In this document: in pieces, positions 1 through 36,903 of the stretch | Layout: each line of letters starts with the position of its first letter | Position numbering within the stretch: position 1 is the stretch's first letter | Virus record (IMG/VR): IMGVR_UViG_3300028422_002004 | Location: 1 to 36,903 of that record | Reading direction: 5' to 3' (one strand) | From: a virus | Taxonomy: Duplodnaviria; Caudoviricetes | Length of the DNA stretch: 36,903 nt | Notes under the pieces: generated by a model | Told to the model about the DNA's origin: nothing | The model's input: the letters and a program-made list of their open reading frames with translations, nothing else | The model's database searches: none | Program-made: the position numbers and the translations under genes

Positions 1-57
1 ATGATAATTCAGGGGGATGTTATCCTGTTTTTTCATGTTTTATATGTAAATTGTGAA

Positions 58-86
58 TTGACAAATGGTGGTTATTATTTTATTAT
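58..86 (+). promoter_or_regulatory. sigma-A promoter of the tRNA gene
   Basis: TTGACA (58-63), 17 bp, TATTAT (81-86), about 30 nt upstream of the tRNA. Confidence 0.8.
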
Positions 87-115
87 ATTTTATGTTGTCA
101 CACAAAATAAGTTAT

Positions 116-190
116 CGGGGTGTGGCTCAGCTTGGCTAGAGCGCCATCTTAGGGAGGTGGAGGTCGCAAGTTCGAATCTTGTCACTCCGA
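116..190 (+). tRNA. tRNA-Pro (anticodon AGG); probable integration site (attL)
   Basis: Cloverleaf: acceptor CGGGGTG/CACTCCG, D arm GCTC/GAGC, anticodon stem CCATC/GGTGG with loop TT-AGG-GA, T arm GCAAG-TTCGAAT-CTTGT; no encoded CCA; integrase converges on it. Confidence 0.93.
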
Positions 191-195
191 TTACG

Positions 196-243
196 AAGAA
201 AACCCAGTATTTACGTGGAAGTGCGTATTTACTGGGTTTTTTC
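196..243. terminator. Intrinsic terminator between tRNA and integrase, probably bidirectional
   Basis: GAAGAAAACCCAGTA ... TACTGGGTTTTTTC inverted repeat with A and T tracts. Confidence 0.8.
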
Positions 244-290
244 ATGTTATGAAATATCTGATAAAAAGAAAAATAATGCGTTTTTGGATA

Positions 291-326
291 AAATGCAACA
301 CGAAATGCAACACGAAATGCAACACG
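291..326 (+). repeat. 3 x 12-bp tandem repeat AAATGCAACACG; probable integrase arm-type sites
   Basis: Exact copies at 291-302, 303-314, 315-326 between tRNA and int stop codon; function inferred. Confidence 0.8.
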
Positions 327-330
327 AAAA

Positions 331-1374
331 TCAGTTATTTTTAAGATCAGTAAAATAATTATTTATTTGTTGATTAAAACTTTCGGTTTTTTCATCCAAT
401 GTATGTCTGTAAACATCTTTCAACACAGAATCATTTCCCCAACCACCCCTTTGCATGATATAAGCATCTGGGACACCGAGTGCATGAAGAATAGAAGCGG
501 AGTAGTGTCGTAGATCATGAAAACGGAAGTGTGGAATACCAGCACGTTTAAGGATCTTTCCAAATCTATTTGTAATTAACGTTGGATGTGGCACAGATAC
601 GATCTTTCCATTTTTTCCTTTCCATAATGCTGCAACAAAATCGGGGTATTCGATGAATCTATCCCCAGCATAACTTTTTGGAATTTTAATAACCCAGTTT
701 TTATGTTCATCCTGTACCATCGTACTTACAACATGAACAACATTGCCTTTTATATTATTAGAGGTAAGTGCAGATATTTCTCCCCGACGCATTGGACCAA
801 AAGCTGCAAGCAATACAGGTAATTCCATTTCGGTGCCTTTAACAGCTTCAATAAGCCTCTTTACATCGTCATCTGATGGAATATAACGGTTAGTCCGTTT
901 CTTCTTTGGTTTGTCTGTATTAAGTGCAAAAGAAGGTCTATAAACTCTCATTACAGCAGATATTAGACCGTGAAGATCTCTGACTGATTTAGGAGAAAGC
1001 TTTGTGGATTCAAAATTAATATATTTCTGGACATCATCAAGTGTTATGTCATCAATTTTAAGATTATTAAGTTGAGTAAAGTGTTGCTTACTTTTACGTT
1101 TGTATTCACGTATTGTAGCAGGAGAGAGAACAGCAGATCTTAATGTAATATAGTTCTCAAGCGCATCTGAAAATGTTAGGCAATTTTGCACATCTAATTT
1201 CTTTTTGTTCAAGGCAAATTGTGCCGCAAGGAATTCGGATTCTTTTTTTGTATCAGCTGTAAATGATTCATATTTGCGATGGCGGGTTTCCTTGCCATCA
1301 ATTGTTATTGTATCAGTTCGGTCATATACTAATGTTCTCCACTGACCTGATGGAAGTTTCTTTGATCTTGCCAT
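331..1374 (-). CDS. int: Phage tyrosine integrase
   Basis: MRRGEI, FHDLRH, QRGGW...VYRH catalytic motifs; adjacent to tRNA. Confidence 0.95.
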   Translation of the reverse strand: MARSKKLPSGQWRTLVYDRTDTITIDGKETRHRKYESFTADTKKESEFLAAQFALNKKKLDVQNCLTFSDALENYITLRSAVLSPATIREYKRKSKQHFTQLNNLKIDDITLDDVQKYINFESTKLSPKSVRDLHGLISAVMRVYRPSFALNTDKPKKKRTNRYIPSDDDVKRLIEAVKGTEMELPVLLAAFGPMRRGEISALTSNNIKGNVVHVVSTMVQDEHKNWVIKIPKSYAGDRFIEYPDFVAALWKGKNGKIVSVPHPTLITNRFGKILKRAGIPHFRFHDLRHYSASILHALGVPDAYIMQRGGWGNDSVLKDVYRHTLDEKTESFNQQINNYFTDLKNN

Positions 1375-1415
1375 AGTATCATCCTTTCATTTTTTGGCAT
1401 AAAAATGCCCGGTGC

Positions 1416-1444
1416 TTGCAATTTGACCGGGCGAATGATACAAT
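1416..1444 (+). promoter_or_regulatory. Promoter antisense to the integrase leader
   Basis: TTGCAA (1416-1421), 17 bp, TACAAT (1439-1444) with extended -10 TG. Confidence 0.65.
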
Positions 1445-1450
1445 ATTTTT

Positions 1451-1529
1451 GTAAAATTAAGAGATTGCATCGGCTCGTCCGGTAAGTGTCTCGAAAACCG
1501 TTTCCTGTTCCCGCAGGAGGCGGTTTTTT
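1451..1529 (+). ncRNA. Predicted ~80-nt antisense sRNA
   Basis: No ORF between promoter and terminator AAAACCGTTTCCTG...CAGGAGGCGGTTTTTT (1494-1529); internal hairpin ATCGG-CTCGT-CCGGT. Confidence 0.5.
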
Positions 1530-1572
1530 ATTATAATTTTTTAGGTTCTGAATAATTCGTTCAGGAACTTTT

Positions 1573-2244
1573 TTAATTCTTCAAAAATTGTTTGCAGTAA
1601 CTACATGGTCTATATCCTAAATATTCTGCATAATTTACTGCATTAATTGTTACAGTAGAATCTTCAATGTAATGGCAACCTATTTCATGATAGCACTCAC
1701 CTGTATCTGTGGTAAGAGCAACATTGAAATTATACCAATTCAGGTCATATTTTATACTTCTCATTTCACTGCTTAATTCAACAATTTTCTCATCTTTTAA
1801 TATTATGGTTTCAGATAAGTCATTTATGACATAACTCGTGTATAAAGAGTATCCTACAATTCCTGAAATAAACAGCACAAAGAAAAATACTTTTACCCCT
1901 TTATGGAGTTTTGGTTTATCAGCTGCATTTTTATGAGGTTCATAGACTTTGTAATCGTAAGCAATTTTCGAGTTATCAGGATCATCCGACTTATCAATTT
2001 TCTTTTTATACATTTTATAACCAATTATAACAAACACCACACCTATAATGATGAATAAATTAGCTGATAAAGTAAATACAATATCATATAGTAACTGTCC
2101 AAATGAGTCTCCCATTCTAAAGTTCAATATACTGAAACCACCAGCAATAGAACCTGTATTAAGAAAGTTTCCCATATAACTACACACTTGTAAAAGAATT
2201 AAAACTACCCCCACTATCATTAATTCCATAAATAAATCCCCCAT
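1573..2244 (-). CDS. Membrane protein with C-terminal Ada-like metal-binding domain
   Basis: Three hydrophobic segments; C-terminal YH-x3-C...GYRPCSYC; alternative start 2229. Confidence 0.7.
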   Translation of the reverse strand: MGDLFMELMIVGVVLILLQVCSYMGNFLNTGSIAGGFSILNFRMGDSFGQLLYDIVFTLSANLFIIIGVVFVIIGYKMYKKKIDKSDDPDNSKIAYDYKVYEPHKNAADKPKLHKGVKVFFFVLFISGIVGYSLYTSYVINDLSETIILKDEKIVELSSEMRSIKYDLNWYNFNVALTTDTGECYHEIGCHYIEDSTVTINAVNYAEYLGYRPCSYCKQFLKN

Positions 2245-2267
2245 TCATATATGTGCATTAATAAAAA

Positions 2268-2732
2268 TCATACAAGTTTAAGAATACCCAAACATGGTTC
2301 AAAAAAAATAATAAATTTATCATGTTGAACGTATATTCCATACTTTTTACGGTAGTGAGCTATTGTTTCAACAGCAAAGGCTTCTGTCACATCCAGATGT
2401 TCTGCTATCTCATCTATGGACTTGCATCCTGCTTTATACGCAGAGATAAGTCCATCTAAATTCACCATTCGTTCATATGCCCATGATCTGGCACGTAATT
2501 CTTGTTTTTTATTCTTTTGATCCTTCTGATTAGTAATGTTTCCGTAGGTAGTATGGTAATGTCCGATCTCTTCAGCTAGGATACATGCACGTTCTGTATA
2601 TGACTTTAAGTTATCTGATAAAGCAATATTTCCATCTACATACAATCCCTTTAAATCACTTTTGAAATGATAGTGCTCGACTACATCTAGTCCATCGGTT
2701 TCTGCTTCCATCAGCAGTTCTTCAAATTCCAT
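2268..2732 (-). CDS. ImmA/IrrE family metallopeptidase
   Basis: ILAEEIGHY and QELRARSWA motifs; downstream of repressor; RBS GAGGGTG before ATG 2732. Confidence 0.88.
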   Translation of the reverse strand: MEFEELLMEAETDGLDVVEHYHFKSDLKGLYVDGNIALSDNLKSYTERACILAEEIGHYHTTYGNITNQKDQKNKKQELRARSWAYERMVNLDGLISAYKAGCKSIDEIAEHLDVTEAFAVETIAHYRKKYGIYVQHDKFIIFFEPCLGILKLV

Positions 2733-2761
2733 TATTAACACCCTCAATATTATGAAATAAG

Positions 2762-3076
2762 TTATTTTCTCTTGTTCTTAATGAATTCAATATATTGTGC
2801 TACATCATCCAATTCGTCCTGAGTAAGTTCATCTGTATCAAGATGAGCAGCAATTGTGATGGGTTCGAATGTCATTGCCTCTAATTCATCAGGAGTAATT
2901 CCAAGAGCTTTACAAATTTTTTGTACATTAATATATGAAGCTTTTTCAATGCCATTCTCTAATATGTATTTGACGGTTGAATAGGGCAAGTTTGATATTT
3001 TTGCAATATCAGCAACTTTATATCCTTTTTTTTCCATTAGGGCACGAAGGTATTTTGCTCTTTCCATATTATTCAC
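2762..3076 (-). CDS. CI/ImmR-like XRE HTH repressor
   Basis: HTH (VADIAKISNLPYSTVKYI...KICKALGIT) and TIAAH motif typical of ImmA-paired repressors. Confidence 0.9.
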   Translation of the reverse strand: MNNMERAKYLRALMEKKGYKVADIAKISNLPYSTVKYILENGIEKASYINVQKICKALGITPDELEAMTFEPITIAAHLDTDELTQDELDDVAQYIEFIKNKRK

Positions 3077-3100
3077 TCCTTTTCAACTGGATTTATGTAT

Positions 3101-3215
3101 AGAATACTCCGCAATTTGCAAAATGTAAATATAAAATTGCAAAATATTGCAAAAAACTATTGACAATTGCAATATACCGCAATATTATATACATATGAAT
3201 TGCAATGTACCGCAA
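3101..3215. promoter_or_regulatory. Lysis/lysogeny switch: divergent promoters and three TTGC-N8-GCAA operators
   Basis: Rightward TTGACA(3160-3165)-17-TATTAT(3183-3188); leftward TTTACA(3129-3124)-17-TATTCT(3106-3101); operators at 3137-3152, 3167-3182, 3200-3215. Confidence 0.82.
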
Positions 3216-3237
3216 TTAAAAGAGAGGAAGTGATATA

Positions 3238-3468
3238 TTGGTTGCAATCAAATGCAATAATTTAGAAGCAGAGATGAAAAGAATAGGTGTATCCAGGAGT
3301 GAAATTGCAGAATGTATTGATGTGTCATATAGAACAATTCATTCAAGATTTAACGGAGAGAGTGAATGGCTATATATTGAGTGCATTAAAATTAGGGATA
3401 AATTTTTCCCCAAATTAGAATTGGATTACTTATTTGCATCAGAAGAAACTGGAAAGGAGAACAATTGA
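3238..3468 (+). CDS. Cro-like HTH regulator
   Basis: NLEAEMKR...EIAECIDVSYRTI...LDYLF; divergent from repressor; TTG start. Confidence 0.85.
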   Translation: MVAIKCNNLEAEMKRIGVSRSEIAECIDVSYRTIHSRFNGESEWLYIECIKIRDKFFPKLELDYLFASEETGKENN

Positions 3469-4208
3469 ACGAATTACAAATTTTTAGAAATGAAGAGTTT
3501 GGATCGGTAAGAACCACTCAGATCAACAATGAACCATTTTTTGTGGGAAAAGATGTTGCAGCAGCACTTGGATATGCTGACACATCAGATGCGATTCAAA
3601 GACATGTAGACGAAGAAGATAAGCTGACAAGGTGTTTCACCGACTCAGGTCAGAAGAGACAAATGTATGTGATCAATGAGTCTGGTGTTTATTCACTGAT
3701 ACTCAAAAGTAAGTTAGGAACCGCAAAACAGTTCAAACGCTGGGTGACATCAGAAGTTCTTCCTTCATTACGGAAGCATGGAATGTATGCAGCGGATGAA
3801 CTTCTTGATAATCCAGATCTGCTGATCAGGGTAGCATCTGCATTGAAAGCAGAGAAAGAAAAATCAAGACAATTGGAAATTGAAAAGTCTGCACTGACAG
3901 TTGACAACTTAGTTATGAAACCAAAAGCTGACTACTTTGATGAATTGGTTGACCGCAATCTGTTAACGAACCTCAGGGATACAGCAAAGGAATTGTGTAT
4001 CAAAGAAAAGGATTTCATCGGTTATCTGCTAACAAACAAATATCTGTATCGGGATAACAAAGGAAAGTTATTACCGTATTCAGCAAAGAATAATGGACTG
4101 TTTGAATTAAAAGAAGCTATTAACACAAAAACTGCATGGACCGGTAATCAGACACTTGTTACACCAAGGGGAAGAGAAACATTTCGATTACTGTTTGCAG
4201 GCATATAA
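3465..4208 (+). CDS. Phage antirepressor (BRO-N + KilAC-type C-terminus)
   Basis: FVGKDVAAALGY, INESGVYSLI, FKRWVTSEVLPSLRKHG; MKPKADYFD...QTLVTPRG. Confidence 0.93.
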   Translation: MNELQIFRNEEFGSVRTTQINNEPFFVGKDVAAALGYADTSDAIQRHVDEEDKLTRCFTDSGQKRQMYVINESGVYSLILKSKLGTAKQFKRWVTSEVLPSLRKHGMYAADELLDNPDLLIRVASALKAEKEKSRQLEIEKSALTVDNLVMKPKADYFDELVDRNLLTNLRDTAKELCIKEKDFIGYLLTNKYLYRDNKGKLLPYSAKNNGLFELKEAINTKTAWTGNQTLVTPRGRETFRLLFAGI

Positions 4209-4217
4209 GGGGGTGTA

Positions 4218-4457
4218 ATGATGCCAAAGGTAAAACCTTTCGAATGTGTTATGCAGCGAAGAAAAGCAGAAGCATGTATCAGACATAAGATGATCCTTGA
4301 AGGCAAAGGGGATCAGGATGTAGCAGATAAGCTAAATATTGATAAAAGAACATTTCAATACAAAATGAAAGATCCGGGGAAATTTACGGTAGATGAAATG
4401 TGGAGAATGAATGAAATGCTTAAATTCAATGAAACTGAAAAAGCATCAATCATATGA
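4218..4457 (+). CDS. Small HTH protein
   Basis: DVADKLNIDKRTFQYKMKDPGKFT HTH-like pattern; RBS present. Confidence 0.7.
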   Translation: MMPKVKPFECVMQRRKAEACIRHKMILEGKGDQDVADKLNIDKRTFQYKMKDPGKFTVDEMWRMNEMLKFNETEKASII

Positions 4458-4470
4458 GGGAAATGAACCT

Positions 4471-4632
4471 ATGAATAGTAATTATGTATTAGCAGTCTTT
4501 GGACTGTGCGTAGCGTGTGTTGGTGGATGCTTACTGGATGCATTGCCAATATCAGGAACTGTCATGCTGGTAGGTGGGTTTATATCGATGCTTCCATATT
4601 ACAAAGAGTGGAAGGAAGACCAGGATGAGTGA
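4471..4632 (+). CDS. Small two-helix membrane protein
   Basis: ATG 4471 after GAGGG; two hydrophobic segments. Confidence 0.6.
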   Translation: MNSNYVLAVFGLCVACVGGCLLDALPISGTVMLVGGFISMLPYYKEWKEDQDE

Positions 4633-4724
4633 AAATGAATAGAGCTGCCAGGTATTAAGGGTACCAAAGCAGCTCACAACAAAAAATCTCAGTCATATTA
4701 TAACACAAACAATTAAAAATTCAA
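4632..4724 (-). promoter_or_regulatory. Antisense promoter facing a hairpin (candidate sRNA or early terminator)
   Basis: Minus strand TTGAAT(4724-4719)-16-TATAAT(4702-4697) with extended TG; stem GAGCTGC(4642-4648)/GCAGCTC(4669-4675). Confidence 0.5.
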
Positions 4725-4741
4725 ATATAAGGAGTATTGGC

Positions 4742-5704
4742 ATGAATGAAGTAAACGCAATTATCACAGTGGAGCAGGTCCCGGAGAGTATCAAGTTTAA
4801 TTATGAAGAAGTAAAGGCACACTTGCAGGAAATATTAAAAGAGTATCATGGAGCAGTATTTACTGATGATTCCATAAAAATGGCAAAAACAATTGTCGCA
4901 GAGCTTAGAAAAGAGCAGAAGGAACTTGATGGACGTAGAATCACCGCAAAAAAAGAATGGATGAAGCCATTTGACGAATTTGAATCAAAAGCAAAAGAGC
5001 TGATCAAGATGTATGATGAACCTATTTTTTTTATTGATGATCAGGTAAAAGGATTTGAAGAACGACAGAAGGCTGAAAAGAAAGATAAAATTTTCAAACT
5101 ATATGAAGATGTGATTGGAGATATGAAAGAATATCTTCCGCTTGAGAAAATCTATAACCTGAAATGGGAAAATGCCACATTTACCATGAAGGCGGTTAAG
5201 GAAGATCTGGAGCAGGTTATTACGTCAACAACACAGGCTGTGGCTACAATATCTGCCATGAATTCAGAAGTAGTTGATAAAGCACTTGAACAGTTTAAAA
5301 ATGATCTGTCCATTACAAATGCAATCGCATTTATTAACAACTATGAAAAGCAAAAAGCAGAAATCCTTGAAAAAGAAAAACTTCGCCAGAAGGAAGAGGA
5401 AGAACGTAAACGTCTTGAAGAAATAGAAAAAGCCAAACAGGAAGAACGTCTTAAAATGGCAGCCGAACATGCAGCTGAAGAAGAAAGACTGGAACAGATC
5501 GAGCAGGCCAGAGAAGAAGGTAAAAGAGCCGCAGAGGTCGAATTACTATCAGTACATGAAAGACCTGTAGATGATGATCTGGAAGCGGCATTTGAGGCTG
5601 TTGATATGGTAAAGGCTGTATTTACTGTATTTGCTACAAATGAGGAATTGGAGCAGGTAGAAATCTATTTAAACAGTATTGGTGTTGAATACAAAAGGAG
5701 CTGA
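4742..5704 (+). CDS. DUF1351-like coiled-coil protein
   Basis: IKFNYEEVK...AKTIVAELRK...KKEWMKPFDEFE; precedes ERF. Confidence 0.8.
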   Translation: MNEVNAIITVEQVPESIKFNYEEVKAHLQEILKEYHGAVFTDDSIKMAKTIVAELRKEQKELDGRRITAKKEWMKPFDEFESKAKELIKMYDEPIFFIDDQVKGFEERQKAEKKDKIFKLYEDVIGDMKEYLPLEKIYNLKWENATFTMKAVKEDLEQVITSTTQAVATISAMNSEVVDKALEQFKNDLSITNAIAFINNYEKQKAEILEKEKLRQKEEEERKRLEEIEKAKQEERLKMAAEHAAEEERLEQIEQAREEGKRAAEVELLSVHERPVDDDLEAAFEAVDMVKAVFTVFATNEELEQVEIYLNSIGVEYKRS

Positions 5705-5709
5705 AAGCA

Positions 5710-6426
5710 ATGGAAAATAAAATGATCTATAAGGCAATCAGTGAAGTCATGGCTGACGTTGGGGCAGTAACAAAGTCAAAAAGAACACAGCAGGGTGACA
5801 AATATCTGTATCGTGGCATTGATGATGTCATGAATGCTTTGAACCCTGCAATGTCAAAACATGGAATATTTATCATTCCACATGTGACAGAAATCAGACG
5901 TGAAGAACGTACCACAAAAAATGGCGGTACTCTCATCACAAGTATGCTTACAATTGATTTTGAGTTCTTTGCAGAAGATGGATCCAGTGTAGTGGCTACT
6001 GTTATGGGTGAAGCATTTGACAGTGGAGATAAGTCCATTAATAAGGCAATGAGTATAGCATTTAAGTATGCGTGCTTCCAGGTATTCTGTATTCCTACTG
6101 AGGAAATGGAAGATCCAGATGCAACGGTACCTGACAATGTGAAGCCTAAACAGCAACAGGGTAATAAATCTGCACAGACGGAAGAAAAGCAGCAGGAAAA
6201 CCCACAGGATTCAGCCACTGAGCCAGAGGGTATTGATTTTGAGAAGATCAAAGATCAGAAGATCAATGAGATCAAAATAAATATCATTAAAGGCGAATTG
6301 GAACGTACAGGTGTAACAGAAGCTCAGATACTTCAAAGGTACAAAGTAGAGTGTTTTGAAGATATCACAGAGGAAATTTTCTTGAAGCTAGTAACTGCAT
6401 TTAAGAAAACTAAAGACAGAGGTTAA
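5710..6426 (+). CDS. ERF family single-strand annealing protein
   Basis: YRGIDDVMNALNP, GEAFDSGDKSINKAMSIAFKYA, EDPDA. Confidence 0.9.
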   Translation: MENKMIYKAISEVMADVGAVTKSKRTQQGDKYLYRGIDDVMNALNPAMSKHGIFIIPHVTEIRREERTTKNGGTLITSMLTIDFEFFAEDGSSVVATVMGEAFDSGDKSINKAMSIAFKYACFQVFCIPTEEMEDPDATVPDNVKPKQQQGNKSAQTEEKQQENPQDSATEPEGIDFEKIKDQKINEIKINIIKGELERTGVTEAQILQRYKVECFEDITEEIFLKLVTAFKKTKDRG

Positions 6427-6429
6427 TCA

Positions 6430-7017
6430 ATGGACTACACAGGTAAGCTTATTGGAATCAGCAGAGATATAGTAACCGGGAAGCTACATGTGACCTTTTC
6501 AATCAACGAAGGGAATGAATTCATCAGATCATATGAAAAGCTGAAAGAAATTGATCTGATGGATATCATTGTCCGTAAATTCAAAAAGAAGAGATCACTT
6601 GATGCAAATGCATATTTTCATGTTCTGAATGGAAAGATAGCTGATGAAATGAAAATATCAAAGGCAAGATGTAAAAATATACTGATCAGCAGATATGGTC
6701 AGCCTGAATTTATTGCTGATGAAGAGATAGCTGTTATAAAGACCAATATACCTGTGGATCAGATGTTGGAACTTGAAACACTTCACACCATACCATGTGG
6801 GGTTGAAATACAGAATGGCAAGGAAATCAACTTTTATAAAGTGTACCGTGGCAGCCATACCTATGATAGCAAGGAAATGAGCATTTTAATTGACTGTACG
6901 GTGCAGGAAGCAAAAGAACTTGGAATTGATACAGAAACCCCGGATAGTATCGAGAAAATGAAACAGCTGTATGAGAGGAACCTGAATGCACAAAAGAACA
7001 AAGGATCTGCAATTTGA
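6430..7017 (+). CDS. Conserved phage protein (NinB-like)
   Basis: KRSLDANAYFHVL...GSHTYDSKEMSILID...AKELGIDT. Confidence 0.7.
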   Translation: MDYTGKLIGISRDIVTGKLHVTFSINEGNEFIRSYEKLKEIDLMDIIVRKFKKKRSLDANAYFHVLNGKIADEMKISKARCKNILISRYGQPEFIADEEIAVIKTNIPVDQMLELETLHTIPCGVEIQNGKEINFYKVYRGSHTYDSKEMSILIDCTVQEAKELGIDTETPDSIEKMKQLYERNLNAQKNKGSAI

Positions 7018-7315
7018 TTCTAAAACTGTACTTGAAATACATGAAAGGGATGTAGACTGCATCTTCTGTAGGTATTTTGGACCTGCTCCATATGATAATG
7101 GAATATTTGATACAGCACATGTTGTTAATAAGTCGCAAGGCGGTCTTGGAGCCAAAGAGAATGGTGTTAGGGCATGCAGGTATCATCATAATTTGATGGA
7201 TAACGGTACAAAAGGTGATTTATACAGAAGATACGCAGAAAGCTATTTAAAAAGCTTATATCCAGGGTGGAACATAGAATCCGTAACATACAAGAAAGGA
7301 ATAGTTTATGAATAA
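6986..7315 (+). CDS. Zn-binding HNH-like nuclease
   Basis: RD-x2-CIFC...AHVV-x2-SQGGLG-x2-ENG-x3-CRYHH. Confidence 0.75.
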   Translation: MHKRTKDLQFDSKTVLEIHERDVDCIFCRYFGPAPYDNGIFDTAHVVNKSQGGLGAKENGVRACRYHHNLMDNGTKGDLYRRYAESYLKSLYPGWNIESVTYKKGIVYE

Positions 7316-7730
7316 AGTTATTTTAATGGGTCGGTTGACAAAGGATCCAGAGGTTAGATATTCACAGGGTGACAATGCAATGGCAATTGCAAGATATACA
7401 ATCGCAGTTGATCGTAGATTTAATCGTAATAGTGATGAAGCAACAGCTGACTTTATTGGTTGTGTAGCATTTGGCAAAGCTGGAGAATTTGCAGAGAAAT
7501 ATTTCCGTAAGGGAACTAAGGTAGCAATCACTGGAAGAATTCAGACAGGCAGTTATACCAATAAAGAAGGTGTGAAAGTGTACACCACGGATGTTGTAAT
7601 TGAAGATCAGGAATTTGCTGAAAGCAAAAAAGGTAACGATGAACCGGAATCTGATCATCCGTCTGGAAGCATTGGTGATGGCTTTATGAATATTCCGGAT
7701 GGTGTTGATGAAGAACTTCCATTTAATTAA
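7308..7730 (+). CDS. ssb: Single-stranded DNA-binding protein
   Basis: MNKVILMGRLTKDPEVRY...GRIQTGSY; acidic tail DEELPFN. Confidence 0.97.
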   Translation: MNKVILMGRLTKDPEVRYSQGDNAMAIARYTIAVDRRFNRNSDEATADFIGCVAFGKAGEFAEKYFRKGTKVAITGRIQTGSYTNKEGVKVYTTDVVIEDQEFAESKKGNDEPESDHPSGSIGDGFMNIPDGVDEELPFN

Positions 7731-7746
7731 GGGTGGTGGCTGATGC

Positions 7747-8490
7747 ATGGGAGACTATATAAAACTTGATCGGAAGATAGTTGACTGGGAATGGTACTTA
7801 GATGTGAATACATGCAGACTGTTTATTCATTTTCTGTTAAAGGCTAATTGGAAGGATGCAAAATTCAGGGGAATTTTAATTCCGAGAGGATCATTTGTTT
7901 CTTCTTATTCAAACCTTGCGGATGAGACAAGACTTACAATTAACGAAATTCGCACTGCAATTTCGCATCTAAAAAGCACACACGAGGTCACAGTCAAATC
8001 ACACAGTAAATTCAGCGTATTTACGGTAAATAATTACAATGTCTATCAAACAGATAACACGCAAGAACACAGTCAGAGCACAGGCAAGTCACAACCTATT
8101 AACAACCTATTAACAACAATAGAAGAAAAGAAAGAAGTAAAGAATAAAAAGAATAAAGATATATTATGTCCGGTTCAAGAGGTGATTGAATATTTGAACG
8201 ACAAAGCAGGTACCTCTTTTAGAGTTACTTCGGCAACAACTAAGGCACTTGTTACTGCCAGATGCAATGATGGATTCACACTTGATGATTTTAAGTCAGT
8301 GATTGATAAAAAGGTTGATGAATGGAAAGACACTGAAATGGCGGTGTATATCAGACCCAGCACTTTGTTTGGTACAAAATTTGAAAGTTATAAAAACCAA
8401 CTGCCTGGTAAAAAGAGACCTGGATTTAATAATATACAGCAAAATGATTATGATTTTGAAGCACTGGAAAAAGAATTGATGTCTAACTAA
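7747..8490 (+). CDS. Phage replication initiator
   Basis: N-terminal YIKLDRKIVDWEWY...IPRGSFVSS; C-terminal IEYLNDKAG...YIRPSTLFGTKFESY domain. Confidence 0.85.
   Translation: MGDYIKLDRKIVDWEWYLDVNTCRLFIHFLLKANWKDAKFRGILIPRGSFVSSYSNLADETRLTINEIRTAISHLKSTHEVTVKSHSKFSVFTVNNYNVYQTDNTQEHSQSTGKSQPINNLLTTIEEKKEVKNKKNKDILCPVQEVIEYLNDKAGTSFRVTSATTKALVTARCNDGFTLDDFKSVIDKKVDEWKDTEMAVYIRPSTLFGTKFESYKNQLPGKKRPGFNNIQQNDYDFEALEKELMSN
7974..8121 (+). repeat. Iteron-like 11-bp periodic repeats (probable origin)
   Basis: ACAACCTATTA x2 (8091-8112) plus degenerate CACA units at 11-bp period, followed by an A-rich tract. Confidence 0.65.
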
Positions 8491-8501
8491 GGTGGTGGAA
8501 C

Positions 8502-8720
8502 ATGAATTTCTGGGGAAAGGGAATAGTCGAAACAAAATGTCCATATTACGAACGTGAAGCCGAATATTCCATCACCTGTGAAGGAATCATAGAAGGTACT
8601 GAAAATGTGGTCAGGTTTAAGAGTAAGCATGAAAAAGAGTCATATCAGGAAGATAACTGTTTTTCATATCCAAATAAATGCCCTGTTTCATGCATGCTCG
8701 ATAAAAAATATCAAAAATAG
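8502..8720 (+). CDS. Small Cys-containing hypothetical protein
   Basis: CPYY...ITCEG...C-x6-CP; RBS GGTGG. Confidence 0.7.
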   Translation: MNFWGKGIVETKCPYYEREAEYSITCEGIIEGTENVVRFKSKHEKESYQEDNCFSYPNKCPVSCMLDKKYQK

Positions 8721-8749
8721 AGGAAAGCAAATAAATCAGAGGTTGAGTT

Positions 8750-8917
8750 ATGAGAAAAGAAATGGATAGCACTCAAAAAGATCACCTTAAGAAGTCAAAT
8801 AATGACAGGCGATTAGGGAGCATGCAGGTAAGCAATAGTCAGAAAGCAAAAGAAGCATTTAACCGTAAACCATATTATCTGGAAGAACCGGAATGTTTTT
8901 CGGAATTAGATGATTAA
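8750..8917 (+). CDS. Hypothetical 55-aa protein (not in ORF track)
   Basis: GAGG RBS, MRKEMDSTQKDHLKK...FSELDD, stop TAA lies in the repeat site. Confidence 0.6.
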   Translation: MRKEMDSTQKDHLKKSNNDRRLGSMQVSNSQKAKEAFNRKPYYLEEPECFSELDD

Positions 8918-8929
8918 ATCGGAATTTAA
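8915..8929 (+). repeat. Junction site TAAATCGGAATTTAA
   Basis: Overlaps upstream stop, followed by RBS GGGGG. Confidence 0.6.
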
Positions 8930-8940
8930 AGGGGGATAAA

Positions 8941-9654
8941 GTGAAAGCATTTGACTATATTTGCGAAGGACAAATGAATTTGTTTGATTTTATAAATCAC
9001 CAGGTAACTTGCAAGATAGATAAATCTTTCCAGTGTAATCATGCCAACGCAAAGCAGGTAGCTTTATCGTGTGGCGAGAACTGTATATTCGATTGTTGCC
9101 TTACCTGTAAAGAAATGTGTGGATGTAGATGCAATCCTTCGGCTCATTTAAATAAACCTAAATTCTTAAAGAAAACTTGTGCTGCAACATTGAAAGAATG
9201 TGATTGCCATTGTGGAACGGATAGTGTTACTGATAAATGCTGTGGCAGTTGCATTGAAAAATGTGAACACAGATGTGAATATTCGATGGCCAGATATGAG
9301 GTGTTTGACAAACAAAAAAAAGAGTGGGTACAGAACCCAAATTATTACAATTACGTTTGGGATTTAATATCACATGGAACTGGATTTGTTGGTGGCATGG
9401 ATAGAGTAAGAAATTATTTCAAGCAATCTCACAAAACAGAAGAACGGATTTCTTTTCTAAAAAAAGAGTACGGAGAAGGTGGGTTTGGTATGCCACACGA
9501 TGGTGGGAAGAATTTAGTACATAGTTCATGGTCAGGAGCAAAAGGAATTAAAATTAATTATCTGGATGCGGAAGGAATTGACTATGAAGAATTAATTGAT
9601 TGGAAACGAATTGATAAAGAAATATTATTTTTAGTCGACAAAGGTTGGTATTGA
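8941..9654 (+). CDS. Cys-rich two-part hypothetical protein
   Basis: GTG start; about 20 Cys in the N-half; C-half HGTGFVGG...FLKKEYGEGG. Confidence 0.75.
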   Translation: MKAFDYICEGQMNLFDFINHQVTCKIDKSFQCNHANAKQVALSCGENCIFDCCLTCKEMCGCRCNPSAHLNKPKFLKKTCAATLKECDCHCGTDSVTDKCCGSCIEKCEHRCEYSMARYEVFDKQKKEWVQNPNYYNYVWDLISHGTGFVGGMDRVRNYFKQSHKTEERISFLKKEYGEGGFGMPHDGGKNLVHSSWSGAKGIKINYLDAEGIDYEELIDWKRIDKEILFLVDKGWY

Positions 9655-9667
9655 AAGGATAGGTAAA

Positions 9668-9934
9668 ATGAAAAACACATTAGGAGATTTAAATAATCAT
9701 CTTTTTGCACAGCTTGAAAAATTAAGTGATGATGATCTGACAGGGGATGGACTTGAAGCAGAAATAAAGAGAGCAGAATCAATGGCGAAAGTATCAGAGC
9801 AGATCATAAAAACAGGTGAGTTACAACTTAAAGCAATGGTTCATATGGATTCATATGGTTATGAACGTGAAAAACTTGTTCCAGAAATGCTGGAGGTAAA
9901 ATATGGGAAAGAGATACAGTCAGGAAGTAAATGA
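9668..9934 (+). CDS. Conserved phage protein (HNH partner)
   Basis: MKNTLGDLNNHLFAQLEKL...EIKRAESM; overlaps HNH start. Confidence 0.8.
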   Translation: MKNTLGDLNNHLFAQLEKLSDDDLTGDGLEAEIKRAESMAKVSEQIIKTGELQLKAMVHMDSYGYEREKLVPEMLEVKYGKEIQSGSK

Positions 9935-10676
9935 TTTTGTTCGTGACAATGTGACCAAATATAGCGCTCGTGAATTGGCAGAAGTTACGAATGAGAAGTT
10001 CGGTACCAGTTTCACGGATAGTTCCATGAAGTCATTTAAATCAAACCGAGGTCTTAAAGGTGTAAGGCAAAACACAACTGTATATTCAGATACCTTCCCA
10101 AAAGAAATTGCGATCTTTATCCAAAATAATTGTAATCAGGTCGGTTATCAGGCAATGGCAGATTTGCTAAAAGGAACTTTTGGAAGAAATTATACGAAAG
10201 AGCAGATTAAAGGATATTATCGCAATCATGGTTTAAGATCTGGGTTAGATGGCAGATTTAAAAAAGGTCATATTTCACCAACAAAAGGTAAAAAGGGATT
10301 GAGAATACCAGGCAGTGAAAAAGGATGGTTTAAGTCAGGTCACAGACCACATAATGCGGTCAAGGTTGGAACAGAAATAATTGATGATCATGGATACCAC
10401 AAAACAAAAATAGCAGAACCGGATGTTTGGATTTTCACACATAAACTTGTTTGGAAACAAAACTTCGGAGATATTCCAGCCGGTATGATGGTCAGTTTTA
10501 AGGATTGCAACAAAGATAATCTTTCACCTGATAACTTGATGCTTATAACCAATACTGAGCATATGGAATTGGTCAGACGTGGATTAAGATTCAGCAATCC
10601 TGAACATACAGAAATTGGATTGACAATTGCCAGAATGAACATAATAACAAAGAGACTGAAAAGAAAACAGAAATGA
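9903..10676 (+). CDS. HNH endonuclease family protein with duplicated N-terminal domain
   Basis: GRFKKGH-x2-P repeats; HKLVWKQNFGDIPAG...FKDCNKDN...DNL. Confidence 0.85.
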   Translation: MGKRYSQEVNDFVRDNVTKYSARELAEVTNEKFGTSFTDSSMKSFKSNRGLKGVRQNTTVYSDTFPKEIAIFIQNNCNQVGYQAMADLLKGTFGRNYTKEQIKGYYRNHGLRSGLDGRFKKGHISPTKGKKGLRIPGSEKGWFKSGHRPHNAVKVGTEIIDDHGYHKTKIAEPDVWIFTHKLVWKQNFGDIPAGMMVSFKDCNKDNLSPDNLMLITNTEHMELVRRGLRFSNPEHTEIGLTIARMNIITKRLKRKQK

Positions 10677-10754
10677 TAAAAATGGCAGCAGTCATGTCAC
10701 TATTAATATTGGGTTATTAATAGTGGCATAGAACAAAGTTCAGGAAGGGGATAT

Positions 10755-10979
10755 ATGGGAACTTTCGGTATCATGGAAAAAATGTCACTCGATAACAACA
10801 AGGAGTTAAAACTTAGTCCGTTAAGCAATATAAAGAGAGCACGATCTGGAAAAGATGGATGGGGAGAAGTAACAATTGCAATTCCAAATGAGATTGTTTT
10901 AGGTCTGTTGGAAAATCCAGAAAAATATATTGGTGGATTGATAATTTGCAATAAAGCTGAGTTTGAAAAGTACAAATAA
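10755..10979 (+). CDS. Hypothetical protein
   Basis: RBS GAAGGGG; co-oriented 74-aa ORF. Confidence 0.7.
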   Translation: MGTFGIMEKMSLDNNKELKLSPLSNIKRARSGKDGWGEVTIAIPNEIVLGLLENPEKYIGGLIICNKAEFEKYK

Positions 10980-11019
10980 AATTAAAAATTCAAAAAATGG
11001 CAGTAGGAAGGGGAATTAC

Positions 11020-11307
11020 ATGAAGTATTTGAAAATAGCAAGTGAAGATGGAGATAGAGCAGTATATAAGCATCACGATTTTTCAAGATTCTATCGCGGA
11101 GAATTTAAAGGAATTGAAGTTAAGTACCAAGGAATGAAAGTATATCAGTGTAAGACGTTAAAAAAGATTTTAGAAATCAGGCAGAGTACCTTTGATTACT
11201 GTGGAGAATGGTTTGATGTATATGATGAAAATGGAAAAGTAAATTTGGATAATCCAGAGATACAGCAGTTGATCAATAAAATAAAAGAATGCAGTTGTGA
11301 CAACTAA
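11020..11307 (+). CDS. Hypothetical protein
   Basis: ATG 11020 after GAAGGGG; stop lies in junction site. Confidence 0.7.
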   Translation: MKYLKIASEDGDRAVYKHHDFSRFYRGEFKGIEVKYQGMKVYQCKTLKKILEIRQSTFDYCGEWFDVYDENGKVNLDNPEIQQLINKIKECSCDN

Positions 11308-11319
11308 ATTAAAATTTAA
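11305..11319 (+). repeat. Junction site TAAATTAAAATTTAA
   Basis: Begins with the upstream stop; followed by RBS. Confidence 0.6.
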
Positions 11320-11340
11320 CGTGGGTGGGGGTAAAAATAT

Positions 11341-11541
11341 ATGTATGAAGTAGAAGCGAATAGCATGGGTTGTACGTTTGAAAAGGAAGAAGATGCAATA
11401 AATGCTTTTATGATGGCACTTGCAATGATAGAAGATATTAATATTTCAGAATTAGAAAAAAAAATAAAATTTGACATCAACAACACTAAAAATAATATGT
11501 ATGAGCATAATTACTATATGTCAATCAGAAAGGTAAACTGA
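11341..11541 (+). CDS. Hypothetical protein (single-gene cassette candidate)
   Basis: 66-aa ORF bracketed by two junction sites. Confidence 0.65.
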   Translation: MYEVEANSMGCTFEKEEDAINAFMMALAMIEDINISELEKKIKFDINNTKNNMYEHNYYMSIRKVN

Positions 11542-11548
11542 AATTTAA
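11534..11548 (+). repeat. Junction site TAAACTGAAATTTAA
   Basis: Contains the TGA stop; followed by RBS GAGGG. Confidence 0.6.
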
Positions 11549-11560
11549 TGAGGGAATGAA

Positions 11561-11746
11561 ATGAGAGAAGCGGTAAGTGAGTATATAGACTATTTAGAAA
11601 GAGTTGCAGCCTGTCAAAGAATAAGGTTTGAAGAAGCGGAAGAGTTAGCTGCATCAAAAGAAGTTGCAATGTACTATGGGTTAAATGATAAAGAGCTTAG
11701 TGAGGTTGAAGAATATGGCAGGAGAATGCAGACAGAAGCAAGCTGA
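11561..11746 (+). CDS. Hypothetical protein
   Basis: RBS GAGGG; 61 aa. Confidence 0.65.
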   Translation: MREAVSEYIDYLERVAACQRIRFEEAEELAASKEVAMYYGLNDKELSEVEEYGRRMQTEAS

Positions 11747-11984
11747 AAACAGAGAACTTGCATACAAGATGTATCTGGAAGGCAAAGACATAAATGAAAT
11801 AGCAAATCATATTGGTTATACGGTTCAGACGGTTAGGAATATTATAAATGATCGTGAAAGAGATCAAAGGCCTGTTCGTATAGAAGAACAGCATATTAAA
11901 TCAAAAGACGTAAGAAAAAGAGAAATTGTAATGATCGGAACTAAAAGATATATTGACGAAGTTGATTTTATTGCAGGTAGATAA
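11715..11984 (+). CDS. HTH DNA-binding protein
   Basis: AYKMYLEGKDINEIANHIGYTVQTVRNII; ATG 11715 after GAGG. Confidence 0.7.
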   Translation: MAGECRQKQAENRELAYKMYLEGKDINEIANHIGYTVQTVRNIINDRERDQRPVRIEEQHIKSKDVRKREIVMIGTKRYIDEVDFIAGR

Positions 11985-12054
11985 AATCAAAACAAAGACA
12001 ACAATTAATATGGATATTTCATAATAACAGTATCCAGGAAAGACAGGAGCCAGC

Positions 12055-13068
12055 ATGACAAAAGAGAAACTAATCAATAATATTTTGTTCAAAATGAATA
12101 TGCTCATAGATAAAGACCAAATGATCATGCTGGAGTCCGTCCTACAGAATGAACTATATAATGTCGATGTGACAGAAATGGAAACTGGTTTATCTACCGG
12201 GACTGATACAAATGAATATTTTATCCAGATGATGCTATTTAAAATGAATAAAAAACTATCTCCAAAGACGGTATACCAGTATGAAAGATGTATCAAGTCT
12301 TTCTGTGATTTTATTAATAAAAGTTTCGATAGAGTAAATTCAATGGATATTGAAGTATATCTTTCTAAATTTGCTGCCGGAAAAAATAAATCAAACAGTA
12401 ACAAGTCTTTGAATAATGAGCGCAGGTATCTATCTGCTTGTTTCAAATGGATGCGAAAGGCTAACCTTATTACAATAAATCCATGTGAAAATGTTGAACC
12501 ATTCAAAGAAATACAGAAGCCAATTGATCATTTGGTTGGTATAGAGGTTGAGCAGTTACGTGATTATTGTAAAACACTTAGGGAAAGAGACTTAGTAGAA
12601 TTTTTACTGTCAACAGCATGCAGAGTAGGAGAAGCAGAGAGAGTAAAGATATCTGATCTGGACATGCAAGTGAATAAAAATGTTTTACTTTACGGAAGTA
12701 AGGGCAGTGCATATAGATATGCTTGCCTGGGTGATGCGGCAAGATATCATATCAAAAAGTATCTTGATAGCAGGAATGATGATTCAGATGCACTATTTGT
12801 TACAGAAAGAGGCATAAAACATGGTGTTACAGCTGGAACAATGAGGGATATATTAAAAAGCATTAAAAAGCGTGCTGAAATTGGAAGAAGTATATACCCA
12901 CACTTGCTAAGAAAGACAAGTGCAACGGATCTTCGCAATCATGGTGCTGCCATAGAAGATATATCAGTAATGCTTGGGCATAAGGATGCATCTACAACGA
13001 TAAAATTTTATGCAGCGGTATCGCAGGAACATATATCGGCTGTTCATTCAAGATGTTCGTCATATTAA
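12055..13068 (+). CDS. Second tyrosine recombinase (XerC/D-like)
   Basis: STACRVGE, GSKG, YPHLLRKT, MLGH...TTIKFYA: intact R-K-H-R-H-Y set; SAM-like N-domain (LSPKTVYQY). Confidence 0.93.
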   Translation: MTKEKLINNILFKMNMLIDKDQMIMLESVLQNELYNVDVTEMETGLSTGTDTNEYFIQMMLFKMNKKLSPKTVYQYERCIKSFCDFINKSFDRVNSMDIEVYLSKFAAGKNKSNSNKSLNNERRYLSACFKWMRKANLITINPCENVEPFKEIQKPIDHLVGIEVEQLRDYCKTLRERDLVEFLLSTACRVGEAERVKISDLDMQVNKNVLLYGSKGSAYRYACLGDAARYHIKKYLDSRNDDSDALFVTERGIKHGVTAGTMRDILKSIKKRAEIGRSIYPHLLRKTSATDLRNHGAAIEDISVMLGHKDASTTIKFYAAVSQEHISAVHSRCSSY

Positions 13069-13165
13069 ATAAAAGTGTACAAAGATTTGTATATTAGTTC
13101 GTGTTTATTCGTTTTTAGAATGATATAATTATTTTACAAACAAATTTATGAAAGGAGTAGATCAA

Positions 13166-13339
13166 ATGATTTGTGATAGATGCACTGTTGATATGGAATC
13201 ATATCATGCTGATATGAAATTTGAAGTATTTAGGGATAAGAACAGAAAAGATGATACACTTCATGAAATACCGTGTAAGAGTATTCATGTATGTCCAGCA
13301 TGTGGGAAAATTGAATTTAGTATTTGTGAGATAAAATAA
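13166..13339 (+). CDS. Small Zn-ribbon protein
   Basis: CDRC...CPACG; RBS AAGGAG; TGATATAAT at 13121-13129. Confidence 0.7.
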   Translation: MICDRCTVDMESYHADMKFEVFRDKNRKDDTLHEIPCKSIHVCPACGKIEFSICEIK

Positions 13340-13378
13340 AGAACCATAGTACCATGTAATATAATATGTATAAGTGAT

Positions 13379-13415
13379 AGAGCGGCCAGTAGTAATACCT
13401 GGGTGCTCTTTTTTT
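13379..13415 (+). terminator. Intrinsic terminator ending the early region
   Basis: AGAGCGGCCAG...CTGGGTGCTCT followed by T tract. Confidence 0.7.
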
Positions 13416-13426
13416 GTGCGATAAAG

Positions 13427-13460
13427 TAGGGGGGAAATAAAAATATAATCTCTGTAAAAT
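13427..13460 (+). promoter_or_regulatory. Candidate late promoter (TAGGGGGGAA + -10)
   Basis: G6, 20 bp, TAAAAT; same layout at 17778 and 32607. Confidence 0.5.
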
Positions 13461-13481
13461 TACATCAGAAGGTGGTGGAAT

Positions 13482-14084
13482 ATGACACAGAGCGAATACG
13501 ATGATTTAAAAACAGAATATGCTACTACTGATATATCCTACAGAAAAATAGCTGCAAAGTACGGGATATCATATAGTACATTGTCACAAATGGCAGCAAA
13601 AGAGAACTGGACTGAAGCTAGGAGAGAGTATCGCAATAAAGTAGTATCAAAAACGATAGCAAAAGCTGCTAACATGCAGGCGAGCAAGCTTTTCAGCCTT
13701 ATGAAGTCAGCAGACAAGATGTCAAAAGTAATTGAGGAAGTGGTAAAAGACTCAAAACAGTTTAATCGACATTTGGTACAAACCCGGACTAAAGGGAAAG
13801 AAATTAATACAACCACAGGCGAACTTGAATTTACTGAAAAATGGGATGTTGAAGAACGCATATATAAAAAGGTCGATACCAAAGCAATACGAGACCTTAC
13901 CAGCTCAATGAAGGATCTTACTGCAGTGATCAGGAACATTTATGACATACCGACAATGGCTGAAAAAACAGCAATGGATATTGCAGTTGAGAGGTTAAAA
14001 CTTGAGCAAGCTAAAAGTGGTGATGATGGCGATGATGAAGAAACCGGTATTGTACTGCTGCCAGAAGTCACACCAGATGAATAG
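13482..14084 (+). CDS. terS: Terminase small subunit
   Basis: N-terminal HTH (SYRKIAAKYGIS), C-terminal TGIVLLPEV; precedes TerL. Confidence 0.8.
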   Translation: MTQSEYDDLKTEYATTDISYRKIAAKYGISYSTLSQMAAKENWTEARREYRNKVVSKTIAKAANMQASKLFSLMKSADKMSKVIEEVVKDSKQFNRHLVQTRTKGKEINTTTGELEFTEKWDVEERIYKKVDTKAIRDLTSSMKDLTAVIRNIYDIPTMAEKTAMDIAVERLKLEQAKSGDDGDDEETGIVLLPEVTPDE

Positions 14085-14092
14085 GTGATGAT

Positions 14093-15541
14093 ATGAGCAA
14101 AGTAATATGGGAACCACAGCCAAGACAGGCTATATTTCAAAGCCAAGGTGCATATGAATGTCTTTACGGTGGTGCAGCTGGTGGTGGAAAATCAGATGCA
14201 TTGCTTGCAGAGGCATTAAGACAAGTTCATTTAAAAAATTATAGAGCACTGATATTAAGAAAAACGTACCCACAGCTTTCGGAACTAATTGACAGGAGCA
14301 GGGATATCTATAAATTGAGCTATCCAAGGGCAAGATATAACGACTCAAAACATTGCTGGAGATTTCCATCAGGGGCAAAGATATATTTTGGATCTATGCA
14401 GCATACGAAAGACCGTATCAATTATCAGGGAAAAAGATATGATTTTATAGCATTCGATGAATTAACGCATTTTACATGGGATGAATACTCATATATGTTT
14501 TCACGAAACCGCCCTTCTGGTCCCGGTACAAGAGTTTATATCAGAGCAACAACAAATCCAGGCGGGATAGGGCATGGATGGGTAAAAGATAGATTTATAA
14601 CACCAGTTCCGCCATTAACACCAATCATTGACGATTACAATGTCGCAACCCCAGAAGGCAAAATAATCACAATGAAGAGGAAAAGGATTTTTGTACCTTC
14701 AACTGTTTTTGATAATAAAAAGTTACTGGAAAATGATCCTAATTATCTGGCCAATCTTGCAATGATGCCTGAAGCAGAAAAGAACGCATTGTTATACGGA
14801 TCATGGGATTCGTTTGACGGTCAGGTGTTTACAGAGTGGGTAAATGATCCTGAACATTACGATGATCATAAGCTGACACATGTAATTAATCCATTCAAGA
14901 TACCTGCACACTGGAAGATTATGAGATCGTTTGATTTTGGCTATTCTAAACCTTTCTCAGTTGGATGGTACGCTATTGATGAGAACGGTAAGGTATACAG
15001 AATTAAAGAATACTACGGATGCACTGGAACACCTAATGTTGGTGTGAAGATGGATCCGGTACAAATAGCAGCTGAAATAAAAAGAATAGAAAATGATGAC
15101 CCTATGCTAAAAGGGAAACAAATCCGTGGGGTTGCAGATCCATCTATATTTGATGAATCAAGGGGAGAGTCAGTAGCACGTATGATGTCAAGATCTCCAA
15201 ATTTCATTTATTGGGATGGTGGAGATAATACACGAATACCAGGCAAAATGCAGTTCCATTATAGATTCGCATTTGACGAAGGTGGTGAGTGCATGTTTCA
15301 GGTATTCAATACATGCAAACACTTCATCAGAACAATACCAATCCTTGTATATGATGATAAACATGTAGAAGACATTAACACTGACATGGAAGAGCATATC
15401 TATGATGAGTGCAGGTATTTGCTTATGGAGCATCCAATTTCGCCTAGAGCAAACAAACGAACGAAGAAACGTATGGATGACCCACTTGATTTACATACAG
15501 AAACTAAAAATGATTATTTATTCTTTGGAATGAGAGGGTAA
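14093..15541 (+). CDS. terL: Terminase large subunit
   Basis: YGGAAGGGKS Walker A, FIAFDELTHF Walker B, TTNPGG, DFGYSKPF nuclease. Confidence 0.96.
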   Translation: MSKVIWEPQPRQAIFQSQGAYECLYGGAAGGGKSDALLAEALRQVHLKNYRALILRKTYPQLSELIDRSRDIYKLSYPRARYNDSKHCWRFPSGAKIYFGSMQHTKDRINYQGKRYDFIAFDELTHFTWDEYSYMFSRNRPSGPGTRVYIRATTNPGGIGHGWVKDRFITPVPPLTPIIDDYNVATPEGKIITMKRKRIFVPSTVFDNKKLLENDPNYLANLAMMPEAEKNALLYGSWDSFDGQVFTEWVNDPEHYDDHKLTHVINPFKIPAHWKIMRSFDFGYSKPFSVGWYAIDENGKVYRIKEYYGCTGTPNVGVKMDPVQIAAEIKRIENDDPMLKGKQIRGVADPSIFDESRGESVARMMSRSPNFIYWDGGDNTRIPGKMQFHYRFAFDEGGECMFQVFNTCKHFIRTIPILVYDDKHVEDINTDMEEHIYDECRYLLMEHPISPRANKRTKKRMDDPLDLHTETKNDYLFFGMRG

Positions 15542-15543
15542 CG

Positions 15544-17460
15544 ATGGCAGGAAAGACAGATGAGAAGAAAATCATAATAAAAACACCAGCAGAAGAGTCT
15601 CAGTCAGAACAGGCGGTGTTAACTGATCAGCAGAAACAGATGCTGGATATTTATAAAGAAAATGAACCACAAAAGACTTCAAAAGGTGTAATTGGTGTAA
15701 ATGAAATTCACAAAGCTACTGAAACACTTAAAAAGTACAAAACTGGAAAAGAAAATCTTGAAAAACGTATCATTGCAAATGAGCAATGGTGGAAGTTAAG
15801 GCACTGGGAGCTGTTTAGGGAAAGTACTAGGGCAGTAGAACCTGCATCAGCATGGCTATTCAATTCAATAGCTAACAAACATGCAGATGCAATGGATTCG
15901 TACCCAGAACCATGCATATTACCACGTGCAAGAGACGATGAAGAGGCTGCTAAACAGTTAAGCTCGATTGTGCCTGTTATATTAGAACAAAATCAATATG
16001 AGCAGGTATATTCTGATGTGTGGTGGTACAAATTAAAGAATGGCACCGGAGTAAAAGGTATCTTCTGGAATAGTAGGAAGAATAATGGCATTGGAGATAT
16101 CGAAGTAAAAAAATGTGATCTATTAAATTTATTCTGGGAACCAGGTATATCAGATATTCAAGATTCACAGAACTTCTTTCATGTTGAACTGATTGATAAA
16201 AAGGTCATTAATGCAACATATGATATTGATATTGAAGGTGGTAGTCCTTCCATTGAGACTACGAAATATGTATATGATGATACCGTTGATACCACAGATA
16301 AAGCACTTGTTATTGACTGGTATTACAAAAAGGGAGAAGTACTTCATTACTGTAAATATGTGAATGAATCTGTCCTATATGCATCTGAAAACGACAGTAA
16401 CTATTCAGACAGAGGATTTTATGATCATGGGAAATATCCGTTTGTATTTGACACTCTGTTTGTATCAGAAGGCAGTCCTTGTGGCTTTGGGTACATAGAT
16501 ATCATGAAAGACTGCCAGATGTATATTGATAAGCTGGGTTCTTCCATTTTGGAAACATCCATGTCTGGATCAAAACAACGCTATTTCATGCGTGATGATG
16601 GTGGAATTAACGAAAAAGAATTTGCCGATTACTCAAAGAACATAGTACATGTAACAGGTAATTTAGGAGAGGATTCGCTCAGAAAGATAGATGCACCTAA
16701 ATTAGATTCGATATTTGTTAATGTACTAACCAATAAAATTGATGAACTAAAAGAGACATCCGGGAACAGAGATTTTTCGCAAGGATCTACCACATCTGGA
16801 GTTACAGCAGCAAGCGCAATAGCAGCATTACAGGAAGCAGGATCCAAATTATCACGTGACATGTTAAAGAGCGCATACAGGGCATTTAGTCAGGAGTGCT
16901 ATTTTGTTCTTGAATTAATGCGGCAGTTCTATGATGAACCACGTACATTTAGAATCTCAGGGGAAACTCCTGAATACAATTACAGTACATTTGACAATAG
17001 TGCAATAGCACCTGTTAACCAAGGCACAGCATTTGGAATTGATTTAGGCTCACGTTTACCAGTTTTTGACATTGAAGTAGTGGCAGCAAAGAAGTCAACA
17101 TACAGCAAAATGGCACAGAATGAACTTGCATTACAGTTCTATGGACTAGGGTTCTTTAATCCACAAATGGCAGATCAGACGATTGCGTGTCTTGAAATGA
17201 TGGATTTTGACGGAAAAGAAAAGATATTACAGAAAATATCAGAGAATGGAACCTTGTACCAGCAATTAATGATGATGCAACAGCAATTGGCACAAATGGC
17301 ACAGATTATAGATATGCAAAATGGTACACAAATATCTTCGCAAGTTTCGGGACCAGGTGCTATGCCTATGCCACAGGCAACTGAAGCATTAAAACAGAAC
17401 AATAAAACAGGAACAGAAAAAGCAGCTGATTCAGCCAATAGATCAGCAACACCCAAATGA
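15544..17460 (+). CDS. Portal protein
   Basis: 638 aa after TerL; HGKYPFV, SGVTAASAIAALQEAG; Q-rich C-terminus like P22/N4-type portals. Confidence 0.88.
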   Translation: MAGKTDEKKIIIKTPAEESQSEQAVLTDQQKQMLDIYKENEPQKTSKGVIGVNEIHKATETLKKYKTGKENLEKRIIANEQWWKLRHWELFRESTRAVEPASAWLFNSIANKHADAMDSYPEPCILPRARDDEEAAKQLSSIVPVILEQNQYEQVYSDVWWYKLKNGTGVKGIFWNSRKNNGIGDIEVKKCDLLNLFWEPGISDIQDSQNFFHVELIDKKVINATYDIDIEGGSPSIETTKYVYDDTVDTTDKALVIDWYYKKGEVLHYCKYVNESVLYASENDSNYSDRGFYDHGKYPFVFDTLFVSEGSPCGFGYIDIMKDCQMYIDKLGSSILETSMSGSKQRYFMRDDGGINEKEFADYSKNIVHVTGNLGEDSLRKIDAPKLDSIFVNVLTNKIDELKETSGNRDFSQGSTTSGVTAASAIAALQEAGSKLSRDMLKSAYRAFSQECYFVLELMRQFYDEPRTFRISGETPEYNYSTFDNSAIAPVNQGTAFGIDLGSRLPVFDIEVVAAKKSTYSKMAQNELALQFYGLGFFNPQMADQTIACLEMMDFDGKEKILQKISENGTLYQQLMMMQQQLAQMAQIIDMQNGTQISSQVSGPGAMPMPQATEALKQNNKTGTEKAADSANRSATPK

Positions 17461-17470
17461 GAGGGATTAA

Positions 17471-17791
17471 ATGACAATCGTAAATATTAAAAGAGAAACT
17501 GGTCATTACATGATGGATATTAATGGACATGCAGGTTATGCAGATCCAGGGATAGACATTGTATGTTCAGCTGTTTCCATATTGTCATATACATTTATTC
17601 AAACATTACAGAATTTAGAAGAGCAGGGAAAAATTTATATGTTCTATACAAATATTAAAGAAGGAAATGTGCAGATAGAATTTAGATACTCTGATAATAA
17701 TGTCCAAAGTGTTATTGATACCATAGAGAATGGTTATTCATTAATTGAAAACCAATATGGAGAATATGTAAGGGTAATAGGGGGGAAATAA
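17471..17791 (+). CDS. prp: Prp-family cysteine protease (phage maturation protease)
   Basis: GHAGYA...DIVCSAVS catalytic His/Cys motifs. Confidence 0.9.
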   Translation: MTIVNIKRETGHYMMDINGHAGYADPGIDIVCSAVSILSYTFIQTLQNLEEQGKIYMFYTNIKEGNVQIEFRYSDNNVQSVIDTIENGYSLIENQYGEYVRVIGGK

Positions 17792-17859
17792 ATTTTAAAA
17801 TTTATTATTATTTTCTTAGTGGGATATAAATCCCTGACACTTCGGAAAGGAACGATGAA

Positions 17860-18837
17860 ATGAAGAAGAAATTATTGATTAACCTTCAGTTATTTGGAGA
17901 AGGTGGGGATGGAGCAGGAACAGCCGGCACAGCAACCGGAGCCACTACAAACACAACAGAAGGAATGGGCGAAAGTAACGATGCGGTAGCCGCCAAACCG
18001 CAAAAAGGTCGAAAAGAGAATCCACTTGCCAGTGTCGTATATGGCAAACAGGAAGAGGAAACAACAGTGCAGGACGACAATGCACAGGAAAAGACACCAG
18101 AAACATTCGTTGATACGAAAGAGACTGCAGATCATAGTACTGCATTTGAAAATCTTATTAAGAATGAATACAAAGATGAGTTTTCAAAGCGTACACAGGA
18201 GATCATTGATAAAAGATTCAAGGAAACAAAGAATCTGGAATCACAGGTCAAAATGGTGCAACCGGTACTCGATATTCTTGCTCAAAAGTATGGTGTGGAA
18301 GCAACAGACTTAGAAAAGCTTGCAAAGGCAGTGCAGGAAGACGATGCATTTTATTCTGAAGAAGCAGACAAGCTTGGTATTTCTGTAACCCAGTTAAAGC
18401 AAATGAGAAGGCTTGAAAGAGAAAATGCAGAGCTGACAAGGGCACAAAAAGATATTGAAATGCGGACCAGTGCAAACAATATTTATGCAGGGTGGATGAA
18501 AGAGTCTGACAGCTTAAAGGAAATCTATCCAAGCTTTGATTTTGCTACCGAATCACAAAATGATCAGTTTACAGGATTACTTAAAAGCGGTATCGATGTG
18601 AAAACAGCTTATGAGGTAATACATAAAGATGAAATCATAGGTGGAGCAATGTACCACACAGCACAGACTGTGAAAGAAAAGCTTGCAAACAGCATTCAGA
18701 ATAAAGCAAGCAGACCGGCTGAGAATGGAATGTCACAGCAGGCAGTAACCATGAAAACAGATGTTAATTCTCTGACCAAAAAGGACAGGGAAGAAATAGA
18801 GCGCAGGGTAATGCGTGGGGAGAAGATAGTCTTTTGA
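17860..18837 (+). CDS. Capsid scaffolding protein with Prp cleavage leader
   Basis: N-terminal LINLQLFG; acidic coiled coil; upstream of capsid. Confidence 0.8.
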   Translation: MKKKLLINLQLFGEGGDGAGTAGTATGATTNTTEGMGESNDAVAAKPQKGRKENPLASVVYGKQEEETTVQDDNAQEKTPETFVDTKETADHSTAFENLIKNEYKDEFSKRTQEIIDKRFKETKNLESQVKMVQPVLDILAQKYGVEATDLEKLAKAVQEDDAFYSEEADKLGISVTQLKQMRRLERENAELTRAQKDIEMRTSANNIYAGWMKESDSLKEIYPSFDFATESQNDQFTGLLKSGIDVKTAYEVIHKDEIIGGAMYHTAQTVKEKLANSIQNKASRPAENGMSQQAVTMKTDVNSLTKKDREEIERRVMRGEKIVF

Positions 18838-18867
18838 CGCTCTCCCAAATAAGAAGGGAGAACCTAT

Positions 18868-19866
18868 ATGAATTTGATTAAAAAAATACTGATTAACCTT
18901 CAGTTATTTGCAACACAGACAACAGTACTTGAAGGTCTTTCGGCTGAAATGAAGACCTACTATGAGAAACGACTGATTGATCTTGCTGAACCAAAACTGG
19001 TTCACAGTCAGTTCGGTGACAAGTATCCTATACCAAAAAATGGCGGTAAAACCATTGAATTTAGAAAATATGATTCGCTGGCAAAAGCCACCACACCAAT
19101 TACTGAGGGGGTAACACCGGCTGGTAACAGCTTGAATGTTACAACTCTGACTGCAACAGTTGCACAGTATGGTGACTTCATTCAGTTATCGGACATTCTT
19201 GAAATGTCAGCAATCGATAACAATGTAGTCCAGGCAACCAAATTGCTTGGTGGACAGGCAGGAAGAACACTTGATACAGTCATCCGTGATGTGTTGGCAG
19301 GCGGTACAAACGTAATTTATGCACCAAAAGGTGATGGAACTGTAATTTCTTCCAGAGCAACACTGGATGCAACATGTACTCTGAAGCCAGATCTGTTCTT
19401 TAAAGCAGCAGCACAGCTTGAGGGCATGAACGCAGACACAATCGATGATTCATTTGTAGCGGTTATTCATCCGTATGCAGCATACGATCTTATGACATCA
19501 GATGAATGGATTGATGTTCATAAATACGCTTCACCTGACAATATTTATGCAGGAGAGATCGGAAAGGTTGGAAATGTGCGATTTGTAAAATCGACTGAAT
19601 CCAAAATTTGGAAAGATGGAACATGTCCAGCAGGACTTGCAGTCTTTGGAACAATCGTTCTGGGTGCACATGCATATGGATTGACAGAAATCGAAGGTGG
19701 CGGTCTTCAGCACATCGTGAAACAGCTTGGATACGGTGATGATCCTCTTAACCAGAGATCATCCTGTGGCTGGAAAGCAACATCTGTTGCAAAAAGACTT
19801 GTAGAACAGTACATGATCCGCATTGAATCATGCTCAGCATATTCTGCAACTGCAGCAGCTAACTGA
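18868..19866 (+). CDS. Major capsid protein, N4-gp56 family
   Basis: PKNGGKTIEFRKY, TEGVTP, QYGDF, GEIGK, DPLNQRSSCGWK; LINLQLFA leader. Confidence 0.93.
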   Translation: MNLIKKILINLQLFATQTTVLEGLSAEMKTYYEKRLIDLAEPKLVHSQFGDKYPIPKNGGKTIEFRKYDSLAKATTPITEGVTPAGNSLNVTTLTATVAQYGDFIQLSDILEMSAIDNNVVQATKLLGGQAGRTLDTVIRDVLAGGTNVIYAPKGDGTVISSRATLDATCTLKPDLFFKAAAQLEGMNADTIDDSFVAVIHPYAAYDLMTSDEWIDVHKYASPDNIYAGEIGKVGNVRFVKSTESKIWKDGTCPAGLAVFGTIVLGAHAYGLTEIEGGGLQHIVKQLGYGDDPLNQRSSCGWKATSVAKRLVEQYMIRIESCSAYSATAAAN

Positions 19867-19873
19867 TAATTAG

Positions 19874-19902
19874 AGGAAGGGTGGATTTATTTACCGCCCT
19901 TC
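19874..19902 (+). terminator. Stem-loop after capsid gene
   Basis: GGAAGGGTGG / CCGCCCTTCC; no strong T tract. Confidence 0.55.
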
Positions 19903-19926
19903 CAATATTAAGAAAAGAGGTTGAAT

Positions 19927-20166
19927 ATGGCAGTAAAAGAACCAAAGAAGGTAAAAATCAAGCTGTTTAAGGACAGCACAAATTATAAAGATGATGTTTT
20001 TGTATCAGTAAATGGAGAAAGTTTTCAGATCCAGCGTGGAGTAGAAGTAGAAGTACCGGAATATGTTGCAGAAGTTTTGGCAAACAGCGAGGCGCAGGAC
20101 AATAAAACAGCAGCAAGGATTGAAGAAATCGTTTCAAAATCAGAGGAAAAAGATAAAGCACTATAA
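19927..20166 (+). CDS. Conserved small virion-region protein
   Basis: DVFVSVNG...IQRGVEVEVPEYVAEVL. Confidence 0.8.
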   Translation: MAVKEPKKVKIKLFKDSTNYKDDVFVSVNGESFQIQRGVEVEVPEYVAEVLANSEAQDNKTAARIEEIVSKSEEKDKAL

Positions 20167-20177
20167 GAAAGAAATTG

Positions 20178-20211
20178 AAAGGGGGAAGGCGGTAAACGTT
20201 TCTCCCTTTTA
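20178..20211 (+). terminator. Intrinsic terminator
   Basis: AAAGGGGGAAGGCG / CGTTTCTCCCTTTT. Confidence 0.7.
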
Positions 20212-20228
20212 TTGTATGAGGTAAATGT

Positions 20229-20603
20229 ATGAATATACAGAACATAATTGCAAAAATAAATGTATTAAAGCCAAATCAGTATAATGCAAATGACATTATA
20301 GCTTGGTTGTCAGATATAGACGGACAGATATATAAAGAGGTCGTTTTGACACATAGTGACAGTAGTACGGTTGTATTCAATGGATATGACAGCAGTACAC
20401 CACTTTCAACAGAACTGATTGCGCCTGATCCATATTCTGAGCTGTATATTCATTACATTATGGCGCAGATTGATTATTACAATGCAGAGTGGGGAAGATA
20501 CAACAATACATCTGCAATGTTTAATGTTGCTTATCAGGATTTTGTGAACTATTGGAATCGTAACCACATGTCAGTAAATAACAATATATTTACTAATTTG
20601 TAA
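20229..20603 (+). CDS. Putative head-tail adaptor
   Basis: LIAPDPYSELYIHYIMAQIDYYNAE; position after capsid. Confidence 0.65.
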   Translation: MNIQNIIAKINVLKPNQYNANDIIAWLSDIDGQIYKEVVLTHSDSSTVVFNGYDSSTPLSTELIAPDPYSELYIHYIMAQIDYYNAEWGRYNNTSAMFNVAYQDFVNYWNRNHMSVNNNIFTNL

Positions 20604-20616
20604 TGGGGGTGTAGCA

Positions 20617-22470
20617 ATGATATTACCTTCTGCTAAAACAGTCAGCACTAGCAGGGATATGACAGAGGAATTTCAGGGATATAATCATAATCTTAGGATT
20701 GCAGAAAATCAATTCTATGATATGAAAAATTTAACAACAGATGCATATCCATTACTTTCACCACGACCTGAACGTGGTTATTTGACTACCATACCATCAC
20801 CAAACGGATTGTATGCTACAGATAAGTTGGTGTGGGTGTCTGGAACAAAACTATATTATGATAATCAGTTCAAATTTGATGTAACTGATTCGGAAAAAAC
20901 ATTTGTAACAATGGGGGCATATTTGATAGTGTTCCCGGATAAGATCGCATATAACACTTACACTGACACTGTAATTCAAATGGAAGTCGAGTTTGAACCT
21001 ACAGCAAATGTTTCTTATACATTGTGTAAGGTAGATGGAATAAATTATGAAAATGTATATGTGGGAGACACAGAGCCTTCAACTACTACATACACATTAT
21101 GGTTGGATACTTCAACGACACCAAATGTATTAAAACAATATGACAGCAATGCATCAGAATGGGTATCGGTTGCAACTACATATGTCAAGTTGACAAGTAC
21201 AGGAATAGGTAAATCTTTTAATGAGTATGATGCAGTTACTATTACTGGCAGTCAGGACACACAATTTAATACGGATATGATCATTTATGCAAAAGGAGAT
21301 GATTATATTGTTGTAGCTGCATTGATTGATGCTGCATTTACACAGGATATTTCACTTCATCCAATGCTATTATCGAGAACTGTACCCGATATGGACTTTG
21401 TATGTGAACACGAAAACAGGATCTGGGGTTGTAGCTCAAGCAAACATGAAATATATGCATGTAAACAGGGTGATCCTCTTAACTGGAAGTGTTATATGGG
21501 AATCAGTTCAGATAGTTATGCCGCAACAATAGGTAGTCCAGGTAAGTTTACAGGGGCAATAGCACATGCAGGATACATACTATTCTTTAAAGAAAATGTA
21601 ATGCACAGAGTATATGGAACCATGCCAAGCAATTACCAGATTTCAAGTCTGTCATGCAGGGGTGTTGAAGAAGGAAGTCATAAAAGCATGGTAGTCGTGA
21701 ATGAAATACTGTTCTATAAAGGCAGAAATGGTGTTTGCGCATATGATGGCAGTCTTCCTGCTGAAATATCATCGGATTTTGGTTTAGAAGATTATGCACT
21801 GGCTGTTGCTGGTGGACTTCATAACAAATACTATGTTTCAATGCGTGACATGGATTATATGTATCATCTATTTGTATACGATACAGTAAAACATATGTGG
21901 ATGCATGAAGATAATACGCAGGCAAGATGGTTTACCTATTGTAATGGTGGACTATATTACATAGATATTGATAACAATCTTATGGTTGTTAATAATGAAA
22001 AGATTTACAGGAAGTTATTTCCGTTAATGCCTCAGGATCAATACAGTTTTCCTAATGTACATCTATTTCCAAATAAAATAAATGAAGGTTCACTTGAAAG
22101 CTACATGTCGTTTACTTACCCGGATGATGCATTATTTCCACAACCAGAGCTGTATATAGGTACAAGAGTGTACCTCGACTGGTTTGCTGAATCAGGCGAA
22201 ATAGGAATTAGTTCCCCTGACAATAAATACATCAGTAAATTACAGATCAGGCTTTTTATTGAAGAACAATCCAGCTTCAAGATTGAAATAATGTATGACG
22301 GATCTGGAGTGTGGGAACAGGTAATAGAACTTGTAGCTCCAGTAAAAAAATCATACACAATTCCTATTATCATAAGACGATGTGATTTTATAAAAATAAA
22401 GTTTTCAGGTGTAGGACAGTGTAAATTATATAGTTTTGCAAAAGTAACAGAAGAAGGGAGTGAATTATAA
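20617..22470 (+). CDS. Putative tail nozzle/stabilisation protein (podovirus-type)
   Basis: 617 aa beta-rich; ENRIWGC...GDPLNW; follows adaptor. Confidence 0.7.
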   Translation: MILPSAKTVSTSRDMTEEFQGYNHNLRIAENQFYDMKNLTTDAYPLLSPRPERGYLTTIPSPNGLYATDKLVWVSGTKLYYDNQFKFDVTDSEKTFVTMGAYLIVFPDKIAYNTYTDTVIQMEVEFEPTANVSYTLCKVDGINYENVYVGDTEPSTTTYTLWLDTSTTPNVLKQYDSNASEWVSVATTYVKLTSTGIGKSFNEYDAVTITGSQDTQFNTDMIIYAKGDDYIVVAALIDAAFTQDISLHPMLLSRTVPDMDFVCEHENRIWGCSSSKHEIYACKQGDPLNWKCYMGISSDSYAATIGSPGKFTGAIAHAGYILFFKENVMHRVYGTMPSNYQISSLSCRGVEEGSHKSMVVVNEILFYKGRNGVCAYDGSLPAEISSDFGLEDYALAVAGGLHNKYYVSMRDMDYMYHLFVYDTVKHMWMHEDNTQARWFTYCNGGLYYIDIDNNLMVVNNEKIYRKLFPLMPQDQYSFPNVHLFPNKINEGSLESYMSFTYPDDALFPQPELYIGTRVYLDWFAESGEIGISSPDNKYISKLQIRLFIEEQSSFKIEIMYDGSGVWEQVIELVAPVKKSYTIPIIIRRCDFIKIKFSGVGQCKLYSFAKVTEEGSEL

Positions 22471-22718
22471 TGCCAACATATAAAGCAGACAGGCCACCAA
22501 ATGGAATGAATAAATCAATAGAAGCACAGATTGCTGATATGAGAACGTATCTTAATTCACTCACATCACAGCTTGAATATACGTTAAATAATATGGATGA
22601 AAACAATATACCTAACATAGCAACATTAACAGCTATCATGCAGATTAACCAGTCACTTATCAGTATCAATAAATCAATTAAAAATCTTGAAGCAAGAGTA
22701 AAAGCATTGGGGGGATGA
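22470..22718 (+). CDS. Small coiled-coil virion protein
   Basis: Coupled to upstream gene; ...LEARVKALGG. Confidence 0.7.
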   Translation: MPTYKADRPPNGMNKSIEAQIADMRTYLNSLTSQLEYTLNNMDENNIPNIATLTAIMQINQSLISINKSIKNLEARVKALGG

Positions 22719-22722
22719 ATAA

Positions 22723-23922
22723 ATGGCAAGTAAACCAACATATACAGCAAGCGCAGATGTACTTGCTGCTAAACAGGCATTAGCAAATGCAGAATCCAGT
22801 AAGCCAGCAGCATATCAGAGCAACTATAATGACACAATCAATTCGCTGCTTGATAATATCCTAAACAAAGAGAAGTTCTCTTATGATTTCAATGCTGATC
22901 CTATTTATCAGCAATATAAAGATAAATATACACAACAGGGCAAACAGGCAATGGCAGATACTGTGTCACAGGCAGCATCACTAACAGGTGGATACGGTAA
23001 TTCATATGGTGTGACCGCAGGATCACAGGCATACCAGCAGTCATTACAGAACTTAAATGATGTCATTCCAGAACTTTATAATACAGCTCTAAGCAAATAC
23101 CAGATGGACACTCAGGATCAGTACAACCAGCTGTCAGCTGTTGGAACACAGGAAGACAGGGAGTATGGCCAGTACCGTGATACTGTTGGGGATTATCAGT
23201 CTGACAGGAGCTATTACTTAAACAAATATGATACATATTACAATCAGGATTATGGACAGTACAGAGATAATGTATCTGATTTTTACACGGACAGAAATTT
23301 TGATTATCAACAGTCCAGGGATTCGGTTTCTGATTCACAGTATGCAGAACAACTCGCATTACAGAAAGCACAGGATGCATCTAACCTTGCATATAACCAG
23401 TCAAGAGATTCCGTATCTGATAGTCAATGGCAGCAGCAATTTAATTACCAGAAAGAACAGGATGCAGCATCACTTGCTCTTCAGAAAGCAAAAGCCGCTA
23501 GCAGTGGATCAAGCAAGTCATCAAATGGTACTGACAAATTAACATCTACGCAATCCTCAACTCTCAAAGCTAAAGCAAATTCAAGTTATACGGAACTGGA
23601 ATCATATCTCAGCACATTAATTGATAGCGGTTATGATGCTGATTACTTATATAACTATGCTGAAACACAGCTTGGAATTGATATTGAAGCATTGGCAACA
23701 GATGCGGCAAAGCAAGCAAAGGAAGAAAGTAAATCTTCATCCGCACCGACAACATACAATGAAGCTATTGAGAAAGGACTGTCTGAAAACATTCTTACCA
23801 ATGCACAGTTCAGTGTATTAAAACTAAATGGTGCAGCAAGTGTAGATAACATCAATAGTTACAAAGATTACTTGGCATTGATGTATCAAAATAGCAAAAA
23901 AGGTGTATTTAACAACAAATAG
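22723..23922 (+). CDS. Putative internal virion/ejection protein with internal repeats
   Basis: Q/Y/S-rich; ASLTGGYGNSY; repeats YGQYRDxVxD and SRDSVSDSQ. Confidence 0.7.
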   Translation: MASKPTYTASADVLAAKQALANAESSKPAAYQSNYNDTINSLLDNILNKEKFSYDFNADPIYQQYKDKYTQQGKQAMADTVSQAASLTGGYGNSYGVTAGSQAYQQSLQNLNDVIPELYNTALSKYQMDTQDQYNQLSAVGTQEDREYGQYRDTVGDYQSDRSYYLNKYDTYYNQDYGQYRDNVSDFYTDRNFDYQQSRDSVSDSQYAEQLALQKAQDASNLAYNQSRDSVSDSQWQQQFNYQKEQDAASLALQKAKAASSGSSKSSNGTDKLTSTQSSTLKAKANSSYTELESYLSTLIDSGYDADYLYNYAETQLGIDIEALATDAAKQAKEESKSSSAPTTYNEAIEKGLSENILTNAQFSVLKLNGAASVDNINSYKDYLALMYQNSKKGVFNNK

Positions 23923-23933
23923 GGGGGATAAAC

Positions 23934-26900
23934 ATGTCAGGTTCATTCAATAGATACCTCGAAGAACGTAAAAAAAGACAGCAGATGGAAGAAAGCGGTG
24001 CGAATAGTGGCACCGCTGTTTCTGATTCTGAAGAAAAAAGCAGCAGCAATTCCTTTAGCAGATATATGGAAGAACGAAATGCAAGAAAAACTACAGGAAG
24101 TCCTGTAAGAAAAATAGAAGTATCAGACAATAGTAGTACTGAAAAAACTGCTATGGATCTTGCGATTGAAAAAGTATTGAGCAGTAACCGTACGATGAAT
24201 TCAAAGCCAATGACTAATAGGAAAGAACCTGACAGTTACTTTGATCAGAACCGTCTTGAGCCAGAAGACAAAGAATATCTGTCTGTTGATACAACTAAAA
24301 ACGACAATCGCATAAGTGAAATTGACTCTGAATTAAAATATCTTTATCGTGACATGGATCATTTTCCACTTGAAAGAAAAGAGAACCAGGTCAAGATTGA
24401 TGCACTGAAAGATGAAAAGAATAATTTATCTGTTTCCAATACTAAAGCAAAAAGAGTACAGGCTATTGATAAATACAATAGTGTTAAGAACAAGAGTGAT
24501 TTTGGTCAAAATTCACGCTATATTGACAGCGGACAGAATATATATGGAAATGCTTATGAGTATATTAATGCTAGCAATAAAGAAAAAAATAGTTATAACG
24601 GTGTAGAAGAAAAAATCAGAAATGATATCAGTGTCGGACCGTACTCAAATGAAAATACATTTGCTGATAAAAGTTATGATTATTTAACTGATGATGAAAA
24701 ATCAGTATATAACTATATACATGCTACAGAAGGAAATGATAGTGCACAAAAATTCCTAGATACATTACAGAACACGTTAAACCAAAGACAAGCAGAAAAT
24801 ATCGCAGATGAAGCAGATACAAGATTAAAACAGCTTGCATATGCAAGAGTACAAGCAAAAATTGCAATGCAAGATACGGAAACAACTTTTTCTGGAGATA
24901 CCGAACTATCAGAGGAGAAATATGCTAGTCAACTTGTGAGAAATAAATTAGCAGATTTTGGTCCTGAATTTATGGGTAATAGCGCAGGACAAATAGCATA
25001 TGATCTAATAGGTACTACAGCTTATATGGCACCATCCATATTATTATCCAGTATCGTTGGTGCTGCAACGGGTGGGGCAGGTGCAGCATTAGTAGGTGCT
25101 GCTTCTATGGGTTCTTCAGCCGGTGGTAATGCCTATGCACAAAAAATCAATGAAGGATACACGGAAGACCAGGCAAAGAAATACGGAGTTCTAATAGGAG
25201 CATCAGAGGGAAGTTTACAGTATATTATCGGTGGTGTCGGTGCACTTGGTGGCAAGGTAACAAAAGGAGTTGCACAGCAGGCAATCAACAAGATCGATAA
25301 TGTAATGGCCAGAGTAGCAGTTGATGCAGGCACTAATATGCTCTCAGAAGGGTCGGAAGAGTATGTACAGGAAATTATTGAACCTGTTATTGCCAATGTT
25401 ACATTAGATGAAAATAATGATTTTAAACTGTTTACAGAGGATGCTCTGTATGCAGGTGTATTAGGTGCGCTTTCAGCAGGTGTACTTGAAAGTACTGGAA
25501 CTGTCAGTACCGGTATTGAAGACTCTAAAATGAAAAAAGTAGGTCAGTCTGTTGTAAGAAATGATGAAGTAGACTCTGTTATGGAACTTGCAAAATCACT
25601 GAATGATGAAGAGATCAAGAACATCCTCTCAAAATATGAAAAGACTAACAATGTAATCGATCTTGGAAAGCTTAAAACAGGAGTTGACCAGCTTGCAAAG
25701 CATAACACTGAAAATTCAGGTGTTACATCAGAAGAGAAACCTTTAGATCAAGAAAGTGTTACGCAATCATCTACGGAACAGGCTCGGCCAGAGAATGACA
25801 TTTTAAGACAACTTGCTAATGAAATGGCAGGAGTAACAACAACAGAACCAACTAGTTCATCCAAAATCAATAGCATTCTTTCAAGCAAAGAAAGTATTGA
25901 GAAGTTTGAAGCTGAATCAGGTATCAAACTGGAAGGAACAAAGGCAGAACAAAGGAATATAGTAAAAAATTATTATAAAACAGCACAAGAGACTAATCAA
26001 ACACAGAATATATCTACTGTGAAGGAAAGTAATAAAACGAGTGAGAATAGTCCTTTAATGCAGCCTCAGCAGGCTACTATCAGCAATCTGGCAGGCATTG
26101 AAGCACTATCCGACAATGATGCGATTGTTAAGCTTAAAAACGGTACTAAGGTCAACCTTTCAGAAATACAATTTAGCAACCTTACAGAAAAAGCAGTTTA
26201 TCGAATGGCATCAGTGGCAAATACGACTGAAGAAGCTAATACATATATTAATAGTTATCCAGAAGGTATGCCGATTGAAACATATACGAGACTGTTCAAC
26301 ACATTAAAACGTGCTGGATATAATGAGCAGAACCCTATTAATGTGATAAAAGACAACAATGCATATCTTCAGTATATGTCAGCTGATACCATGAAATCGA
26401 TTTATGATATTGGTGTTAATGAAGCATCTGCAGTCAGCGCAAAGGCAGTATCAGACAAGCAGATATCTCTTGTTAACAATATTGCAAAAGCCTTTGGAGT
26501 ACAGGTAGAGTTTTCAGACTCAATTCATGATGAAGCTGGTAATGGTGCAAACGGTGTGTACCAGGATGGAAAGATTATTATTTCAAAAAAATCATTGGAT
26601 CCGGCACTTGTTGTATTTTCTCATGAAATGACACACTCACTTAAAAATTCAGCACCTGAAGCATATAAAACATATTCAGATCATGTAATCAACTATATGA
26701 AAGAAAGCCATTTGGATACTTATAATAGTATAACCAAAAGACTTTCTGATTTGTATGCAAATGATTCAGAGGAATATATTAATGATGAAATTGTAGCAAA
26801 TGCTACTGAAACATTTCTCACAGATGCTGAAGCGATAAAATCACTTGTAAAAAAAGATAGATCAGTTGCAGAGAAGATTCTTGATGCAATCAATAATATG

Positions 26901-29900
26901 ATAAGCAAAATTAAATCTCTTTATAAAAATTATGAACCGAAGAGCAAAGAGGCGCAGGCACTTGCTGAAAACGAGGAAGTGCTGAGCAAAGCAAGAGAAC
27001 TGTGGCTTTCAGCTGTAAATGAGAATATAAATGAAGTAAAAGAAAATAGTGAAAATAAATTCTCAAAAAAAGACAGCAAGGGGAAAATGTTAACAGATGC
27101 GCAGGCAGAATTCTTCAAAGATTCCAAAGTAGTAGATGATGAAGGAAATCTTCTTAATGTTTATCATGGAACCGGTAACACATTTTATGTATTTGATTCA
27201 AATAAGACCGGTCTCGGAAATGATCAGTTTGGGTCTGGATTCTATTTCACAACAGATGAAGAGGAAGCAAATAATTACCAGTCAGCGTTTCAACGTGGAA
27301 AAGAGAAAATTGGTGGAACGGACAGTCCAAGAATAATAGAGGCATATCTTAATATTAAGAAGCCGCTTATTGTTGACGGAATGAGCCTAAATGATGCTGA
27401 TATCAATATAAGTAAATCACAGGCATATAGGATCATGAAAATGGCACCTGATATCTACAATTATGAAGACAGCGCAATTGGTTCATTTCACGATGTATGG
27501 GCAAATGAAAAAGTAGAAGAATGGATGATTAAGGATGCGGCTTCATCATACACTGGTGCAAGTCTTATTTCTCTTGAAAACGATTTCTTTAGAGGTAAAG
27601 CAACCGCATTTAGAAAGGCAGTGAATGAAGTTCTTGGGTATGATGGGGTAATTCATGAGTTTGAAGACGGTAAAAAGCATTTTGTTGCATGGTTTAGCAA
27701 CCAGATAAAAGATGTAGAGAATGAAAATCCTACTACTAATATGGATATCAGGTATTCATTAAAAGGTGTAGATCAGGACGGTATTGAAATATACGAAACG
27801 AGTAATGATACCAAATCTCTTACATGGAAAGAACGCAAAGCAGCTCTTTTGAATTCAATCGTTAATGAATATGTGGGAAGGACTGCAAAGTTCATAAAAG
27901 ATGGAAAAGTATTCTACGCTAAAATGAATGAAGCAGATATTAGAAAGAGTATATTTGGAGATAATAAATCAAGTAGAAGAGGATATAATGCAAAAATTAA
28001 TATTGGCGCAGATGGAAACTACTTTGAATTAATTGAAAATGCCGAAATTACTGGAAGCAGAGAAGAAAAAGGCAAGACAACACTTAATGGAATTCATGAA
28101 GGCACAAAATCATGGTATTACTTTGAAAAAACAATAAAGGCAGATGAAGATTATTTTAACGTATTAATAAATGTATATGATAAAGGAGAAGATCAATATG
28201 TTTATTCGGTTAATTTATTTGAATCAAAAAAAGGACTCCCAAGCAGCCGAAGCTTTAACCAAGGGAATCCTTCTGATAATATTATAGATCAACCTACTAT
28301 AAATGTCAATAAATCAGACATTCGCCATTCATTAAAAGATGAGGATTTCCTGTTTACTGATGAATTTTTTGATACAAGTGCTGCACCTGATGTAACAAAA
28401 ATAATCAACGAGTCCGAAAGCATTTTGGAAGAGGGTATGAAAGCGTTAAAACATACAAATGTTGATGAAAAAAGAGTACGCAGCATTGCCAGAAAGATTC
28501 TTAATGACTATAAGAGCGAATACAAAAAAGCAGATTTTGAAGAAAATATGATTAAAGTATTTGCTTATATGCAGACCGCAGATAGGGTTGACTATAAAGA
28601 CATGATCCGGCTCATGTCAGAAATTGCAACTCCGGCCATTGAAAGAAGCGGTCAATATGATGAATCAATGATGAGGCAGTACACTGATTTCAAGAATAGT
28701 ATAAACACATATAACATCAGACTTAATAAAGAACAAAGATCAGAGGTTGAAAGTCTTTTCGATAGTTACACTAATTTTAAGAAGAGTGTAAAAGGAGAAC
28801 TTAAACTCTCAGAAAACGGTACCTGGCTTGACAATATTTGGAATGAAATTACTGAAAAATCAGCAGGGATGTTAGATGTAGATGAGCCAGTCGGAAATCA
28901 ACCGATAGCACTTGCTGAAGCGTTACATGCACTTAAACCCAGTATGACCAATAGTTATGGTATGGATAATACAATGCTTGCTTATGATATGGCATTAAAT
29001 ATTTACAAAGAGTATTTTTCAGCACAGAGTAGCACTGAAATTAACAAAGCAAAGCAGCAGATGGCACAGCAAATTATCCAGGTGCGGAAAGACAGCATTG
29101 CAAGGTTTGAAAAAAGGATTCAAGAAATTAAAGATGCTGAGCAGAAGAAAGCTGAACTTAAAATATCAAAACTTGAAGGGGAAATCGCAAATCTGAAAGA
29201 ACAAAGAAAAATTGGAGATGCACTGAATAGGGATAAAAGAAATTCTGCTGTTGAAAATGAAGTGAACAAAAGAAAAGAACAGATCCGATTATTAAAGGAA
29301 GCTGAAAAGGCTAAAAAGATTGAGGCTATCAATAAGGAAATAGCAGTCAAAGAACAAAGAATAAAATCACTTCGTGAGGAAAAGAACAAAAGGATCCTTA
29401 CACTTCAGGCACAGTACCGAGAAAGCAAATTGGTTCTGAGAGAAAAAAGTAAGCGCAAGGCACAAGATCGTAAATATAAGAATAGAATTATTGACAATGG
29501 CAGGGAAATTATAAAATGGATTGAAAAACCAACTGATAAACACCATGTGCCAGAACCATTAAAGCAGACCACTCTTGAATTCCTTACAAGCATTGATTTC
29601 ATATCGAGCAAAGCACAACCAGATAGCAAGTCAACACAGGGTTGGAATGATAAAATGCAGGCATTGTATTCTAAACTGGACGAAATACAAAGAAAAGAAG
29701 ATGGAGAATACAATAATTTTGCTTTGACATTTGATCCAGACTTTATGCCAGCCTTTATAGAATTTATGAATGGCAATAAAAACATAAAAAAGGTTTCTGA
29801 TCTGACTGGTGAACAACTAAAAGAGTTAGATTACCTTATGTCAGTGTTGAAAAATACCATAACTTCTGTCAATAAAATGTATAACAATAAGCGGTATGAA

Positions 29901-32591
29901 GAAGTGGCGCAGGTCGGAGAAAATACGATTGCAGAGCTTGAAGAAAAGAAAACCAAACAGAAGAAAAATGCAGGAATTGAAGCAATCAGTAATTTGTTAA
30001 ATGTGCATATGCTAGATTCGTTTTCATATTTTCATCAGATCGGAGATGCAGCAGAAAGTATTTATGAGGAATTACGAGAAGGTTTTAATCAAAGAACCTG
30101 GAAGATAAAAGAAGCACAGGACTTTATGGCTGAAACAATCCAAGGTTTAAATATAAAAGACTGGACCGGAAACAATGCAAAAGTATTTGATTTTACAATA
30201 AAAGGAAAGGATCTTAGAATGACCACTGGTCAGATCATGTCCCTTTATATGTTATCAAGTAGAAAGCAGGCAGTAGCGCATATAAAAATAGGTGGTATAA
30301 AGGCAGGGGATATTGATACAAAAACCGTAAAATATCGCCAGTCTAAAGCAGTTCATCCAGATGATGCGGCACTTAGCTTAATCTTCTCAAAGCTCACAAA
30401 TGAACAAAAAGAAGTTGCGGAAAAGATGCAGTCATTTATGGCAAGCAATTGTTCAGAGTGGGGTAATGAAGTATCGATGAAAATGTGGGGATACAAAAAA
30501 TATACAGAGGATAATTATTTCCCAATCAAGTCAGATGATAATATCATACCTACAAATGATAATAATGCAACGCAGGCGGCAATTTATGCGCTGGTAAATC
30601 TTGGGTTTACTAAATCAACACAGACAGGTGCCAACAATGCAATCACGGTAGGGGATATATTTGATATCTTTACTGAACATGTAACTAATATGGCAACCTA
30701 CAATGCATTTGCAATACCAGTCATAGATTCCATGAAATGGTACAATTATAAAACGGATGAATTTATTGATGATGGAACAAGAGAAAAAAATAAGATCACT
30801 GTAAAAGGAGAAATAGACCGTGCTTATGGAAGTAAGGCAAAAGATTATTTTATTAATTTGATCCGGGATATTAATGGTGAAATAGAACGCAAAGACGGTG
30901 GAGAAATAGGTAAAAGGCTGTTATCAAATTATAAAGCAGCAGCGGTAGGTGCTAATTTACGAGTAGCAATTCAGCAGCCCACATCATATGCAAGAGCATT
31001 AGCTGTTATGAATCCCAAATATATTACAGGGGCAATGTTTAAGCTTGCAAATGTAAAAAAAGCAAAAGAAAACAGCGCAATAGCACTCTGGAAATCATGG
31101 GGATATTATGAAACCATGATTGGAAAATCAATGAAGGATGTTATTACCGGACAGGAAAGTTTTCATGACAAAATAAAGGATGCTTCTATGTCACTTGCAC
31201 AGCAAGCAGATAATCTTACATTTGGTACATTATGGAATGCATGTGAATTAGAAATAGCTGACAAAAATCCTGATATTGATAAAAAGAGTGATGAATTTTT
31301 AAAGCTTGTTACAGCACGGTTTGATGAGGTTATTGATCGCACCCAGGTGGTTGATACAGTCCTTCATAAATCACAAATTATGAGGTCAAAATCTTCATTG
31401 GCACAACTTGAAACTACTTTTATGTCAGAACCGATAAAAAGCTATAATATGTTGCACGGTGCGTTTGTGGATGCGATTGAAACCAAAAGTGCAGCATCAT
31501 ATGCTGATCTAACAAGAAAGACAACGGTGTATGTTTTAACCGCAACAATTACAGCGGCAGCAGCTTCGATTTTGGATGCATTAAGAGATGATGACGAAAA
31601 TGAGAAGTTTATCGAAAAATATCTTGATGCATTAAAAGGCAATGTGATCGGAAATATAAACCCTATGAACATGATACCATTATTAAAAGATTTAATTTCA
31701 GCAGCAGATGCTGTTATGAATAAAAGTTATTTTAGTAGTGGCAGAATGGATATAGACGGATTTAAAAACCTTTTTACAGGTCTTTCACAGCTATTAAAAA
31801 TGGTATCAGATCCAACGTATGAAAAGACACCATATGGAATAATTAAATCAGTAGCAAAAGGAGCATCACAACTAACGGGTATTCCTGCCTATAATTTTAT
31901 TCGTGATGCAGAAGCTGTTTATAATTCTATAACTGGAAATCAGCTTGGTGGTGAAGAACGTGACAAGTATGAAAAAATGTTTGATGCCATAAAAGATGGA
32001 AATTTAGAAGCTTACAATAAGCTTTACGCTGCAGTTATTGAAAGCGGTGTCAAAGAAGAAACTATTAGTAATGGTATTAAAAATCAGCTTGTTGAAAATG
32101 ATCCTCGTATAGCAGATGCGGCAGATGCTAGGGTGAAAGGTAAAACTGACAACTACTTAAAAATCATGAATCAAATTGTAGCGGATGGGTTTAATAAAGA
32201 CATAGTAAAAGCAGCTATCAATAAAAAAATAAATGACATTTCAAAATCCGCAAATACTGATGAAAAGAAAGTATCAGAAGCAGATGGTTCATTAACAGAT
32301 GCAGTAAGTGAATATGAAATGAAAGATATTTATTACTCTTTGGATGCTGGAAATACTAAAGAAGCTCAGAAGATTATTAATGACATCTACAATGTGAAAT
32401 TAAAAAATGGTGTTGAAAAGACTGATGCAAAGTCAAGTATAAAAAGTGGATTAACTGGTAAATACAAAGAGCTGTATATAACTGGTTCATCTATGGAAAG
32501 ACTTGAAATTAAAGAAATGCTAATGAACATCTACATTGACGGAAAAAGGTTGTATTCACAGGATAATTTTACAAAATGGAATAACAGTTAA
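23934..32591 (+). CDS. Giant polyvalent/ejection protein (zincin-like, ADP-ribosyltransferase-like and putative nuclease modules)
   Basis: 2885 aa; Gly/Ala hydrophobic stretch; HEMTH at 26622-26636; YHGT...GSGFYFT...YLNIKKP...GYDGV ART-like module. Confidence 0.82.
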   Translation: MSGSFNRYLEERKKRQQMEESGANSGTAVSDSEEKSSSNSFSRYMEERNARKTTGSPVRKIEVSDNSSTEKTAMDLAIEKVLSSNRTMNSKPMTNRKEPDSYFDQNRLEPEDKEYLSVDTTKNDNRISEIDSELKYLYRDMDHFPLERKENQVKIDALKDEKNNLSVSNTKAKRVQAIDKYNSVKNKSDFGQNSRYIDSGQNIYGNAYEYINASNKEKNSYNGVEEKIRNDISVGPYSNENTFADKSYDYLTDDEKSVYNYIHATEGNDSAQKFLDTLQNTLNQRQAENIADEADTRLKQLAYARVQAKIAMQDTETTFSGDTELSEEKYASQLVRNKLADFGPEFMGNSAGQIAYDLIGTTAYMAPSILLSSIVGAATGGAGAALVGAASMGSSAGGNAYAQKINEGYTEDQAKKYGVLIGASEGSLQYIIGGVGALGGKVTKGVAQQAINKIDNVMARVAVDAGTNMLSEGSEEYVQEIIEPVIANVTLDENNDFKLFTEDALYAGVLGALSAGVLESTGTVSTGIEDSKMKKVGQSVVRNDEVDSVMELAKSLNDEEIKNILSKYEKTNNVIDLGKLKTGVDQLAKHNTENSGVTSEEKPLDQESVTQSSTEQARPENDILRQLANEMAGVTTTEPTSSSKINSILSSKESIEKFEAESGIKLEGTKAEQRNIVKNYYKTAQETNQTQNISTVKESNKTSENSPLMQPQQATISNLAGIEALSDNDAIVKLKNGTKVNLSEIQFSNLTEKAVYRMASVANTTEEANTYINSYPEGMPIETYTRLFNTLKRAGYNEQNPINVIKDNNAYLQYMSADTMKSIYDIGVNEASAVSAKAVSDKQISLVNNIAKAFGVQVEFSDSIHDEAGNGANGVYQDGKIIISKKSLDPALVVFSHEMTHSLKNSAPEAYKTYSDHVINYMKESHLDTYNSITKRLSDLYANDSEEYINDEIVANATETFLTDAEAIKSLVKKDRSVAEKILDAINNMISKIKSLYKNYEPKSKEAQALAENEEVLSKARELWLSAVNENINEVKENSENKFSKKDSKGKMLTDAQAEFFKDSKVVDDEGNLLNVYHGTGNTFYVFDSNKTGLGNDQFGSGFYFTTDEEEANNYQSAFQRGKEKIGGTDSPRIIEAYLNIKKPLIVDGMSLNDADINISKSQAYRIMKMAPDIYNYEDSAIGSFHDVWANEKVEEWMIKDAASSYTGASLISLENDFFRGKATAFRKAVNEVLGYDGVIHEFEDGKKHFVAWFSNQIKDVENENPTTNMDIRYSLKGVDQDGIEIYETSNDTKSLTWKERKAALLNSIVNEYVGRTAKFIKDGKVFYAKMNEADIRKSIFGDNKSSRRGYNAKINIGADGNYFELIENAEITGSREEKGKTTLNGIHEGTKSWYYFEKTIKADEDYFNVLINVYDKGEDQYVYSVNLFESKKGLPSSRSFNQGNPSDNIIDQPTINVNKSDIRHSLKDEDFLFTDEFFDTSAAPDVTKIINESESILEEGMKALKHTNVDEKRVRSIARKILNDYKSEYKKADFEENMIKVFAYMQTADRVDYKDMIRLMSEIATPAIERSGQYDESMMRQYTDFKNSINTYNIRLNKEQRSEVESLFDSYTNFKKSVKGELKLSENGTWLDNIWNEITEKSAGMLDVDEPVGNQPIALAEALHALKPSMTNSYGMDNTMLAYDMALNIYKEYFSAQSSTEINKAKQQMAQQIIQVRKDSIARFEKRIQEIKDAEQKKAELKISKLEGEIANLKEQRKIGDALNRDKRNSAVENEVNKRKEQIRLLKEAEKAKKIEAINKEIAVKEQRIKSLREEKNKRILTLQAQYRESKLVLREKSKRKAQDRKYKNRIIDNGREIIKWIEKPTDKHHVPEPLKQTTLEFLTSIDFISSKAQPDSKSTQGWNDKMQALYSKLDEIQRKEDGEYNNFALTFDPDFMPAFIEFMNGNKNIKKVSDLTGEQLKELDYLMSVLKNTITSVNKMYNNKRYEEVAQVGENTIAELEEKKTKQKKNAGIEAISNLLNVHMLDSFSYFHQIGDAAESIYEELREGFNQRTWKIKEAQDFMAETIQGLNIKDWTGNNAKVFDFTIKGKDLRMTTGQIMSLYMLSSRKQAVAHIKIGGIKAGDIDTKTVKYRQSKAVHPDDAALSLIFSKLTNEQKEVAEKMQSFMASNCSEWGNEVSMKMWGYKKYTEDNYFPIKSDDNIIPTNDNNATQAAIYALVNLGFTKSTQTGANNAITVGDIFDIFTEHVTNMATYNAFAIPVIDSMKWYNYKTDEFIDDGTREKNKITVKGEIDRAYGSKAKDYFINLIRDINGEIERKDGGEIGKRLLSNYKAAAVGANLRVAIQQPTSYARALAVMNPKYITGAMFKLANVKKAKENSAIALWKSWGYYETMIGKSMKDVITGQESFHDKIKDASMSLAQQADNLTFGTLWNACELEIADKNPDIDKKSDEFLKLVTARFDEVIDRTQVVDTVLHKSQIMRSKSSLAQLETTFMSEPIKSYNMLHGAFVDAIETKSAASYADLTRKTTVYVLTATITAAAASILDALRDDDENEKFIEKYLDALKGNVIGNINPMNMIPLLKDLISAADAVMNKSYFSSGRMDIDGFKNLFTGLSQLLKMVSDPTYEKTPYGIIKSVAKGASQLTGIPAYNFIRDAEAVYNSITGNQLGGEERDKYEKMFDAIKDGNLEAYNKLYAAVIESGVKEETISNGIKNQLVENDPRIADAADARVKGKTDNYLKIMNQIVADGFNKDIVKAAINKKINDISKSANTDEKKVSEADGSLTDAVSEYEMKDIYYSLDAGNTKEAQKIINDIYNVKLKNGVEKTDAKSSIKSGLTGKYKELYITGSSMERLEIKEMLMNIYIDGKRLYSQDNFTKWNNS
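28226..28309 (-). ncRNA. Intragenic antisense promoter plus ~50-nt hairpin sRNA
   Basis: TTGACA(28309-28304)-17-TATAAT(28286-28281); stem AAGGAUUCCC/GGGAGUCCUU, cUUCGg loop, U tract. Confidence 0.65.
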
Positions 32592-32604
32592 ATATATGAC
32601 ATGG

Positions 32605-32641
32605 AATAGGGGGGAATTACTCTCCCCTATTTTGTTACAAT
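32605..32641 (+). terminator. Terminator hairpin overlapping candidate late promoter
   Basis: AATAGGGGGGA / TCTCCCCTATT + TT; TGtTACAAT at 32633-32641. Confidence 0.65.
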
Positions 32642-32662
32642 TATTTGGAAAAGGGGGTGTGA

Positions 32663-33787
32663 GTGAAATTGAATAGAGATGTCATTTTTAGATTTAGTCT
32701 GAATCTCGATAAATACGAAGAAAGAGTGTCTGTATCAGTGAGAGTTGCCGACACGCTCACAAGGTCCTTATATGTAACATTAATTAAAGATGGCATTGTA
32801 TATGATCTGAATGATGTAGAAATGGTAATCATTAAATGCCTGAAACCGGATGGAAATCTTGTATACAACGACTGTGTAATAAGTGGTAATGAAATAAAAT
32901 ATTCTGTTACAACACAAACAGTAAATATTAAAGGAGATGTCAGGGCAGAATTTGTAATAACAGGAAAAGATGGTTCCGTTATAACTTCACCACAATTTGT
33001 AATTCATGTATATGAGCAGATTTATGATGATGCCGCAGTTGAATCATTTAATGAATACAATGGTCTTGTTACATGTCTCACGAATGCAAAGCAAGCTGAG
33101 GCAACAGCAACTGCATCAGTTAACCAGTGTGTTTTAGCAGCAAATGAGGCATCAGAAAATGCTAATAGCGCACATGCGGCATCAACATCAGCTATCCTGG
33201 CATCGAATACAACAATTACTCTTCATGGAGAAGTTGTAAGTATGCATAGTGATATCGAATCTATCCACAATGGAGCTGTATCAGAGTTTGCAGAATTAGT
33301 TATAGGAGCAGAGTCATCACTAGATTTAGCAAAGATTACAGATATTGCTGAGATGGAAATGGCAAAGAATGCTTATATTGCGGAATTAGAAACTATAGTC
33401 CCTGTAACTGGTATTAAAGGGATATCAGAAGCAACATATCGAGTAGGTTTAGTTGAAATAACTCCTGCCAATATTGGTCTTAGCAATGTTGAAGATAAGA
33501 ATTCTGAAACTATAAGGGGAGAGCTGACAGCTGCTAATATAACAGGAGCATTGGGATATACTCCACCAACACAAGACACTACATATGCGCTTGCAACACA
33601 GTCAACAGCTGGACTATTGTCACCAACCGATAAGGTAAAAATAGATAACATAGCAGGTGTAACTGTAAATAATACGGTCACATCTACATCGACAACAGAA
33701 GCATTGTCAGCCAATCAGGGAAGATTACTGGCTATCAGAATTACTGCACTTGAAGCAGCGATACTTGAGTTACATTATCCTAAGTAA
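32663..33787 (+). CDS. BppU-like N-terminal domain tail fibre protein
   Basis: DTLTRSLYVTL...KPDG; fibre motifs PANIGLSNVED, AGLLSPTDKVKID, ALSANQGRLL. Confidence 0.75.
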   Translation: MKLNRDVIFRFSLNLDKYEERVSVSVRVADTLTRSLYVTLIKDGIVYDLNDVEMVIIKCLKPDGNLVYNDCVISGNEIKYSVTTQTVNIKGDVRAEFVITGKDGSVITSPQFVIHVYEQIYDDAAVESFNEYNGLVTCLTNAKQAEATATASVNQCVLAANEASENANSAHAASTSAILASNTTITLHGEVVSMHSDIESIHNGAVSEFAELVIGAESSLDLAKITDIAEMEMAKNAYIAELETIVPVTGIKGISEATYRVGLVEITPANIGLSNVEDKNSETIRGELTAANITGALGYTPPTQDTTYALATQSTAGLLSPTDKVKIDNIAGVTVNNTVTSTSTTEALSANQGRLLAIRITALEAAILELHYPK

Positions 33788-33802
33788 AGAAGGGAGATCA
33801 TT

Positions 33803-34402
33803 ATGAGTTATACAAAAGTAGTATGGAAAGATTATCCATCAACAGCAACACCGATCAATGCTGCAAATCTTGGAATTATGGACCAGGGTATTGCAGATGC
33901 TCATTCATTGTTAGCAACAGCGCAGGCAGATCTTGATGTTGCAGAAGCAAATATTATTTCATTAGGAACACAGGTGGCGGCAAAGATACCAACAGCAAAT
34001 ATCATGCAGTCATTAGATGATATGGAAGCACTATCTACGGCAGGTGTATATGTGGCAGATGCAAAAGCGGTAGGGGCAATAAGCACTAATTTAAATGGGG
34101 TTACTGCAAATTTATATGAATTAGACTTTGCCGATAAAATTGATTTAAAAACAGCACTTGATGCAGTTGGGAAAACATATACTTTTCAAACAAACGGTGT
34201 TTTATGTTACAAATTTACAAGCGCTGCCGCCGCAAATGCTTATAGGTTAAATTCTTCGACTGGCGTTCCTATTTTATTCGCACAAGCAGGCGGTGCTTCT
34301 TACGAACTCGCTGGTAGAGTTCATGTGTCTAAGGGTGAAATTGGAACTGTAGCATATTTTGGTATAACTATAAATAGTTTGTATTTTGTTCCTTTTAAAT
34401 AA
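33803..34402 (+). CDS. Tail fibre/receptor-binding protein, constant N-part + variable tip A
   Basis: YTKVVWKDYPSTATPINAANL anchor motif, coiled coil, STNLN crossover, beta-rich tip. Confidence 0.78.
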   Translation: MSYTKVVWKDYPSTATPINAANLGIMDQGIADAHSLLATAQADLDVAEANIISLGTQVAAKIPTANIMQSLDDMEALSTAGVYVADAKAVGAISTNLNGVTANLYELDFADKIDLKTALDAVGKTYTFQTNGVLCYKFTSAAAANAYRLNSSTGVPILFAQAGGASYELAGRVHVSKGEIGTVAYFGITINSLYFVPFK

Positions 34403-34742
34403 TTTTATGTGCTTTATCTATAAAAAACAGATAATGTTACAGTTGATGTTCTGTCTATACCATCAACGTAGACAAACACACAATTAGCAGAAGCGTTGGT
34501 AACGCTAATTTTACATGCGCAAGTAGTACCAACGCCACTATCATATCCGTCACGAATATCTTTTGCAGTTGAACTTAATGCAATTTTAGGTACATGGAAA
34601 GTAAATGTTCCACCCGCTGTAGTACCGCATAGTATAATTAACTCAGTATATTCGCTAGGTAATGTGACCGCTGTCGAGCCACTCACAGTGGTAATTGCCT
34701 TCCATGTCAAATCTGCTTCGATTGCATTTAAATTAGTGTTTA
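34080..34742. mobile_element. Invertible DNA segment bounded by inverted repeats
   Basis: TAAGCACTAATTTAAATG (34080-34097, +) and TAAACACTAATTTAAATG (34742-34725, -); 14-bp exact core. Confidence 0.82.
34414..34737 (-). CDS. Silent alternative tail-fibre tip B (partial CDS, expressed after inversion)
   Basis: Reads TNLNAIEADLTWKAITT...VFYR*, in the same frame across the repeat as tip A. Confidence 0.78.
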   Translation of the reverse strand, partial: TNLNAIEADLTWKAITTVSGSTAVTLPSEYTELIILCGTTAGGTFTFHVPKIALSSTAKDIRDGYDSGVGTTCACKISVTNASANCVFVYVDGIDRTSTVTLSVFYR

Positions 34743-34872
34743 ATTCATAATAAATGGAAGTGATCTGACTTGGTACGGTCAGTTAGATGGTGATCACATA
34801 TGTTGATTGTCTGAGGTTGGCAATCATAAAAATTAGAAACCCGTTACTCATTCATGAGAGAAAGGAAACAAA

Positions 34873-35352
34873 ATGGGATTTATAAAATTTTCTAATAATG
34901 CCTCATTCGAGGTGAAAATAAAAAAAATCAACGACACACTTATTAAGGTATTTGATCCTATTCCTGTTATTTCAGGATTTATTTACTACCTTGACGAAAA
35001 GCTAACGCAAGAAGTATGCAACTGTAATGAATTTAAAACCGTATATAAAGCAGAACTTGATGGAATTATTTATTCAAATGATGGAAGTGTTTATTCCGAA
35101 CCTGTAATTGAAGAACCTGTTGTAATTGAACCAACAGCAGAAGAACTTGCTGCAATAGCGAGACAGCAAGAAATAGCAAATATTAATATGCAACTTGCAG
35201 CAATCGACTTGGAATTTGAACAGTTAGACTATATAGGAACTAAAATTGCAACGGGTAGGGCAACTATTGATGAATACAGTGAACAGATTGCACGTATGAC
35301 AGAATTAGCAGCAGAAAAGGACTTATTACAGGCACAGTTATTACAATTATAG
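34873..35352 (+). CDS. Tail-associated hypothetical protein (possible fibre chaperone)
   Basis: YSNDGSVY, EPTAEEL, LDYIGTKIATG; RBS AAGGA. Confidence 0.7.
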   Translation: MGFIKFSNNASFEVKIKKINDTLIKVFDPIPVISGFIYYLDEKLTQEVCNCNEFKTVYKAELDGIIYSNDGSVYSEPVIEEPVVIEPTAEELAAIARQQEIANINMQLAAIDLEFEQLDYIGTKIATGRATIDEYSEQIARMTELAAEKDLLQAQLLQL

Positions 35353-35364
35353 TCATCAGGGGGA

Positions 35365-35625
35365 ATGCGAGTGAATGAAATTATAGTTGCTGCCATATCA
35401 GGCGGAGTAACCTTGATTGTTTGTTTAATTAACAATAATTTCCAAGCCAGCAAAACGAGGGTCCTTATGGAATACCAGTTAACTGAACTAACAAAGCGTG
35501 TCGACAAGCATAATAATGTGATAGAGCGTACATATAAACTGGAAAAATATGCAGATGTATGTGATGAAAAAATTAAGGTTATTAATCATAGAATTACGGA
35601 TCTTGAAGAAGCAGAAAAAAAGTAA
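35365..35625 (+). CDS. Lysis-module small membrane protein
   Basis: N-terminal TM; LTKRVDKHNNVIERTYKLE...NHRITDLE. Confidence 0.75.
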   Translation: MRVNEIIVAAISGGVTLIVCLINNNFQASKTRVLMEYQLTELTKRVDKHNNVIERTYKLEKYADVCDEKIKVINHRITDLEEAEKK

Positions 35626-35638
35626 AGGAGAAAACAAC

Positions 35639-35875
35639 ATGTTTAAGAATTCGGTTTTTAGAGTATCAGTAGATACAAAGAAGTGGTTAAAAGCAGCCGG
35701 AACAAGAGCGGTCCGTACAATGGCGCAGGTGGCAATTGCACAGATCGGTGTTGCAACTGTACTAGAGGGTGTTGATTGGAAGTTAGTAGTCTCGGCAACA
35801 CTTCTAAGTGGGATTCTATCTATCCTTACATCATTAAAAGGAATTCCGGAAGTAGAAAGTGAGGAGACAAAATGA
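35639..35875 (+). CDS. Holin (r1t-like)
   Basis: WLKAAGTRAVRTMAQ...VDW...SILTSLKGIPEV; RBS AAGGAG. Confidence 0.88.
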   Translation: MFKNSVFRVSVDTKKWLKAAGTRAVRTMAQVAIAQIGVATVLEGVDWKLVVSATLLSGILSILTSLKGIPEVESEETK

Positions 35876-36594
35876 AAACAAGTCAAGCAGGGATCAATTT
35901 GATCAAGTCTTTTGAAGGTTGCAGGTTAAAAGCTTATAAACCGGTATCAACAGAAAGATACTGGACCATTGGATATGGGCATTATGGGGCTGATGTTAAG
36001 CAAGGAATGACAATTACACAGGCACAGGCAGATTCTTTCCTTGTCTCTGATTTGAGTAAGTTTGAAGGCTATGTCAATGCTCTTGGCATACAGCTAAACC
36101 AGAATCAATTCGATGCGCTGGTATCATTTGCTTATAATTGCGGTGCAGGCAACTTAAGGTCTTTGTGTGCAAACAGAACACTTCCTCAGATTGCAGTAAA
36201 ATTACTTGCTTATAATAAAGCAGGGGGAAAGGTTTTATCTGGGCTGACCAGAAGGAGAAAAGAGGAGCAGAAGCTTTTTAATTCTCCTGTAAAACAGACA
36301 GTTTCAAAAGTTCCGGTAACAGGCAGCTTAGATTATAGCCTGGTATTCAATGCAACATTTTATGCTAACAAATATCCTGACTTAAAAAGGGCAAAAATAA
36401 CTACAGCAGATCAGCTTCTTAATCATTTTATTACTTATGGAATGAAGGAAGGCAGACAGGCTATTTCAACGTTCAACGTGTTGACATACAAAAATAATTA
36501 TCCTGACCTGAGAAAAGAATATAAAGATAACCTTCCAGCATACTATATACATTACATCACACATGGAAAAGCGGAAGGAAGAAAAGCTATATAA
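35872..36594 (+). CDS. Endolysin, GH24 lysozyme with two YPDL repeats
   Basis: LIKSFEGCRLKAY, WTIGYGH, NQNQFDALVSFAYNCG, GLTRRRKEE. Confidence 0.93.
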   Translation: MKTSQAGINLIKSFEGCRLKAYKPVSTERYWTIGYGHYGADVKQGMTITQAQADSFLVSDLSKFEGYVNALGIQLNQNQFDALVSFAYNCGAGNLRSLCANRTLPQIAVKLLAYNKAGGKVLSGLTRRRKEEQKLFNSPVKQTVSKVPVTGSLDYSLVFNATFYANKYPDLKRAKITTADQLLNHFITYGMKEGRQAISTFNVLTYKNNYPDLRKEYKDNLPAYYIHYITHGKAEGRKAI

Positions 36595-36600
36595 ATTTAA

Positions 36601-36649
36601 AGCCACTTTGCAAGGTTAAAATAATCAGGCAAGGTGGCTATTTTTATTT
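36601..36649 (+). terminator. Terminator after lysin
   Basis: AGCCACTTTGC / GCAAGGTGGCT + ATTTTTATTT. Confidence 0.75.
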
Positions 36650-36663
36650 GTAAGGAAACTTAT

Positions 36664-36903
36664 TTATTCAGATTCATGGATAAAGCGGTGTAGTATGCCG
36701 TCTTTGCTTGGAACGAAAGGTTTAGAATTATCATATGGATTCCCGTCCTGATCTATGTAGTGAAAATCACCGTTGCAAGGATCGCAGTATCTGCCCCAAG
36801 CTACAGCATCCGGAATACCATCTGAGAATGCAGCACATTTATTATAATTGCCGTCATTATATAAATTTTTACAGGTATCACATTTTGGCATACGAATCTT
36901 CAT
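36664..36903 (-). CDS. Small Cys-rich hypothetical protein (at window edge)
   Basis: CDTC...CAAFSDGIP...C; convergent with lysin. Confidence 0.65.
   Translation of the reverse strand: MKIRMPKCDTCKNLYNDGNYNKCAAFSDGIPDAVAWGRYCDPCNGDFHYIDQDGNPYDNSKPFVPSKDGILHRFIHESE

Follow-up and report, generated by a model that had tools for sequence, protein, structure and literature searches.

Integrons carry small promoterless genes between direct sites with a tyrosine recombinase adjoining (PMC8138268, PMC9771954). In Acinetobacter plasmids, pdif modules consist of cargo genes that lie between short double-stranded sites, each with two arms and a spacer; the sites are inversely oriented, and the modules are thought to be shuffled by the Xer-type enzymes of the host, XerC/D (PMC9771954). 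The Rin shufflon of bifidobacterial prophages includes a phage-encoded, arm-less XerD-like tyrosine recombinase predicted to invert the C-termini of receptor-binding proteins at short in-gene crossover sites; as outlined in that report, Rin lies beside its shufflon and its site, rix, is an asymmetric 11-mer, TTCCCTAACCC (PMC6109161). PeSL cassettes of T4-type phages are repeated intergenic elements, made up of a promoter and terminator hairpins, where accessory genes are gained, lost, or replaced; the abstract names no recombinase (PMC2839356). Precise gene-boundary exchange in temperate phages is an old open question, for which the usual account is illegitimate or homology-driven recombination plus selection; the "linker" and homeologous recombination models of mosaic boundaries have modules exchanged at short conserved flanks (PMC2327257).

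The window analyzed here is the whole 36,903-nt stretch of a Caudoviricetes prophage (IMG/VR record IMGVR_UViG_3300028422_002004). It carries copies of a 14-bp core, TAAA-N6-TTTA (spacer Y...R), that sit on stop codon/RBS junctions where relatives exchange neighboring genes, and inverted equal-spacer copies that bracket alternative fiber tips. Judging from sequence comparisons, this core marks the points of gene swapping and fiber-tip switching in Lachnospiraceae temperate phages and is probably the crossover site of a phage-borne clade of XerA-like recombinases that includes the enzyme encoded from position 12055. The features concerned are as follows.

5710 to 6426, plus strand: Erf-family single-strand annealing protein (protein-domain annotation), the enzyme of a rival microhomology model.
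8732 to 8745, plus strand: degenerate fourth junction site, TAAA TCAGAG GTTG, 5′ of a 55-aa ORF; it lies at a gene junction and matches the consensus at 12 of 14 positions, a weak call, 12/14 matches also being found within genes.
8915 to 8928, plus strand: junction site 1, TAAA TCGGAA TTTA, the left arm being the stop codon of the 55-aa ORF (exact match; contig of run X8).
8941 to 11307, plus strand: five accessory ORFs (237, 88, 257 [HNH], 74, and 95 aa) in the interval from site 1 to site 2, which do not form one unit (ORF annotation; a relative skipping 8941 to 9667).
11305 to 11318, plus strand: junction site 2, TAAA TTAAAA TTTA (exact match; loose end at 11312 in run X3).
11341 to 11541, plus strand: 66-aa ORF, the only gene of the module bounded by sites 2 and 3 (separate contig of run X3).
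11534 to 11547, plus strand: junction site 3, TAAA CTGAAA TTTA (exact match; its spacer is the commonest in related phages).
12055 to 13068, plus strand: second tyrosine recombinase, XerA-like, with SAM_4 core-binding and catalytic domains and without the IntI insertion (domain and profile searches, tree).
33803 to 34402, plus strand: predicted tail fiber/receptor-binding gene, constant N terminus plus current tip (PHROG minor tail protein, E value 7e−8).
34080 to 34093, plus strand: tail site A, TAAG CACTAA TTTA, in frame within the fiber gene (one-mismatch match; contig of run X3).
34417 to 34728, minus strand: silent alternative fiber tip that follows tail site B in an open, in-phase reading frame and bears no relation to the current tip (sequence analysis).
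34729 to 34742, minus strand: tail site B, TAAA CACTAA TTTA, in the opposite orientation to site A, with an equal spacer (exact match).

The direct sites, small promoterless genes, and adjoining tyrosine recombinase recall integrons, but no IntI-specific insertion, folded attC, attI, or cassette promoter was found here, nor were circles seen in contigs; the integron was rejected on the IntI and attC features. Like the Rin shufflon as outlined in its report, the prophage combines a phage-encoded tyrosine recombinase with short in-gene sites and predicted switching of a receptor-binding tip. Unlike Rin, its enzyme lies in the early region, 21 kb from the tail switch, its sites have symmetric arms around 6 bp, and the tail-type site also marks accessory-gene junctions; no invertase gene adjoins the switch. 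Cargo genes between short two-arm spacer sites and a proposed Xer-type enzyme are shared with pdif modules as these are described, whereas the sites here are direct, 14 bp long, fused to a stop codon and RBS, and carried by phages with a single phage-borne candidate enzyme, so that the locus does not conform to inversely oriented XerC/XerD plasmid sites. The likeness to PeSL cassettes lies in repeated intergenic elements at points of accessory-gene turnover, but the 14-bp sites have neither the strong promoter nor the terminator stem-loop of a PeSL. Compared with the linker models, what is conserved is a symmetric arm pair around a variable but matched spacer, which suggests protein recognition rather than plain homology. 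The locus is best read as spacer-matched module exchange between phages together with fiber-tip switching, not as an integron. A full-text literature search, with most subscription journals outside it, returned no paper dealing with a TAAA-N6-TTTA site or with accessory-gene exchange driven by a recombinase in such phages, which is weak evidence of novelty.

The first-pass annotation had described a quasi-palindrome repeated in direct orientation at gene junctions and shared with inverted repeats in the tail region, and these observations were borne out. Exact matches to TAAAYNNNAATTTAA occur at 8915, 11305, and 11534 on the plus strand and at 34728 to 34742 on the minus strand, and 34080 matches with one mismatch; in shuffled sequences, 0.12 exact copies were expected and four copies were reached in 0/100 shuffles. 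Across the 3.05-Mb whole genome there were eight exact matches, four inside the prophage and the remaining four among host genes. The TAAAYNNNAATTTAA pattern was drawn post hoc from these very copies, and the independent support therefore comes from other phages. In the array, every copy overlaps a stop codon (TAA at 8915 to 8917, TAA at 11305 to 11307, and TGA at 11539 to 11541) and is followed by a purine-rich RBS. From site to site, the longer interval (2,390 bp) has five ORFs and the shorter (229 bp) the 66-aa ORF alone; after the last site, two further ORFs, one of 61 aa and one coding for an HTH protein of ∼90 to 99 aa, precede the recombinase. The tail sites share the spacer CACTAA, which differs from those of the array, and the three array spacers differ from each other at 2 to 3 bases. 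A second junction word, GGCAGCAG, was mostly intragenic, and no prophage att repeat of >13 bp was found.

When 763 junctions near clade recombinases were searched de novo, the top gapped pair was TAAA-N6-TTTA (31 observed versus 2.4 expected). Matches at ≥12/14 positions were present at 82/763 of these junctions and at 12/568 junctions of phage control loci that lack the clade enzyme; these controls were not host-matched. A spacing scan gave 71 matches at 6 bp against 9 to 30 at spacings of 3 to 5 and 7 to 10 bp, and the symmetric arms were kept over 25 different spacers. The strict motif occurred 48 times in 71 clade loci (5 in the null), with a strict junction site in 34 of the 71 in this larger set and in only two of the nine unselected clade loci drawn from 400 family genomes. 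Sites were oriented with transcription, and 44/62 strict sites had a stop codon at offset 2 or 7. Co-occurrence with the recombinase, a check suggested at first pass, shows as a roughly fivefold enrichment at junctions near the clade gene, but the link is not one to one: among 25 site-bearing phage records picked for having no nearby enzyme, 12 of them ≥90% complete, none had the clade gene elsewhere, and no clade gene was found in the whole of genome G320, which has a four-site array. Identical spacers were not rarer within one phage (4/24) than between phages (79/1,461), giving no sign of purging by deletion. The 400 family genomes held only two short matches to the accessory DNA, and a strict motif-plus-GGAG pattern run over them gave 13 matches against ∼10 in a reversed control, which says little on co-occurrence; one of these matches sits 1 kb from a clade gene. 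In a terminase-selected phage set, most members had a higher GC content, and sites were few.

Whether gene gain and loss breakpoints fall on the motif was a check proposed by the first-pass annotation: 23/1,510 alignment breakpoints lay on it, compared with 0.6 for random positions. Motif junctions were broken in 11/11 cases (22/22 comparisons) and other junctions in 55/87 (104/152; Fisher P = 0.014), so that 104 of the 126 broken comparisons, i.e., most swaps, were at junctions without a strict site. As is usual for tyrosine recombinases, the informative crossovers kept the 6-bp spacer and changed one arm. Where the left gene was shared, 11/24 comparisons remained identical through the left arm and spacer and ended at offsets 10 to 13, partner right arms including CTGA, AATA, TATC, TATT, and TTAT; five of the 24 broke upstream of the core and four inside the left arm or spacer. 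Where the right gene was shared, the spacer was kept with partner left arms GAGA, TCAT, ACAA, GAAT, and AAAA, and 13/30 were out of register or diverged at or after the right arm. These comparisons are of related, nonindependent pairs, and both sets take in motif-seeded loci. With inverted arms, a fixed 6-bp spacer shared by the partners, and crossovers at the spacer edges apart from a minority of comparisons that break elsewhere, the sequences have the properties expected of a tyrosine recombinase site.

Source contigs of the prophage also varied at the sites. One contig of run X8 joins another upstream gene exactly at 8915. In run X3, the 66-aa module forms a separate contig (11339 to 11536) at depth 40, versus ∼4 in neighboring contigs, and there are loose ends at 11312 and 11539. 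Two loose ends of this run look like sites whose spacer is 5 bp. A relative without the 237-aa gene skips 8941 to 9667, with the break falling 3′ of the RBS; hence, the five-gene interval is not one cassette. Neither a circle joint in the contigs of four runs, which drop rare forms, nor an inversion joint in the prophage's source contigs was detected.

In the tail region, the inverted crossover sites lie in frame between the constant part of the fiber and its alternative tips, and a contig of run X3 is identical over 33990 to 34094 and then continues into a third, unrelated tip. No recombinase was found near 34 kb or at the equivalent position in ten related records. Of 15 records with the early-region enzyme, seven repeat the layout of the window, with inverted equal-spacer pairs in frame in predicted tail-region genes and no invertase beside them, and such a pair was present in 10/40 stretches versus 0 to 1 in nulls. 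An initial result of no tail pairs in early-enzyme phages, obtained with a narrow tail pattern, was overturned by a spacer-free search. Two further records, L038 and L039, carry one tail locus in both orientations, with the crossover in a 14-bp TAAA TAATAA TTTA that has no flanking homology. This inversion adjoins a nested member of the recombinase clade: the enzymes of L038, L039, L217, L221, and L225 form a group within the accessory-region clade, both nodes having a support of 1.0. In one subclade, GTTA arms covaried between tail and array (4/8 versus 3/54 sites); this rests on one downstream gene and was not counted as evidence.

The enzyme itself was, as annotated at first pass, intact, retaining R190, K216, H283, R286, H309, and Y319. 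The clade profile aligned to XerA and XerD without an IntI-specific insertion in the catalytic domain; its best PDB match was XerA (E value, 3e−38), IntI4 matching over just 64 residues (E value, 4e−12), and TIGR02249 scored 71 bits against a cutoff of 265. Single-protein scans of IMG/VR with the recombinase and the 66-aa protein as queries found no relatives, and a metagenome scan gave only distant homologues, which were excluded from every count. A related enzyme and array were found in phiCs5676-1 of Clostridium scindens, a culturable host.

Based on these comparisons, the recombinase would bind the two arms, cut where the 6-bp spacer begins and ends, and join sites with matching spacers. 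At the inverted equal-spacer tail sites, a tip could be flipped or a new tip accepted. Where direct sites differ in their spacers, deletion within a single phage would be resisted. Such sites would recombine with sites of matching spacer in another phage, co-resident or superinfecting, an exchange that would swap the downstream content and leave the stop codon and RBS intact. The enzyme may also act in trans on phages that have sites but not the gene. It is likely that one virus-encoded recombinase serves both the gene swaps and the tail switch. The first-pass interpretation was partly supported: the comparisons bear out a breakpoint of recombination whose overlap is 6 bp, arms common to the tail-fiber switch sites of the same clade, and spacers that differ between tail and array, but they do not support integron-like cassette capture and excision.

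It is unlikely that the junctions are merely passive stop-to-RBS linkers that supply microhomology to the phage Erf or to host recombination, the likeness of the tail sites then reflecting AT-richness and L-N-x-N-L codons. The prophage does encode Erf, sites are present without the recombinase, ordinary junctions are often broken as well (the 55/87 above), and module exchange via short conserved flanks has been described, with RecET recombination at 5 to 13 bp occurring at 1e−8 (PMC2327257). However, microhomology predicts neither the fixed 6-bp spacing nor symmetric arms over 25 different spacers, and products with the spacer kept and one arm changed, like the same arms at the 14-bp inversion beside a nested clade member, would be unexpected. 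Somewhat less probable is that the sites are recombinase targets but that the 12055 gene is tail-only or a passenger, the array being served by another enzyme of the host or another element. Complete phages G106, G109, and G110, which have arrays and tail pairs with an integrase as sole recombinase, agree with this, as do the many clade loci without strict sites; against it are the junction enrichment near the clade gene and the arms common to both site classes. The clade gene was present in just 9/400 family genomes, and no core host recombinase candidate was identified in these 400 genomes, five candidates being scored per genome.

A true integron analogue, in which single genes are excised as circles, captured at a preferred site, and built into an ordered array, is less likely still. 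Single promoterless genes do lie between direct sites, here (66 aa) and elsewhere, and in phiCs5676-1 one small gene has two copies within a series of degenerate sites next to the clade-like recombinase. Yet, besides the missing IntI insertion, the three sites gave folding z scores of −1.74 to 0.29 on both strands with at most a 6-bp AT-rich stem, promoter-like matches were at chance level (22 versus 25), no distinct primary site type was seen, the spacers around the 66-aa gene differ at two of six positions, and arrays occur on either side of the recombinase gene. Stoperators offer a parallel for a regulatory role. It is very improbable, though, that the copies at junctions serve as operators or in antitermination or RNA processing, with no part in recombination: their orientation with transcription and their overlap with stop codons would fit, but base-precise exchange at spacer edges and in-frame inverted tail copies would be left unexplained, folding z scores lie between −1.7 and 0.3, and neither a promoter nor a terminator was seen at the sites.

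Returning to spacer-matched exchange by the phage-borne recombinase, we tentatively suggest, with rather less confidence than for the site and enzyme themselves, that Lachnospiraceae temperate phages may share a population-wide, address-coded form of gene exchange. One recombinase family, working in cis or, as a public good, in trans, would use a 14-bp site built from the stop codon before an RBS, with the 6-bp spacer as the address: receptor-binding tips would be flipped and imported in the tail, and accessory genes swapped between phages in the early region. If true, this would be a natural form of recombinase-mediated cassette exchange and a driver of phage mosaicism; one enzyme doing both jobs would give the mosaicism of phage genomes a targeted mechanism. 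Were some of the boundaries to have a site and enzyme of their own, precise gene-boundary exchange would become directly testable, and a compact recombinase would be available whose 6-bp spacer variants are natural and possibly orthogonal. For the phages themselves, it would couple host-range switching to the turnover of accessory genes.

The window is a temperate prophage, close to complete, from contig C51 of a genome of 3.05 Mb, and named relatives of its recombinase, mostly from Lachnospiraceae, point to that family as the probable host. The prophage carries the following features:

331–1374, integrase
early part of the prophage, repressor region, Erf, SSB and replication protein
8.5 to 12 kb, small accessory genes
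12055–13068, second tyrosine recombinase
packaging and structural genes, terminase, P22-like portal, capsid and 2885-aa virion protein
33803–34402, predicted fibre gene
listed after the predicted fibre gene, holin and lysin

The 2885-aa virion-region protein (23934–32591) has an ART-PolyVal ADP-ribosyltransferase domain at residues 1068–1267 and is likely an injected polyvalent protein targeting the bacterial host. The head module encodes a Prp-family cysteine protease (17471–17791), and a cysteine-rich 237-aa accessory protein without a Pfam match (8941–9654) is missing from one relative.

The first-pass annotation proposed a candidate integron-like cassette array sharing its site, and perhaps its recombinase, with the tail-fibre switch. 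Against an expected 0.12 matches in the window, its pattern was found at 8915, 11305 and 11534 and once more, in inverted orientation, at 34728, with a one-mismatch copy at 34080, which upheld both the three direct copies and the fit of the tail repeats to the consensus; of eight exact matches in the whole genome, half lay within the prophage. All three array copies share bases with a stop codon, and an RBS follows each of them, as also reported. Tail site A (34080, + strand) is in frame within the fibre and encodes ISTNLN; tail site B (34728–34742, − strand) is likewise in frame, with an unrelated open tip behind it on the other strand. A 12/14 match to the 14-bp core TAAA-N6-TTTA (two 4-base arms around a 6-bp spacer) overlaps the recombinase's own stop codon (13066–13079, TAAA TAAAAG TGTA) and may be due to chance; the sequence of a relative departs close by, at 13071. 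The 74-aa ORF lies between copies of another imperfect direct repeat, AAAAATGGCAGYAG (10659–10691 and 10974–11006), and contigs of relatives stop or diverge within its copies at 10679–10680 and 10980; it is possibly a second linker class.

The motif is real and general among relatives. Loci were gathered using four seeds (recombinase, motif, 88-aa gene and terminase), and the 283 obtained without motif seeding were dereplicated to 219. When 763 junctions close to enzymes of the XerA-like clade that includes the 12055 recombinase were searched de novo, TAAA-N6-TTTA was the best gapped pair and second overall (31 versus 2.4 expected). Matches of at least 12/14 occurred at 82/763 clade-enzyme junctions versus 12/568 control junctions, the controls being phage loci without a clade gene and not host-matched. 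Across 71 clade loci, a 6-bp spacing gave 71 hits versus 9 to 30 at other spacings, and 48 copies of the strict motif, against 5 in the null, were spread over 34 loci. At 41 junction sites chosen on the four-base arms alone, the first spacer base was a pyrimidine in 95% and the last a purine in 98%; 55 sites carried 25 distinct spacers.

The first-pass annotation asked whether breakpoints of gene gain and loss fall on the motif: 23 of 1,510 distinct alignment ends lay on it, versus 0.6 at random positions. Gene boundaries are where phage mosaics break in any case, so motif junctions were compared with other junctions, and 11/11 were broken (22/22 comparisons) versus 55/87 (104/152; P = 0.014). 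On this comparison, a motif junction is almost sure to be a breakpoint, yet such junctions make up a minority of all swaps. Combination across the core was free, with four right partners for one left gene and five left partners for one right gene.

Where the left gene was shared (24 comparisons), divergence started at offsets 10–13 in 11, 14–16 in 4, 1–7 in 4 and upstream in 5; the right arms that partners carried behind an unaltered left arm and spacer included CTGA, AATA, TATC and TATT. Of 30 comparisons with a common right gene, 10 had the entire core in common, 5 differed in the left arm alone, 2 broke in the spacer, and the other 13 departed at the right arm or later or were out of register. 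Differing left arms were ACAA, GAGA and TCAT, and GAAT and AAAA were further left arms with the spacer retained. These patterns, from related pairs and with motif-seeded loci in both sets, suggest that the spacer moves with either neighbour, each arm staying with its own side. A staggered 6-bp exchange by a tyrosine recombinase leaves this arrangement. The recombinase would recognise the two arms, cleave at the spacer edges and need matching spacers, and would work across phages as well as in trans. Two unlike spacers stand in tandem in composite sites at L020:2037 and about 930 bp ahead of the recombinase in locus L027; these sites look like scars left by a secondary-site exchange.

In sequencing runs X1 and X2, possibly the source, the prophage lay in one contig and no inversion or circle joints were seen. 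Run X3 contributed a contig of depth 3 that was identical over 33990–34094 before entering a third tip; in that run the 66-aa gene formed a separate contig of depth 40, whose loose ends fell within the sites on either side, at 11312 and 11539, and read as 5-bp spacers. In run X8, a different gene was joined at 8915 and the same contig skipped the 237-aa gene, breaking after the RBS; a relative without the 8915 site was present in runs X7 and X8. These contigs show that the five-gene interval is not a single cassette. As the three array spacers differ by 2–3 bases, simple excision is unlikely in the window unless mismatches are tolerated.

Next to recombinases of the family, an unbiased inverted-repeat search brought up many chance pairs and, among them, TAAATAATAATTTA, TAAATAGTAATTTA, TAAATAGTGATTTG and TAAGTAGGGATTTG. 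Loci L038 and L039 present one tail locus in two opposite orientations, with the junction inside the 14-bp site. In a FastTree phylogeny (114 proteins, midpoint root), the tail-adjacent enzymes of L038, L039, L217, L221 and L225 formed one group nested in the accessory-region clade that includes the 12055 recombinase (support of 1.0 at both nodes). A survey of 40 stretches from 23 phage records identified inverted equal-spacer pairs, in frame within predicted tail-region genes, in 10 stretches (0–1 in eight nulls), covering 7/15 records with an early-region clade enzyme (about four lineages, some records covered in part) and 3/8 without (one lineage). No recombinase was found near these pairs in 77 scanned of 94 neighbouring ORFs, nor a local invertase in whole-record searches, and the clade gene was the only tyrosine recombinase found in G130, G135 and G137, so the window's layout recurs in other phages. 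Extra equal-spacer sites 3–4 kb past the fibre switch, beyond holin and lysin, in L514 and L540 (G135 and G142) suggest larger invertible or exchangeable segments. In phage TPELB_ph1 (L544:4493 and 7213), a distant family member (29%) lies within a tail inverted repeat whose core, TAGCTAACCCT, is closer to the Rin rix site of PMC6109161 than to TAAA-N6-TTTA.

Sites also occur away from the enzyme. None of 25 site-bearing records picked for no nearby enzyme (12 at least 90% complete) carried a clade gene elsewhere, nor was one found in G320, which has a four-site array; a strict junction site stood at 2/9 clade loci from 400 family genomes. Degenerate sites escape the strict pattern, as in phiCs5676-1, which has one strict site, while most of the junctions behind its enzyme bear degenerate ones, and one small gene is present twice. 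In its small-gene run after the recombinase (L503:37173–39082), CS5676_0063 and CS5676_0066 are near-identical at start and end. Tail pairs are retained in phages without the enzyme, which is compatible with supply in trans. The predicted co-occurrence of motif and recombinase was seen as junction enrichment but not record by record, which argues against a strict cis partnership.

The 12055 recombinase retains R190, K216, H283, R286, H309 and Y319, in agreement with its description as intact, and XerA was its nearest solved structure. It lacks the IntI insertion, as defined in PMC8138268, and its site is not of integron type either; integrons were rejected, and integron-like circles are very unlikely. 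The system also differs from PeSL in promoter and hairpin (PMC2839356). The tail end works like the Rin shufflon (PMC6109161) and the array like pdif modules (PMC9771954); in the literature covered, with most subscription journals outside its scope, dual use of one motif at gene junctions and a tail switch was not found described.

A microhomology linker is an unlikely reading. Service by another enzyme is quite improbable, and a regulatory site is hardly credible. From the comparisons made here, we consider it reasonably probable that TAAA-N6-TTTA is the point of both gene swapping and fibre-tip switching, and likely the crossover site of the clade enzyme. Of the proposal that one recombinase may both capture or excise genes and flip the fibre, the integron-like part fell; the crossovers, the L038/L039 orientations and the nested clade point to a probable two-use site-specific recombination system with 12055 as candidate enzyme, in which swapping at an equal-spacer site of a second phage fits the combinatorial gene pattern better than excision does.
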